A stretch of DNA of 64,000 nucleotides from Desulfosudaceae bacterium (GTDB lineage: Bacteria; Desulfobacterota; Desulfobacteria; Desulfobacterales; Desulfosudaceae), in assembly GCA_963674745.2 (NCBI GenBank), contig CAXXDV010000003.1, positions 928,001-992,000 on the forward strand, read 5' to 3'. The notes beneath the pieces were generated by a model. That model did not search any database. It was not told where the DNA came from and was given only the letters and a program-made list of their open reading frames with translations. Position numbers and translations under genes: made by a program. Below are positions 1 to 64,000 of the stretch, piece by piece (the first letter of the stretch is position 1; every line of letters starts with the position of its first letter).

Positions 1-19
1 TACTCCAAAGATATGTTAT

Positions 20-45
20 CACGGATATTTCATGAAATATCCGTG
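20..45. repeat. 26-bp perfect palindrome, member of a dispersed TGAAATATCCGGG-type repeat family
   Basis: CACGGATATTTCATGAAATATCCGTG read directly; related sequences at 4231-4265, about 34440-34457 and about 34534-34548. Confidence 0.7.
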
Positions 46-77
46 TTAGGGCCATTTTACTGCTGAATATATTTTTA

Positions 78-548
78 TCAAGGGGAAAGTGCCAGAACAC
101 CCATCAGGTCTTCGGGAACAGTAGCGGAAAACAAGACCTCCCGCCTTTCCGGTTGCTTGACCAAAAGCATCAAGGTCGCGATGATTTCCAGGTAATGACC
201 GGCTGTCTCCTTTTGGGCCGAAGACGGGGAGCCGGGAATCCCGATCAGAAAAATCACCTTGACCGGCTCAGAATCAATGGCCTGCCATTCGAGGGGGTGC
301 CTGGCGATGCCTGGAATGATAAAAAAATCAGGCGTTTCACTGCATCTCCCATGGGGGATGGCAAGCCCCATGCCGATGCCGGTGCTGGACATGGCCTCTC
401 TTTGCATGACCGCTGCTTCGAACCGGTTTTTGGCTTTGACCAGGGAAAGGGCCGCGGCCCTATCGACCAGTCGCCGGATTACATCCGCTTTTTCGTTTTC
501 TTCCAGAAAGACGATGTGTTCGCGTTTTATGTAGGTTGTTAAGTCCAT
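78..548 (-). CDS. PTS sugar transporter subunit IIA (PtsN/fructose-type EIIA domain)
   Basis: QREAMSSTGIGMGLAIPHG motif with the phospho-His; PVKVIFLIG. Confidence 0.9.
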   Translation of the reverse strand: MDLTTYIKREHIVFLEENEKADVIRRLVDRAAALSLVKAKNRFEAAVMQREAMSSTGIGMGLAIPHGRCSETPDFFIIPGIARHPLEWQAIDSEPVKVIFLIGIPGSPSSAQKETAGHYLEIIATLMLLVKQPERREVLFSATVPEDLMGVLALSP

Positions 549-586
549 TGGTCATAAACTCGTCTTTTTTCGGCTGTTTGGGGACA

Positions 587-957
587 GTGGTTATGTGTTT
601 ATGTGATTAAGTGATTATGTGGTTAAGTGTTTAAGTGATTATGTGGTTAAGTGTTTACGTGATTATGTGGTTAAGTTTTAAAGTGTTAAGGTTTCAGCAT
701 TTTAGACCTTTGTAGTGTTCCGGCCTACATTATTCATGAACATTCTCCCCGGCCTGTAGGGGCAACCCCCTGTGGTTGCCCTTTACCGGTCAGGCACGGG
801 GGCCTGCCCCTACAACATTCGCCAGCGGCCTGCAGCTCATCAAACTGAAACCCTAAAAAATCCTAAGTCTTTAGTGCCTCTGCCTCGCATACCCTGAACC
901 CCATAACCACTTAACCCCATAACCACTAATCACATAACCACTTAAACACTTAATCAC
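587..957. repeat. Inverted pair of tandem octamer arrays (GTG[GAT]TTA[AT])n enclosing a REP-like doublet
   Basis: About 13 octamers at 587-690 and about 8 reverse-complement octamers at 894-957. Confidence 0.9.
755..814. repeat. REP-like doublet (GTAG...CTAC)
   Basis: TGTAGGGGCAACCCCCTGTGGTTGCCCT and CAGGCACGGGGGCCTGCCCCTACA, with the GTAG foot and GC-rich palindromes typical of REPs. Confidence 0.75.
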
Positions 958-1968
958 CTATCCTCCTTTGCCCCTGAATTCCTCATACCCCTGCCTGGCT
1001 TCAAGTTCTAACAAATCGCCTTGCTCTGAATACCGTGGCGAATAGTGAAACGTGATCAACCGTCCGGCATTGGCCCGGCCGGCTATTTCGCCTGCCTGGC
1101 GTGCGGTCAGATGAAATTTGGTTCTTGCCGTTTGTCTGTCCTCGTCCAGAAAGTGGGATTCAATGAACAGACAATCTGAATCTCTTGCAAAATCGATTAT
1201 TTTTTCGGCATTCGTCTCACTCCAGCCCACATCCGTAATATAAGTGATGGTTTGCCCCGGTGTAACAAGGGCAATCTTTTCGGCCAGGTCTTTGATCAGG
1301 AAGCGACGTATCTGTTGCCTGCCCGGTATGGGTATTTCAGTGTTTTCATCAAAATCGGTATAGAGCGTCTGCTTGAATGCCGTCAGCCAGGGCCCGGGTT
1401 CCAGACCGAGTTCGGTCAGCGCGTTTTTTTTGATGTTGATATGAAATTTTTCATTCAAACGGAATCCCAGGCAGGGTATATCGTGATCAAGGATGATCGC
1501 CGAAACAGAAAAGCCCGGTTCCGACAGCAACATGCCGCTGAACGGTCTGTGGGAAACCGGGTTTCCGGCATAAAAACGTTCCCGGCACTCGTATGTTCGT
1601 GTACGGATTTCCTCCCGGCGGACTTCCGTGGCAAAAATCGTCAGGCTTTCGGCGTAGTTCTGGGTCAGGTTCCAGGTATAACCGGCCAGTTTGCCTTCAA
1701 TATTGTCCAGAAAATCTTCCGGGCCGAAGAGATGAATGTTTTTGTTGCGTCCCAGTGTCAGCCGGAGAAGCCGGTCGAAACCGGCGAAATGGTCCATGTG
1801 GGTATGGGTGATAAAACCGTGACTAATTTTCAGAATTTCCTTGGGGGAAAGTGCGTGAATGTCTCCCAGGTCAAATATAATGGCACGGTTATCAAAAATG
1901 AAATTAATATACAGGCAGGCGTCGTGAAACGAATCGTTCACGAGAAACGGTTGGAAGGTCGGTCGCAT
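958..1968 (-). CDS. rnz: Ribonuclease Z-like metallo-beta-lactamase fold hydrolase
   Basis: THTHMDHF (HxHxDH), LGLEPGPW exosite-like segment, YITDV, FHLTARQAG, FHYSPRY. Confidence 0.8.
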   Translation of the reverse strand: MRPTFQPFLVNDSFHDACLYINFIFDNRAIIFDLGDIHALSPKEILKISHGFITHTHMDHFAGFDRLLRLTLGRNKNIHLFGPEDFLDNIEGKLAGYTWNLTQNYAESLTIFATEVRREEIRTRTYECRERFYAGNPVSHRPFSGMLLSEPGFSVSAIILDHDIPCLGFRLNEKFHINIKKNALTELGLEPGPWLTAFKQTLYTDFDENTEIPIPGRQQIRRFLIKDLAEKIALVTPGQTITYITDVGWSETNAEKIIDFARDSDCLFIESHFLDEDRQTARTKFHLTARQAGEIAGRANAGRLITFHYSPRYSEQGDLLELEARQGYEEFRGKGG

Positions 1969-1977
1969 GGGTGGTCT

Positions 1978-2397
1978 TTATGGGATATGTTTTTTCACCT
2001 GCATGCTGATACAGGAATAAATATCTTCATCAGAACCATAAATATCAACCGTATCCTTGTGATTGATGACTTTTTCAATGACAAAGGCGGTCACATATAA
2101 AGCGACTATGTTGGGGTTGACGGTCAGATCGCGGAACGGCGCCACGCAGAAATCAATATCAAAATCATCGGCGCGGGTCAGTTTTTCCAGGCAGCCGTGG
2201 ATCATTTCTTCCAGGCTGTTCTGGTTGGACGTCTCCACGAAACCGCTTTCTACCAGTTTGGACGTTATGCTGGTTGCCAGCTTGTCTTCCACATCCCTGA
2301 CACGCGAAATGGTCGAGCGGCGTTCAAAACCCTTGGAGGATTCGATCCTTGACAGCAGTTGTGATTCCCTGTTGCCTTTAAAAAAGGTTTTTCCCAT
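1978..2397 (-). CDS. Hypothetical protein, probably conserved
   Basis: 139-aa ORF with AAGGAAG RBS, 9 nt upstream of the rnz-like gene, protein-like composition. Confidence 0.75.
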   Translation of the reverse strand: MGKTFFKGNRESQLLSRIESSKGFERRSTISRVRDVEDKLATSITSKLVESGFVETSNQNSLEEMIHGCLEKLTRADDFDIDFCVAPFRDLTVNPNIVALYVTAFVIEKVINHKDTVDIYGSDEDIYSCISMQVKKHIP

Positions 2398-2532
2398 GAT
2401 ATGTCTTCCTTATCATAAAACCGGTAGTATATAAATTGTCAAACAATGGTCACCATAAAGGGGGACAATGTTTATTGCAAGGAAAAACTTATGGGTATCC
2501 CAGGAAAAAATATTGGCGATGGTTTATTCTTT

Positions 2533-2561
2533 TTGCATGCTGTAGTATGGTCTGGTATAAC
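2533..2561 (+). promoter_or_regulatory. Sigma70-type promoter of the Trm112-DUF4416-yicC operon
   Basis: TTGCAT-17 nt-TATAAC with extended -10 TG. Confidence 0.5.
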
Positions 2562-2606
2562 GACACCCACCATTTAACCGATACATTTTTTTGACAAGAG
2601 GTGATT

Positions 2607-2780
2607 ATGGCGGTCAAACAGGAATTACTGGACATCCTTGCCTGCCCCAAATGCAAGGGGGATATCAGTATGGATGAGACCGGCAACTGGCTGATCTGTG
2701 AAGCCTGCCGATTAAAATACGAGGTCAGGGATGATATTCCCATCCTGCTTATAGATGAAGCCTCGCCCCTGGATGGTTAA
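2607..2780 (+). CDS. Trm112 family protein (57 aa, absent from the ORF track)
   Basis: Manual translation MAVKQELLDILACPKCKGDISMDETGNWLICEACRLKYEVRDDIPILLIDEASPLDG; GAGGTG RBS. Confidence 0.92.
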   Translation: MAVKQELLDILACPKCKGDISMDETGNWLICEACRLKYEVRDDIPILLIDEASPLDG

Positions 2781-2782
2781 AG

Positions 2783-3340
2783 ATGAGCACACCCGGACGC
2801 CCGGACCCGGCCAGGCTGGTTATCGGCTTTTTTACGGGCCGGAAGGATTTGCTGGATACGGTTGTCCGTGATCTGGAAGCGCAACTGGGCCCGGTAGACC
2901 TGGTCAGCCGGTGGTTTGATTTTGATTTTACGTCATATTATAGCGCCGAATTCGGCGCTCCTTTGTTCAGACGGATGGTTTCTTTCCAACGGTTGATCCA
3001 ACAGGCAGACCTGGCCGGTATTAAACGCCTCACCAATGATATCGAATTAAAATACAGCCGGGACGATAAACGGCAAATCAATATCGACCCCGGGTACCTG
3101 CTTCGGGAACGGTTCGTGCTGGCAACGGGTAAGAATTTCGCGCACCGGATTTATATCGGTGAGGGGATTTACGCCGATCTCACCCTGGTGTATTATAAAA
3201 ATGCGTTTCAAACACTTCCCTGGACCTACCCGGATTATGCTGAAGTCACCATGCAGTCTTTTTTAACGCAGGTCAGGAACCGTTATATTGTTGATTTAAA
3301 AACCAAACAGAAAGAGATGCCGAACAGGGAAAAATCATGA
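2783..3340 (+). CDS. DUF4416 family protein
   Basis: FDFTSYY, RQINIDPGYL, LATGKNFAHRIY and PWTYPDY motifs; typical neighbour of yicC. Confidence 0.88.
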   Translation: MSTPGRPDPARLVIGFFTGRKDLLDTVVRDLEAQLGPVDLVSRWFDFDFTSYYSAEFGAPLFRRMVSFQRLIQQADLAGIKRLTNDIELKYSRDDKRQINIDPGYLLRERFVLATGKNFAHRIYIGEGIYADLTLVYYKNAFQTLPWTYPDYAEVTMQSFLTQVRNRYIVDLKTKQKEMPNREKS

Positions 3341-4221
3341 TCCGAAGCATGACCGCTTTTGCCAAGAACCAGATTGAACAGGAAGGTTTCACCGTTGGTT
3401 GTGAAGTGAGAACCTATAACAGCCGTTATCTCGATGTGAGTGTCCGTCTGCCGGCCATGTACCGGCATTATGAAAACAACATTAAAAAGCTGATCTCAAA
3501 TAATATTCAGCGTGGAAGAGTCGAGACGACCTTATACATCAATGATCAGCGTGATGATCACGCCGTACGCTACGCAGTGGATACGGCCAAGGCCACCGGT
3601 TATTACAAGGCACTGACGCAGTTAAATGCTGCGCTTGGGATCAGCGCCCCGATTCCCCTGGACCTGGTTGCCCGCACCGATGGTGTGATTACCCCCGTTG
3701 AGCCGGATGCGCCGGGGGCGTTCGAGTGGCAATGTATCAGCCAGACGCTTGAAACAGCACTTGCAGAATTGAATGTGATGCGTCAGAAGGAAGGCGCCTT
3801 TCTTGCGGCAGATCTGTCGGCACGAATCGATACGCTTGAAACCATCGTAGCGTTTGTCAAAGATCAGAGCGATGACCTGATGTCGGATTTTTACCAGCGG
3901 ATAAAAGAGCGGGTTTCCGGATTGATCGGTGACATGATTGAGATTGATGAGGCCCGAATCGCCCAGGAGGCGGCCTTTTACGTAGACAAAGCCGATATTT
4001 CGGAAGAAATCGTCAGGGCTGAAAGTCATATCGAGCAGTTCCGCAAGGCGATGGATGATGATCTGCCCTGTGGCCGGAAGCTTAATTTTCTGCTCCAGGA
4101 GTTTAACCGTGAGTTTAATACCATGGGGTCAAAAACCGGGAGCCCGGAGGTGTCTGAGAAGGTCGTTACGGCCAAGATTGAGCTTGAGAAGCTGCGGGAA
4201 CAGGTGCAGAACGTGGAATAA
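3337..4221 (+). CDS. yicC: YicC/YloC family endoribonuclease
   Basis: MIRSMTAF start, NSRYLD, DISEEIVR, GRKLNFLLQEFNREFNTMGSK, EKLREQVQNVE end. Confidence 0.95.
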   Translation: MIRSMTAFAKNQIEQEGFTVGCEVRTYNSRYLDVSVRLPAMYRHYENNIKKLISNNIQRGRVETTLYINDQRDDHAVRYAVDTAKATGYYKALTQLNAALGISAPIPLDLVARTDGVITPVEPDAPGAFEWQCISQTLETALAELNVMRQKEGAFLAADLSARIDTLETIVAFVKDQSDDLMSDFYQRIKERVSGLIGDMIEIDEARIAQEAAFYVDKADISEEIVRAESHIEQFRKAMDDDLPCGRKLNFLLQEFNREFNTMGSKTGSPEVSEKVVTAKIELEKLREQVQNVE

Positions 4222-4306
4222 CGCGCGACCTTAACCCGAAAGATGTCATGGCATATCCGGGTTAAATTTCCGGGCCGGGACAGCCCGGGGGGGAAGGAGG
4301 GGGAAG

Positions 4307-5164
4307 ATGACGCTGTTAAAAGGGAAAAAAGCGATTGTGACCGGTGCTGCCATGGGGGTCGGACTGGCCACGGCCAGGCGCCTTCTTGACGAGGGCTGCG
4401 ATGTGACCATCTGGGACATCAACGAATCCGCCCTGGCAGAAGCTGAAAAAACACTGCAAACCGTTTCAGGCGGACGCCTGTTCGCCTATCCCGCTGATGT
4501 GGCAGACCGGGAGCGGTTGCTTTCTCTGGTGGAAAAAGCCCGGCAGGACATGGGGCGGATCGACATTCTCGTCAACAACGCGGCTTTCGTCAGAACCGGC
4601 TTTTTCTGCGATCGGCCCGTAGAAGACGCTGTCCGGCAGATGGACGTGAACGTAAACTCTTTATTTTACACCATTCACGCGGTATTGCCTGAAATGCTCG
4701 AACGGGACTCGGGCCACATTGTGAATGTGTCTTCAGGTGTCGCTTTTGTCAGCACGCCCGGCCTGGCGGCATATGCGACATCAAAATGGGCCACCTGGGG
4801 CCTGACCGATGTGCTGCGAATGGAAGCACTGGCGCTGGGTAAAAAGGGTGTCCGTTTCACTTCCGTTCATCCCGGGAATATCGTTTCCGGCATGTTCGAA
4901 GGCTTTAAACTTAACCGGCTGGGGGCGATTCTGGTACCCCCGGTTAAAGATCACGATGTCATTGCCCGGGCCATCGTCGAAAGTGGATTGAAACGCGGGC
5001 AACTGGTTGTTGCCCGTCCCCGCACCTTGAAAATAGCCGTTGCCATGCGCGGTTTGATACCGGATCGCCTCGGTATCCGACTGGCCTTTTTACTGGGTGC
5101 CAGGGATTGTGTGCGTGAGTACAAAGGCCGGCAGGGGCATATTCATTGTTTTGATGACGAATAG
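4307..5164 (+). CDS. Short-chain dehydrogenase/reductase
   Basis: TGAAMGVG Rossmann motif, LVNNAA, YATSK (YxxxK). Confidence 0.92.
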   Translation: MTLLKGKKAIVTGAAMGVGLATARRLLDEGCDVTIWDINESALAEAEKTLQTVSGGRLFAYPADVADRERLLSLVEKARQDMGRIDILVNNAAFVRTGFFCDRPVEDAVRQMDVNVNSLFYTIHAVLPEMLERDSGHIVNVSSGVAFVSTPGLAAYATSKWATWGLTDVLRMEALALGKKGVRFTSVHPGNIVSGMFEGFKLNRLGAILVPPVKDHDVIARAIVESGLKRGQLVVARPRTLKIAVAMRGLIPDRLGIRLAFLLGARDCVREYKGRQGHIHCFDDE

Positions 5165-5179
5165 ATGCAGGGGGGGGAA

Positions 5180-5449
5180 ATGCCGCAGAAACTGTTAAAT
5201 ATCGGCTTTGGTAATCACATTGTGGCTGAAGCGGTGGTCGCCATTATTTCTCCCAATTCCGCGCCGGTTAAAAGAATGAGGAATGAAGCCGCCGAGCAAG
5301 GGCGCCTGGTAGACGCCACCCAGGGACGAAAAACGCGGTCTATTATCGTGATGTCGAGCAATCATGTGGTTCTGTCAGCCGTCAATCCGGATACGATTTC
5401 CATGCGCTTTGCGGCCCTGAACGGGCAGGGGTTGGTCGTTCAGGAGTAA
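5180..5449 (+). CDS. remA: DUF370/RemA family protein
   Basis: [32 protein letters not shown]; start set at ATG 5180 after a G-rich RBS (ORF opens at 5165). Confidence 0.92.
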
Positions 5450-5470
5450 ATCGGCGAAGAAAGGCGGATT

Positions 5471-6088
5471 ATGATGACTCCGAATCATTCTGCAGTTACC
5501 TGGAAGGGGCGGACCGGCGGACAGCGGCGAGGGAGACTGTTTATTGTTTCAGCCCCGTCCGGGGCCGGCAAGACGACTTTATGCGCCGGCCTTCTGGAAC
5601 GAATGCCGGATATGGCCCGTTCCGTGTCATATACCACCCGGGAACCAAGGCCCGGTGAAAAACACGGCCTTGATTATTTTTTTATTGATGAAGACACGTT
5701 CCGCAATGGAATTGATGCCGGTCGTTGGGTTGAATGGGCTCGTGTTCACGAGAACTACTACGGGACAGCCGCGGATACCATCGAACAGTCTCTGGTAGAC
5801 GGTATTGACATGATACTCAACATCGATGTCCAGGGTGCCGACCAGATCTCTGCCCGGTTTCCGGATTGCGTGCGGATTTTTATCATGCCGCCGTCTCTTG
5901 AAGAGTTGAAAAGACGCCTGGAAAACAGGGGCGGTGATGATGAGGCGGCCATGAAAGTCCGGATGGCCGCGGCAGAAAAGGAAATGGCACGTAAAGACAA
6001 CTACCAGCATGTGCTCGTCAATGATGATCTTGACCGGGCAATTGAAGAACTGACCCATATCGTTTCCGGCTATCGGACATCTTCCTGA
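5471..6088 (+). CDS. gmk: Guanylate kinase
   Basis: SAPSGAGKTT P-loop, SYTTREPRPGE, NYYGT, IDVQGA. Confidence 0.96.
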   Translation: MMTPNHSAVTWKGRTGGQRRGRLFIVSAPSGAGKTTLCAGLLERMPDMARSVSYTTREPRPGEKHGLDYFFIDEDTFRNGIDAGRWVEWARVHENYYGTAADTIEQSLVDGIDMILNIDVQGADQISARFPDCVRIFIMPPSLEELKRRLENRGGDDEAAMKVRMAAAEKEMARKDNYQHVLVNDDLDRAIEELTHIVSGYRTSS

Positions 6089-6169
6089 CCGGCAAAGTTC
6101 ATTCCAATATCTTAAGGCCACCTCTAAAAATTATTTTTAGCGCGAATAGTTTAATAGGTTTTTCCGGGT

Positions 6170-7228
6170 TTATTTTTTTGCTTGTTTCAACCTGGAAACA
6201 GCATGTGGTAATATTACTTCTGCAGTTAAACGGCATCCCTCTTCATTGGCATGAATATGATCAATATATAATGGTAAGTTCGCGTCGATAAAGGGGGTGA
6301 TCAGATTGACACAATCGATATGTTCTTGCGCACAAATTCTGGTGGTATTCGTTTGATAACTCAAAAACCGATTTAACCGGTTGGCAATCTGGATCTGGTA
6401 AGGCCAGATAATATAGATAAAACCTATGTTTTTCTGGTCGCAAAGACGTTTCATTTCTTTGATTGTTTCCTGATATTCCGTCCCGGAAAGCCTGTAACCG
6501 GGGTTGTTACCTTTTAAGTAGTGCCGTATCGCATAGAGAACATTCTGGAAAGCTTGACGGGATAAATAATACAACCGGCTGTCTTTTAATAATGGTTCCT
6601 GTTGCGCAATGTCCATCCGGCGTGCGACTTCAATGTCGGACAATCCGTCCCAGTATTCATGGTCACCAAAACCGAAGCACGCAATTACCAGGTCTGGATT
6701 GAGATTTTCCCGATTTTTTTCGAGGAACCTTTTACCTTGAAATGCTGAATAACCGGGCACACCGGCATTAACAACAGTTGCTTTCACACCCTGTTGATTG
6801 AGCAGTAATTGCAATTGCGCCGGCCATGAATCACCGTCATTAACGCCTAGGCCAAACGTGCAGGAATCGCCGAGGGCTAAAACGATTTTCCCTTCTTTGT
6901 CAGGTGAACTCGCCGGTGACCTTAAATGATTATTCGTTGTTACAGAAAAACACAGTTGTTTCCCAAATACATGGCCTTTAATATGAAAGCGTTTCAGGTC
7001 CTTTTTCAGTCGCCAGAAGAGAAAAGGGTCAAACTCAATTGCTTCGTTTAACTCAGATAAGCCGACAAAATCAACCGTTTTCATGTTCTGCTCAAGCATC
7101 CATGAAAGCTGTTTTGGTTCGCCGTAAAATCTGGCAAAAAGTTCTCCTAGTGAAAGGGTTATGAACAGTACCAGAAACCATTGAAGGACTTTTTGCCAGA
7201 ACGCTTTTCTAGTATGGATTATTGACAT
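6170..7228 (-). CDS. SGNH/GDSL hydrolase family protein with N-terminal membrane anchor
   Basis: LGDSCTFG block I, NAGVPGY block II, DHIHAN block V. Confidence 0.85.
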   Translation of the reverse strand: MSIIHTRKAFWQKVLQWFLVLFITLSLGELFARFYGEPKQLSWMLEQNMKTVDFVGLSELNEAIEFDPFLFWRLKKDLKRFHIKGHVFGKQLCFSVTTNNHLRSPASSPDKEGKIVLALGDSCTFGLGVNDGDSWPAQLQLLLNQQGVKATVVNAGVPGYSAFQGKRFLEKNRENLNPDLVIACFGFGDHEYWDGLSDIEVARRMDIAQQEPLLKDSRLYYLSRQAFQNVLYAIRHYLKGNNPGYRLSGTEYQETIKEMKRLCDQKNIGFIYIIWPYQIQIANRLNRFLSYQTNTTRICAQEHIDCVNLITPFIDANLPLYIDHIHANEEGCRLTAEVILPHAVSRLKQAKK

Positions 7229-7387
7229 CGCAGTCCGGTTCCGATGGACATATTCAGTGTTTATGTTTATTCAATCCAAACTCTATCGAGTCTATGTTTG
7301 ATACTTTTTATTGCCAAGCGCTTTCATTTTTGAACGGTTATTTTAAAATTCGTTTTTAGACACTAATGCGTCATGAACAACGAAGAG

Positions 7388-8863
7388 TCATTCCTTAAGA
7401 TCAAACAGCGCCCAATTATCATCGACATACAACAAGCGGACTCCAGGAGTAGCGTTAAGCTGTAACAGCAGGAGATGATTTTTCGGTTCGTTACTGCCGA
7501 TCAGAAAATCAGATCCGAACCTGGAACGAATTATTTCGGCAGCGTCCGGTGGGGGGCGGAAGATCAGCTGTTTCCACAGGGAATAGCGTTCGGGATCTTT
7601 TGCGGAAAAAAAAGTAGGATCAAGCGCCACCAAAAAATATCTGTCCGGCAACTCCAGCATGAACCTTCCTGTTCGATCCCATTCAGTGGTGAAGATATGT
7701 GCCCCGACAGGGATTTGGCTGCGCATTACCTTTGCCAGCATAGGCGAAACTTCATCTTGTCTGGTTGCCAACGAGGAAACGATCCAGGGCGATGCCTTTA
7801 CGCCAAACAGCAAAGAACATGCGATTGATAAGATCATCAACGTTTGAGGAAGATAGTGCCATTGTATACGACGTGATGCCAGCGCCATGGTGACGACCGA
7901 GAATGGAGTGAAATAGTCGGCGAACTTTCCCGACCTAAGCGTGAGTATAGCAAAAATCAGGGTTGCCACTGCAAACGCTAGGGTTGTATCATCATGCCGC
8001 CGGTCGCGCCAAGCAACAATACTACCGCTGATCCCCATAACTACCGTTGCCGGCATCCAGGCCAACCACTGTGACCATGAAAAAGCGTGTAGCTCCATAC
8101 CCATGATCATCCTGTCATGCCCGCCCAAGGTGTTTTTGACAAACATTTCCATCATATTGACCCAGCTGATACCTAAAAGATTGACGGAATTGGGGTGAAG
8201 CATCACTCCAACCGATATGCCCAATGTTACTGTCGTGGCCGGTTTCCAGCGCAACTGTCTTCCGGAAAACAGTCGTGCCGCCTCAGCGCTGAAAAGAACA
8301 ATAGCCGGAAGTTGCCAGAATGCCACATAAATCCATGGAAACAGCAACGCAACGATACCCAAAATTGCATGGCGCTGCTTTGCGGCAGCCCATAGCATGA
8401 TAACGGTCAGGCCGATGACCAGAACATACGGCCGCACAACAGCCATTCGAAGTAGAAAAAGAGTTGAAGCGGTCAATGGCAGAAATGCCCAGAGCCCCGG
8501 ATTCCAGACATCTTCGGTACGGAGAACCAGGTAGAAAGAAAAAAGAGTCAAGGTTGTCGCTATTGCGCCGATTATTTTCGACGCGGTCACCCAATTAAAG
8601 CGATTAAGTGGTACAAACAACAGGTGAAAAAGCAGTTCCTTATCCGCATAGTTATCATTAAGCCAACTGAATTCTGTCCAGGGAAAAGAGTGAAGGATAC
8701 CGTGTTGTGCGATCAGGCGTCCGACAGCAACATGGTAGGCGGTATCATCGTCAAACGGTACCGCAGTATAGCACTGCAGAGCAGAAGCAACAGATATGAA
8801 CAGCACCAGCCACAGAACTACCGGATAAATCGATTTTGATTTCGTGCCGGGATGTTTATTCAT
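7388..8863 (-). CDS. Polytopic membrane protein, probable GT-C fold glycosyltransferase
   Basis: Many hydrophobic segments; DDDTAYH acidic motif after the first TM; periplasmic C-terminal tail ending WALFDL. Confidence 0.6.
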   Translation of the reverse strand: MNKHPGTKSKSIYPVVLWLVLFISVASALQCYTAVPFDDDTAYHVAVGRLIAQHGILHSFPWTEFSWLNDNYADKELLFHLLFVPLNRFNWVTASKIIGAIATTLTLFSFYLVLRTEDVWNPGLWAFLPLTASTLFLLRMAVVRPYVLVIGLTVIMLWAAAKQRHAILGIVALLFPWIYVAFWQLPAIVLFSAEAARLFSGRQLRWKPATTVTLGISVGVMLHPNSVNLLGISWVNMMEMFVKNTLGGHDRMIMGMELHAFSWSQWLAWMPATVVMGISGSIVAWRDRRHDDTTLAFAVATLIFAILTLRSGKFADYFTPFSVVTMALASRRIQWHYLPQTLMILSIACSLLFGVKASPWIVSSLATRQDEVSPMLAKVMRSQIPVGAHIFTTEWDRTGRFMLELPDRYFLVALDPTFFSAKDPERYSLWKQLIFRPPPDAAEIIRSRFGSDFLIGSNEPKNHLLLLQLNATPGVRLLYVDDNWALFDLKE

Positions 8864-9530
8864 TCCGATCTTCTTGTCTTTTTAAAAAAGACGATATATT
8901 CAAGTCCTGCTCTGACTGATGTTATTCACCAACTTTCCGCCTTGTCACCTTCTTAGCTCTCGATGAAAATCATTCATAGATCGTATTGATTTTAGAAACA
9001 TATCATGAAGTAGCGGCCTGCTCAAATATATTTCATGTTTCATTGTCTGCAATACTTTCATGCAGATCGCTAACGATTGATGCTATTACGTTAACAGTAC
9101 GCGCTAATGAATACGCCAATATTTTTACTTGTCGTAAAAGGCTTTAATATCAATGCGCATCACGCACCAGGCGGATATAATTAAAAACACACTTTTGTTC
9201 AACTTTTCAAATCGTTCATACCAGCCCAAAAAACCTGTTTGCATCATTACTTTTTTCTTCTCAATCCCTCTATTTGTTGAGGATTATTATAATATATGAT
9301 GGATTTTATGAACATTAATAACCGATCAATATTTTAGAGAAATCCTTTATTCTTCACCAAGGCGCATTATTTAATTCGTTACAGAATGCGTGCGAAATAC
9401 GTAACCATGAATCCGGTTAAACTCAACCCTGCGGTTGTCCGATGCCTCAGCCATACGTTGATCTGATTCCCATCCAAACGCTCACATTTTAACGAGAGCG
9501 TCAATTTCTTCGGGTGCCCGTAAAAAATCC

Positions 9531-9579
9531 TTGACAGGTCGTATCCATAGGGTTAATAATTTCTCCATCAAATGATGGA
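9531..9579 (+). promoter_or_regulatory. Sigma70 promoter with a downstream palindromic operator (candidate TetR site)
   Basis: TTGACA at 9531 with TAATAA/TAATAAT about 17 nt later, then the palindrome TCCATCAAATGATGGA. Confidence 0.55.
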
Positions 9580-9674
9580 AGCATAGGTTTGGATACGGCT
9601 TATGGAAACAATCGTTGAGTTTTTTGCAGTCCTGTCAAACGGCGTTTTATGTAACGATAATCGGAGACAACCAC

Positions 9675-10316
9675 ATGCCGACAACGCTTGAAAAAGCCCT
9701 CTCAAATCCGGATTCAATGAAAGCCCGGATTTTTGCCTCCGCCCAGAAGCTTTTCGCAGAATACGGTTTCGACGGTACCACCACCCGCATGATTGCCAAG
9801 GACGTGGGGATTGATATCTCCACACTTTATTACCACTGGGGCGAAAAAAAAGAACTCTACCTGGCGGTGCTTGAAAATTTCAATAATGACATTGATCTGA
9901 AATTAAAAGAGGTCGAATCCATTGTTCACGGCACATCATTGAATACCCGGCTGGAAATCGCCATCGATGAGATGTGTGATTATCTTTTTAATAATGTTGA
10001 TGTCACCCGGTTGATCCTTTTCAGTTCTTTTATGCGTTCAAGGGAAACCGACGACCTGGGAGTGGCCATTTCGGATTATATTTCAAATATCGCTGTCTCC
10101 ATGGGGCTGGCCATGGATAAAAGCAGCATCACTTCTACCGCCAAGGCCAGGGTCATGGCAATGGTTTTATCTCTTTTCAGCTTCACCTCCGGTGAACCGT
10201 TTTTGCGCCCCGTACTTGGCGTGGAGAAGGTTCAATATATTGATATAATTAAAGATACACTTAAATTTATTATGATACCCGCGTTTACGCAGGGCGGGCA
10301 TGAGAAGAAACAATAA
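9675..10316 (+). CDS. TetR/AcrR family transcriptional regulator
   Basis: AQKLFAEYGFDGTTTRMIAKDVGIDISTLYYHWGEKKELY HTH; ATG 9675 after GGAG. Confidence 0.95.
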   Translation: MPTTLEKALSNPDSMKARIFASAQKLFAEYGFDGTTTRMIAKDVGIDISTLYYHWGEKKELYLAVLENFNNDIDLKLKEVESIVHGTSLNTRLEIAIDEMCDYLFNNVDVTRLILFSSFMRSRETDDLGVAISDYISNIAVSMGLAMDKSSITSTAKARVMAMVLSLFSFTSGEPFLRPVLGVEKVQYIDIIKDTLKFIMIPAFTQGGHEKKQ

Positions 10317-10564
10317 CAGGTAAAAAGGTGGCGACCGGTTTGAAGCTAAAGATATTCGCAAATTCCGGTCGTCATCACGTACGAACAATTAACAGATCGG
10401 AAAACAGTTACGGCATGTTCGAAAAAAGGGGGTGAGTTTTTCAACTGGAAGTCCAGGTGAACTGGCGTTTGACGTAAAGGCACGTCATGGTTTTATTTTC
10501 AGTTTGCATGGTCGACAGAAAAGAGAATGCTGGGTTAAATAACCATTTAATTAGGAGGTACGTT

Positions 10565-12697
10565 ATGGCGTTAAAGTTGGATGCCGTGGGAAAAAAGCTG
10601 GACCCGGTAACCAGGGAATACACCTGGAAAGACGCGGTGCTTTACGCGCTGGGTGTGGGAGCCGGCTTTTCAGAACTTGAATATTGCTATGAAAAAGAGC
10701 TGAAGGTCATTCCCAGTTTTTCCATTGCGGCGATTTTTGATTTTCTGGCTCAGATCGCGGTGGAAACGAATCTTAATCTGGCCGGGCTTCTTCATGCCGA
10801 GCAGGAGCTGATTTTTCATAATCCCATTCCCGTCAAGGGCAGCCTGAAGAGCGAGGGGCAGGTCACTCACATGTATGATAAGGGCGACAAAGGTGCCATT
10901 ATCATCGGCGAAAGCGAGACCTATCATTCCAGCGGCGAAAAGCTGTTCACCAGTATTGTTACCCTGTTTGCCCGGTTTGACGGCAATTTCGGCGGTGAAA
11001 ACGCGCCCAAGAATCCGGTCGTGATCCCGGATCGCGAGCCGGATATCGAGGAAGAGGCGCAGACATCAGAGGATCAACCGCTGTTGTATCGTCTTTCCGG
11101 TGATATCAACCCGCTGCATGTGGACAAAGATTTTGCCAAGATGGCAGGGTTTGAAAAACCGATTCTGCATGGATTGTGTACCCATGGTTTTGCCTGCCGG
11201 ATGCTGATAAAGAACCTGATTCCCGGTGAACCTGAAAAAGCCCGCCGTATGGCCAACCGGTTTTCCCGTCCGCTCATGCCCGGTGACCCCATCAAGCTTC
11301 AGATATGGAAAGAAGGCGAGGGGCTGGCTTACTGGCGGGTGGTCAATCCCAAGACCGGCGATACCGTCATTGACCTGGGTGTTTTTGAATATGGCGATAT
11401 CCCTAAAGACGAAATCCGGTTTGACGACCGGGTGGCCATTATCACCGGTGCCGGTGGCGGTTTGGGACGGACATACGCCCTGGAATTGGCCAAACGCGGT
11501 GCTAAAGTGGTCGTAAACGATTTGGGCGGCGCCCGCGACGGCTCAGGAAAAGGATCATCATCAGCCGCCGACAAGGTGGTCAAAGAAATCCAGAAAGCCG
11601 GTGGCGAGGCGGTTGCCAATTATGACAACGTGGCCACGGCCAAGGGCGGCGAAAATATCGTCAAGTCCGCCGTAAAAGCCTTTGGCAAGGTCGATATTGT
11701 CATTAATAACGCCGGTATTCTGCGCGACAAAAGTTTTCTTAAAATGGAACCGGAAAACTGGTCCGCGGTCATGGCCGTGCATCTTCAAGGGGCTTACAAC
11801 GTCACCCGTCCGGCTTTTAAGATCATGAAAGAAAACGGTTACGGCCGAATCATCATGACCACTTCGGCCGCCGGACTGTACGGTAATTTCGGCCAGACCA
11901 ATTATTCATCGGCCAAAATGGCCCTGGTCGGGTTTATGAACACCCTCAAGCTGGAAGGCGGGAAGTACGATATCAAGATCAATACCATTGCGCCCATTGC
12001 TGCTTCCCGGCTGACCGAAGATATCATGCCACCCGATATATTCGCCAAAATGGATCCCGAATATGTCAGCGCCATGGCGCTTTACCTGTGCAGTGAGCGT
12101 TGTCCTGTCAATGGTAATATTTACAACGCCGGTATGGGCTTTTTCAATCGGGCGGCTGTTATAACCGGTCCCGGCGCGGTGCTGGCCGACGGTGAGGATG
12201 GATTTCCGTCAGCGGAAGACGTTCGCGACAATCTGCGCCAGATTTCTTCTTTGAAGAACGGTAAACCCTACTATCAACTGAATGATCAGGTCGGCGATGT
12301 TATGACCGCCCTGATGAACCCGCCTTCAGCCGATGCCGGTGATGCTGCGGCTCCCCAGGCGGAGGCCCCGGCAGCCGCGGGATCGGTTAAGGACTATTTC
12401 GCTTCCATGAACGACCATTTCGTGAAAGAGGCGGCTGCGGGTGTTGACGTTATTTTTAATTTCCTGATTTCCGGTGGCGGTGGTGGTGACTGGCACTGCA
12501 TCATCAAGGACCAGACCTGCACGGTGAAAACCGGTGCAGCCGGCAAGGCCACCTGCACCATTAAAATGGCGGACGGCGATTTTCTTGACATGATGTCCGG
12601 CAAGCTGGCGCCCATGGCGGCCTATTCATCGGGCAAGCTGGTTATTGAGGGAGATGTCATGAAATCGCAGCTGATTGAAAAAGTGTTTAAACAATAA
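10565..12697 (+). CDS. Multifunctional enzyme type 2-like fusion: MaoC double hot-dog (R)-hydratase + SDR 3-hydroxyacyl-CoA dehydrogenase + SCP2
   Basis: YALGVG, YRLSGDINPLHVD and PILHGLCT (hydratase 2); TGAGGGLG, NNAGILRD, GQTNYSSAK (SDR); C-terminal SCP2 (GKLVIEGDVM); AGGAGG RBS before 10565. Confidence 0.9.
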   Translation: MALKLDAVGKKLDPVTREYTWKDAVLYALGVGAGFSELEYCYEKELKVIPSFSIAAIFDFLAQIAVETNLNLAGLLHAEQELIFHNPIPVKGSLKSEGQVTHMYDKGDKGAIIIGESETYHSSGEKLFTSIVTLFARFDGNFGGENAPKNPVVIPDREPDIEEEAQTSEDQPLLYRLSGDINPLHVDKDFAKMAGFEKPILHGLCTHGFACRMLIKNLIPGEPEKARRMANRFSRPLMPGDPIKLQIWKEGEGLAYWRVVNPKTGDTVIDLGVFEYGDIPKDEIRFDDRVAIITGAGGGLGRTYALELAKRGAKVVVNDLGGARDGSGKGSSSAADKVVKEIQKAGGEAVANYDNVATAKGGENIVKSAVKAFGKVDIVINNAGILRDKSFLKMEPENWSAVMAVHLQGAYNVTRPAFKIMKENGYGRIIMTTSAAGLYGNFGQTNYSSAKMALVGFMNTLKLEGGKYDIKINTIAPIAASRLTEDIMPPDIFAKMDPEYVSAMALYLCSERCPVNGNIYNAGMGFFNRAAVITGPGAVLADGEDGFPSAEDVRDNLRQISSLKNGKPYYQLNDQVGDVMTALMNPPSADAGDAAAPQAEAPAAAGSVKDYFASMNDHFVKEAAAGVDVIFNFLISGGGGGDWHCIIKDQTCTVKTGAAGKATCTIKMADGDFLDMMSGKLAPMAAYSSGKLVIEGDVMKSQLIEKVFKQ

Positions 12698-12762
12698 CAC
12701 CTGTCGCTGAATAAAAATATAATATTTACGACAACCGGAAACAAGATAAGGAGATATATAAA

Positions 12763-15498
12763 ATGATTGGTATTACTTCTTATGGCGCATTTGTTCCGCG
12801 TTACCGACTAAGCCGCAGTTCCATTTTCCAGACCATGGGATGGTTTGCCCCGGCGATCATGATGGTCGCCCAGGGTGAACGGTCCATGTGTAACTGGGAT
12901 GAGGATCCGATTACCATGGCGGTCGGCGCGGGACGGGATTGCTTGACAGAATATGATAAACAACAGATTGACGGTTTGTACCTGGCCTCGACCAGCCTTC
13001 CGTTTATTGACCGGCAGAACGCCGGCATTGTATCTACGGCGTTGAACTTGAGCGAACATATGGCCACCGCCGACTTCACCTCTTCCCAGCGGGCCGGCAC
13101 CTCGGCGCTGATTCACGCTGTGGAATCGGTCAAGAGCAAGGAAAAAAACAATGTGATGGTCATCGGCACCGATGCCCGGGAAACCAAGCCTGCCTATTTT
13201 TATGAAATGTGGTATGGCGACGGCGCCGCCGCTGTAACGATCGGCTCCAAAGACGTTGTCGCGGAATACAAGGGGTCGTTTACGTTGACCCGCGATTTTG
13301 TGGACCATTATAAAGGCAAAGGCCGGCGTTTTGATTATTTCTGGGAAGAGCGCTGGGTAAGGGATGAAGGCTTTTCCAAGATCATTCCCGAAGCCGTGAA
13401 CGGCCTGTTCGAGAAAATCGGGATGACCGGCGACAAGGTCGACAAGTTTGTATTCCCCTGCTTTTTTGCCAAAGACCGGAAAAAGATCGCCAAGCTGTGC
13501 GGTATTGATCCGTCCAAGATCACCGATCCGCTGCACGAGGTCTGCGGTGACACCGGCGCAGCCCATGCGCTGCTGATGCTGGCCGCGGCCCTTGATGACG
13601 CCAAAGCAGGCGACGTTATTGTTGTGGCTGGTTTCGGACAGGGTTGTGACGCGCTGTGTTTCAAGGTAACCAAAAATATTGCCAACCTGGCGCCCAGAGA
13701 CGGCGCTCGCGGCACCCTGGAGAACAAACTTTCCATTGATAATTATGCCAAATTCCTGGTTTTCCGTCAGTTGATCGAACCGGATATGGGTATTCGGGCG
13801 GAAGCGCCGCTGCAGACGGCCACAACGGCTCTGTATCGGAACCGGAAAATGTTGCTTGGTCTGGTGGGCGGCAAGTGCCGGGAATGCGGTACACCGCAGT
13901 TTCCCAAGACCCAGGTCTGCGTTAACCCTCACTGCGGGGCCATGCACAGCCAGGATGATTATGAATTCGCCGGTCAGCCGGCCAAGGTCAAGACGTTTAC
14001 CGGTGACATGCTGTCGGTCAGTGTGGATCCGCCCAATATTTACGGTATGGTCCAATTTGACAACGGCGGCCGGATGATGGCCGACTTTACGGATTGCAGC
14101 ATTGACGATGTCAAGGTCGGCCTGCCGGTGGAAATGGTTTTCCGTCGACGGGTGGTCGATCCGGAACGCAAGTTCTCGTCTTACTTCTGGAAAGCCAAAC
14201 CCATGGCCGGTGCCATGGATGAAATGGACAAGCTTACCCTGGACGGTCGTGTAGCGGTTATTACCGGTGCCGGCGGCGGTCTGGGCCGGGCCTATGCCCT
14301 GGAATTCGCCCGACGCGGTGCCAAAGTGGTGGTTAATGACCTGGGCGGCGCCCGTGACGGTTCGGGTAAGGGATCAAAGTCTCCGGCTGAAGTGGTCGTC
14401 AAGGAGATCGAGGACCTGGGCGGTGAGGCCATTGCCAATTACGACAACGTGGCGACGGCCAAAGGTGGTGAAAATATCATCAAGGCTGCGGTCAAGGCCT
14501 TCGGTACCGTGGATATCGTCGTCAATAATGCCGGTATTCTCAGGGACAAGAGCTTCCTGAAGATGGAACCGGACAATTGGGACGCTGTTCTGGCGGTGCA
14601 CCTTACCGGTGCCTATAACGTCACCCGGCCGGCCTTTGCGATTATGAAGGAAAACGGATTCGGTCGTATTATTATGACCACGTCTGCAGCCGGTCTTTAC
14701 GGCAACTTCGGTCAGACCAACTACTCCTCGGCCAAGATGGCCCTGGTGGGTTTCATGAATACCCTTAAACTGGAAGGGGGCAAGTACAATATCAAGGTCA
14801 ACACGATTGCGCCGCTGGCCGCTTCCCGGCTGACCGAAGACATTATGCCGCCGGAAATTTTTGAAAAAATGAAACCGGAATATGTGGTACCGCTGGTGAC
14901 CTATCTGGCCAGCGAGGAATGCGAGCCCTCCGGAAACATTTTTAATGCCGGTATGGGGTATTACAACCGTGCCGCCATAATGACCGGCAACACCGTCCAG
15001 ATCGGCGATAATGACAATCTGCCAACGCCGGAGGACATTCATAAAAACTGGGATGCCATCAACAGCCTGGAAGGCGCCAAGGAATTGTCCGATCTGAATA
15101 CGGCCATGATGGACCTGCTGTCAGGACCCCAGTCCGGTGCTTCGGATGACGCCCAGCCGGCTGCTGGTGCCGGGGATGTCACCCCCCAGGCGGTTTTTGA
15201 TATGATGCCCAGCGTCTTCAAGCCTGACGCTGCGGCCGGCGTTGATGTGGTCTTCCAATACTGTATTTCCGGGCCCACCGGAGGTGACTGGAACGTCACG
15301 GTTAAAGACCAGGCATGTCAGGTCGCACAGGGCAAGGCCGCTAAACCGACCTGTACCATCAAGATGGCCGACGATAAGTTTATCCTGATGGTTACCGGCA
15401 AGTTGAACCCCATGAAGGCGTTCTCTTCAGGTGATCTGGTCATAGAAGGCGATGTAATGAAATCTCAGCTTCTTGAAAAGCTGTTTACCTTAAACTAG
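12763..15498 (+). CDS. Fusion: HMG-CoA synthase-like (thiolase fold) + DUF35 Zn-ribbon/OB-fold + SDR + SCP2
   Basis: MIGITSYGAFVPRYRL, DEDPITMA, GDGAAA (HMGS-like); CRECG...CVNPHC plus OB fold (DUF35); SDR and SCP2 paralogous to the upstream gene. Confidence 0.88.
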   Translation: MIGITSYGAFVPRYRLSRSSIFQTMGWFAPAIMMVAQGERSMCNWDEDPITMAVGAGRDCLTEYDKQQIDGLYLASTSLPFIDRQNAGIVSTALNLSEHMATADFTSSQRAGTSALIHAVESVKSKEKNNVMVIGTDARETKPAYFYEMWYGDGAAAVTIGSKDVVAEYKGSFTLTRDFVDHYKGKGRRFDYFWEERWVRDEGFSKIIPEAVNGLFEKIGMTGDKVDKFVFPCFFAKDRKKIAKLCGIDPSKITDPLHEVCGDTGAAHALLMLAAALDDAKAGDVIVVAGFGQGCDALCFKVTKNIANLAPRDGARGTLENKLSIDNYAKFLVFRQLIEPDMGIRAEAPLQTATTALYRNRKMLLGLVGGKCRECGTPQFPKTQVCVNPHCGAMHSQDDYEFAGQPAKVKTFTGDMLSVSVDPPNIYGMVQFDNGGRMMADFTDCSIDDVKVGLPVEMVFRRRVVDPERKFSSYFWKAKPMAGAMDEMDKLTLDGRVAVITGAGGGLGRAYALEFARRGAKVVVNDLGGARDGSGKGSKSPAEVVVKEIEDLGGEAIANYDNVATAKGGENIIKAAVKAFGTVDIVVNNAGILRDKSFLKMEPDNWDAVLAVHLTGAYNVTRPAFAIMKENGFGRIIMTTSAAGLYGNFGQTNYSSAKMALVGFMNTLKLEGGKYNIKVNTIAPLAASRLTEDIMPPEIFEKMKPEYVVPLVTYLASEECEPSGNIFNAGMGYYNRAAIMTGNTVQIGDNDNLPTPEDIHKNWDAINSLEGAKELSDLNTAMMDLLSGPQSGASDDAQPAAGAGDVTPQAVFDMMPSVFKPDAAAGVDVVFQYCISGPTGGDWNVTVKDQACQVAQGKAAKPTCTIKMADDKFILMVTGKLNPMKAFSSGDLVIEGDVMKSQLLEKLFTLN

Positions 15499-15513
15499 AA
15501 GGAGGGTGAACAA

Positions 15514-16728
15514 ATGGCTACAGGTATTAGAGATAAAGTAGCGATTATCGGCATGGGCTGTACCAAGTTCGGAGAACGCTGGGATGCGAATGGCGAAGAT
15601 TTGCTTGTTGAGGCGTTTGAAGAGTGCCTGGCGGATTCCGGCCTTGAAAAAAAGGATATTGAAGCCGCCTGGTTCGGCACCTGCTTAGAAGAAATAAATG
15701 TTGGTAAAACCGGCATGCCGTTGTCAACCACGCTGCGGCTGCCCATGATCCCGGTGACCCGGGTTGAAAACTACTGTGCCACCGGCACCGAGGCCTTTCG
15801 CGGGGCTTGCTATGCGGTTGCATCCGGGGCCTATGACATTTGTCTGGCCCAGGGGCTGGAAAAACTGAAAGACACCGGTTACGGCGGGTTACCCAACCCG
15901 GGTTCCGGGGCCGGTACCCTGACCTGGCAATGGTGGCCGAATATTTCGGCGCCCGGATGTTTTGCCCAGCTGGCCAGTGCGTATGCCGCCAAATATAAGG
16001 TCAAGGACGAAGACCTGAAACGCGCCATCGCCCATGTGTCGGTCAAAAGTCATGCCAATGGCGCCTTGAACCCCAAGGCCCATCTGCAGAAAGTAGTCAC
16101 CGAAGCACAGGTGATGGGCGCACCCATTATTGCACATCCGCTGGGACTGTTCGACTGCTGCGGCGTCAGTGACGGCTCGGCCTGTGCGATTGTAACCACA
16201 CCGGAAATCGCCAAAAAGCTGGGCAAGAAAAAAGCCGAGATCGTCAGCGTCAAGGCGCTGCAGGTTGCGCTCAGCAGCGGTCAGGAAGTCGGTTACAATG
16301 AATGGGACGGCGAGCATTTCATGACCACCTCCATCGCCAGTACCCGGGCCTATGAAGAAGCCGGGATCAAGGACCCCAGAAAAGAGATCAGCATGATGGA
16401 AGTCCATGACTGCTTTTCCATTACCGAGCTGGTCACCTATGAGGACCTGCACATTTCCGAGCGCGGACAGGCCTGGAAGGATTCCTTGAACGGTATGTAT
16501 GACAGAGACGGAGAAGTGCCCTGCCAGATTGATGGTGGCCTGAAATGCTTCGGTCATCCTATCGGCGCCTCCGGTCTGCGGATGCTCTATGAGATGTATC
16601 TGCAGCTTTTGGGCCGGGCGGACAAACGCCAGTTGGACAACCCGAAAATCGGTTTGACGCATAATCTGGGCGGCTTTCCGTTCCAGAACATCTGCGCCAT
16701 TTCCATTATCGGAAAATATGGCAAATGA
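15514..16728 (+). CDS. SCPx-type thiolase / acetyl-CoA acetyltransferase
   Basis: VENYCATG catalytic Cys, VHDCF, GHPIGASG. Confidence 0.93.
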   Translation: MATGIRDKVAIIGMGCTKFGERWDANGEDLLVEAFEECLADSGLEKKDIEAAWFGTCLEEINVGKTGMPLSTTLRLPMIPVTRVENYCATGTEAFRGACYAVASGAYDICLAQGLEKLKDTGYGGLPNPGSGAGTLTWQWWPNISAPGCFAQLASAYAAKYKVKDEDLKRAIAHVSVKSHANGALNPKAHLQKVVTEAQVMGAPIIAHPLGLFDCCGVSDGSACAIVTTPEIAKKLGKKKAEIVSVKALQVALSSGQEVGYNEWDGEHFMTTSIASTRAYEEAGIKDPRKEISMMEVHDCFSITELVTYEDLHISERGQAWKDSLNGMYDRDGEVPCQIDGGLKCFGHPIGASGLRMLYEMYLQLLGRADKRQLDNPKIGLTHNLGGFPFQNICAISIIGKYGK

Positions 16729-16753
16729 TGATAAACCGTGTGAATAGACACTA

Positions 16754-16795
16754 GAACAAACAGGGGCGACCCGTTGGTGTCGCCCCTGTTTGTTC
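16754..16795. repeat. REP-like / terminator-like 17-bp-stem hairpin
   Basis: GAACAAACAGGGGCGAC-8 nt-GTCGCCCCTGTTTGTTC; core resembles the other AGGGGCGAC repeats. Confidence 0.65.
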
Positions 16796-16816
16796 AACTT
16801 TATATGTGGGGGACCC

Positions 16817-17971
16817 ATGGATTTTGCGCTTGATAAATCACAAAAAGAGATTCAGAAAGCAGTCCGGGATTTTACCAAAGGTGAATTCGACAAGGACCTG
16901 GGACTGGATCTTGAGAAAGAAGGAAAGTATCCCGCGGATATATTGGCCGGTGCCTGTGACCTGGGGTTTATCGGTATTCATTTTCCGGAAAAATACCTGG
17001 GCGCCGATCTCGGCCTGTTTGAAAACTGCCTGATTGCCGAAGAGCTGTGCCGCAAGGACTCCACCCTGGGACTGGCGCTGATGATGGCCGGATACGGCGC
17101 GGAATGCGTTCTGCGGTTCGGCAGTGACGGCCAGAAGGATCAATACCTGACGCCCGTAGCCGAAGGGAAGATGTTCTCGGCGGCGGCCTTCATGGAACCC
17201 GGGCAGGCTTTTGATATGCGTGTCATGCAGACAACTGCCGCCAAGGACGGTGACGGCTGGGTCATTAACGGTAAAAAATCAATGGTATTGAACGGCAATA
17301 GCGCCGGTTTTTATATCGTCCTCTGCCAGACCGATGACACCGCCGCCACGCCGGATAAGCGTTTGAGCATGTTTATTGTGGACGGAGATACACCGGGCAT
17401 TACCTGTGAAGATGTGGGACGCCGCATCGGTTGCAATATGCTTTCGGCTGCCGACGTGACCTTTAATAATGTCAAGGTCGGTGCGGACAAACTGATCGGT
17501 ACCGAAGGCGCCGGATATTCCCAGGTGAATGCTTATTTTAACGAACTGCGGGTGCTGCTGTCGGCCATGGCCGTCGGCATTGCCCAGGGTGCCTATGAAA
17601 AAGCCCTGGACTATATCAAACAGCGGGAGCAGTTCGGAAAAAAACTGGCCATGTTTCATATCACCTGGCACAAGGTGGCGGATATGGCCGCTCAAATAGA
17701 ATATGCCAGGACCCTGACCTATAAGGCCGCATGGACTTTTGACAAGGGGAAACTGGACGCGGGCCTGGCCTCCATAACCAAAATGACAGCTGCCAAAGCG
17801 GCTATGGCGGTAACCTATGAGGCGATTCAACTTTATGGCGGTTACGGATTTATGACCGAATATGAAGTTGAACATTTTTACCGGGACGCCAAGTTTATAG
17901 ACCTTTTCTGCGGCGCTATCAGCGTACAGAAAGATGTCATCGCGGAAACAATCGTCGGTAAAATTAAATAA
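16817..17971 (+). CDS. Acyl-CoA dehydrogenase family protein
   Basis: WVINGKK, QREQFGK, AIQLYGGYGF; the C-terminal IYEGT motif is degenerate (LFCGA). Confidence 0.92.
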   Translation: MDFALDKSQKEIQKAVRDFTKGEFDKDLGLDLEKEGKYPADILAGACDLGFIGIHFPEKYLGADLGLFENCLIAEELCRKDSTLGLALMMAGYGAECVLRFGSDGQKDQYLTPVAEGKMFSAAAFMEPGQAFDMRVMQTTAAKDGDGWVINGKKSMVLNGNSAGFYIVLCQTDDTAATPDKRLSMFIVDGDTPGITCEDVGRRIGCNMLSAADVTFNNVKVGADKLIGTEGAGYSQVNAYFNELRVLLSAMAVGIAQGAYEKALDYIKQREQFGKKLAMFHITWHKVADMAAQIEYARTLTYKAAWTFDKGKLDAGLASITKMTAAKAAMAVTYEAIQLYGGYGFMTEYEVEHFYRDAKFIDLFCGAISVQKDVIAETIVGKIK

Positions 17972-17997
17972 CGGGTTACGCCAAAAGGAGGATGGCT

Positions 17998-19143
17998 ATG
18001 GATATTTTGAATTACACGGAAGCGCATCAACAGTTCCGCATGCGGCTCCGGGAATTCTGTCAGAAAGAGATTATCCCCAATGTGGATCAGTGGGAAGCCG
18101 ACCACATCGTGCCCAAAAGCGCTTGGAAGCGCATGGGCGAAGAGGGCTTTTTGTGCACCAACGCGCCGGCTGAATACGGCGGGCACGGTCTGGATTTTCT
18201 GTATTCCGTGATTGTGGCCGAAGAGCTGGCCAGGACCAATCATACCGGTCTGGCCGCGCCGTTGCACAGCGATATTGTGGTGCCGTATATCGTTTCCTAC
18301 GGCTCGGAAGAGATAAAGAAAAAATATATTCCCGGCTGTACCACCGGAGATATTATTACGGCCGTGGCCATGACTGAATCGGATGCCGGCAGTGATGTGG
18401 CCGCCATGACGACCACGGCCGAAGAAGACGGAGACATGGTCGTTATCAACGGCTCCAAGACATTTATCACCAACGGCATCAATGCCGATCTGGTGGTGGT
18501 GGCCGCCAAGGACCCCAACGCGGAAAACCCGCACCAGGCGGTTTCGCTCTACATTGTCGAGGATGGCACGCCCGGGTTTACCCGCGGTCGTCATCTGGAG
18601 AAAATGGGCTTTCACAGCCAGGATACGGCCGAGCTGTTTTTCACCAATTGCCGCATCCCCAGGGAGAATATATTGGGGCAGAAAAACATGGGCTTTATCA
18701 TGCTCATGGAGAAACTTCAGCAGGAACGGCTGATCTGCGCCATCATGGCCCAGTTTGCCGTAGAGCTCATGCTTGAAGCCGCGATACTGTATTGCCAGAC
18801 CACCAAGGACACCACCGGAAAGCCGATGTCCAAATACCAGGGCATGAACTTTCAGCTGGTGGAAATGATGACCGAAGCCCATATCGGCCGGGTGTTCATG
18901 GAGAAGCTGGTGGCGGATCATATGGAAGGTCTGAGTGTGGTCAAGGAAACCTGCATGGCCAAGTACTGGCACACGGACCTGACCCAGAAGATATCCAACC
19001 AGGTAATGGATCTGATCGGCGAAGAGGCCACGGCCGAACGCAGCATGATCCTGCGCGGCTGGCGTGACCTGAGGGTATTGCCTATTTTTGCGGGTACCAA
19101 CGAGATCATGAAGATGGTCGTCGGTAAAATGTCGGGACTTTAG
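17998..19143 (+). CDS. Acyl-CoA dehydrogenase (LCAD-like)
   Basis: AMTESDAGSD, INGSKTFITNG, QQERL, IFAGTNEIMK; start at 17998 by RBS spacing (17992 also possible). Confidence 0.93.
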   Translation: MDILNYTEAHQQFRMRLREFCQKEIIPNVDQWEADHIVPKSAWKRMGEEGFLCTNAPAEYGGHGLDFLYSVIVAEELARTNHTGLAAPLHSDIVVPYIVSYGSEEIKKKYIPGCTTGDIITAVAMTESDAGSDVAAMTTTAEEDGDMVVINGSKTFITNGINADLVVVAAKDPNAENPHQAVSLYIVEDGTPGFTRGRHLEKMGFHSQDTAELFFTNCRIPRENILGQKNMGFIMLMEKLQQERLICAIMAQFAVELMLEAAILYCQTTKDTTGKPMSKYQGMNFQLVEMMTEAHIGRVFMEKLVADHMEGLSVVKETCMAKYWHTDLTQKISNQVMDLIGEEATAERSMILRGWRDLRVLPIFAGTNEIMKMVVGKMSGL

Positions 19144-19217
19144 GAGGAAAAAAAGCCAGACCTTCTGTTTTCTAGACGGGGTGCCTTAGGCGGAAGACTT
19201 TGGGCTAAAGAGGCGTA

Positions 19218-19553
19218 GTGTTTAAGTGGTTAGGTGATTATGTGATTAAGGTGTTCGTGTCCTGACCGGGCACGATCCTGAACCGGGACGATAAGTTACA
19301 GTTTCACTTTAAAGTTGCAGTGATTAGGTGCTTTAGTGGTTAAGGCTTTAAGTGCTAAGTGTTAGACCTCAGGTAAATGAGGATTAGTGTATAATTGTTT
19401 ATGACTTTATGGGGATCAGATTTTGAGGAATTGAGTGGTTAGGACGTTATGGATAACGATATCTGCTGATCTCATAATTTTTTAACGCTTTAGCCACATA
19501 CTTTTTCAAACCGCTGAACCCTTAACCACTTAAACACATAAACACTTAATCAC
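19218..19553. repeat. Second inverted octamer-array element
   Basis: GTGTTTAA GTGGTTAG GTGATTAT GTGATTAA at 19218-19249, more units at about 19320-19365, inverted units at about 19514-19553. Confidence 0.85.
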
Positions 19554-19616
19554 AATAGTCTTAAAACTATAAAACCTTTAAGAGATAACGTAACCATTTT
19601 GACGGAGAAGCTAAAT

Positions 19617-20768
19617 ATGTTAAGCAACGGCGCCTTAACGGGTATTAAGGTAATTGATCTGTCCCGGCTGCTGCCCGGGCCTTACTGCTCCATGATCCTG
19701 GCGGATCACGGAGCGCGGGTGATTGCCGTAGAAGACAAGCGGTTTCTGGCTGACGGCCTTTTTATGAATATCGTCAACCGAAACAAGCAGCATATCGCGC
19801 TGGATTTGAAAACACCGGAAGGAAAAGAGATCTTCTTCAAATTGCTGGAAGACGCGGATGTGGTACTGGAAGGATTCCGACCGGGGGTGGTGGAAAAACT
19901 CGGGGTAGATTACAAGACCCTGTCTGAAAAGAACCCCGGAATTGTTTATTGCTCGATTAGCGGTTACGGCCAGGATGGTGCCTGCCGGGATCGCAGCGGC
20001 CATGATGTCAACTACCTGGCCATGTGCGGTGTTCTGGACCAGATCGGCCCGAAGGGCCAGCCGCCCAGTATTCCGGGCATTCAGTTCGCCGATATCGCCG
20101 GCGGCGGTATGAATGCTGCTATCGGTATCCTGATGGCCCTGGTGGCCCGGGAAAAGACCGGCCGGGGCCAGTACATCGACATTTCCATGACCGATTCCAT
20201 GCTGGCCTTCATGCCCACGGCCCTGTTCATGTACCATCTGGCGGGGATGTGGCCCGGTCGGAGCGATGCCGTGCTTTCCCACCGTTACGCGTTTTACAAT
20301 ACCTATCGGACCAGGGATGAACGCGACATTTCCATCGGCGCCCTGGAACACCGGTTCTGGAAAAATCTTTGCGAACATCTCGGGGTACCCGAATTCGCTT
20401 CCCTGCAGTATGATGAAACCCGTCGTCAGGAAATCCTCGACCGGATACGCGAGATTTTCGCCTCCAAAACCCTGGCGGAATGGAAACAGGATCTCGAAGG
20501 CGTGGACTGCTGCTGGGCACCGGTACAGACCTTTGCCGAGGTAATGGAAGATCCGTTTTTCGCCGAGCGGCAGATGATCGTTGAAACCGGTGATCCTGAT
20601 CCCAAAAAGGCCAAGACCTTCGGCGTGTCGGTCAAGCTGAGCGATACGCCCGGCGGTGTCCGCACAACGCCGGACGGGTTCGGCGAGAGTACGGCGGCAG
20701 TGCTCAAAGAACTGGGTTACAATGACGAAGAAATAAAACATCTTTCAGAAATCGGGGTGACCATATGA
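19617..20768 (+). CDS. CaiB/BaiF family III CoA-transferase, alpha-methylacyl-CoA racemase-like
   Basis: DLSRLLPGP, EGFRPGV, SGYGQDG, GHDVNY and ADIAGGG (AMACR/MCR His and Asp motifs). Confidence 0.9.
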   Translation: MLSNGALTGIKVIDLSRLLPGPYCSMILADHGARVIAVEDKRFLADGLFMNIVNRNKQHIALDLKTPEGKEIFFKLLEDADVVLEGFRPGVVEKLGVDYKTLSEKNPGIVYCSISGYGQDGACRDRSGHDVNYLAMCGVLDQIGPKGQPPSIPGIQFADIAGGGMNAAIGILMALVAREKTGRGQYIDISMTDSMLAFMPTALFMYHLAGMWPGRSDAVLSHRYAFYNTYRTRDERDISIGALEHRFWKNLCEHLGVPEFASLQYDETRRQEILDRIREIFASKTLAEWKQDLEGVDCCWAPVQTFAEVMEDPFFAERQMIVETGDPDPKKAKTFGVSVKLSDTPGGVRTTPDGFGESTAAVLKELGYNDEEIKHLSEIGVTI

Positions 20769-21400
20769 ATTCCCTTGTGTCGGTTTTTACGTCTTCTGTC
20801 GGCAAAAAACTGCTGATGGCGGTTACCGGCTTCAGCTTCTGCGGTTTTCTGGTTGTTCACTTGATCGGTAACCTGACCGTATACGGTGGCAGCGGCATGT
20901 TCAACGCTTACGTGGATCATCTCCACTCACTTGGCCTGTTGATCAATGTGGCCGAGTTGGGATTGCTGTTTCTGGCCATTGTGCATGTCTCGACCGGAAC
21001 CATCCTTTTTATTCAGAATTGGCGCGCCCGCCCGGTTAAATACGCCGGCAGAAAGAACGCCGGAGGCCGTACCATCGGGTCGGCCACCATGCCTTACACC
21101 GGGTTTATTATCCTCGTATTTCTGGTGTTTCATCTGGCGGGTTTCCATTTTGCCGATCATTCCGGCCGGACGGTGTACGACATTCTTGTCGGCGCTTTTT
21201 CAGTTCCGCTGACGGCTGGTTTATACGTATTGGCCGTGCTGATTGTGGCCACGCACATCAGCCACGGATTCTGGAGCCTGTTTCAAACGGTGGGCTTCAA
21301 CCATGTCAAGTACATGCCGCTGATCATGGTCCTGGGGTGGATCTTTTCGATTACGGTTGCAGCCGGGTTCGGATTGATACCGATTTACGTGCTTTTGTAA
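20765..21400 (+). CDS. sdhC: Succinate dehydrogenase/fumarate reductase cytochrome b subunit
   Basis: SSVGKKLLMAVTG, HLIGNL, His-bearing TM helices, HGFWSLFQT; lies upstream of sdhAB. Confidence 0.93.
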   Translation: MNSLVSVFTSSVGKKLLMAVTGFSFCGFLVVHLIGNLTVYGGSGMFNAYVDHLHSLGLLINVAELGLLFLAIVHVSTGTILFIQNWRARPVKYAGRKNAGGRTIGSATMPYTGFIILVFLVFHLAGFHFADHSGRTVYDILVGAFSVPLTAGLYVLAVLIVATHISHGFWSLFQTVGFNHVKYMPLIMVLGWIFSITVAAGFGLIPIYVLL

Positions 21401-21401
21401 G

Positions 21402-21475
21402 GGGCCGAGGATTCAAGGGGTCAAGGGTTTAAGTGAACGGCGACGTGCCCTCGACTCCTGGACCCCTTGAACCAT
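21402..21475. repeat. Short inverted octamer array (GATTCAAG/GGGTCAAG/GGTTTAAG ... CTCGACTC/CTGGACCC/CTTGAACC)
   Basis: Read directly between sdhC and sdhA; forms an imperfect hairpin. Confidence 0.65.
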
Positions 21476-21568
21476 GTGTGCCGACTGAATGAAAGAAGAA
21501 CAAGAGATTTAAACCTGGTTTAATAATAAGGATCGGTCTTTAATCGTAGCAAATAAAGTGAGGACTTT

Positions 21569-23482
21569 ATGAAACTTGATGCGAATACGCCCGGCGGGCC
21601 ACTGGCAGAAAAGTGGGACCGCCACCAGTTTGAACTGAAGCTGGTCAATCCGGCCAACAAGCGGAAGTTTACCATCATCGTGGTCGGCTCGGGTCTGGCC
21701 GGCGGCTCTGCGGCCGCCAGCCTGGCGGAACTGGGATATAATGTCAAGTGCTTCTGCATTCAGGATTCTCCCCGGCGGGCCCACAGCATAGCAGCCCAGG
21801 GCGGGATCAACGCCGCCAAGAACTACCAGAACGACGGTGACAGTGTCTGGCGGCTGTTTTACGATACCATCAAGGGCGGTGATTTCCGGGCCAGGGAGGC
21901 CAACGTCTACCGGCTGGCCCAGCTGAGCACCAACATCATCGACCAGTGCGTGGCCCAGGGCGTACCGTTTGCGCGGGAATATGGCGGCCTGCTGGCCAAC
22001 CGTTCCTTTGGCGGGGCCCAGGTATCCCGGACCTTTTATGCCCGGGGACAGACCGGACAACAGCTGCTTCTCGGCGCTTACGGTGCGTTGTCCCGCCAGA
22101 TCAAGACCGGCAAGGTGGAGATGTTTCCCCGCCGGGAAATGCTTGACCTGGTAGTGGTGGACGGCAAAGCCCGGGGCATTACCGTCCGCAACCTGATCAC
22201 GGGTGATATTGAATCCCATGCCGCTCATGCCGTGGTCCTTTGTACCGGCGGCTATGGTAACGTTTTTTTTCTGTCCACCAACGCCATGGCCAGCAATGTC
22301 ACGGCCGCCTTCCGGGCGTATAAAAAGGGGGCGGGTTTTGCCAACCCCTGCTTTACCCAGATTCATCCGACCTGTATCCCGGTGCACGGCACCTACCAGT
22401 CCAAGCTGACCCTGATGAGCGAAAGCCTGCGCAACGACGGCCGGGTGTGGGTTCCGAAAAATCCCGGCGACAAGCGTCCGCCCCACGAAATCCCGGAAAG
22501 CGACCGGGATTATTACCTGGAGAACAAATACCCCAGCTTCGGCAACCTGGTGCCCAGGGACGTGGCTTCACGCAATGCCAAGGAACAGTGCGACAAGGGT
22601 AAGGGCGTGGGGGATACCGGTCTGGCTGTTTATCTTGATTTTGCCGATGCCATTAACAGAGACGGCCAGGACGTCATTGCCCGCAAATACGGCAACCTGT
22701 TTGCCATGTACGAAAAAATCACCGCTGAAAACCCCTATCAAACGCCCATGAGAATTTATCCGGCCGTACATTATACCATGGGCGGTTTGTGGGTGGATTA
22801 CAACCTGATGAGTAACCTGGAGGGCTTGTTCGTTCTGGGTGAGGCCAATTTTTCAGATCACGGGGCCAACCGGCTCGGGGCCAGCGCCCTGATGCAGGGC
22901 CTGGCCGACGGGTATTTTGTTATTCCTTATACCATCGGCGGCTATCTGGCCGGATCCGGACTGGCGGAAATTACTGCCGACCACGCCGCTTTCAAGGATT
23001 CCGCTGGGGAAACCCGGGCTGTTACAGACAAGCTTCTGTCTGTCAAGGGCAAACGGACGGTGGATGATTTTCACAAACAGCTGGGACAGGTCATGTGGGA
23101 TCACTGCGGTATGGCCCGGAATGACGAAAGCCTGACCAAAGCGCTTGGTTTGATCAAAGACCTGCGGCAGTCCTACTGGGAGGATGTCACCGTGCCAGGT
23201 GCGGCGGCCGATTTAAACCAGTCCCTGGAAAAAGCATGCCGGGTGGCGGATTTTATGGAATTTTCCGAAATCATGATCGAAGACGCGCTGGCCCGTCGGG
23301 AGTCCTGTGGCTGCCATTTCAACGAGGCCTATCAGACCGACGAAAATGAGGCTTTGCGGGATGACGAGAATTTTTCCCATGTGTCTGTCTGGGAGTACGC
23401 CGGACAAGGGCAGAAACCGGTTTTTCACAAAGAGCCACTGGCGTTTGAGAACGTGAAATTGTCGCAAAGGAGCTATAAATAA
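21569..23482 (+). CDS. sdhA: Succinate dehydrogenase/fumarate reductase flavoprotein subunit
   Basis: [21 protein letters not shown] (FAD-His), QIHPT, HYTMGG, HGANRLG. Confidence 0.96.
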
Positions 23483-24237
23483 TGAAGAACATCAATCTGA
23501 CCTTGAAGGTGTGGCGTCAGGGCACCAATGAATCCAAAGGCAGGTTTGAAACATACCCGGCCAAAAACATCTCCACGGATATGTCCTTTCTGGAAATGCT
23601 CGATGTGGTCAACGAAGAACTGACCCTGGCCGGCAAAGAACCCATCGCGTTTGATCATGACTGTCGCGAAGGCATCTGCGGCATGTGCGGCACCATGGTC
23701 AATGGACATGCCCATGGCCATGAAAAAGGAACGACCCTGTGCCAGCTTCACATGCGTCATTTTGACAACGGGGATACCCTGGTTATCGAGCCCTGGCGGG
23801 CCCGGGCCTTCAAGGTGGTCAAGGATCTGATTGTCGACCGCAGCGCCTTTGACAAAATCATTCAGGAAGGCGGATATGTCTCGGTTAATACCGGCGGCGT
23901 TCCCGACGGCAATGCCATCCCCGTTCCCCAGGAAATCGCGGAAAAGGCCATGGATGCCGCCGCCTGCATCGGCTGCGGCGCCTGTGTGGCCGCCTGTCCC
24001 AATGCCTCGGCCATGCTGTTTACCAGTGCCAAAATTTCTCAACTGGCCCTGTTGCCCCAGGGCCGTCCTGAAGCGGCCAAAAGGGTGGCGGCCATGTTGA
24101 ACATGCACGACTGTCTGGGTTTCGGCAACTGTTCCAATGAAAGGGAGTGCGAGGCAAGTTGTCCCAAGGAAATATCCATTGTCAACATCGCCCGGATGAA
24201 TCGCGAGTTTTTGAAGGCCGGGTTCCTGGCTGAATAA
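23482..24237 (+). CDS. sdhB: Succinate dehydrogenase/fumarate reductase iron-sulfur subunit
   Basis: [33 protein letters not shown]. Confidence 0.96.
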
Positions 24238-24311
24238 TGCAGGGGCACGGCGTGCCGTGCCCAATTGTGAATCACGTTCATGTAGGGGCGACCCGCCGGT
24301 CACCCCTACAT
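24238..24311. repeat. REP-like doublet downstream of sdhB
   Basis: GCAGGGGCACGGCGTGCCGTGCCC and TGTAGGGGCGACCCGCCGGTCACCCCTACA. Confidence 0.75.
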
Positions 24312-24334
24312 GAAGGCATACCCCGGATACCATT

Positions 24335-24982
24335 ATGACGTCCACCTCTATCCATCCCGCCACATCCCTGGTCGGTATCATGGCAGACAGTCACGGACAG
24401 ATAAATGCCTTGTCCGCCGGATTGTCGGTACTGCAACATCATGGCTGCGACGTGATTTACCACTTGGGAGACATCTGCGACTCTACTTATTTTGAGACCA
24501 CCCGGGAATGCCTGGATACTATCCGGGAATACCAGGTGATGGCCATAAAAGGCAATAATGAGCACGCCATTGCCGTGAACCTGAAAGATCATGAACACGA
24601 TCCCCAAGCTGTTGCATTGGCATCGTATTTATCACAACTGCCACTGGTCCGTTCCTGTAAGGGAGCAATTTTCGCGCACTCGCTTCCGTTTGAAAAAGAA
24701 CTGGGGTTGTCCGCCATGGTGCGGATAATGGAGCCCCTGGCGGCAGAACTGTTTTTCAGGATGTATCCCGAACAGGTCCTGTTCCGGGGCCATAGCCATA
24801 CGCCGGAACTTGTTTTTTCCCAGGAGGGCAGGGCGGTCACCCGTTCTCTTCCGGCGGATGAAAAGATTTACCTGTCTGATATCCGGCCTTGCGTGGTGAC
24901 TTGCGGTGCCCTGATGGACGGCCTCTGTCTGCTCTGGAACCCGGATGAAGACTGGATCAGATCTCTTTCCTGCCCGTTTTAA
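24335..24982 (+). CDS. Calcineurin-like metallophosphoesterase
   Basis: ADSHG, HLGDICD, KGNNE, GHSH motifs. Confidence 0.9.
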   Translation: MTSTSIHPATSLVGIMADSHGQINALSAGLSVLQHHGCDVIYHLGDICDSTYFETTRECLDTIREYQVMAIKGNNEHAIAVNLKDHEHDPQAVALASYLSQLPLVRSCKGAIFAHSLPFEKELGLSAMVRIMEPLAAELFFRMYPEQVLFRGHSHTPELVFSQEGRAVTRSLPADEKIYLSDIRPCVVTCGALMDGLCLLWNPDEDWIRSLSCPF

Positions 24983-25089
24983 ATCAAGGGCTAAAAAAAG
25001 CTTTTTTGTTCTTTTTGAAACGACCCGCTGTGGGCACACCAAACGCGCATCAATGTGTGGTTACCGAAAACAGTGGTTCCCGAAAAGCA

Positions 25090-25117
25090 TTGACACACAA
25101 GGCCTTCTTCCTATAAA
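25090..25117 (+). promoter_or_regulatory. Sigma70-type promoter of the CBS gene, shared with the PilZ gene
   Basis: TTGACACACAAGGCC...TATAAA; an identical 16-mer lies at 41225-41240. Confidence 0.55.
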
Positions 25118-25191
25118 TTAATGGCTAAATAAAACAATTTCTTATCCGTTTTTGGAGATCCTTTATCCTCTTTTAAAAACAGGAGGCGCAT

Positions 25192-25566
25192 ATGGTCACA
25201 GCCAAAGAGATTATGTCCAGCTCTGTTTTAACCGTCAACCTACACATGAAGTTGGTCGACGTTATAAAACTGCTTGTAGAAAACAATGTAACCGGACTGC
25301 CTGTTGTTGATGAAGATATGAACCTGATCGGCGTGGTAACGGAAAAAGACATATTGAAAGTGCTGTACAATAAAGAGAAAAGCAAGGCCGTTAGGGACCT
25401 GATGTCGCAGGAAGTGGTGTCCTTTGATGAAAATACGGATCTAATCAATATCTTCAAGTGCCTTGTCGAAAACAGTTTCAGGCGAGTGCCGATCACCTCT
25501 TCCGGAAAGCTGGTGGGCATCATAAGCCGGCGCGATATTATCAAGTTTCTTTACAACAAGATGTAA
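25192..25566 (+). CDS. CBS domain pair protein
   Basis: AKEIMS, GLPVVD...LIGVVTEKDIL, RRVPI...LVGIISRRDII; AGGAGG RBS. Confidence 0.93.
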   Translation: MVTAKEIMSSSVLTVNLHMKLVDVIKLLVENNVTGLPVVDEDMNLIGVVTEKDILKVLYNKEKSKAVRDLMSQEVVSFDENTDLINIFKCLVENSFRRVPITSSGKLVGIISRRDIIKFLYNKM

Positions 25567-25763
25567 GATCGGATACGGTCACCTGCTTTACCCCGGTTGT
25601 TTCCCATAGTCCGATATTTCATGAATTTTTTCGATACAGATAAGCAGATGCATAAAACACAACTGGTTAATAAAGTCGGTTGCTTTTTCAAAAGACAAAT
25701 CGTCGTAAGCGATTTGGTAATTGGGCACCATAAAAACGGCATTAACAGGATAAACGAAAAGAT

Positions 25764-26198
25764 GTGATGATGAAAAAGATTCCAAGTCACTTTAAAGGAA
25801 TTACACATCCGGTCAGAAAACGCGTCACGGTCCATGGGAAGTATAACCCCTATGAACTGGACAGTTCATTTTCACATATCATTTGTAATTGCGAAAACCG
25901 TTTTTTCAGGATCTATCTATCGGAATACCCGGAAGTTAAATGTGTCTGCTCCTCCTGCGGGCAGGAACTCATCATTTATGATGCCTCATGTTACCCGGCG
26001 GCAACGGGATATGAACCGGATAAAGGCAATTTCAACAAATGGGTTTCCGGTACAGGAAAAGAGTCTTTCCAGATCATCGCCATCTGGCTTTATCCCCAGT
26101 ACCCCGATCACCAGGATGATGTCGACTGGTTCGTCATGATAATCCACGACCCCGTCACAGATGAATATACGGAGATACTGAATTACCAGACCGGGTAA
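25764..26198 (+). CDS. Hypothetical protein with a possible Zn-ribbon (CxC ... CxxC)
   Basis: 144-aa ORF with ICNCEN and CVCSSCG; exact start (25764/25767/25770) uncertain. Confidence 0.65.
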   Translation: MMMKKIPSHFKGITHPVRKRVTVHGKYNPYELDSSFSHIICNCENRFFRIYLSEYPEVKCVCSSCGQELIIYDASCYPAATGYEPDKGNFNKWVSGTGKESFQIIAIWLYPQYPDHQDDVDWFVMIIHDPVTDEYTEILNYQTG

Positions 26199-26210
26199 AT
26201 CCAATAATCG

Positions 26211-27290
26211 TCAGTTTTTCCCGAAAACCCGTGGGCCCGTAAAACGGAAAAGGCCTGACGTTTCTTCGTTTTTGATTGTTTCTGCTTCTTCACCGAAAAA
26301 CGTCTGCCGCAGTTGATCCAGTTGGTATTCCCGGTCCGGACCGCCGGGTTCGTTGAGAATGTCGGCCCGGGCCTGCATATACGACCGGCCGTTTTCCCAA
26401 CGTTGTTCTCTTAAATCATCCAGTTCCGACCAGCGGTTTAGAGCGGCCGCATCCATCCCCATGGCGCAACGTAAGTCGGCCAGGTTTTCCTTCCTTTCTT
26501 CCGGGGCCATGTCTTGAAGGTCTGCCTGAACGCTTTTGAGAGTCAGAAATTTGTCAATCATATTCTGTTGATAGGCCTGCTTGTATGTCTCCGCCTGGTT
26601 GTCATAGATACTGTCGATGCTGACCAGGTAATAATTGACTTTTTCGTTAAACGGTATTTTCGTCTCATTGATCTGTTCCAATGATCGGGTGAGTTTTTCC
26701 CCTTTGATCTCCATTTCCCAGATCTGCTCGACATCATCTCCGAAAAACGTCTTTCGCTTGTCCCAGAGGAACGCTTTTCGTTCATTGGTTTTCATGCCCA
26801 GCAATATCATGTAATTGTTCGCCACCCACTGTTTGTAATCCATCAGTTTATGAAAGTTGTCATACAAGGCTGCTGCCCGTTCCGGAAAAGCCAGGGTGAG
26901 GTATTCATATACATGCGCCTGCCAGTTTTCCGGGTAGATTTCCTTCAGGTAGCCAATCAGTTTTTCGATGGCCTGAAGCTGGACGCCGGCGTGATCCATT
27001 CTTCCCGCGAACAGGTCGTTAAGGCGGGCAACAATGACAACCTGATTCAACTCTTCGTCGGTTTCTTCTGTCCCGGCTTCATCGGATATGTCCGCCTCCG
27101 GTGTCTCTTTACCGGATGATGGGAACGATTTTTCTGTTGTCATCATTTCCGATAACGATCCGCTCTGCTTTTCGGCAGGCATAGCCGTCTGTTCCAGGCT
27201 GGCTTCTGTTTTTGAAAAAAACCAGATAAACGAAATGACGCAAATCAAAATGGCGCTGATGATAATCCCGGTGGTTTTGTATCGTTTCAT
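26211..27290 (-). CDS. Probable lipase-specific foldase (lipase chaperone)
   Basis: N-terminal membrane anchor, acidic linker, helical repeats with RxxFFG motifs; directly downstream of a family I-like lipase. Confidence 0.65.
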   Translation of the reverse strand: MKRYKTTGIIISAILICVISFIWFFSKTEASLEQTAMPAEKQSGSLSEMMTTEKSFPSSGKETPEADISDEAGTEETDEELNQVVIVARLNDLFAGRMDHAGVQLQAIEKLIGYLKEIYPENWQAHVYEYLTLAFPERAAALYDNFHKLMDYKQWVANNYMILLGMKTNERKAFLWDKRKTFFGDDVEQIWEMEIKGEKLTRSLEQINETKIPFNEKVNYYLVSIDSIYDNQAETYKQAYQQNMIDKFLTLKSVQADLQDMAPEERKENLADLRCAMGMDAAALNRWSELDDLREQRWENGRSYMQARADILNEPGGPDREYQLDQLRQTFFGEEAETIKNEETSGLFRFTGPRVFGKN

Positions 27291-27324
27291 TTTTTATCTG
27301 TTTCCTGTCATGCGTTAGGTTTTG

Positions 27325-27362
27325 AAATACCGGGGAAGGAACGCGTTCCTTCCCCGGTATTT
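27325..27362. terminator. Perfect 38-bp palindrome between lipase and foldase (terminator or mRNA-stabilising hairpin)
   Basis: AAATACCGGGGAAGGAACGCGTTCCTTCCCCGGTATTT, followed by a T-run on the + strand. Confidence 0.7.
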
Positions 27363-27390
27363 TTTTATTAAGTGTATTTCTAAGTTAACT

Positions 27391-28566
27391 TTACCAGAAC
27401 CACCAGCCTCCGGAGTCAACACCTTCATTATCGGCAATGTAGTCAATCAGGTCGCCATAGAACTGGAATTCGTCAAAGATGTCGGGAATCAGATAAGGAA
27501 TAACACCCAAACCGAGAACATCCAGATGGTCCTGGTCAACGACGCTGCTGTGGGATGTGGATTGGACCTGGTTGGGCCGGTTGATGTCCGCCACGTAGCC
27601 GGTGGAATCGTCTTCATCAAAATAGGTGCCGAAGAACCAGCTTTTTTTGTATTTCAGGCGATAGCCCATCTGCTGGGAGTTGATGCCCACAAGGCCGTCG
27701 TCGTCATTATCCTCGAAATCCCCGTCACCACAACCGGCGACACCATCATTGTCTCCGTCTTCATTGCTCGGCTCGCACCAGCCGTCCCCGTCGATATCAA
27801 GGGGCGCTACCAGTCCCAGGGCCTGCAGAATCGGGTTGAGGTTTCCCTGAGTGGCGGTGATGATCGAGGCATAGTGACCCACACAGTCATCGTCAATCCC
27901 GTATTTGTTGTTGAATGCCCGGGCACCGGTCGTCAAACCGTCGTTGGGATCATAATCATCATACACAAATGATTTCATGCTGGCCTTAAAATCACTGACG
28001 TCCAGCACCAGAAAGGGACCGACAAGATAGTTGACCAGCACTTCCAGAACCGAGTTGATCATGCTGTCTCCGCCATCAAGTACACCCTTTCCCACAGGTG
28101 AACCCCGATGGGGGGCTGAAATGGATACCAGCACCTTGACGACTTGTTTCCCTTTGCGGTCATGGAGCAGTTTGGCCGCCTTTCTGGCGTCCATGCCGCC
28201 CTGGGAATGACCGACGATATTGACGCAGTCGGCCCCGACCGTGGCCATGTAGCTTTCGATCTGATCGGCCAGCTCCAGGCCCCGGTGTTCGGATGATTGA
28301 AAGGGGTTGACCGAGGCGGCAAAGGCCTGTTGCTTTTTGTCTATTTCGTTGTTGCAGGATGTTTCAAGAAATCCGTCGCAGGGATCACCGACAAATACGC
28401 CGTAATCGTTACCAAAATAATCAATTCCCACCAGCTCGTCAAACCCCAGCATGCCGTGGGCGAACACGACCGGATATTCTGTTTTATCCGCCCGGGCAAA
28501 CGCCCCGGTTGACATGCCCGCAACAACCACACTTACCAGTGCTGCCAAAAACATTTTTTTGAACAT
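27391..28566 (-). CDS. Secreted triacylglycerol lipase (alpha/beta hydrolase)
   Basis: Signal peptide MFKKMFLAALV...AFA, YPVVFAHGMLGF, GHSQGG, PHRGS, DGLV, DHLD; AAGGAG RBS before 28566. Confidence 0.92.
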   Translation of the reverse strand: MFKKMFLAALVSVVVAGMSTGAFARADKTEYPVVFAHGMLGFDELVGIDYFGNDYGVFVGDPCDGFLETSCNNEIDKKQQAFAASVNPFQSSEHRGLELADQIESYMATVGADCVNIVGHSQGGMDARKAAKLLHDRKGKQVVKVLVSISAPHRGSPVGKGVLDGGDSMINSVLEVLVNYLVGPFLVLDVSDFKASMKSFVYDDYDPNDGLTTGARAFNNKYGIDDDCVGHYASIITATQGNLNPILQALGLVAPLDIDGDGWCEPSNEDGDNDGVAGCGDGDFEDNDDDGLVGINSQQMGYRLKYKKSWFFGTYFDEDDSTGYVADINRPNQVQSTSHSSVVDQDHLDVLGLGVIPYLIPDIFDEFQFYGDLIDYIADNEGVDSGGWWFW

Positions 28567-29169
28567 TTCCCGTCTCCTTTTTAAAAAAAAATTGATTGTG
28601 AGAAAAATCCCCCTGTCTTTTAAGCCCATATTGTCCGGAAAAAAGGTGCCTGTCTGGCCAACAGGTCTTAGAATCTGCAATTGACCGTCGTTTTTTTTTA
28701 AGGGATTAAAAAAAAGTGTACCTCAAGCCGTTATGACAAAAGTTGCGCAAACGCTAAAAAACATTTGTTTTTTATTTGATAAAAAAAGAAATAAGAAGCG
28801 GTGAACCTGGTCGCTGAGTCGTCACTTTCGGACCTGACTGACATTGACCAGTGATTCTGGGTGTTTTTTTTGGGGGATTTCTTTAAACTATATTGAACAG
28901 CCCAATTAAAAACCCGATTTTTGATGAAATTTTTTGTTAACCCTATTTATCTGTTTACAAAAGCGATTTAATATGCGAATTAATTTTTACTTACCGTTAA
29001 AAAATAATCTTTAATGACAAATAGTTATGGTTATATGCCGTTCAAACGCCGCTCGGCATAATCGTGTTCTGCTGGAATCGGATATCGGATAATTTATTGA
29101 AATTAATTTTAAAAATCATTTTCAGATTAAAGCGTAAAATACCGGGCAGCAGTTGAAGAGATATGCCTC

Positions 29170-30894
29170 ATGACACAAAAGTTTGAATTTTCTGAAAATA
29201 TTAAAAACAGTTATCTCCTGGCGGCAACTGTTTTTGTCCTTTTGACACTCCTGGCCGCATTCATGTTTTTGCCCCTGTTTACCCCTGGAGAACCGGTCAA
29301 AGCCATTCCCCTTTCCGGAGAGTGGAAAATATCATTAAATGATTCAATTGATTACTCCTTTTTAGCGTATGATGATACCGGCTGGGATACGATTTCGCTG
29401 CCCGGAGAAATCGTTCCCTATGCCATTGAAAAACAAAACAAAGTCAGGGGAACCTGCTGGCTTCGAAAAACGTTTTATTTAGATGATGCCGAAGGCGACT
29501 ACGGGCTTATTCTGGGCAGAATTGCCAATGCCGATGAAACATATTTGAATGGTGAAAAAATAGGTGGTATGGGGCAGTTCCCGCCCCATGAATTTTCCAT
29601 GTGGAACTTTCCCAGAAATTACCTTCTGCCGGACAAACATTTACGAAGAGGAGCCAGGAACATTATTGCCGTCAGGGTGTCTTTCAATGTCATCGGCGAG
29701 GTGATCGGCAAACTGATGGTGACGGACGCGGATTACTTCAAGCGATACCTCCCATTTTCCCGGTTCATTCATGTTTCCATGGGATATGCCACCATGAGTA
29801 TCGCACTGGTTTTGATACTGGTTTTTTTGTTTTCCCGTCTGAAACAATTGTCGTTTAATGAAAATTTTTATTATTTTCTCCAGTTTTTTGCGGGACTTCC
29901 GGCTGTGCTGGATCTTTGCCTGACCTGGGAAATATACCCGGATCATGTCACCCGTTTGAAAGTGCTCGGTCTGTCCTGGGTGGCCATCAATCTTTTTCAT
30001 CCCGCTTTTCTGCACCGTTTCTACCGGCTGAAAAGAATCTGGCCGGAAAGAATTTTATGGGGATACTTCATTTTCTGTGTGATCATGGCAATTTTTTTTA
30101 CCCATCAGGACAATATCCGTTTCTGGGGAAGACTGCTGATCGTCGGCACCTGGTTTATCGGGTTCTACAACATGTCCTGCCATATCGAAGCGCTGTTCAG
30201 AAGAAGGGAGTATGCTAAAATTTTCAGTGTATTCGGTTTTATCGTTATCCTGGCATCCATGAATGACGGCCTGATTTATTTTAATAAGTATGTTGATTTT
30301 GATATTTCTTTTTTCGGCTGGACGCCAACGGTCATGGTGCTGCAATTCGGTGCCGTTTTTCTGTATCTGGGGACATTTTTCGTCCTGGAAAATAAATATA
30401 AGGAGATGGTGGATGAAATTGATGACCTGAACCGGAACCTTGAAAATTTTATTATCGAAAACTCCCTGCTCAATAAAACACTTGAACAGAATCAGAACAA
30501 GTCAAGGAAGACGCCTATCGGTATTACCTTGCAGGCAGAAGAGAAAATCCTGGCGGTTATTGATATCATTCGGGAGAATTTTCTATCGGAATTGTCAAGG
30601 GCGGATCTGGCCGAGTCGGTGGGGGTTCACCCCGACAGCCTGGGAAAACAATTCAAGGACTATACCGGCAAAAAACTGGGGGATTTCATTTATGAACTTC
30701 GTATCCAGGAAGCTGCACGCAGGCTTCGGGAAACCGACGACAAAATAATCGCCATTGCCTTTGATGTTGGTTTTGACAGTCTGCGGACGTTTAACCGGAT
30801 TTTTCCCAAGTTTATGAACCTCACACCAGCCCAATACAGGCAGCAAAACCGGAATGATCAGGCGGTCGTTAACGAAAAACCGGAAGTGGCATAA
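29170..30894 (+). CDS. Membrane-bound AraC family regulator with a periplasmic jelly-roll domain and a multi-TM region
   Basis: LSGEWK...DDTGWDTISLPG...WLRKTF...DETYLNGEKIG; several TM segments; C-terminal IAFDVGFDSLRTFNRIF...TPAQYR. Confidence 0.88.
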   Translation: MTQKFEFSENIKNSYLLAATVFVLLTLLAAFMFLPLFTPGEPVKAIPLSGEWKISLNDSIDYSFLAYDDTGWDTISLPGEIVPYAIEKQNKVRGTCWLRKTFYLDDAEGDYGLILGRIANADETYLNGEKIGGMGQFPPHEFSMWNFPRNYLLPDKHLRRGARNIIAVRVSFNVIGEVIGKLMVTDADYFKRYLPFSRFIHVSMGYATMSIALVLILVFLFSRLKQLSFNENFYYFLQFFAGLPAVLDLCLTWEIYPDHVTRLKVLGLSWVAINLFHPAFLHRFYRLKRIWPERILWGYFIFCVIMAIFFTHQDNIRFWGRLLIVGTWFIGFYNMSCHIEALFRRREYAKIFSVFGFIVILASMNDGLIYFNKYVDFDISFFGWTPTVMVLQFGAVFLYLGTFFVLENKYKEMVDEIDDLNRNLENFIIENSLLNKTLEQNQNKSRKTPIGITLQAEEKILAVIDIIRENFLSELSRADLAESVGVHPDSLGKQFKDYTGKKLGDFIYELRIQEAARRLRETDDKIIAIAFDVGFDSLRTFNRIFPKFMNLTPAQYRQQNRNDQAVVNEKPEVA

Positions 30895-30977
30895 AAACCT
30901 GTTGCTTTGGCCAGGGGCGGGTTATAATAAAAAAAGCCCTTAGTAAATTGACTTGAACCGATAAAAAAGGATTTCAA

Positions 30978-31235
30978 ATGTTTGTATGGGAAGAGCTGGA
31001 ACCGAGAGTATCGTATCTTTCCGGTAAAGTGGGCAAAGCCGCTCCTCTTTACAGGGCTAAAGTACCGGGCGGCTGGATTATCTGTCTGCTGGCCGGTGTG
31101 CCTCAAGGCGGTGGTGCCGGCGGTCTGGCCTTTTTACCGGATCCGGACCATAAATGGGACGGTTCTTCTCTGGACTGGGAATCCTTTACATCGTCATCAT
31201 CGTCCGGCGACGGTAATAAAAACCTTAATGGATGA
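30978..31235 (+). CDS. Small hypothetical protein (RAKVPGGW...PDPDHKW)
   Basis: 85-aa ORF with AAGGA RBS and a motif-like core. Confidence 0.6.
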   Translation: MFVWEELEPRVSYLSGKVGKAAPLYRAKVPGGWIICLLAGVPQGGGAGGLAFLPDPDHKWDGSSLDWESFTSSSSSGDGNKNLNG

Positions 31236-31238
31236 AGA

Positions 31239-31481
31239 TCAGGATGAGGCCGGCCTGATCGCATCGGCCAGCATTTTTTTAAGACCGGTGAGGGTGCCTT
31301 TCCAGCTGGTCTGTTCATCGATCATGATGGCCACGATAACGTCCTTTTCGGCGCTGACTTCCATTACAATTTCATTGTCCCCGATGGTAAAGACCGCTTC
31401 TCCCCAGTGTTCGGCGGGCAGGCCGGTGGCTTCACAATCGTAATCCGTGCGAACATCCGCTGTCATTCGTATCTCACTCAT
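31239..31481 (-). CDS. Small acidic hypothetical protein
   Basis: 80-aa ORF with GAGG RBS, protein-like composition, convergent with the previous gene. Confidence 0.7.
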   Translation of the reverse strand: MSEIRMTADVRTDYDCEATGLPAEHWGEAVFTIGDNEIVMEVSAEKDVIVAIMIDEQTSWKGTLTGLKKMLADAIRPASS

Positions 31482-31627
31482 AATTAACCTCTTTTTTGTT
31501 TAAGGGCATCTCTAAAAATTGCTTTAAATCTATTACCCACGCCATTTCCGGTTTCCGCTCGGTTTCTATTTTTATGTCACAAAATACATTCCATGCCAGC
31601 CTGGACATATTCCAAAATTCTCAGTCA

Positions 31628-33193
31628 TTAATAAGGGAAAAATACAAAACCAGGAAAATCCTTGAACATCATTTGATTCTCTTCAGCATATTTCATCCGG
31701 TACGCTACCCATCTATAGTCGACAGGGAAAGCAATAAACGCCATGTCTTGGGGCAGACATTCCTGATAATGATTATTGGAGACCCTGAAGCCGGCCTTAT
31801 TCCAATCGAAAATGCCCACTAAACAATGATAAGTTTTCGCCTCTGCCATCTGACTGGACAAAGGGTTGAATGGAAAATAAACTTTGCCCGGATATTTTTT
31901 CGCCAATAAATAGGCCTGGCTATGAATATCATGACGGAGCGCTGTCGCAAGATCAAATGAATTCCTTATGGATGTCGCTTGCAGGAAAACCAGGCCAACC
32001 ATCAAAATAACAAAAGTACCCAGACAGAATTTCTGGAAATTTCTTAAAAGACCGTTGCCGTTATTACCGCCAAGCGCGTACTTATACAGAAAAAGGCAAA
32101 ATGCCGTTACTAGAAAATACAGCATGGGGCTGTAGGCGTTTTCAGCACCGCCCACTTTAACCCGTAAAAGCACCGAAACGGGAAACATGAATACAGAAAC
32201 CAAAAGGAAAATACACCAGGGGTTTTCATTAATTAATGTTTTTCTATTCAATTGGACACCAGCTTTGCGGCAGACGATTAACAGGTAAACCAGACAAAGC
32301 GTGAGGAATGAGAAAAAAAACCAGGACTGAGCCAAAACATCTTTTGTCACACCCAATAATGCCAGAAGGCGATTGTCTTTAATCCACGGCGTGTGGGCGG
32401 GAATCAAAAAGGTGTTAAAAAAAAAGGCCCGGGCATCGGATACCCACAAGGTTAAACCTCCAAGTAATGCCATAAACACAAAGAAATAAAGCAAGTACTG
32501 ACAAGCCTCCTTTCTTCCTTCAGAGAGGCAAATATAAACAAACAAGGCTACCACCAGGGGAATGCTTGTCTGTTTGGATCCGATCGAGAGGGCTGTAAAA
32601 AGGGCTGACAATTCATAAGTTAACCCTTTGGCATGTTTTTGCTTCTTTGCGTAAAGGAAGAGACAGGCCATCCCGGCGAATCCCAGGGTCGGCGCATCAG
32701 CGTGGATCGTAAACGCCGAATAGGTCAAACTCTCCATGTTTGTGGTAAACAAACAAAACAAAACAAAAAAACCAAGAGTCAGAAGAAACCGTCGCGGGTG
32801 ATTATTAGTTTTTAATAATAATGTCATTAACACCGGCAATAAATATAGAAAAACACTGATGGCGGACGCACCCATCAGGCAAAGATTGATCGAAGGGAGC
32901 AACAATGCGGGCAAATAGACAAAAGGGGTTACCGGTCCGTACATTTGTGACAGTATTGGACCGGTTTTATAGGGATAAAGGTCGTCACCCAAAAGAATTG
33001 AATAGCTCCAGGAAAGTCTGACGCCGTTCCAACACCCCTCGGAGATATAATATCCGATTCCCCCCTTGTGGGGGACCTTATGCCGATCTAGAGGCGCACT
33101 CATTATTTCCTGAATGATCAGGATGGCGGAAAAAATCAATGCCACTAAAATTAAATACCGGATGTATGAAACAGACTTCGTGTAAGCATTCAA
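31628..33193 (-). CDS. Polytopic membrane protein, probable GT-C fold glycosyltransferase
   Basis: Many TM segments, YGPVTP loop, HAD and SKQT motifs resembling ArnT/PMT-like proteins; AT-rich. Confidence 0.6.
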   Translation of the reverse strand: MNAYTKSVSYIRYLILVALIFSAILIIQEIMSAPLDRHKVPHKGGIGYYISEGCWNGVRLSWSYSILLGDDLYPYKTGPILSQMYGPVTPFVYLPALLLPSINLCLMGASAISVFLYLLPVLMTLLLKTNNHPRRFLLTLGFFVLFCLFTTNMESLTYSAFTIHADAPTLGFAGMACLFLYAKKQKHAKGLTYELSALFTALSIGSKQTSIPLVVALFVYICLSEGRKEACQYLLYFFVFMALLGGLTLWVSDARAFFFNTFLIPAHTPWIKDNRLLALLGVTKDVLAQSWFFFSFLTLCLVYLLIVCRKAGVQLNRKTLINENPWCIFLLVSVFMFPVSVLLRVKVGGAENAYSPMLYFLVTAFCLFLYKYALGGNNGNGLLRNFQKFCLGTFVILMVGLVFLQATSIRNSFDLATALRHDIHSQAYLLAKKYPGKVYFPFNPLSSQMAEAKTYHCLVGIFDWNKAGFRVSNNHYQECLPQDMAFIAFPVDYRWVAYRMKYAEENQMMFKDFPGFVFFPY

Positions 33194-33252
33194 TTCAATT
33201 GACTCGTTATTTTAGGCGTTTTTTTGATTTGTGACATGGCAGAACAAAGGGC

Positions 33253-33909
33253 TTGATAACTCCGTGCGGATTGTCTTCAGAAGCAATACACACACCTCTC
33301 CGGCATCAGACGGTCGATCAAGGCCTCCAAAAGCATGGGGCACGCTCTTTTTTTTCTATAGCAAGACCGTCCTTGAGTGTCAATATGTCACTGGCCACCA
33401 TATGCATTTTGAAGGGCTTTTCAAAAAAGGGCGTCAAGGCCGAAGCAATCCTCAACCAGGCGGAAAAACTCAAATACACCTGCCCGTTTTACTGGACGGT
33501 ATATCAAACAACTGCGTTGGGTTTAAGGTTTGATAGAGCCAGATATGAAAATATATATTCTAAGGCAATTGCCGCCGAACCATGCAACTATATATACTTT
33601 TTTCAAAAAGCAAAATACCTGCTCAACAGATGGTTTGGTGAAGATGGAGAGTGGGAAAGATTTGCTTTGACTGTTGCCGATAGCACAGGTGGAGAGAAAG
33701 GAGACATTCTCTATGCACGAATTGTATGGTATATCATGACCTATTTTGATTTACGTGATCATAATACACGTATTAATTGGGATCGAGTGCAAAGAGGCTT
33801 TGATCTCATTCATAACATAAAACAGCCGGAACCAAATCAAGAGCATAAAGATACTGGCATTGTTTACAGTCTAATTAATTTCAAAGATGTAAAATACCAG
33901 GCAATTTAA
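33253..33909 (+). pseudogene. Decayed DUF4034-like gene (C-terminal part intact)
   Basis: CPFYW...ALG...AIAAEP...YLLNRWFGEDGEWERFA...YARIVW; no credible start, and the upstream part appears in another frame. Confidence 0.5.
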
Positions 33910-34703
33910 CACAGCATGTTGCTAATAAAGGGAATACTGATACATTGTCGCCGATTAATGGTTGACTTGCCTTTTTTAAAGTTAGCATTGGCGGCCGAGC
34001 CTGGGTCATCTATCAATCCAAAGACGGTTGGAACCGTGAACTCACCGCTTGCGAGGGCCGCAGGATCTTGTCGGCAGAGAAGTGAACGGGAATTCGTTGT
34101 TGACGAATGGCAATCTGAGTGTGCACTTAGATGTACATCTCATAATGGAGAAAAAGCATGAAAGAACTCAGCTGAAAAACAGGGCAAAGCCCTGTTGTCT
34201 TCGTATCAGATATTCACTTTGGAGCCAATCGAGAAGAAGACGTGGCTTCATTTGTTAAGGATGCCTTAAACCCGGATATCAATCCGGACAGGCAGGTGAT
34301 CATCGTAGGCGATATTACCCGGAATGCCACGGAAGACGAATTTAAGACCTCAGAAACGTTTATCCTGCAATTACTTGACGGAGATCTGAAACTTGTTTTT
34401 TCCCTGCAGTTTGCTCCAGGGTCGAATCATTATGTTTGAGCGAAATATTCGGGTTAGCGTTTTGATCTTTATTGATAATCAGAAATAATCTGTCTTGCAT
34501 GTGCAGCCAGGTGGCTGGTGCCAAACACGACTCGTGAAATATCCGGGGCCGGGGAGCCAGGTCACCTTGCCAACAGCCTGTCCCTTTGCTATCATTCTAA
34601 ATTAAAAACTGATTTCAACCTTGATTTTCTTAAAAAATATGTTAAAACAAAAAAAGATAGTATCTTTTTTGGGGGCGTCCAACACTAATACTGAAGGGGT
34701 TGC

Positions 34704-37340
34704 ATGAAGAAAATTCTCTCCGTAAGTGTAGATACGCTTATACTTAACAAAATCTCCAGCCTGCTTCGAAAACACGAACACGCCAGTAATTATGATATCC
34801 TTACGGCGGAAAGCCTTCAGGAAGCTGATACCACACTCAAAAAGACAAAAATCGATATTGTTATTATCGACTTGTTCGCCCCCTCCACGAGCGACCTTGA
34901 ATTACTCAAAACGATCACGAAAAATAACGCTCGTATTCCTTTTATCGTTATGACCTTCTTTGAATCCGGTGAGATTGAGTCCACCATCAGGTCCATTCGC
35001 GAAATTCGATACTTTGAAAAGCCGGTCGATTTTACGGCCCTGACAGACAAAGTGGTGCAGGAAATGGCAGGTGGCGTCGGCGGCGTCTTTCATGGCATCA
35101 GCCTGGCTTCTTTTCTCCAGATGTCGGAAATCGAAGGCGCCTCCTGTACGCTGAAGGTAAAAGCAGGGGGACAGGAAGACGGTCGACTCTATTTGCAAAA
35201 CGGCACCCTGGTAGCGGCGGCGGCCGGGGCCGTCAGCGGAGAAGAAGCTGTATACGAAATACTCGGCTGGAACAGGCCGACGATCGAGATTGATTATCCC
35301 GACCTGAACATTTCCAGGGAAATTGATCAGCCGCTGATGCACCTCCTGATGGAAATGACGAGACGACAAGATGCAAAAGTCGGTAAGGTCGTACACCAAT
35401 CCGGTAAGATCAGTTACAGACCGGTGCAGGACGGAGATACGGCAGATACCCGGGAAGACACCGAAAAAATGCAGGCTGTCATCGAAAAACAGAAAGCCGC
35501 TGCCGAGAAAAAAAAGGCTGCTGCTCAAAAAAAGCAGGCTGACATCCAAAAACAGAAAGCCGCTGCCGAGAAAAAGAAGGCTGCTGCTGAAAAAAATCAG
35601 GCTGACATCCAAAAACAGAAGGCCGCTGCTGAAAAAGAAAAAGTCGCCCTCGAAAAACAGAAAGCCGCTGCCGAGAAAAAGAAGGCTGCTGCTGAAAAAA
35701 ATCAGGCTGACATCCAAAAACAGAAAGCCGCTGCCGAGAAAAAGAAGGCCGCTGCCCCCCGGGAGGCGCAGGAAAGCCCGCCCGCTGAGCCGGCTGAAAA
35801 AACCAGGGCCGAATCGGATAAAGCCCCGGCTGCCGATGAACCTCGGGCCACCGGGACCATCATTCCGTGGTGGAAAAGCAAAAAGTTTCGCTATAGCATC
35901 ATTGCGGGAATATCGGGTTTCGTCTGTCTGGGGCTTCTTGCCTTTTTCTTTTCGAGCTCTGGCGAACAATCCCCCGGTGAAGATGCCGTCAAACCGTTGA
36001 AGACCGTCGAGGCGGTACGGGGCAAGCTTCCCGTCGCGAATGCCGGCAATACGGATCGATCCCCCGGTAAAGATGCCGTCAAACCCTTGACTTCAGGGAC
36101 CGCCGAGACGGCACGGGTCAAGCTTCCCGTCGATAATACCGTCACTGCGGGACGTTTCTATGTAAACACAAATTATAAAGACGCTACCATTACGCTTCCT
36201 GACATCAAACAAGAATACAGCCCCGGCATGCGGCTGGCACCGGGTAAATATAAAGTAATCGCAACGGCACCAAACCACGCGCCAATAGAAAAAACCGCTA
36301 TTGTCTCAGCAGGAACTGACAACAAAGTCGACATAGCGTTTCCCCCTGATCTGGGTACCCTCTATGTTACTACCAAACCATCCGGTGCCGTTATCAAAAT
36401 AATGAATTATGATAAGGAATTTCAACAGGGGATAGAACTACCGGCAGGTAAGTACCAGATTGACGCTGAATCAGGCTTTGCCAGGGCAAGTGAATGGGTC
36501 ACCGTTTCAGCTAATGAGAAAAACAGCGTATCCTTATCGTTAACCCAGGCTGAAGTCTTTACAAACTCCCTGGGTATGAACTTCAAATGGATCGGTCCCG
36601 GAAGTTTTACGATTGGCAGCCCGACAACTGAAACCGGGCGTGCCATGGACGAATATCAGCACAAGGTTACCATAAGCAAGGGGTTCTACATTCAAACCAC
36701 AGAGGTAACCCAGAAACAGTGGGCCAGGCTGATGGGCAACAATCCATCTTATTTTACAGGTTGCGGCGATAACTGCCCTGTGGAAAATATTTCCTGGCTG
36801 GGTGCCCAGGAATTCATAAAAAAATTAAAAGCAAAATATAACATGAATTACGATATGCCCACGGAAGCGGAGTGGGAATATGCCTGCCGCGCCGGAAGCA
36901 AAACAGCCATATATACCGGCCCCCTGAGCATCTTGAGTCTTAATACCGGCGTGGAATTGGAGCCTATTGCCTGGTATGGCGGAAATAGCTGTGCGGATTA
37001 CTCCGGGGCCGATGACTGCTCCGACCGAAAAGGTGCGAAGATCAAATGCCAGCGCTGCGGAACACAACCTGTTGGAACGAAAAAACCCAATGCCTGGGGT
37101 TTATATGATATGCTGGGCAATGTCTGGGAATGGTGTTCAGACTGGTATAACAATTTTCCCGGCGGTTATAATACAGGCCCTGTTACAGATCCCAGGGGAC
37201 CGTCCGTAGGCACACACCGCATAATCAGGGGGGGGGGCTGGTTTAGCGGGGCTGCACAATGCCGGTCAGCATTCCATGACAGGAGTGCGCCCACCGCTAC
37301 GAGTAAGGGCGTGGGGCTTCGGGTAATTATACGCGACTAA
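34704..37340 (+). CDS. Receiver + DUF4388/PATAN + coiled-coil repeat + TM + PEGA-like + FGE-sulfatase (SUMF1) domain protein
   Basis: IVIID...FEKPVD receiver; GISLASFLQM...GRLYLQNG; TEVTQKQW, PTEAEWEYACRAG, NAWGLYDMLGNVWEWC, RGGGW. Confidence 0.88.
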   Translation: MKKILSVSVDTLILNKISSLLRKHEHASNYDILTAESLQEADTTLKKTKIDIVIIDLFAPSTSDLELLKTITKNNARIPFIVMTFFESGEIESTIRSIREIRYFEKPVDFTALTDKVVQEMAGGVGGVFHGISLASFLQMSEIEGASCTLKVKAGGQEDGRLYLQNGTLVAAAAGAVSGEEAVYEILGWNRPTIEIDYPDLNISREIDQPLMHLLMEMTRRQDAKVGKVVHQSGKISYRPVQDGDTADTREDTEKMQAVIEKQKAAAEKKKAAAQKKQADIQKQKAAAEKKKAAAEKNQADIQKQKAAAEKEKVALEKQKAAAEKKKAAAEKNQADIQKQKAAAEKKKAAAPREAQESPPAEPAEKTRAESDKAPAADEPRATGTIIPWWKSKKFRYSIIAGISGFVCLGLLAFFFSSSGEQSPGEDAVKPLKTVEAVRGKLPVANAGNTDRSPGKDAVKPLTSGTAETARVKLPVDNTVTAGRFYVNTNYKDATITLPDIKQEYSPGMRLAPGKYKVIATAPNHAPIEKTAIVSAGTDNKVDIAFPPDLGTLYVTTKPSGAVIKIMNYDKEFQQGIELPAGKYQIDAESGFARASEWVTVSANEKNSVSLSLTQAEVFTNSLGMNFKWIGPGSFTIGSPTTETGRAMDEYQHKVTISKGFYIQTTEVTQKQWARLMGNNPSYFTGCGDNCPVENISWLGAQEFIKKLKAKYNMNYDMPTEAEWEYACRAGSKTAIYTGPLSILSLNTGVELEPIAWYGGNSCADYSGADDCSDRKGAKIKCQRCGTQPVGTKKPNAWGLYDMLGNVWEWCSDWYNNFPGGYNTGPVTDPRGPSVGTHRIIRGGGWFSGAAQCRSAFHDRSAPTATSKGVGLRVIIRD
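35485..35755 (+). repeat. Intragenic 21-nt (heptad) tandem repeats with a 63-nt higher-order unit
   Basis: Encodes KQKAAAE/KKKAAAE/KNQADIQ repeats. Confidence 0.9.
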
Positions 37341-37341
37341 A

Positions 37342-39135
37342 CTAATACATGTAAGGATCTCCTGGATATGCCCTGAAACTGTATTTCATGGGTCCGGACA
37401 TCTTTTTGGTAGACATGAAAGAAAGTATGCCTCCCAGGGCATTCATGCTTTTCATCTTCGGAATTACTGTCTCTCCCTCGAGCACCGCTTTTCCTGAGCA
37501 AAAATCAGCAACAGGACCTTTAAAAAATAGTTTCATCTCAACCGGGGTCGAGGTCCGTGCTTTTCCCCACCATTTTTTCACATGAAAATGGCTCTTTACG
37601 GTACCATTTATCGTAAAGGTTCCTATGCTGTTTAAAAATAAAGAACCTGTAAACGGCTCAAGCTGTTCCATCCTGAAACCTACTTTCATGGGAAGAAAGC
37701 CGACGCGTACTTTAACCTTGAATGGCGGCATATCAATACTGCCGTTTTCAAGTCTCTTGGAAGACAAATTTGCTCCGATAGACATTGTGGTTGTGTCCGG
37801 CAGTTTGACTTCCTGTTTCAAATTTTCAATCTCAACCATCCCGTCAACGTGCCAGTCTTTCATCTTGATCACAAAATCATCTTCCGGATTCTGTGCGTCA
37901 GATACAGGACGAACTCCGGTGCTGCACAATGTCGTCTCATCCAGAGGCGCGCCGTCAAATCTGTCTTTCATCCAGGCTATTGCGTATGGTGCCACCTGGA
38001 ACAGCGGGACCATATGCTCGGCCGTCGGAAACACCTGGAAAGAAACATCCATACCCATTTCGCAATAAGTCTCTTTTAAATCCAGGGCAGGATCCAGAGG
38101 AGAAAACGGATCGGCTGTCCCGTGATACAAATAAACAGGCGCGTTAATCGGGCTTTTGCCGAGCTTCATGCTCTCGACAATCGCGGACACCTCGGGGAAC
38201 ATTGTAATTAAATCATCTATATTAAGTTGATCATTTGTTAGGTCTTTGATTTTGATATGCATATATATTTTCAGCCCATCCCACACACACACATCCCTTG
38301 CGCCTTCAAAGGCTGCAAACCCCCCCTCATTTACAAGATCATACAACGGCACTTCATTGGGATACTGGTAATACAGCCCGGCTAAAAATGAAAATAAACA
38401 GACGGCTCCCGGTCCGCCGTCCATGACTCTTCCCACCTCTATGAGATCACAGGGAATACCGCCCGCGATAACACCAACCAGATTCAAATCAGGCATATAA
38501 GATGGTTGAAGCTGGCCCGCCCACGCTGCGGTCTGCGCGCCCACGTCGTATCCCCAGGTAACGACTTTGTCGCTAAAGCTGAACGGGGAGTACGGAATCT
38601 GCCTTGAAGCCTTAACGATATCCAATACGGCATAACCCTGGTTATAACCGTTACAGTATGATGGATACGCACCAGTGGTATATCCGGGATAATCACTTAT
38701 TACCACGGCGTAACCTGCTTTCAGAATGGCTATAATATTGTCGTTTTCCCAGTAGTTACCTGACCTGAGCTGAAAAGAAGGAGCGCATTTCTGACCAAGC
38801 CCTTGAGTGGAGGGGCAATAAATAACCACGTTCCCATGATCCCAGGCCACAGGCGCTATGACGGTACCTGTCACGGCGTTTGCCCTGCCAAGTGCATCAG
38901 AAGACCGATACATTATCTGCCATGAATCAAACGGGGGGGCTTCAGGAATCACGACCTTTGCTTTTATGGATCTGATAAGGTCACCATGAACGCCTGCCGG
39001 CAGTGGAGACGGCTCTGTGTAAAAAGACTTTACAGAGAAGCCCTTTTGGGATTCAGCAATGGCCGGAGCGGCGAACAGCAATGCCGATATTATTATCAAT
39101 AACAGGACCGCCGGAGACCTACTGATTCTTATCAT
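37342..39135 (-). CDS. Secretory lipase family (LIP-type) paralog 1, nucleophile motif GYDVG
   Basis: Signal peptide, YRSSD...VTGTV, CAPS, DYPGY, YLYHGTAD, AEH; 597 aa like the other two paralogs. Confidence 0.88.
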   Translation of the reverse strand: MIRISRSPAVLLLIIISALLFAAPAIAESQKGFSVKSFYTEPSPLPAGVHGDLIRSIKAKVVIPEAPPFDSWQIMYRSSDALGRANAVTGTVIAPVAWDHGNVVIYCPSTQGLGQKCAPSFQLRSGNYWENDNIIAILKAGYAVVISDYPGYTTGAYPSYCNGYNQGYAVLDIVKASRQIPYSPFSFSDKVVTWGYDVGAQTAAWAGQLQPSYMPDLNLVGVIAGGIPCDLIEVGRVMDGGPGAVCLFSFLAGLYYQYPNEVPLYDLVNEGGFAAFEGARDVCVWDGLKIYMHIKIKDLTNDQLNIDDLITMFPEVSAIVESMKLGKSPINAPVYLYHGTADPFSPLDPALDLKETYCEMGMDVSFQVFPTAEHMVPLFQVAPYAIAWMKDRFDGAPLDETTLCSTGVRPVSDAQNPEDDFVIKMKDWHVDGMVEIENLKQEVKLPDTTTMSIGANLSSKRLENGSIDMPPFKVKVRVGFLPMKVGFRMEQLEPFTGSLFLNSIGTFTINGTVKSHFHVKKWWGKARTSTPVEMKLFFKGPVADFCSGKAVLEGETVIPKMKSMNALGGILSFMSTKKMSGPMKYSFRAYPGDPYMY

Positions 39136-39179
39136 TTTATTCCCCCCTTATGCTGAATTGCTATTAACAACAGTCCGGA

Positions 39180-40973
39180 TTAGTACATATAAGGCTCTGT
39201 TGGATATGCCCTGAAGCGGTATTTCATGGGCCCGGACATCATTCTAGTGGACATGAAAGAAAGAATGCCTCCCAGAAAATTCATGCTTTTCATCTTCGGA
39301 ATTACGGCCTCGCCCTCAATCACCACGTTTCCTGAGCAAAAATCAGCAACAGAACCTTCATAAAACAGTTTAATCTCAACCGGGGTCGAGGTACGTGCTT
39401 TTCCCCAGAATTTTTTCACATGAAGATGGCTCTTAGCGACACCATTTATCGTCATGATTCCGTCGCTGCTTAAGTATATAGAACCCCTAATCGGCCCAAC
39501 CTGTTCCATCCTGGTGCTTACTTTCAGTGGAAGAAAGCCGACACGTGTTTTAACCTTAAATGGAGGCACATCAATAGTGCCGTTTTCAAGTCTCTTTGAA
39601 GACATATTTGCGCCAACAGACATTGTGGTTGTTTCCGGCAGTTTGATTTCCTGCTTCATCTTTACAATCTCAACCATCCCGTCAACGTGCCAGTTTTCCA
39701 TTTTAATCACAAAATCATCATCCGGATTCTGTGCGTCAGATAACGGACGGGGTCGGGTGCTGCACAATGTCGCCTCATCCAAAGGCGCGCCGTCAAATCT
39801 GTCTTTCATCCAGGCTATCGCGTATGGGGTTACCTGAAACACCGGGATAATATGCTCGGCCGTGGGAAACACCTGGAAACAAACATCCATACCCATTTCA
39901 CAATAAGCCTCTTTTAGAGCCAGGGACTGCTCCATCGGAACAAACGCATCAGCTGATCCGTGATACAAATAAACAGGCGCGTTAATCGGGCTTTTACCGA
40001 GCTTCATGCTCTCGGAAATTGCGGCCACCTTGGGGAACTTTTTAATTAAATCTTCTATCGTAAGGTGATCCCTTGTTAAATCTTTGGTTCCGACACCCAT
40101 ATATATTTTCACCCCATCCCATATACATATATCCATTGCGCCTTCAAAGGCCGCACGCCCCCCCTTAGTTACAAGATCCAGCAACGGAACTTCATTGGGA
40201 TACTGGTAATACAGCCCGGCTAAATATGCCAGCAGATAAACGGCGCCCGGTCCGCCGTCCTGGAGTATTTGCGCATTTATGAGATCAGCGGGAACACCGC
40301 CCGCTATAACACCAACCAAATTCAAATCAGGCATATAAGACGGCTGAAGCTGGCCCGCCCACGGTGCGGCCTGCCCGCCCTGGGAGTATCCCCAGATAAC
40401 GACTTTGTCGCTATAGCTGAATGGGGAGTAAGGAATCTGTCTTGACGCCTTAACGATATCCAGTGCGGCATAACCCTCGTTATAACCGTTAAGGAATGAT
40501 GGATACATACCGTTGGTATATCCGGGATAATCGGTTATTAACACGGCGTAACCCGCATTAAGAAGGGATATAATATTTTCGTTTTCCCAGTAGTTACCTG
40601 CCCTGAGCTGAAAAGAAGGAGCGCATTTCTGAGAAAGCCCTTGAGCGACGGCGCAATAGATAACCACGTTCCCATGATCCCAGGCCTCAGGCACTATGAC
40701 GGAACCTGTCACGGCGTTTGGCCTGCCAAGATAATCAGAAGACCGATACATTACCTGCCATGAATCATACGGGGGGGCTCCAGGAATCACGACCTTTGCT
40801 TTTATGGATCTGATAAGGTCACCATGAACGCCTGCCGGTAGTGGAGACGGCTCTGTGTAAAAAGACTTCACAGAGAAGCCCTTTTGGGATTCAGCAATGG
40901 CCGGAGCGGTGAACAGCAATGCCGATATCATTATTAGTAACAGGACCGCCGGAGACCTACTGATTTTTACCAT
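39180..40973 (-). CDS. Secretory lipase family (LIP-type) paralog 2
   Basis: WGYSQGG nucleophile elbow, YHGSAD, AEH; signal peptide. Confidence 0.92.
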   Translation of the reverse strand: MVKISRSPAVLLLIMISALLFTAPAIAESQKGFSVKSFYTEPSPLPAGVHGDLIRSIKAKVVIPGAPPYDSWQVMYRSSDYLGRPNAVTGSVIVPEAWDHGNVVIYCAVAQGLSQKCAPSFQLRAGNYWENENIISLLNAGYAVLITDYPGYTNGMYPSFLNGYNEGYAALDIVKASRQIPYSPFSYSDKVVIWGYSQGGQAAPWAGQLQPSYMPDLNLVGVIAGGVPADLINAQILQDGGPGAVYLLAYLAGLYYQYPNEVPLLDLVTKGGRAAFEGAMDICIWDGVKIYMGVGTKDLTRDHLTIEDLIKKFPKVAAISESMKLGKSPINAPVYLYHGSADAFVPMEQSLALKEAYCEMGMDVCFQVFPTAEHIIPVFQVTPYAIAWMKDRFDGAPLDEATLCSTRPRPLSDAQNPDDDFVIKMENWHVDGMVEIVKMKQEIKLPETTTMSVGANMSSKRLENGTIDVPPFKVKTRVGFLPLKVSTRMEQVGPIRGSIYLSSDGIMTINGVAKSHLHVKKFWGKARTSTPVEIKLFYEGSVADFCSGNVVIEGEAVIPKMKSMNFLGGILSFMSTRMMSGPMKYRFRAYPTEPYMY

Positions 40974-41225
40974 TTTGTTCCCCCCTTATGCTGAATTGTT
41001 ATTAATAACAGTAACGATGATTTTTGTTCAGGAATTTGTCTGTCTTTTGCACCACAACTTATGATAATTTTTAGTGTAACAGTTTGAAAAAAATAATACA
41101 AATGATGTTAATAATCTTTTTCTTAAACTTTATTTTTGTATATGAAAATCTTTTTTCTGCCCCACCTGAATCGACCTGACATAACCGTCCCAATAGCCCA
41201 TCAACATGTAGCGCCCAGAATAAGA

Positions 41226-41254
41226 TTGACACACAAGGCCGTACATGCTATAGA
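41226..41254 (+). promoter_or_regulatory. Sigma70-type promoter of the PilZ gene
   Basis: TTGACA-17 nt-TATAGA. Confidence 0.55.
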
Positions 41255-41333
41255 TAAAGACCATAAAAGCAAGTTCTTATCTTTTATTTTTGAAAATTTC
41301 ACTCTGGTAGATTAACCTGGAAGGTGATCCCCA

Positions 41334-41774
41334 ATGAGCCCCGACAACAGTGAACAACGGAAATACAAGAGGCTTTACTTCCCAACGGATGAAATGATTC
41401 GAGCCGTTTTTTCATTTTCAGATGACAAGCAACTGATTTTTGACTCAAAGGTATTGAACCTGAGTGAATTAGGGCTTGGGTTGGTGGTGCGCAAAAGCGA
41501 TACCAACGCGGCCGACGACCTTAAGGCTGGAGACATTTTGCACCTCAAGGAGATTGTCGGGAATCCTGATCTGAAATTTGTTCGCGAAATTAAATCTGAA
41601 ATCCGGTGGGTCGCGAATGCTCAATGGATGGACAATATCGGGTTTGGATGCGAATTTATCGACATTCCTGCTGAACTGAGAGGAAAAATAAATTCCTTTA
41701 TAAACGTCGCCGAAGAAACAATGGATAACTTATTTGTTCCACTCGATGAACTGGGCCCCTCGAAAATGGACTGA
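41334..41774 (+). CDS. PilZ domain protein (c-di-GMP receptor)
   Basis: EQRKYKR (RxxxR), NLSELG ([D/N]xSxxG), EIRWV...GCEF. Confidence 0.9.
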   Translation: MSPDNSEQRKYKRLYFPTDEMIRAVFSFSDDKQLIFDSKVLNLSELGLGLVVRKSDTNAADDLKAGDILHLKEIVGNPDLKFVREIKSEIRWVANAQWMDNIGFGCEFIDIPAELRGKINSFINVAEETMDNLFVPLDELGPSKMD

Positions 41775-42354
41775 AGTTTCCGGGGGCCTGTTTTTTTTGA
41801 CCAATCCGGATCGGCCCCCGATTTCTGAGACAACAGCCTGCCTTTATCCTGCTTGATTGATCTTTACTTTTGATAATAAACATCCCATGCCGGTTCCAGC
41901 TCTTCTCCGTGCGCGGATACGCATTGAAAATAATGGCTGGCTGCCTGATTTCTCGGCTTATATACCCCGGAGACCGCCCGGTGGTCCGGGTTGATAGCTG
42001 ACGTTGTTGCCGCATACCTGGCGTCAGTCGGTAAGATCGGCAGAGACTACAGATGCAAACAAAACAGACGTGCAAGTTTGATTGAACATCGGCTACCCTC
42101 CTTGGTATGTAGTTTAAAAGCACGGGCACTGTATTGCGATTCAGCATCGAAAATCAAGGAAAAGACAGAAAATACATCTTCCTGTTTAAAAACAAAGGCT
42201 CTGAAGGTAAGTCAGGGCTTTTGCTTTGCAGATTAAGCATATACCATCACATAAATAAATCTGTTTAATCATATCTATATGTTGTAAAGAAGCCGTGTTA
42301 TAATCACCCATACTCAGTATTGATGAGTTAATAGATACTTGGGAGGACTATCAA

Positions 42355-43305
42355 ATGCAGGATAGCCCTATCGTTAAAACAGAAGGATTAACAAAGCGGT
42401 TTGGCAAGGCTTCCAGACAAATACTGGCTGTTGATGATTTGAGTATAGAGGTACGGCGGGGTAATATTTTCGGTTTTCTGGGGCCCAATGGCTCAGGCAA
42501 GACAACAACCATCGGTTTGCTACTGGGTTTGATCCGGCCGACATCGGGCGCTATAGCGCTTTTCGGACGGGACGTCAGTCGGGATTTGCCCTCGCTGCTG
42601 CGGCGAACCAGTGCTGTGCTTGAAAACGCTTCTTTTTATCCCTACCTCTCCGGGCGTAATAATATAGAAATTTTTGCCAGAATGACCGGCGGCGTGCCGG
42701 ATCGTCGTGTAGACGAGGTGCTTGAAACGGTCGGTTTAAAGAAAAGGGCCGGGCGCAAGGCCGGGACATACTCGCTGGGAATGCGGCAGCGGCTGGCTAT
42801 TGCCGTCGCCCTGCTCAACGACCCGGAGCTTATCATTCTGGATGAGCCGACCAACGGGCTGGATCCTTCCGGCATCATTGAAATCAGGGACTTAATAAGT
42901 GAGTTGGGGCAGCAGGGTAAGACGATATTCCTTTCCAGTCACCTGCTGCATGAAGTGGAGCAGGTCTGCAATCATGTCGCCATCCTGAATAAGGGCAGGG
43001 TTATCGCCCGGGGACCGGTGGATGAGCTGTTGCATCGTGGCAGGAAGCTCCGGATGCGTGTTTCGGATGTTAATGCGGCCGTTACACTGCTGAAGGATGC
43101 AGCGTGGATAAAGACCATAGAAACGGGGGCGGAGGGGGGCGTCGTCTTCATGGAGGTTGATGAAGAAAGATTCCCTGATGTCAACGAGATGCTTGTAAAA
43201 GGGGGGATCCGCGTCTTTGAGATGAAAACGTCCGAAGGATCTCTGGAGGACTTCTTCCTGGAAACGATTGCAGAAGAAAAGGCAGCGGGGGCGGGCAATG
43301 TTTAG
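42355..43305 (+). CDS. ABC transporter ATP-binding protein (BcrA-like exporter)
   Basis: GPNGSGKTT, YSLGMRQRL, ILDEPTNGLD, SSHLL. Confidence 0.95.
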   Translation: MQDSPIVKTEGLTKRFGKASRQILAVDDLSIEVRRGNIFGFLGPNGSGKTTTIGLLLGLIRPTSGAIALFGRDVSRDLPSLLRRTSAVLENASFYPYLSGRNNIEIFARMTGGVPDRRVDEVLETVGLKKRAGRKAGTYSLGMRQRLAIAVALLNDPELIILDEPTNGLDPSGIIEIRDLISELGQQGKTIFLSSHLLHEVEQVCNHVAILNKGRVIARGPVDELLHRGRKLRMRVSDVNAAVTLLKDAAWIKTIETGAEGGVVFMEVDEERFPDVNEMLVKGGIRVFEMKTSEGSLEDFFLETIAEEKAAGAGNV

Positions 43306-44086
43306 AATGATCGGCATTGAGATGTTCAAGCTCAAGAAGAGACGGATGCCCTATGTTATGCTGTTGCTGCTGCTGGCAATCATTGTTATTCCATTACTGG
43401 AAAGGTATTTGAGCGGGGAAACACCGGCAGAGACCCTGGTGTTGCAGGATGCGATGACCAGCACCTTTACCGCAGTGCCTGGCCTGGGCATCATTCTGGT
43501 GGCTATACTGGCGGCTTCGATGACCGGTGCAGAATACGGATGGGGAACACTGCAGCAGACACTGGCAAGGGGTACGAGCCGTAATCAATACCTGACGGCC
43601 AAACTGCTGGCGATCGCCATCGTTGTCTTTGGCGGCGTACTGACAGCCGTACTGGTCGGCATGCTTGCCAATATAATCACCGGCACTTTAATAGAGGGCG
43701 TTATTGACTGGAATGGCTTCACCGGCTATTTCTTCGCTTCGCTGGGGCGTACATTGCTGATGCTGGCGGTTTATACGTCTATGGCCGTTTTTTTTGCCGT
43801 GCTTATGCGATCTTATGCAACCGGGATGGCGGTAACGGTTGCCTGGTATATCGGCGAGTCAATCACCATAAGCCATCTTTCCATCGCCAACAGCTGGTGG
43901 CCGGAGGCCGCCAGATATTTTATTGGTTATAATATCAATAATCTGATGACCATGAACGCGGCTGATCTGTTCATTGAAACAGCGCCGTGGTGGCAGTCCT
44001 GCGCCATCCTGCTGGCGTATATGATCGTTATAATAACCGCTACCTATTACCTGTTCCGCCGCCAGGATTTAACCGCGCAGGAATAA
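43298..44086 (+). CDS. ABC-2 type transporter permease
   Basis: Six TM segments, EYGWGTL...SRNQYLTAK, FRRQDL end; overlaps the ATPase stop. Confidence 0.9.
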   Translation: MFRMIGIEMFKLKKRRMPYVMLLLLLAIIVIPLLERYLSGETPAETLVLQDAMTSTFTAVPGLGIILVAILAASMTGAEYGWGTLQQTLARGTSRNQYLTAKLLAIAIVVFGGVLTAVLVGMLANIITGTLIEGVIDWNGFTGYFFASLGRTLLMLAVYTSMAVFFAVLMRSYATGMAVTVAWYIGESITISHLSIANSWWPEAARYFIGYNINNLMTMNAADLFIETAPWWQSCAILLAYMIVIITATYYLFRRQDLTAQE

Positions 44087-44267
44087 TTTTTCTGGGGTAT
44101 CGAAAAGGCGTCGCTTTAGCGCTGGGGCCTTATTCTTGTCTGGTGGAGACGGGGGAGGGCATGGCATTCGTCTTTTGCGGAACAAAACCGAAACAATCTA
44201 TCGCAAATATATTTTTACGTTCACCAAAATATTATATCCCGCTAAAGCATCCAAAGAACAATCCGGG

Positions 44268-45524
44268 CTAGTGACCTTGCCGTAAAAGCGCTTCAAGCAT
44301 TTTGTCCGCCCGGTTTTTTATGGTTTCATGAAGTAATGTGGCCACCGATTCGTTGTATTCTCTAGTCTGTGCCTGAACCTCGCCGAGCTTGTTCAGAACA
44401 CGACGGCAGCTTTCCGCCATTCGTTCCCGTATCACCGGCCAACCCAGTCCGGTCTTTTTGGCCATCTTCTTCCAGTCACCAATCGTGAAGGCATTGACTG
44501 AGTCGCAGCCGCCGATCTTCATCGCGAGATTCCTGGAAAGGTTAGGCCAGGCAAGTGTGCAGACAAGATCATAATAGGGAGACAACCGTCGTTCGCCACC
44601 GGCATACAATAATGCGAAGTTCTTGCCATGCGCATCGGCATTGCCGATTAATACATTGAAAATCAGTCCGTTGATGAAGTCGGGGATATCAAGAACAGGC
44701 GCAGTGGACCAGTCCCGAAGCAGAGAAATGCACTCGCCGAGCGTCGGGCCTCCCTCTGCCTGGTACTTTCGCTCCGGCGGAAATCCCAGTGCCTGGCAGA
44801 AGTCCTCCTGGTGGAGTCGGGTCGTATGGCCGGCTTCATCGGTTGTCCGGTCATATCGTTGAACCAGAAGGCACTGTTTTCTTCCGATCAAACGATATTC
44901 GGTATCGGGTGCGTTCAAGCCGACTGCCTGAGCCAGCGTCATGCAGAAAAGTTCGTTGACGGCCAGTCCGGCAAAGCGATCCGGTTCCGGTTTCAGTATG
45001 TGGGTGCTGGGCGTATCACCAAGAGGCAGACAGATACCGTTCTGATGAACGATAACCGGCAGCTTGTCCTGGGCTCCGGCGAGTGAGAGGCGCAGTCCCT
45101 CCACACCGGCCATTAAGGGCCGATCAGGCAATTCGGCGATGAGCTTTTGCAACTCCGGTTCGGTCAGTTCGCGGTGTCGGGCGTTCTTCGGATCCGTCGG
45201 GGAAATGCCTTCGGGAAGCAGACTGACAGCGCCGGCGCACTCTCCGCCTATTCGCTCCAGCATGGCAAAGTCATTGGTGCGGCTGATTCCAAGGATCTCG
45301 GCTATCTTTTCTCGCGGGCCCTCTTCAGGCAGTATGCCGGCAAAGAAAGGCCTGGCCTTTTTTCCCGGGAACACCTCGCTTTGGAGTGGCAGTGAACGGG
45401 AGAGGGGTATGGCATTCGGCTTTTCAAGCCATGCCTGATCATAGGTGAATTGCAGCAAGCCGCTATCATCTTGTTGGAGGCTTCCGACCCTCTCGTTGTT
45501 CAGATAAACGATCAGGTTATTCAT
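44268..45524 (-). CDS. hipA: HipA family toxin (Ser/Thr kinase)
   Basis: LPEEGPRE, GGECAGAV, SLAGAQDK, HILKP, HQEDFCQALG, GNADAHGKN, LSPYYD. Confidence 0.95.
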   Translation of the reverse strand: MNNLIVYLNNERVGSLQQDDSGLLQFTYDQAWLEKPNAIPLSRSLPLQSEVFPGKKARPFFAGILPEEGPREKIAEILGISRTNDFAMLERIGGECAGAVSLLPEGISPTDPKNARHRELTEPELQKLIAELPDRPLMAGVEGLRLSLAGAQDKLPVIVHQNGICLPLGDTPSTHILKPEPDRFAGLAVNELFCMTLAQAVGLNAPDTEYRLIGRKQCLLVQRYDRTTDEAGHTTRLHQEDFCQALGFPPERKYQAEGGPTLGECISLLRDWSTAPVLDIPDFINGLIFNVLIGNADAHGKNFALLYAGGERRLSPYYDLVCTLAWPNLSRNLAMKIGGCDSVNAFTIGDWKKMAKKTGLGWPVIRERMAESCRRVLNKLGEVQAQTREYNESVATLLHETIKNRADKMLEALLRQGH

Positions 45525-45742
45525 AGCGTTTTGCCTTGGCCGGTAATCTGGAGTTTGAGGCCCAGCGCCTGGAGAACCTGCAGGATTTTTCCGATTTGGC
45601 AAGTCGGCTTGCCGTTTTCAAGATCACTAATGAAGCGCAGACCCGTCCCGCAGGTCAACGCCAGGTCCTTCTGGGTGACTTTCAATTCTCTGCGCCTGGC
45701 ACGAATAGCAGCGCCAAGCTGTTCTGGATTTATAATATTCAT
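45521..45742 (-). CDS. hipB: HipB-like XRE family antitoxin
   Basis: IRARRRELKVTQKDLALTCGTGLRFISDLENGK HTH; overlaps the hipA start. Confidence 0.92.
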   Translation of the reverse strand: MNIINPEQLGAAIRARRRELKVTQKDLALTCGTGLRFISDLENGKPTCQIGKILQVLQALGLKLQITGQGKTL

Positions 45743-45743
45743 G

Positions 45744-45856
45744 TTACCGATCGGGAATATATCGCCCTGTGAAGTGGTTGTCAAGGAAAATATTACCGAA
45801 CGGTAATATAGTTTATTGCATAAACTCTTTTGATTATAAAAATTACCGATCGGGAA
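45744..45856 (-). promoter_or_regulatory. hipBA promoter with three palindromic operators
   Basis: TTACCGATCGGGAA 45744-45757, TTACCGAACGGTAA 45793-45806, TTACCGATCGGGAA 45843-45856; TTGACA-17-TATATT on the minus strand (45784 to 45756). Confidence 0.85.
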
Positions 45857-45878
45857 TATTTAAGGTTTGTCCTGCCTG

Positions 45879-45982
45879 TCTCATGCAGGCACTTTTATAT
45901 GGACGGCAACCCTGTTCCCATAGGTGTTAAGCAGAGGATGCTGGGGCATGAAAACCGGAAGATCCTCAAGATTTCTTTGAAA
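45879..45982 (+). pseudogene. Remnant of a tyrosine recombinase C-terminus
   Basis: HAG..(frameshift)MDGNPVPIGVKQRMLGHENRKILKIS resembles integrase box II (HxxR/RH...LGH...Y). Confidence 0.55.
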
Positions 45983-46075
45983 GCAGGTTCCAACGTCTAT
46001 TTTCATTTAGCTGAAACGTCCCCCTGATTAAAGATACCACCATATTGCAATAAAGAGAGCTCCTGTTATCGCTCC

Positions 46076-46822
46076 TTAATGGATTCGATAAAGGTTCTTG
46101 AAAAACGATTTTAATATCCTGGTGGCCGGATCCAGTTGAAGATAAAAGCCTGCAACCCCCTTGTTGTTTTTACGATAGACTTTTGCCTCTTCTTCTGACC
46201 AGAAGAAAACACAAGCGGGTCAGTATTGATTCCTGATACCTTTTGCAAAAACCTTTATATCCTTGATTGGTAAAAATATTAAAGGGTTGCTTGTTTTATC
46301 GGTCACCTGAAAACGCATTGAATCATCTATTTTAATTTTTATGGGTTTTTGAGAATTGGCACAAGCCGATTCCACGGTCACCTGGACTTTATCTTCCATT
46401 AAATGCCCTCGCACGAAGGGCGCTCCAAAGGAGTCTGCCGCTCAAGGCGCCCAGACCTGCTCTCCGGTAGCATAGGTAACTTTGAATTTTGTTTCTTCAA
46501 CAGTAACCGGATAAGCCCAGGTAACATGTCCTGCCTGATTCCTTACGATCCACATCTGCATTTTTCCGATTTTCGCCAATATCTTATTTACCCTGTCTAT
46601 TGGCATGGATAGTTTTTGGGATATATGTTCCGGGGAAACAGGCTGCCTGAGACGGGTAAGTTCAAGAATCAGAAAATCCCTGACCTTGTAATGGCCTCTG
46701 GAATAGATTAATGGAAAGACAAACTTCATGATCAGGCCCTCAACCACACCGTTAAAAACGCAAAGCCAAAAAGGTATGGGGATCATTAATCCGCCGACAC
46801 CGAATAGTGTTTTTGTTTTCAT
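46076..46822 (-). CDS. MerB-like organomercurial lyase family protein with two in-frame UGA codons (candidate selenocysteines U127 and U201), 248 aa
   Basis: One frame through TGA 46442-46444 and TGA 46220-46222 to TAA 46076; AYP...VWAP-U-AAD, ESACANSQKPI, NQY-U-PACVFFWSEEEA match the MerB WCALD, SxC and FCxxVHFFAS segments; hairpins follow both TGAs; AAGGAGG RBS. Confidence 0.8.
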
Positions 46823-47113
46823 TAAAGGATCCTCCTTTTTGATGCAATTTTTATCCCGATTTTTCGTAATGGCAGGTGGCTACCTTTTAAAGCCATCATC
46901 CTTCCCAAGCTTAAGTTATAGGCCTGACCTTACACTTTTTCATTACCTCGTATAATCCACCCCAAAAAAAGCAAAATTTATACCATCATGTAAACTAAGT
47001 TTTTACAAAAAGTTATGTTAAAAAAAGCTGAAAGTGTTTATATGCTGACACATTTGTGTTAATATATAAACAAATTTTAGGGATAATCAAAAACAGTCAG
47101 GATCAAACAGGCT

Positions 47114-48433
47114 ATGATAACCAGACGCTTGGGCCCTATGGAAAAATCGCTCTGGCTGATAGACAGGGTCTGCCGCATCAACTTTGTCATGCACGCCGGC
47201 ATCCGCGGACCGCTGTCTCCCGAATCATTGCGCGCGGCTCTGGATTCTGTCCAGCAACGCCACCCCCTGCTTCGTGTGCGTATTGTGAGAAAAGGCTGGT
47301 CCGGACTTTGTTATGAAAGCAGCCATGTGCCGAGAATCCCCCTGCGGGTTGTGGACGGCCTGGAAGCATCCTGGGTGGCCGAGGCCGAATATGAGTGCAA
47401 TACTCTTTTCCCCACCGAACAGGGGCCGCTGGTGCGCTGCGTGCTTGTCCGGCATGAAGAAGAACGATCCACCCTGCTGGTTTCTTTTCATCACTCGATT
47501 GGTGACGGAATGTCCGGGGTGTATCTGATCCGGGATCTGCTTGACGCGGCCTCCGGAACCATCAGGGGAAAACATGACCGCCTGCCCGATCTTGATCTCA
47601 AAGAGCCAATGGAAGCGTACCTGCCCCCTGAGATGAAAGCCTGGCACGGCTGGTGGCGTTCCGGCCTTGTTCTTTGCCGGCTCATCGGTTCCCTGTTTCA
47701 AGGTGTCCCGGCAAGACCGAAACGGGATAGATGGGCTTTTCCGACAAAGAGAAACGCTTATATTGTTTCACACCAGTTGCCTCTAACAGTTGTTGAGCCC
47801 CTGCTCACAAGAGCACGAAAAGAAGGGACAACGGTTCACGGTGCCCTGACGGCAGCCTGCCTTTTTGCGATCAATAACGATCTTAATACCAGAAAAGACC
47901 GCCTGTTCATGCCATCAGCCGATACCAACATACGCAAGTATTTATCCCCTCCGGTTCACGACGATGTAGGACAGTTTGCCTCGGCCTGCACCTGTTTTTG
48001 CCGGGTGGGGGAAAGCAGGGACTTCTGGCAGGTTGCCCGGGATGTCGGGACTGCTCTCAGGGAAAGAATCCACCAGGGCGAACCCCTGGAATTCTCCATG
48101 TTGCTGGAAAAAGCAGACGTTCTGTTTCGCCTGTTTGGCACGGGAACGCCGGCCAGCCTGCTCCAGGCGTTTATGTATGAGCTGCTCGCTTCCGGTGCTA
48201 CAGACTTGAGCAACCTCGGCCTGGTTGACATGCCAGCGGATTATGACGGCCTTGCGGTCGAGACCATCGGTTTTGCCTCATCTTTATCGACCATGAGTTC
48301 CATGGCCTGCTTTGCGGCAACCATAAAAAACCGCCTGGCCTGGAACTTTGTCGGCATGGCGCCTGTTTATGATAAACGCCATACTGAAAAGATTGCCCGA
48401 AACGCCGTTGAAATATTAAAAACAAAGATATAA
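47114..48433 (+). CDS. Condensation-domain / CoA-dependent acyltransferase (PapA5/alcohol acetyltransferase-like)
   Basis: RHPLLR, FHHSIGDGMSG (HHxxxDG), TTVHGAL, LSNLG. Confidence 0.85.
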   Translation: MITRRLGPMEKSLWLIDRVCRINFVMHAGIRGPLSPESLRAALDSVQQRHPLLRVRIVRKGWSGLCYESSHVPRIPLRVVDGLEASWVAEAEYECNTLFPTEQGPLVRCVLVRHEEERSTLLVSFHHSIGDGMSGVYLIRDLLDAASGTIRGKHDRLPDLDLKEPMEAYLPPEMKAWHGWWRSGLVLCRLIGSLFQGVPARPKRDRWAFPTKRNAYIVSHQLPLTVVEPLLTRARKEGTTVHGALTAACLFAINNDLNTRKDRLFMPSADTNIRKYLSPPVHDDVGQFASACTCFCRVGESRDFWQVARDVGTALRERIHQGEPLEFSMLLEKADVLFRLFGTGTPASLLQAFMYELLASGATDLSNLGLVDMPADYDGLAVETIGFASSLSTMSSMACFAATIKNRLAWNFVGMAPVYDKRHTEKIARNAVEILKTKI

Positions 48434-48566
48434 ATCGCCTATCAATTAAGGGGATGGCTAGGCTATCTTATTTGCAAATGATAAAAAATCTTTTTGGGCG
48501 GGTTAAAAACAGGTATAATATAAAAATGTTTATCTGTTATTCGCCAGACCCTGTTGCATAGATATT

Positions 48567-49643
48567 ATGATAAGCCTCATACCCAAAAACGATGCCAGAC
48601 AGGCACTGCGCATGCGACGTGCCTTTTTGGCGCTTACCGGATATATCTTTGTATTTATCTCCACTCTGATCTGTTATTTTGCCGGCGTTACAGGCCGCAT
48701 TTCGCTTACCGGTATTCTTCTGTTTTACCTGGCGCTTCTGATTTTCAACACCGGTATTCTTGTCTCGATTTATTCCGGCCTGAACTTAAAAAGCAAAGAC
48801 CCCAGCCTGACGGTGCTGCAGTTGTTTATCGCTATCTGCTGGGCCACGCTGATGACTTATTTTATTAATGATACTTTTCGCGGCAGCATGACCGCAATCT
48901 ATATATCAATGTTCATGTACGGTATATTCCGCCTGAAATTTCGAGATTTTCTTGTCCTCGTATTTGCAGCAGTGGTTTTATATGTGTTGGCCATGATCCT
49001 GCTGCATCATAATTATCCTGAGGCAGTGGACATCCCGACCGAAATTGTTCGAACCGTCATTTTGTTTATCGTTTTGCTGTGGGTTTCATATATCTCAGAC
49101 TACGTTTCCTCTTTAAGGCGGAAGATACAGCGGCTTGCGTCCAGAGACCCGCTGACGAACGTTTATAACCGCCGCGAAATTTTTGAAATCGTCAAACGGG
49201 AAAAATCTTTCTCTGACCGTTCGGGACTTCCTTTTACCCTCTGTATTCTTGATCTTGACAATTTCAAGCAAGTCAATGACACATACGGACATCAGGCAGG
49301 TGACAGCGTCTTAAAATTATTTACCCGGACGATTAAAGAGAATATCCGCGCCGAGGATTATCTGGGAAGATACGGGGGAGAGGAATTTTTTGTCTTGTTT
49401 GTGAGTATTGACTGCAATGATTGTAACCCCGTCTGTGTCGAGCGGCTGCTGTCAGCGACAAGACAACTGTCTTTCCCGGACATTGACCGCAACCTGCAGA
49501 TAACCATATCCATCGGTGCTGCTTCCTATATCCCTGACGGTGGCTCAGTTGAGGACCTGATTGCAAGGGCGGATGAAGCGCTTTACCGGGCCAAGACAAA
49601 CGGCAAAGACAGAGCCGAATTTAATAAAGCCGGTGGAAAATAA
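48567..49643 (+). CDS. Membrane-bound diguanylate cyclase
   Basis: About six TM segments, DPLTNVYNRR, DLDNFKQVNDTYGH, RAED I-site (RxxD), GRYGGEEF. Confidence 0.95.
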   Translation: MISLIPKNDARQALRMRRAFLALTGYIFVFISTLICYFAGVTGRISLTGILLFYLALLIFNTGILVSIYSGLNLKSKDPSLTVLQLFIAICWATLMTYFINDTFRGSMTAIYISMFMYGIFRLKFRDFLVLVFAAVVLYVLAMILLHHNYPEAVDIPTEIVRTVILFIVLLWVSYISDYVSSLRRKIQRLASRDPLTNVYNRREIFEIVKREKSFSDRSGLPFTLCILDLDNFKQVNDTYGHQAGDSVLKLFTRTIKENIRAEDYLGRYGGEEFFVLFVSIDCNDCNPVCVERLLSATRQLSFPDIDRNLQITISIGAASYIPDGGSVEDLIARADEALYRAKTNGKDRAEFNKAGGK

Positions 49644-49929
49644 TTATCATCGGCGATTACTCTATCTTTGACCGGCGGTTATCCTACCCGTTGCCGGTAT
49701 CACGAATATTGAAAATGGCCATTGCCAAGTATTTTAATATTTACGTGTTGTGAAGTAATTTTACCCGGTTCAATGGCGTGCCCTGTATTCTTCGAGTGCT
49801 TTTTGAATTTCGTCGAGCATGTCTTTTGAAAAGCCTTTCCGTTCATTTTTTGTTGAACTGCTTTGCTTGCCTTTTCGATAGTTTTTGAACTGTCCGGGTA
49901 CAAGCAGGGCCGATGTCATTATTAATACA

Positions 49930-51723
49930 TCAGTAAATATAAGGCTCTCTTGGATAAGCCCTGAAACTGTATTTCATGGGACCGGACATCATTCTGGTAG
50001 ACAGGAAAGAAACGATGCCTCCCAGCGCATTCATGCGCTTCATCTTCGGAATGACTGTCTCGCCCTCAAGCACCATTTTCCCTGAAGCGAAATCAGCAAC
50101 AGGACCGTTAAAAAACAGTTTCATCTCAACCGGGGTCGAGGTACGTGCTTTTCCCCACCATTTTTGTACATGAAAATGGCTCTTTATGACACCATCTATG
50201 GTAATGTTTCCCATGCTGTCTAAGCGTAAAGAACCCGTAAACGGCTCAAGCTGTTCCATCGTAAAGCCAACTTTCATTGGAAGAAAGCCGACACGTACTT
50301 TAACCTTGAATGGCGGCATATCAATACTGCCGTTTTCAAGTCTCAAAGAAGACACATTTGCGCCACAAGTCATTGTGGTTGTGTCCGGCAGTTTGACTTC
50401 CTGTTTCAAGTTCTCAATCTCAACCATCCCGTCAACGTGCCAGTTTTCCATTTTAATCACAAAATCATCTTCCGGCTTCTGTGCGTCAGATACAGGACGA
50501 TCTTTGGTGTTGCACAATGTCGTCTCATCCAAAGGCGCGCCGTCAAACCTGTCTTTCATCCAGGCTAACGCGTATGGTGCTACCTGAAACAACGGGATAA
50601 GATGCTCGGCCGTCGGAAACACCTGGAAAGAGACATTCATACCCATTTCACAATAATCCTCTTTTAGATCCAGGGCCTGATCCATAGGGATAAACGGATC
50701 AGCTGATCCGTGATACAAATAAACAGGTGCATTAATCGGGCTTTTGCCGAGCTTCATGCCTTCGACAATCCTGTACACTTTGGGGAACCCTGTAATTAAA
50801 TCGTCTATCGTAAGTCGATCCTTTGTGAGATCTTTGGTTTTGATATGCTTATATATTTTTAACCCGTCCCACAAACACACATCCATTGCGCCTTCAAGGG
50901 CCGCACGCCCCCCATCATTTACAAGATCAAACAACGGCACTTCATTGGGATACTGGTAATACAGTCCAACGTAATATGAGAATAAATAACAGGCCCCAGG
51001 TCCGCCGTCGAGTACTCTGGCCACATCTATGAGATCAGCGCTAACAGAGCCCGCTATGACACCAACCAAATTCAAATCAGGCATATAAGACGGCTGAAGC
51101 TGGCCCACCCACGGTGCGGTCTGTCCGCCCTGGGAGTATCCCCAGACAACGACTTTGTCGCTATAGCTGAATGGGGCGTAAGGAATCTGTCTTGAAGCCT
51201 TAACAATATCCAGTGCGGCATAACCCTGGTTATAACCGTTACAGTATGATGGATACCCGCCAGTGGTATATCCGGGATTATCGCTTATCAACACGGCGTA
51301 ACCCGCTTTAAGAATGGCTGTAATATTGTCGTTTTCCCAGTATTCACCTGCCCTGAGCTGAAAAGAAGGCGCGCATTTCTGAGCAAGCCCCTGAGTGGCG
51401 GCACAATAAATAACCACGTTCCCATGATCCCAGGCATCAGGCACGATGACGGTACCGGTCACGGCGTTCCCCCTGCCAACAGCAGTAGTAGACCGATACA
51501 TTATCTGCCATGAATCAAACGGGGGTGCTTCAGGAATCACGATCTTTACTTTTATGGATTTGATAAGATCACCATGAACCCCTGCCGGCAGGGGAGACGG
51601 CTCTGTGTATAAAGACTTCACAGATAAGCCTTTTTGGGATTCAGCAATGGCTGGAGCGGCGAGCAGCAATGCCGATATCATTATTAATAACAGGACCGCC
51701 GGAGATCTATTGATTTTTACCAT
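49930..51723 (-). CDS. Secretory lipase family (LIP-type) paralog 3
   Basis: WGYSQGG, YHGSAD, AEH; 597 aa, collinear with paralogs 1 and 2. Confidence 0.92.
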   Translation of the reverse strand: MVKINRSPAVLLLIMISALLLAAPAIAESQKGLSVKSLYTEPSPLPAGVHGDLIKSIKVKIVIPEAPPFDSWQIMYRSTTAVGRGNAVTGTVIVPDAWDHGNVVIYCAATQGLAQKCAPSFQLRAGEYWENDNITAILKAGYAVLISDNPGYTTGGYPSYCNGYNQGYAALDIVKASRQIPYAPFSYSDKVVVWGYSQGGQTAPWVGQLQPSYMPDLNLVGVIAGSVSADLIDVARVLDGGPGACYLFSYYVGLYYQYPNEVPLFDLVNDGGRAALEGAMDVCLWDGLKIYKHIKTKDLTKDRLTIDDLITGFPKVYRIVEGMKLGKSPINAPVYLYHGSADPFIPMDQALDLKEDYCEMGMNVSFQVFPTAEHLIPLFQVAPYALAWMKDRFDGAPLDETTLCNTKDRPVSDAQKPEDDFVIKMENWHVDGMVEIENLKQEVKLPDTTTMTCGANVSSLRLENGSIDMPPFKVKVRVGFLPMKVGFTMEQLEPFTGSLRLDSMGNITIDGVIKSHFHVQKWWGKARTSTPVEMKLFFNGPVADFASGKMVLEGETVIPKMKRMNALGGIVSFLSTRMMSGPMKYSFRAYPREPYIY

Positions 51724-51874
51724 TTTGTTCCCCCCTTATGCTGAATTGTTATCAATAACAGTAATGATAATTTTTCCAGTGTAACCGTTTGAAAAAAGAC
51801 AATAATGTTAATCCATCACCGCTCAGGCGCAAGGGCCGCTGAGGGCTGTCAGCTTCTGAACCGCAAAACCGGGA

Positions 51875-52999
51875 TTACCTGCTGATCATTTCGCGAAAAG
51901 CCTGCAATCGGGTGGCCAGCTGGGCGGAACTGTTCGTGCCGTAATCTTTTTCCAGGTCCAGCACCGGAACACGGTTATCCGCCGAAAGAGACTCCTTTAG
52001 CATTTTGGTAAACCCGGCATAAGGGTCACAGAACTTTACCCGGGCCATAATAAGGCCCTGTATATTCATTTTATCAAGCACACCTGTCAGCAGTTCATAA
52101 TTTCTCTTAAAATCATTCATAACGGACGGGCATGAAATCATTTGGAAGTATCTTTCCGCAACAGCCGAAAGTGGATCGTCGGCATTTTCGTCAATCTCTC
52201 CATGGTAATGCCTGGCGCCAAAACAGATGTTGTCTGCCGCCACAAAAAACCCCTGGCCTTCGATGAATGAAACAAAATCCGGCGAATCACAGGCACCGCC
52301 CAATATCATGACGCGGGGCCGTTGTTCCAGGCCGCTGTCTGCTGCTGACAATTCACCAATCAGGCTTTCCAGATAAACATTGAACGTTTCTTTGCGAGCA
52401 GCCATGCCGGCCCGCACAATCCGCATATATTCCGCACCGCTGATAAGCGGCGGGTCGCTTTTGCGAAATTCGTTCAGGTTAGCCATGAGCGTCCGGGTTT
52501 TGTTGTATATCTTTATTGAGTCCCAAATGTCCGAATCTCTGATCAAAATTGAATATTGATCATGCAGATACTGAATCAGTTTCTTCATGCTGTTGATAAA
52601 CAGGTCCCGCCCGCCGGGAGTATTGGAGTGGTGCATCTCAAAATAATACAAGGGGATCTCCGATTTGTGGTACAGCAGGTCCGCAAGATTCAAATGGTGG
52701 TCACAGGCATTGGCCGCAATTACACCGTCGAAAAAGCCTGTTTGGTCTGTCAGCAGAATTTCCGCCGCAGCCTTGATATACGAACAGGTCATTTTATGGA
52801 GCTCGGCATCCGCGCAGGCCGTATCCGCAACCAAATTGGCGGTTATGCGCAAAGGCAGAATACCGGCGCTGTGGATGATTTCCTCCGGTATACCGGAACA
52901 GGTCAGGCCGACCACCGGTTTGCCACCTTTTTTCCATTGGCGGCTCCTGTCATTGTCCATTTTTTCCGAAAGTTCATTAAATACGGCAAGTGTATTCAT
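51875..52999 (-). CDS. 2-hydroxyacyl-CoA dehydratase / benzoyl-CoA reductase family subunit (HgdB/FldC/BcrC-like)
   Basis: PEEIIHSAG, CSYIK, NACD, CFGARH, KFCDP, TRLQAFREM. Confidence 0.9.
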   Translation of the reverse strand: MNTLAVFNELSEKMDNDRSRQWKKGGKPVVGLTCSGIPEEIIHSAGILPLRITANLVADTACADAELHKMTCSYIKAAAEILLTDQTGFFDGVIAANACDHHLNLADLLYHKSEIPLYYFEMHHSNTPGGRDLFINSMKKLIQYLHDQYSILIRDSDIWDSIKIYNKTRTLMANLNEFRKSDPPLISGAEYMRIVRAGMAARKETFNVYLESLIGELSAADSGLEQRPRVMILGGACDSPDFVSFIEGQGFFVAADNICFGARHYHGEIDENADDPLSAVAERYFQMISCPSVMNDFKRNYELLTGVLDKMNIQGLIMARVKFCDPYAGFTKMLKESLSADNRVPVLDLEKDYGTNSSAQLATRLQAFREMISR

Positions 53000-53232
53000 C
53001 TTTTCTTCCTGCTTTGTTGCTGTTATGAAAAAAGCTTCAATATGTCCTTTTATATGGATTTCGCCTCGTTAAATCTGCCGAATCTGACTTTTTAATCCTG
53101 TCTCAAGTTCTGGAAATTTTCTTTACGGGCCAACCGGTGATAGGGCATTGATTTTTCGGGCTAAGACAACGCCTCTCTGACGCTTTGAGCCAGGGATTTA
53201 ATCGAAAATGGTTTGGCCAGAAAAACAACCTC

Positions 53233-54945
53233 CTATTTGACCAGGTCATCATTGGCGATGACATTGGATGTATAGCCTGACATGTACATACACCGGATGC
53301 CGGGAATCATTGTTTTTACCTGATGAGCCAGGTTCTGCCCGTTCATGCCGGGCATGATAACGTCCGTCAACAACAGGTCAATCCGGTCCTGTCCGGATTT
53401 TACCAGTTCAAGGGGTTTTTCCGGCGCATCTGCGGCCATAACGGTATATCCAAGTTGTTCCAGCACTGTTTTACCGAACTTCAGAATCGCCGGCTCATCA
53501 TCCACCATTAATATGGTCTCTGCGCCTCTGGACAAAAATTCCGGCTCATCGATTATCTCTTCCGGATTGATAGCCTGGGTTTCAATGGCCGGGAAAAAAA
53601 TCTTGAAGGTCGTTCCCCGGTCCGGTTCGCTGTAAACCTTGATCAGGCCATTGTTTTGCTTAAGGATACCGTAAATCGTGGCCAGTCCCAGCCCCGTTCC
53701 CGTTTCATTTTTTGTCGAAAAAAACGGGGCAAAAATTTGATTCCGGACTTTTTTGTCCATACCGCACCCATTGTCGCTGACGACCAGCATGACATAGGGT
53801 CCCGAAACGGCCTCTTCCTCGCCGATGCCGAAGCTTGCATCAAGATTTATGGCTTCGGTCTCGATTGTAATGTTTCCGGTTTCACTTATGGCGTCTCTGG
53901 CATTGACCACCAGGTTGGTCAGAATCTGATCCATTTGAGAAGGGTCAATCATAATCGGGCTGGCAATCTTTCCGGGCAGCCATTTTAAATAGATATTTTC
54001 CCGGACGAGTCGATTCAGTATGGGTATCATTTCTGAAATGGCCTGATTGATATCGACCATTTCCGGGATAACGGCCTGTCTTCTTGCAAATGTCAGTAAT
54101 TGTCGTATGAGCGCCGCTGAACGATTTACGGTATGGCGTACCGCTTGCATTTGTTCCCGGCCGTTGTCATCCAGCTCCTGTTGCATCATGATCAATTCGA
54201 TATTGCCAGCAACCACTGACAGCATGTTGTTAAAATCATGGGCGATGCCCCCGGCCAGCTGGCCGAGGGCTTCCATTTTCTGGGCCTGGTAAAGCTGGGC
54301 TTCAAGCTTTATTTTATTCTCCTCGGTTTTTTCCCGTTCCCTGATTTCCGCCTTGGCCCGTTTTATGGCGGTGTCATTTATGCTGAAAACGCCGGCCGCA
54401 ACAAAGCAGGCGGCAAAAACGGCCAGGGAACTGTCACATATAAAATCGAAAAGTTCATAATCTGAGATTAATAATACCGGCCGGAAAAAATAGAGAAACA
54501 CCAGCAGGTAGCCGATGTTCAAAGTGCCATACAAAAAAATGACGGATTTGCGTTGATTGATGATCAGGGGAAGCAACCCGATAAGACATATGATATAAAT
54601 AAATGAATCCAGACGCGCTACCGGCCCGCCGGGATCAATAATAAGTACACTCCAGTTCACCAGCATAATGATAATGACCAGCAGGTGTGCAGAAAGGAAA
54701 AAATGGCCCCGGACCAGGAAGAGAAAAAGGTTTAAAACACATACGAGTCCTCCGACCAGGAGAATGATATTCCCTTTAAAGACATATCCCAGGGAAAAAT
54801 ACTGAGCGAACGAAATGGCTACAGTCAACAAAAAGATGGTGGTTATAACAACCAGGTTTAATACCAGGAAATAACGGGCCTTCAGCTGGAGGTCAAGGTC
54901 TGATTGTGAGTAAGCAGACAGAAGCCGGTCAATTTTATTTTTCAA
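53233..54945 (-). CDS. Membrane hybrid histidine kinase; receiver domain interrupted by an in-frame TAG (frame continues to 53161)
   Basis: [11 protein letters not shown]-box, [30 protein letters not shown] receiver; TTG start. Confidence 0.88.
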
Positions 54946-55060
54946 AGCATGATCCTGATTTGCGTATCCATTTTATGGCCTTTTCCCATTGACGAATTTT
55001 ATCTTTGTCCATCTTCTCTGAAAGTTCATTAAACAGGCCAGAATTCTTTATCTTCGCATC

Positions 55061-56332
55061 CTACTGCATTACTGTTGTGAAAAACGTTTCAACCTGTTCC
55101 CGCACTGACTCCCTGGGCGTGATTCTGTCATCATTGTAATCCAGCTCAAGCAGCAACAGCGGGGCATCATGTTTTTTGCATAAATACCGGGCAACCCCTT
55201 CCTTGCCGCAGATATTGCTGCAGCCCACATGCTGGGTCATGATGATGCAGTCACATTTGAAGTGCCGATATAAATCATGCATATAGTCCAGCATGTCCCT
55301 GGCGCCGAGCCTTAAAAGCGACATGGACAGGTCAAGTCCCTGCCAGGCATAACCTTCCATCATGGTATCCATATCAGTGGTGTCGATGGGCATGATTTTC
55401 GGCCCCATAATGGTATAGGCCACAACCGTTGCCCCGAATTTCTTTTCCATCCATGAAAACAGATCCGGGTCGTGGGCAGGCGGAATATGCGCCCAGAGAA
55501 CACGATGCTTTTCCTCGTATTTCGGCGGGGCATCTTCATCAATGATGCGTTTGATATCGGCCAGCATCTTTTCAAAAAAAACCGTCAGCCGGGGATTTCC
55601 GGCCTGGGTCATATACCCGACATGGGGGACCCGCCTGATGGCCGACCGCTGCGGCGCCGGCATCAGGGTATAGGCATCATGGATTTCCGTCATCAGTTCA
55701 AAGGCCCGGTTGGATTCCTCGACCACCTCGCGGAAGCGGTCGATATCAAACCGTTTCCCGGTGATGTCCTCCAAAAAAGGGATCAGGGTCGTTTTGATTT
55801 GATTGCCGAACCATTGCGCGGCGTCCTTTCCGTCCGCGTTGGTGCTCTCGATATAACACATCCTGTTTTTAAAAATTTTTTCGAGGATCGGATAAGCGGT
55901 CCGGGTGCCGTCGCATGGCATGGTAGTGGTTATATAATGGGCCTCGGCCGGGTACTCCCCGGAAAGCGCCGCGCCCACAAAAAACCGGTCTGTAGAGCAG
56001 AGGTCCGGCGGCAGGCCCGCTTCCTCGGCCAGCGCCAGGAACGCGTGTACAACGCTGATATTGGAACCGGAAAAGATAACGGGCTGGGCTTCCATACATA
56101 AGGGGGCGCAATCAAAGGCATACAGCAGTTGCGGAACAAGGGCGTTTTCAAACAAAACCAACGGTTTGTCCTTACTGTCCCAGGCAGCCAGAAGTTCCTC
56201 AAAAGGGCTGCCAAGGCATTCAATCACTTCCCCGAGAAACGCTTTTGGCCCGCCCTTTGCCTTAAAAATTTGCGCGCCCGGTTTGAATATGAATTCCAGA
56301 AGTTCTCTTGTGTGTTTAAATGCCTCTGACAT
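55061..56332 (-). CDS. 2-hydroxyacyl-CoA dehydratase family subunit (HgdA/FldB/BcrB-like)
   Basis: DLCSTD, PCDG, FLEDITGKRFD, HVGCS, ELDYNDDR. Confidence 0.88.
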   Translation of the reverse strand: MSEAFKHTRELLEFIFKPGAQIFKAKGGPKAFLGEVIECLGSPFEELLAAWDSKDKPLVLFENALVPQLLYAFDCAPLCMEAQPVIFSGSNISVVHAFLALAEEAGLPPDLCSTDRFFVGAALSGEYPAEAHYITTTMPCDGTRTAYPILEKIFKNRMCYIESTNADGKDAAQWFGNQIKTTLIPFLEDITGKRFDIDRFREVVEESNRAFELMTEIHDAYTLMPAPQRSAIRRVPHVGYMTQAGNPRLTVFFEKMLADIKRIIDEDAPPKYEEKHRVLWAHIPPAHDPDLFSWMEKKFGATVVAYTIMGPKIMPIDTTDMDTMMEGYAWQGLDLSMSLLRLGARDMLDYMHDLYRHFKCDCIIMTQHVGCSNICGKEGVARYLCKKHDAPLLLLELDYNDDRITPRESVREQVETFFTTVMQ

Positions 56333-56376
56333 TGTTTTTTGCTCCTGTGGATAAATGCTGAAACAATCGCTGCGGT

Positions 56377-57501
56377 TTACCCGGCCAGCAGTTGCCTGAC
56401 GAAATTCAGTTTCTTCATGGGGCCGATTCCGAGAAAGGCATTCACCTGGCCGATATCCCGAAAGCGTTTTTCCTGGCCGAAATCCTTCATATAACCCACG
56501 CCGCCGAGAGCCTGGATACCGTCAGGTGCCAGGTCGGCGGCTGTATCCTGAACATGAATTGACACCGCTTGAGCACTGACCTCCCACCCTTTATCACCGT
56601 TTTTAACCGCCCGACAGGCCTGAGAAACCAGCAGGTCCGCCACCCGGCTTTTGACGGCCATGTCAGACAGGATCATCTGAAGCGCCGACCAGTCCTTTAT
56701 TTTACGGCCGCCCTGGACCCGCTCACTGCAATAGGCGAAGGCTTCCTTGACCGCCCCCTTCATAATGCCGGAAGACATGGCTGCTGCGGCAAGCTGCATA
56801 ACGTCAGCAGCTTTTTTAAAACAGGCCGCACCTTCACCCTCACTGCCGACCAGGGTACCGGGGGTTGATTCCATTTCCATGTCCACGGCCGGACAGCCAT
56901 GCAGACCATGGCTGACCACGGGTTCGCTCAGCGTAACACCGCCAGCTGAAGTGCTCACCAGAAAAAATGAATATCCCCGGCCGTCACCGAGCCTGGCGGG
57001 AATTAGTGCCTGATCGGCAATATTGCCGAGAACGAGATAGTCGGCCGTTCCTGAAAGACTGTATTTGCCCCTATTTTGAGAAGCGATCGGTAGTTGTCGC
57101 GTTTCACCGGGATTATTCAATGCCTGAAATGCGATCAGAAACGCTGCCGGTGTATCCGCCTCGCCGACAATTTGAATCAATCGCGCTTTTTCATCCGCGG
57201 CCAGGAATATCTGCTGGGCCAGGGTACTGGTAAACAGGATTCCTCCCAGGCTGCTGTCCTCCCGGCAGATATTGTCCAGAATGACACACAGCGCATCGAT
57301 CCCGTGGCCGGTACCACCGGCGTCTTCAGGCAGCATCAGGTGGAAAAAATCAAGTTCAAAGGCCTTGTCAAGCACATGCTGGAAAAAAGGCCCGAAGGGG
57401 TATTTATCGTTTTCCTCACGTTCCGGGGCCAGCATTTTACGGGCAAACTCGCGGCTTGCCTTGTCTAAAAGCTGCAATTCTTTTTGTTCCGAACCTGTCA
57501 T
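56377..57501 (-). CDS. Acyl-CoA dehydrogenase family protein (divergent)
   Basis: LPEDAGGTG, ERVQGGR, IQALGGVGYMKDFGQEKRFRD; AAGGAG RBS before 57501. Confidence 0.88.
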   Translation of the reverse strand: MTGSEQKELQLLDKASREFARKMLAPEREENDKYPFGPFFQHVLDKAFELDFFHLMLPEDAGGTGHGIDALCVILDNICREDSSLGGILFTSTLAQQIFLAADEKARLIQIVGEADTPAAFLIAFQALNNPGETRQLPIASQNRGKYSLSGTADYLVLGNIADQALIPARLGDGRGYSFFLVSTSAGGVTLSEPVVSHGLHGCPAVDMEMESTPGTLVGSEGEGAACFKKAADVMQLAAAAMSSGIMKGAVKEAFAYCSERVQGGRKIKDWSALQMILSDMAVKSRVADLLVSQACRAVKNGDKGWEVSAQAVSIHVQDTAADLAPDGIQALGGVGYMKDFGQEKRFRDIGQVNAFLGIGPMKKLNFVRQLLAG

Positions 57502-57535
57502 GATTTTTCTCCTTCGGGAAAAATTCGACATCAAT

Positions 57536-59164
57536 TTATAATGGGATAACGTTGGGCGCCTCCGGCGAGAAGGCTTCCTGCAGCACTCTGGAAAGCATTT
57601 TCTCCGATATTGTCTTGGGAATTTCATTTACTACCTGGATATAAGTGGGGATGGCGTTTCGCTCCAGCCCTTTCAGACAGGCCGTCCTTATTTCTTCCAG
57701 GTCCGGTTCCCGATCGCCAAAAGGGGTAACGGCCGCAACCAGGTCGCTTTCACCGGGCGCGCCGGACGCGGCAGGAACACCGTATACACAGACCTCCGAC
57801 ACGGTATCACACTCGCCGATCACCTTTTCCAACAAATCGGGCTGGATGAAATCACCCTGCCGTCTCAGGCCGCCGCCTTTACGAAAGTCAAAATAGAAAA
57901 ATCCTTCTTCATCCATGTGGCAGATATCACCGCTGCGCAGCCATCCCCCCCGGGTCTTCTCCTGTGATTCTTTCTCTTTGCCGTAATAACTGACCTCCGT
58001 TTTGTTCCCGCCCCCCATCCGGCTGATCAATTCTCCTTTTTCTCCAGGGGGCAGTTCATTGTCCGCTTCATCCACAATCTTCATTTCGATCAGCGTTCCG
58101 GGGGGTTTACCGAATGATCCCGCCGGCCCGAACCCGGGCGGATTATGGGCCAGTCCCCCTTCGACAGCGGCATACCACTCATGAATCCTGACCCCGAACC
58201 GTTTTTCAAAATGCTCCCAAATCGCCCGGGGCGTGCCGGCGCTGATGACCTTCCGAACGGGGTTGTCCAGGTCATTGACTTTCGGATGCTCGTTATAAAT
58301 CCCGGCCATCATGCCACCCAGCATGGAAAAAGTGGTGCAATTGTATTTTCTGCAAATATCCCATATCCTGCTTTTGGTGAAACGTTCGCTGATAACCGCG
58401 GGCAGGCCTTTTGCAAGGGCCGGAAAAAGCGTAACGGATTGGGCATTCCCATGTGTCATCGATAAACCCGTATAGGGGATATCGTCAGGCTGATACTGCC
58501 ACATGAAATCAGCCATCATGCCGTAAATGACAAACCGGTCCGCTTTCAGCACAACGCCCTTGGGGTCGCCGGTGGTTCCCGAGGTATGAATGATCTGGGC
58601 GGGACGGGTGGCGTCAAAACCCAGTAGTTTTTTAGGGAGTTTCGGACTGGCCTGATTCATGCGTTCCTTCAGATCCGGGAACTCATCCCGCACCGGAAGG
58701 TTGTGGTGATCCCGATAGACCACGCCCAGGACCGGCCGATCCTTGATATCGGTTTTGATTTCATCCAGGCTTTCCACAAACTGATCACCGACAATAATGC
58801 CTTTGGCATCCGTGTTGTTAATCTGAAAGGCCAGCTTTCGTCCTTTTGACCTCGGGTCTACAAGAACGGCAATGGCGCCGATGGACACGGCCGCAAACAA
58901 GGCGTAAACAAATTCCGGATGATTCTTGAGCAGTAGAATAAAGGTATCGCCTTCACCAATCCCTGCCTGGCGCAAAACATGGGTCAACCGGTTGGTGTTG
59001 TCAAAAAGGTCCTGATAGGTCACCGGCTCTTCACTTTCGTTTTCATTTACAAATCGCAGCGCGACTTTGTGCGGATCGCGAATTTTCAGGTTCAGTCCTT
59101 TAAAAATCGGCAGTTTATTGATCGGTTTCGTAAACATGAACAATTTCTCTGTCTCCTTACCCAA
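57536..59164 (-). CDS. AMP-binding acyl-CoA synthetase (CaiC-like)
   Basis: HTSGTTGDPKG, WYAAVEG, WLRSGD, PKTISEK. Confidence 0.93.
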   Translation of the reverse strand: MGKETEKLFMFTKPINKLPIFKGLNLKIRDPHKVALRFVNENESEEPVTYQDLFDNTNRLTHVLRQAGIGEGDTFILLLKNHPEFVYALFAAVSIGAIAVLVDPRSKGRKLAFQINNTDAKGIIVGDQFVESLDEIKTDIKDRPVLGVVYRDHHNLPVRDEFPDLKERMNQASPKLPKKLLGFDATRPAQIIHTSGTTGDPKGVVLKADRFVIYGMMADFMWQYQPDDIPYTGLSMTHGNAQSVTLFPALAKGLPAVISERFTKSRIWDICRKYNCTTFSMLGGMMAGIYNEHPKVNDLDNPVRKVISAGTPRAIWEHFEKRFGVRIHEWYAAVEGGLAHNPPGFGPAGSFGKPPGTLIEMKIVDEADNELPPGEKGELISRMGGGNKTEVSYYGKEKESQEKTRGGWLRSGDICHMDEEGFFYFDFRKGGGLRRQGDFIQPDLLEKVIGECDTVSEVCVYGVPAASGAPGESDLVAAVTPFGDREPDLEEIRTACLKGLERNAIPTYIQVVNEIPKTISEKMLSRVLQEAFSPEAPNVIPL

Positions 59165-59278
59165 GCATTTTCAATTAGGTGTTGCCTGTTTTTCTCCGTT
59201 TATCGATTTACAAGGCCGTAACCGGTCATGAAAAATTGACGCCCCGGATTACCGATACCCGGTCCGTTTTTTGAAACC

Positions 59279-60805
59279 TCAGCAACTTTCGCCGCTTTCA
59301 ACCGGAAAGCATACCGTTTCCGGGAATGACCGTTTCAAAAACCACTTGAAAACTTCGAGCCGGTTGATCTGATTGGTGCCCTCATAAATCTGATACAGCT
59401 TGCTGTCCCGCATGAGTTTTTCCGCCCGCTGGTCGTGGCGGATCCCGGCTGCTCCCATAATTGCCAGGGCCATGCGGCAATTCTTCACCCCGGCGTCGGT
59501 GCCCACCACTTTGGCCACAGACCCCCACCCGTCGGTGCGGGCAATCTCGTCATCTGTTTGCATATCAAAATAGAGCTTGCGCACCGCCCAGGTAACGATG
59601 CCCAGCCTGGTGACCCGCGAACAGATCGGATCCAGCAGTTTCAAGGGTAAATATTTTAACAGGTAATAGACCGGCTTAAAGTTGAACAACTTTGTCAACG
59701 CGTGCATACCGACGGCGGCCGAGGTTTCACAATAAGCCAGGCGGCCGACGGCCACGTTATTATACATTTCCGCCAGCATGTGCTGACACCACTCGTGATT
59801 GATCAACAACCGGCCGTCGACTTCTGTTTTTGCGGCAAACTCAAGGACGGTTTCAAGGGCGCCCCTGGCCGCGCCGGTGCCGAATGCGGCCACGCCTGTC
59901 CGCGAGGCCGCCCAGACATAAGACAGAACCTGCTGCGCTGTCTGGCCGGGCGTTCGGGAAAGCTTTTCCATTTGCCCCTTGTCCAGGGCCACGTATTCAT
60001 CAGGTATGAAACAATCCGTAAAGACCAGTTCGCTGGCCACGCATGCCTTCTGGCCCATCTTCTTCTCTTTTTTCCCCAGGGAGAATCCGTCTGTCCCGGT
60101 TTTTACCACCAGCACCGCCATGTTCTCCGATGCCTTTTCAAGGTCGGTATAGGCATAAAGAATATGCCAGGCGGCCAGGTGGCCGCAGCTGATAAATATT
60201 TTCGAGCCGTTTATCTCATATCCTCCGTCGATTTTTCGGGCATGACAGGCAAGGGCGCCTGTATCCATGAACTCCGTCACCTGGCTGTCTGTACCCGCGT
60301 CCGGTTCTGTTATGGCAAACGAAATAAGTCGCGGCTCACCGGTTTTTTGCCCCTCAACCACATCCCGCGAAACCTGATCCATCAACCTGACGTTAAACGA
60401 CGTCATCAAGCCGGTATAACCCAGGTAGTGAACGCCGACCAGGTTGGCCAGCGAGGAGCAGGCCGAGTTCAGCTCCTCCAGCAAACAGCCGATGCAGGAG
60501 AAACTGAACCCCTGTCCACCGAACACTTTGGGAATAAACAGGGTATAAAACCCCCATTCATTGGCTTTTTTTACAAAATCCCAGGGCAGGTAATCCGGGT
60601 CGGCATGCATCTTAAGATCAAGTTCCAGAGCGTATGGCCGGGCCACTTCATCATTGAATTTGCGGGCCAGTGCCATAACGGTCTTCATCTCTTTAATAAT
60701 GCCCTTTGGCTGCCGGCCGGTGGCACGCAGGCCGCACATGATATCGTCAAACCGGGGGGCCTTATTCAGATAAATTTTTTTGTCTGCGCCTGAAAGCATA
60801 TGCAA
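59279..60805 (-). CDS. Acyl-CoA dehydrogenase family protein (long form)
   Basis: FAITEPDAGTD, INGSKIFIS, KMGQKA, RDSKLYQIYEGTNQI. Confidence 0.92.
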   Translation of the reverse strand: MHMLSGADKKIYLNKAPRFDDIMCGLRATGRQPKGIIKEMKTVMALARKFNDEVARPYALELDLKMHADPDYLPWDFVKKANEWGFYTLFIPKVFGGQGFSFSCIGCLLEELNSACSSLANLVGVHYLGYTGLMTSFNVRLMDQVSRDVVEGQKTGEPRLISFAITEPDAGTDSQVTEFMDTGALACHARKIDGGYEINGSKIFISCGHLAAWHILYAYTDLEKASENMAVLVVKTGTDGFSLGKKEKKMGQKACVASELVFTDCFIPDEYVALDKGQMEKLSRTPGQTAQQVLSYVWAASRTGVAAFGTGAARGALETVLEFAAKTEVDGRLLINHEWCQHMLAEMYNNVAVGRLAYCETSAAVGMHALTKLFNFKPVYYLLKYLPLKLLDPICSRVTRLGIVTWAVRKLYFDMQTDDEIARTDGWGSVAKVVGTDAGVKNCRMALAIMGAAGIRHDQRAEKLMRDSKLYQIYEGTNQINRLEVFKWFLKRSFPETVCFPVESGESC

Positions 60806-60952
60806 TTATCTCTCTCCATAAAGGTTAAAAACTGACCACATAATCACTCCGACAATCCGGCATATCGGGCTACTGGAACAATCCTCCATAAGGCATGGAT
60901 GACCGGGCAGCAGGATGGTAAATTATTAAAAATGATTTCAAACTTTCGAGGC

Positions 60953-61540
60953 TTATTCCCATTGAACTGTTATGTGTTGGGTCAGTCCTTCTGAAACCAC
61001 CTCGAACCGGGCAGAACGCCCGCCCGCCTGTTCCACCAGTTCCTGCAGCATACCGCCGATTTGATAAGAGAAAGCAGCCACACTATCCAGATAGTTCCCG
61101 GTAAAGGAGTTGACCCTGTCCATGGCTTTTTCATCGACCGGGGCTGTTATTTTATACGTTATTCGGTTAACACCTGATTCTGTCATGACCGATTCCATGG
61201 TTTCGCCCTGGAAAAAATTCTGCCAGAACCGGGCAAAATTCTTGATACTGGCCACGGGATCGTTGGGAACCCGCACATTCTGGTAGACCGACAGCTGGTT
61301 TTGGAGGATAAACCGCCCGAAGGTGGCGGTCAGCTCCAGGTCACCGCATGCGATCCCCTGGAAGCAGGCCCAGGCCAGTTTCCGGAACACGCGGTATGAA
61401 TACCAGGCCGAGGTCATCACTTCATTGTTGACTATTTCCATTTCTTCAGCGTCGAGCCACTGAGTCCAGTCAATCTCCTTGTTGGCCCGGATCAAACGGG
61501 CATAATCTACCAACAGGCTGCCTTTTACTTTTACTGACAT
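60953..61540 (-). CDS. Hypothetical protein, possibly H-NOX/V4R-like ligand-binding fold
   Basis: 195-aa ORF from ATG 61540 with GGAGG RBS; VKG...SAWY...FGRF...VQWE pattern. Confidence 0.65.
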   Translation of the reverse strand: MSVKVKGSLLVDYARLIRANKEIDWTQWLDAEEMEIVNNEVMTSAWYSYRVFRKLAWACFQGIACGDLELTATFGRFILQNQLSVYQNVRVPNDPVASIKNFARFWQNFFQGETMESVMTESGVNRITYKITAPVDEKAMDRVNSFTGNYLDSVAAFSYQIGGMLQELVEQAGGRSARFEVVSEGLTQHITVQWE

Positions 61541-61567
61541 CGACCTCCTCCCAAAAAAATGGTGAAT

Positions 61568-61680
61568 AAAAAGACGCCTAACCGTCACCGGAGTATCGGA
61601 GGGCTTCAGCCCTCCACTTATATCTGGAAGGCTAAAGCCTTCTCCTGCATTATGCGTTCTGCGCCTAGCAGAACCGTCCA
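61568..61680 (-). ncRNA. Candidate structured cis-regulatory leader (multi-hairpin)
   Basis: Perfect stems at 61656-61674, 61627-61642 and 61598-61615, plus a final short stem with U-run at 61568-61586. Confidence 0.35.
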
Positions 61681-61747
61681 AATCAACTCGTCAAATTAAG
61701 GGTTAACCAAATTCAACCGATATCAAAAGACCGTTTATTTTCGGCCA

Positions 61748-63001
61748 TCAGAAATCCGCCTGGAGAATCGTTATCACCATGGCGGCCTCTTCGATGCCGA
61801 TATTGCCCCCTCCGTTTTCCGCCAGTGCGATCCGGGCCTTCTCCACCTGCCGGCCATTCGCCTCGCCCCTTAACTGCCAGACCAGTTCGGTGATCTGGGC
61901 CGCACCGGTGGCGCCGATGGGATGTCCCTTGGATTCGAGTCCGCCCGAAGGGTTAATCGGGAGTTTGCCGTCAATGGCGGAGTGGCCTTCCTCGGCAAAT
62001 ATCCCGCCTTCGCCCCGCGGGCAGAACCCCAGGGCTTCCGTGTTGGCGACTTCGCCAAAGGCCGTGGCATCATGAAACTCCGCCACGTCGATGTCTTCCG
62101 GCCCCACGCCGGCTGTTTCATAAGCGATTTTTCCCAGCCGTTCACCCAGATCCGGGTCGTCAAACCCGCGATCCATGCCGCCGCCCAGAACCGTAGCCAG
62201 GACCTTGACCGGTTTTGAAATGCCGAGTTTCCTGACATAGCCTTTTGAACACATGATCACCGCTGAAGCCCCGTCACCCACCGGCGAGCACATGGGCCGG
62301 GTCAGCGGATAGGCCACCGGCGGCGCTTCCAGCACTTCTTCCACCGTGAAGGGTTGCCGGTATTGGGCGTAGGGGTTGTGCACGCTGTTATTATGGTTTT
62401 TGGAACTGATTACGGCCAGCTGCCGCTGGGTAAGGCCGTATTTATCCATGTGCCGCCGTGCGCCCATGGCATATAACTCCATGAAGGCGCTGCCGCCTTT
62501 TGATGGGTTGGCCCTGGCGACCTTGCCCTGCGCTTCAGCGGCTTGGCGCTTTTGTTCAGCGTCCTGTCTCATGGCCTTAACCATAAGTTCAACCACTTCG
62601 ATGTCCGCCGAGCTTGAATACAGCTTCAATCGTTTTTCCCGGTCTTCCATGTACATTTTTTCCATTCCCAGGACCAGCGCCACATCGTGAAGGCCCAGGG
62701 CAATATCCATCCAGGCCACCTGAAAGGCCGTGGACGAAGAGCAGCAGGCGTTTTCCACATTGGTGACCGGAATGTTGCCGATTCCCATCGACCGGAGCAC
62801 CACCTGCCCCCGGATCGATTCCTGGCCGGTCACAAGCCCCTGATAGGCATTACCGACAACCGCCACCTGCAAATCCGATTTGGATATGCCGGCATGCTCG
62901 AGGGCCCGGTTAACAGCGTCTGAAGATAATTGTTTCATGGACTTATCCATGTATTTGCCAAACGGTGTCATGCCCACACCGATCACATACACATCACGCA
63001 T
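61748..63001 (-). CDS. SCPx-type thiolase family protein
   Basis: VENACCSSS, FHDAT, GHPIGATG; AAGGAG RBS before 63001. Confidence 0.93.
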   Translation of the reverse strand: MRDVYVIGVGMTPFGKYMDKSMKQLSSDAVNRALEHAGISKSDLQVAVVGNAYQGLVTGQESIRGQVVLRSMGIGNIPVTNVENACCSSSTAFQVAWMDIALGLHDVALVLGMEKMYMEDREKRLKLYSSSADIEVVELMVKAMRQDAEQKRQAAEAQGKVARANPSKGGSAFMELYAMGARRHMDKYGLTQRQLAVISSKNHNNSVHNPYAQYRQPFTVEEVLEAPPVAYPLTRPMCSPVGDGASAVIMCSKGYVRKLGISKPVKVLATVLGGGMDRGFDDPDLGERLGKIAYETAGVGPEDIDVAEFHDATAFGEVANTEALGFCPRGEGGIFAEEGHSAIDGKLPINPSGGLESKGHPIGATGAAQITELVWQLRGEANGRQVEKARIALAENGGGNIGIEEAAMVITILQADF

Positions 63002-63068
63002 CACAAACACTCCTTTTTGCTTTGAAAATTATGATTCCTGAACCGACTGCTATCGTTCCGCTTTTCAA

Positions 63069-63111
63069 AGCAAGGTACATGCCAGTCTTTTCATTTTATA
63101 AATTATTGATT
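63069..63111 (-). promoter_or_regulatory. Sigma54 (-24/-12) promoter with an upstream IHF site
   Basis: TGGCATGTACCTTGCT (63084 to 63069) matches TGGCAC-N5-TTGC(A/T); AATCAATAATTTA (63111 to 63099) matches WATCAA-N4-TTR. Confidence 0.8.
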
Positions 63112-63226
63112 TTATAACATTTTAATTATTCAGCCAGACGCTCCGTTGATATATGAACTGCTTGATGTCAACATATGAACAATCCGGTTGACTTTCTGAC
63201 CGTTGCTGATAGAATTGATCCCTGCC

Positions 63227-64000
63227 ATGACCAAACGGGACTATTCAGAAGACGCCGCGCGACTGGAAATGGATATGGCCTACAAGGCCCTTGCCAATTC
63301 CGACCGGGAAACCGCGCGCAACCATTTTCGCCATATCCTGGAGCGACTTACTGCCGCCCCTCACGCGGATAACCGCAAAAACACATTGCTGGTAACAGCA
63401 ACACTCGAGCTGTCCAACCTGAATTTCATTCTCGGCAAAGGATTCAAGGAAGCGGTGCCTTTTCTCAAGGCCAGCCTTGAAGCAGCAGAACAACTGGGGG
63501 ACCGCCGGTCACGGGCAATGATCAAGCTTCATCTGGCACGGTTGTATTACTTCTCGAATCAGCGGCAGAAAGCCATACCGGCCTTTGAAGAGGGCAGGGC
63601 CGAAGTCGAATTTCTGGGTGACGATGATATCATGGCCCAGGCATCTGAATTTATCGGCCTTTATTATCATATCCAGGGGCAGTTCCGACAGGCCCTGGAA
63701 TACTTTGAAATCGCGGTAGAAAAATTTGAGTCTACCAAGGGGATTTCGACCACCAACCCCCTGGCACCGATGTGGCTGGGATATTGCGCCGCCTACCTGG
63801 GGCAGTTTCACCGGTCGGTGGGCATGCTGGATTATTACCGCCGCGTCTCCGCGGAACGCGGCGATCTCGCCCTGGCCGCTACCACCCGGGCTGCACTGGG
63901 CATCGTGCTGCTTCAAATCGGAAGAACAGAGGAGGCCGCGACACATCTTTTTGATGTCATCAAATATGCCCAGAAAATCCAGAATGCCCTGGCTGTATAC
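63227..64000 (+). CDS. N-terminal part of a TPR-like helical protein, probably a sigma54-dependent activator (runs off the window)
   Basis: Manual translation MTKRDYSEDAARLEMD...AAEQLGDRRSRAMIKLHLARLYY...GQFRQALEYFE, apparently open to the window end; divergent from the sigma54 promoter; no AAA+ domain visible in the window. Confidence 0.7.
   Translation, partial: MTKRDYSEDAARLEMDMAYKALANSDRETARNHFRHILERLTAAPHADNRKNTLLVTATLELSNLNFILGKGFKEAVPFLKASLEAAEQLGDRRSRAMIKLHLARLYYFSNQRQKAIPAFEEGRAEVEFLGDDDIMAQASEFIGLYYHIQGQFRQALEYFEIAVEKFESTKGISTTNPLAPMWLGYCAAYLGQFHRSVGMLDYYRRVSAERGDLALAATTRAALGIVLLQIGRTEEAATHLFDVIKYAQKIQNALAVY

Follow-up and report, generated by a model that had tools for sequence, protein, structure and literature searches.

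In the 64,000-nucleotide stretch of Desulfosudaceae DNA that was analysed (the window), one reading frame on the minus strand runs through two TGA codons and is otherwise free of stops and frameshifts (Table 1). The list of open reading frames splits this locus into 46442..46822 (-, 126 aa) and 46220..46414 (-, 64 aa); the remaining part, 46076..46219, is an unlisted third piece in the same frame as both listed ORFs. A preliminary description of the window had joined the three pieces across the TGAs. All of its coordinates could be verified, as could the assignment of the TGAs to codons 127 and 201, the peptide strings quoted from the read-through translation, and the places of the two downstream hairpins (GCCCTTCGTGCGAGGGC and TTCTTCTGGTCAGAAGAA). 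The deposited protein set contains the 126-aa N-terminal piece only. In a promoter and terminator scan, counts did not stand above those of shuffled sequences (5 versus 3.7 and 2 versus 1.5). Computationally, there is very good support for reading 46076..46822 as a genuine gene that encodes a MerB-fold protein with two selenocysteines.

Table 1. Features of the double-TGA locus, in window coordinates
Feature	Position	Strand	Remarks
Ribosome-binding site AGGAGG	46831..46836	-	8 nt ahead of the ATG at 46822; from the sequence
Whole gene	46076..46822	-	248 codons + TAA; MerB-fold protein, two in-frame UGA
UGA-1, codon 127	46442..46444	-	Proposed Sec at the MerB Cys96 position; motif U-A-A-D
Asp130 codon	46433..46435	-	MerB Asp99 (proton donor) position; invariant in alignment A1
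Small hairpin ahead of SECIS-1	46423..46433	-	CUCC-UUU-GGAG in the window; CGC-NUUU-GCG in relatives
SECIS-1 apical hairpin GCCCUU-CGUGC-GAGGGC (GCCCTTCGTGCGAGGGC)	46405..46421	-	20 nt after UGA-1; encodes P135-F-V-R-G139; RNAalifold
Cys154 codon	46361..46363	-	MerB Cys117 position; invariant in alignment A1
UGA-2, codon 201	46220..46222	-	Proposed Sec at the MerB Cys159 position
SECIS-2 extended stem	46183..46214	-	Core UUCUUCU-GGUC-AGAAGAA (TTCTTCTGGTCAGAAGAA, 46190..46207), 12 nt after UGA-2; encodes F-F-W-S-E-E
TAA stop	46076-46078	-	End of the read-through frame

Relatives of the read-through protein were sampled by six-frame searches of 60 related genomes (3 found) and of 400 genomes of the phylum (25 further ones found). 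All 28 relatives from these searches (61 + 401 genomes) contain two in-frame TGA codons, with U at both aligned columns. One of them was scored with three TGAs, because the match extended into its TGA terminator. A scan by pattern and tblastn with one genome per species returned 458 loci, and the best 80 of these were kept; TGA is present at both sites in 80 of the 80 (73 read by script, 7 by eye). This brings the count to 108 of 108 relatives read (28 + 80), at 29-41% identity. According to the record titles, the loci come from Chloroflexota (many of them Anaerolineales), delta-proteobacterial and Thermodesulfobacteriota MAGs, Acidobacteriota, Gemmatimonadota, Nitrospirota, Bacteroidota, Spirochaetales, SAR324, Binatia, Rokubacteria and others.

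In the alignment of 29 sequences (A1), identity between the window protein and the other members is 29-37%. The invariant residues are W102, A103, Y104, P105, T111, U127, D130, P135, F136, V137, G139, C154, P185, I196, U201, F207, S209, E210 and Y227. Asp130, present in 29 of 29 sequences of A1, is also found in 72 of 73 further loci. The preliminary description had asked whether homologs have Cys or TGA at the two sites, and whether the segments behind the TGAs are conserved. The relatives have TGA at both sites, Cys occurs in a minority of forms, and the segments after each TGA are conserved in A1.

The assignment of the protein to a MerB-like family, already proposed in the preliminary description, is borne out by profile and fold comparisons. 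The read-through protein matches Pfam MerB (PF03243) with 59.6 bits (cut-off 27) over residues 107-241, a range that spans both TGAs, and the same model is matched by 29 of the 29 aligned family members. A six-frame Pfam MerB scan of the whole genome picks the window locus with '2 TGA' inside; the same scan finds a second MerB-like gene, uninterrupted, on contig 1. An AF2 model based on the 29-sequence alignment (mean pLDDT 90.9, pTM 0.87) is confidently of the MerB fold: in a Foldseek search of the PDB, MerB or MerB2 takes all of the top 11 places, with a best E of 4e-12 and target-normalised TM-scores of 0.63-0.82. When the family profile is placed on MerB chains from the PDB, U127, D130, C154 and U201 fall on Cys96, Asp99, Cys117 and Cys159, with yaaC-a-v-D over YAWCALD at site 1, so that the Sec candidates do occupy both catalytic Cys positions, as had been suggested. 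Profile positions 52-228 align to MerB 29-186 and are preceded by a family-specific extension of ~40 residues. The N-terminal part, which had been called helix-turn-helix-like, thus aligns to MerB's own N-terminal region, behind this extension.

Compared with MerB (plasmid R831b; PDB 3F0O, 3F0P and 1S6L) and MerB2 (5C17), the window protein has the same fold (Foldseek target-normalised TM-score ~0.8), and the positions of the triad and of Cys117 are identical. In the Cys96/Asp99/Cys159 triad, the Asp is retained and both Cys correspond to TGA; the geometry is the same, but the ligand atoms differ. The differences thus consist in the replacement of both metal-binding Cys by candidate Sec, the added N-terminal extension of ~40 residues, a structural-alignment identity of 16-21%, and a gene without mer operon. 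The cut-offs of the MerB equivalog models NF009710 and NF033555 are not reached (48.4 versus 193 and 41.9 versus 200, respectively).

The strongest evidence for recoding is that synonymous codons are frozen inside the two hairpins and mixed at equally conserved residues elsewhere. RNAalifold, run unguided on 48 nt from each TGA, returns a small hairpin and then GCCCUU-CGUGC-AAGGGC after TGA-1, and UUCUUC[U/C]-GGUC-[A/G]GAAGAA with an outer stem after TGA-2. In hairpin 1, P135 is encoded by CCC in 28 of 29 sequences, F136 by TTC and V137 by GTG in 29 of 29 each, Q138 by CAA in 26 of 27, and G139 by GGG in 29 of 29. In hairpin 2, TTC is used for F206 in 27 of 27 sequences and for F207 in 29 of 29, and GAA for E210 in 29 of 29. 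Outside the hairpins, the equally conserved P105 is encoded by CCG (19), CCC (8) and CCT (2), G120 and V100 use all four codons, and F91 is TTC in 19 cases and TTT in 9. Conservation of the peptide motifs PFVQG and FF[WR]SEE appears to be imposed by the RNA structures.

Base pairing is preserved at both sites. The closing pair of loop 2 is U-A in 18 and C-G in 11 of the 29 sequences and unpaired in 0, and the exchange of Trp for Arg (UGG to CGG) is accompanied by a silent change of UCA to UCG. For hairpin 1, 93.2% of cells are paired (92.3% in the helix tested with one added outer pair, columns 23-29/35-41), compared with 32-55% in slid controls, and 0 of 500 shuffles do as well in pairing or in covariation. 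In the window copy, CGA replaces CAA with the U-G pair kept, and the small hairpin is re-registered. RNA folding, which had been suggested as a check, gives a divided answer. By folding energy in the window, hairpin 2 stands out (z -2.44; 2 of 200 shuffles as good), but hairpin 1 is unremarkable (z -0.51; matched by 55 of 200 shuffles, with a different hairpin as the minimum-energy fold). The family-wide mean z is -0.24 at site 1 and -1.59 at site 2. Since the folding-energy signal is weak at site 1, the case for hairpin 1 rests on its conservation across the family. A longer alternative fold from UGA-1, which uses the small hairpin, is 92.9% paired family-wide, but leaves the frozen GTG-CAA-GGG codons unexplained.

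An Rfam search with E up to 10 found no SECIS family and a single chance match to a CRISPR repeat. In the SECIS of the selD gene of the same genome, the apical loop begins with GG ~21 nt after the UGA, a spacing that resembles that of the GGUC loop at site 2. A G-U step is present in the loops that SelB binds in E. coli fdhF and Moorella fdhA. Bacterial SECIS models allow 16-37 nt between the UGA and the loop, and both window hairpins fit this range.

The sel genes, whose presence in the genome had been proposed as a further check, are all there: selB (369.8 bits, cut-off 242), selA (607.9 bits, cut-off 268), selD (368.6 bits, itself carrying one TGA) and tRNA-Sec. In the phylum sample, selA is found in 23 of the 25 carrier genomes, and the two without a selA match (G205 and G416) both have selB over the cut-off. 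As selA is found in 371 of the 401 phylum genomes, its presence is expected and the co-occurrence is uninformative. Among 15 neighbouring genes with Pfam support, 3 end with TGA as an ordinary stop, and in 18 of 29 family genes the next stop past the conserved C-terminus is a TGA, by a script that took TGA as terminator. Judging from the sequence, Sec is very probably inserted at both UGA codons.

MerB-like selenoproteins have been described before, as the preliminary description pointed out, SaoL being the one published example. SaoL ('selenocysteine-assisted organometallic lyase', NF040728) marks a nine-gene SAO locus; its single Sec is the U of a CU dipeptide that occupies the Cys159 site, and the Cys96 site remains Cys (Haft and Gwadz, bioRxiv 10.1101/2022.07.06.499078). 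In the accessible parts of two reviews, SaoL is the sole such entry, and the 2026 review gives it one Sec; the 'two selenocysteine' wording in the SaoL literature, as far as its text is accessible, refers to the SaoP permease. A full-text literature search, with subscription-only papers and preprint supplements outside its reach, returned no double-Sec MerB, but only SaoL papers or irrelevant matches.

SaoL and the window family are both MerB-fold selenoproteins, and SaoL, which comes from anaerobes, is likewise cut at the UGA in databases. The SaoL Sec aligns with U201. At site 1, the window family has Sec where SaoL has Cys, and at site 2 the window protein has YU, its relatives FU, and SaoL CU, so that the family pattern is U...[FY]U as opposed to C...CU. 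A SaoL from the same phylum reads ...MCAID...TCUNVMNFF, with U over U201 and Cys at site 1. The window protein scores 51.2 bits against NF040728 (cut-off 140); weak matches to NF040728, NF009710 and NF033555 are seen in 29 of 29 family members (best for NF040728, E 8.1e-17). SaoL exceeds its cut-off in 3 of 401 phylum genomes, none of which carries the double-Sec gene. In a tree of 122 rows, from which 7 of the 80 loci and two SaoL loci were left out, SaoL sits on an end branch of 8.27. No Sao model is found among the listed matches of the neighbouring genes (for the ABC ATPase, the best 25 of 183 families). With its sub-cut-off score, and with neither a CU motif nor an SAO locus, the window protein is not SaoL. 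The double-Sec MerB family is distinct from the published single-Sec SaoL.

The double-Sec family is widespread among bacteria and is present in databases as truncated fragments. A word-indexed protein search at near length gave no matches. When the profile was run exhaustively against 1.84 billion cluster representatives, it returned 1346 matches with E <= 0.001, 456 with E <= 1e-10 and 76 with E <= 1e-30. Among the best 150 representatives, 95 stop exactly one residue ahead of the U127 column, and 7 that carry Cys at site 1 stop one residue short of the U201 column. Site 1 is Ser and site 2 Cys in 3 representatives, both ligands are lost in a few (Gly/Glu forms), and a few have W at the sites, presumably from gene calls under a code with TGA as Trp. 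The window's 126-aa piece is recorded as a separate protein, and the source-given names seen for family members are all 'hypothetical protein'. Cys counterparts exist for both sites: for site 1 in the Cys/stop relatives, and for site 2 in the Ser/Cys relatives and in MerB. These unannotated relatives, namely forms in which Cys at site 1 is combined with a site-2 stop that is presumably TGA (P0004, P0009, P0010, P0015), Ser/Cys forms (P0002, P0005, P0060) and ligand-less forms (P0006, P0007), are placed in the family by the profile (E 1e-83 to 1e-33). Like the window family, they have the N-terminal extension and the motifs WAYPVT and FFWSEE, but they differ in having one or no Sec, and are dispersed among the U/U lineages in the tree.

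The gene is surrounded by hipBA just downstream, a DrrA-like ABC-2 exporter, a GGDEF protein, lipases and HGD-D proteins, and a PapA-like acyltransferase nearby is divergently transcribed. As the preliminary description had stated, there is no mer operon nearby: none of merA, merR, merT and merP is found among 15 neighbours within ~12 kb. ORF clustering of 80 related loci with 6-kb flanks, together with the window, did not reveal a conserved partner, and no mer operon gene recurs in the 80 loci. The neighbour seen most often, a Cys-free MerR-family regulator, adjoins the gene in 6 of them (5 upstream, 1 downstream). With neither MerA, MerT and MerP nor an SAO locus, the gene lies outside a classical resistance operon.

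The gene has a GC content of 0.42, compared with 0.50 for the genome, and lies in an AT-rich patch of 1.3 kb (GC 0.40-0.44 versus 0.55-0.58 in the flanks). A six-frame search of 12 genomes of its own family found no relatives. In the tree, phyla are intermixed, and the window copy has the longest U/U branch (2.14 changes per column). The window protein may be joined to L018 in this tree by long-branch effects. Taken together, the AT-rich patch, the lack of relatives in the own family and the longest branch in a phylum-mixed tree suggest lateral spread, and the window copy may be a recent, fast-evolving import. The claim that the lineage is relevant to mercury cycling applies loosely to the phylum, but not to the genome itself. 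A DNA pattern for what we take to be the HgcA cap-helix motif is present in 108 of 401 phylum genomes and absent from the window's own genome. The motif is found in 13 of 26 carriers versus 95 of 375 non-carriers (Fisher p 0.010, overstated by genome relatedness).

What, then, might the protein do? Our overall reading, to which we assign a probability of roughly 0.75, is that the locus holds one double-Sec MerB-fold gene with SECIS-directed Sec insertion, and that its product acts by MerB-type metal-carbon protonolysis. The three ORF pieces would form one gene for a 248-residue protein with the fold of MerB (organomercurial lyase), and both UGA codons would be read as selenocysteine by SelA, SelB, SelD and tRNA-Sec, each directed by its own intragenic hairpin 12-20 nt downstream. 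The Sec127 and Sec201 selenolates would grip the metal of an organometal cation, Asp130 would protonate the leaving carbon, and the metal would be held at the Se-Se site until handed on. MerB-type protonolysis is proposed because Sec127, Asp130 and Sec201 are equivalent to Cys96, Asp99 and Cys159, and because the proton-donor Asp is invariant. For catalysis as such, the sequence tips the balance somewhat in favour of a lyase. An organomercurial is a possible substrate, which we suggest tentatively. Two selenolates are expected to hold Hg(II) very tightly, and turnover without a partner is chemically questionable. In view of this tight grip, partner-assisted release or a scavenging role is a serious alternative.

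It is less likely than not, but deserves consideration, that the same selenoprotein acts on a substrate other than an organomercurial. This could be a soft organometal or organometalloid with Sn, Pb, As, Se or Te carbon bonds, or a metal-bound intermediate of anaerobes, a kind of substrate that Haft and Gwadz proposed for SaoL. The gene has no mer genes nearby and no conserved partner in the 80 loci, and it scores far under the MerB equivalog cut-offs. MerB itself may point in the same direction, as the same MerB chain sequence is shared by PDB entries 5u79-5u7c, which we take to be its organotin and organolead complexes. With regard to SaoL, Haft and Gwadz consider a non-Hg substrate plausible on the ground that Sec sits at the metal site (10.1101/2022.07.06.499078). 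Against such a substrate, the retained Cys/Asp/Cys geometry is the one known for Hg-C protonolysis, and the HgcA motif is somewhat enriched in carriers, with the inflation by relatedness noted above.

A non-catalytic role is improbable. The protein would then be a bis-selenolate scavenger for tightly bound metal (Hg, Cd, Cu, Ag) or selenium, a chaperone or a sensor on a MerB scaffold. Such a role would be in keeping with a standalone gene, with the Cys-free MerR-family regulator that adjoins it in 6 of 80 loci, and with the slow product release to be expected from two selenolates. Moreover, some relatives have lost all ligands (the Gly/Glu forms), which indicates that the MerB-like scaffold tolerates other roles. 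However, the proton donor Asp130, which would be superfluous for binding alone, is kept in 29 of 29 sequences and 72 of 73 further loci, and the entire MerB core is retained.

The locus is split by gene callers, and the window copy is divergent and AT-rich, as might be expected of a dead MerB-like gene with two nonsense mutations, but this reading is highly improbable in view of the same two TGAs in 108 of 108 relatives read, the lack of further stops and frameshifts, the strong ribosome-binding site, the conserved residues past each TGA, and the hairpins, which are kept with a compensating CAA-to-CGA change that preserves the U-G pair. Equally improbable is an ordinary SaoL or MerB-proper member, or a TGA read as Trp or Gly under an altered code: the weak NF040728, NF009710 and NF033555 matches in 29 of 29 members and the W at both sites in some database entries are outweighed by model scores far under all cut-offs, the motif difference (C...CU versus U...[FY]U), the 3 SaoL genomes without a carrier among them, the lack of Sao models among the listed neighbour matches, and the use of TGA as terminator in 3 of 15 neighbours and as next stop in 18 of 29 family genes. 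Membership in SaoL or MerB proper is contradicted by scores, motif and gene context.

Most of the carriers are anaerobes (Thermodesulfobacteriota, Anaerolineales, Syntrophales and others), and in anoxic habitats methylmercury is degraded without a known mer system. It is conceivable, though rather unlikely, that the double-Sec family supplies the enzyme still missing for the mer-independent breakdown of methylmercury in anoxic sediments and soils. On this reading, the protein would be a standalone bis-selenolate lyase with which sulfate reducers, syntrophs, Anaerolineae and other bacteria cleave Hg-C or related metal-carbon bonds. At trace levels of substrate, selenium would allow rates or affinities out of reach of the Cys enzyme, and the metal might finish as inert Hg-Se instead of Hg(0). 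For annotation, relatives are encoded at no fewer than 458 loci of species-representative genomes, and the enzyme family as a whole goes unseen in protein-level surveys. The locus also places two SECIS elements within 225 nt of one short bacterial gene. For enzymology, it would be a natural metal-carbon lyase in which both metal ligands are selenium, with Cys/Sec and Ser/Cys relatives at hand for comparison. The gene is a concrete, clonable candidate for mercury or organometal cycling in anaerobes.

The cysteine at residue 204 of the window protein, three positions past Sec201 (U-P-A-C), could possibly serve as a resolving or hand-off thiol. In the 29-sequence alignment of the double-TGA family, the U-x-x-C arrangement occurs in seven proteins, with Ser in the corresponding column in 21 and Asn in one; as far as the aligned sequences tell, it is not a family trait.

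The genome contains a second MerB-like gene (Table), which is uninterrupted and free of stops. Its product, which carries a long C-terminal extension, has Cys at both sites and a C-A-V-E motif in which Glu replaces Asp99. It scored under every cut-off of the NCBIfam models. With respect to the selenium machinery, selD is itself a selenoprotein gene, and a second selB-like gene falls slightly short of the selB cut-off (242.25 bits).

G331, one of the phylum genomes searched, carries a full double-TGA copy (L047, contig C7) and a second copy (L025, contig C6) that matches as two pieces with one TGA each, and that may be frameshifted. Among the 80 best-kept of 458 related loci from species-representative genomes, a Cys-free MerR-family regulator adjoins the double-TGA gene in six, mostly in Syntrophales-like and Nitrospirota records. 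In five of these loci (L073, L108, L122, L124, L126) the regulator lies upstream; in L082 it lies downstream. A comparable MerR-type reading was seen upstream of the double-TGA gene in L029.

In the window, the MerB-like gene is directly followed on its 3' side by a hipB-hipA pair on the same strand. The GC content drops to 0.40-0.44 at about 45700..47200, compared to 0.55-0.58 in the flanks, and this AT-rich patch coincides exactly with the MerB-like gene plus its intergenic regions. The LIP lipase genes of the window are three paralogues, a tandem pair and a third copy 9 kb off.

Features of the window and of other loci of the same genome (G000; C1 and C3, contigs; L numbers, extracted loci)
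Feature	Location	Strand	Evidence
878-aa protein	window 34704..37340	(+)	domain matches: response-regulator receiver, DUF4388, PEGA, FGE-sulfatase
LIP secretory-lipase family, 597 aa	window 37342..39135	(-)	LIP, within 154-160 bits
LIP secretory-lipase family, 597 aa	window 39180..40973	(-)	LIP, within 154-160 bits
hipB-hipA toxin-antitoxin pair	window 44268..45784	(-)	HipA_C 178 bits, Couple_hipA, HTH_3
LIP secretory-lipase family, 597 aa	window 49930..51723	(-)	LIP, within 154-160 bits
HGD-D family protein	window 51875..52999	(-)	best NCBIfam match double-cubane anaerobic reductase, 192.7 bits
HGD-D family protein	window 55061..56332	(-)	best NCBIfam match double-cubane anaerobic reductase, 56.4 bits
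Second MerB-like gene, 314 aa	L001 1288..2232 (G000 contig C1 near 1352242-1352601)	(-)	Pfam MerB 101.8 bits
selD	L012 (G000:C1:326061-326981)	(-)	GAGU-ASK, one TGA with hairpin
Second selB-like gene	L004 (G000:C3:1795409-1797292)	(-)	239.9 bits

According to Haft and Gwadz (bioRxiv 10.1101/2022.07.06.499078), double-cubane proteins are found near SAO loci, the neighbourhoods marked by the single-Sec MerB-like selenoprotein SaoL. Both HGD-D proteins of the window stay below the cut-off of 350 of the NCBIfam double-cubane anaerobic reductase model, and the parallel may be a coincidence.

Six cluster representatives from the profile search (P0003, P0158, P0180, P0182, P0070 and P0099) are full-length metagenome gene calls in which W stands at the Sec positions; they were presumably predicted with a code that reads TGA as Trp. 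If used as seeds, these entries could give rise to incorrect family models.
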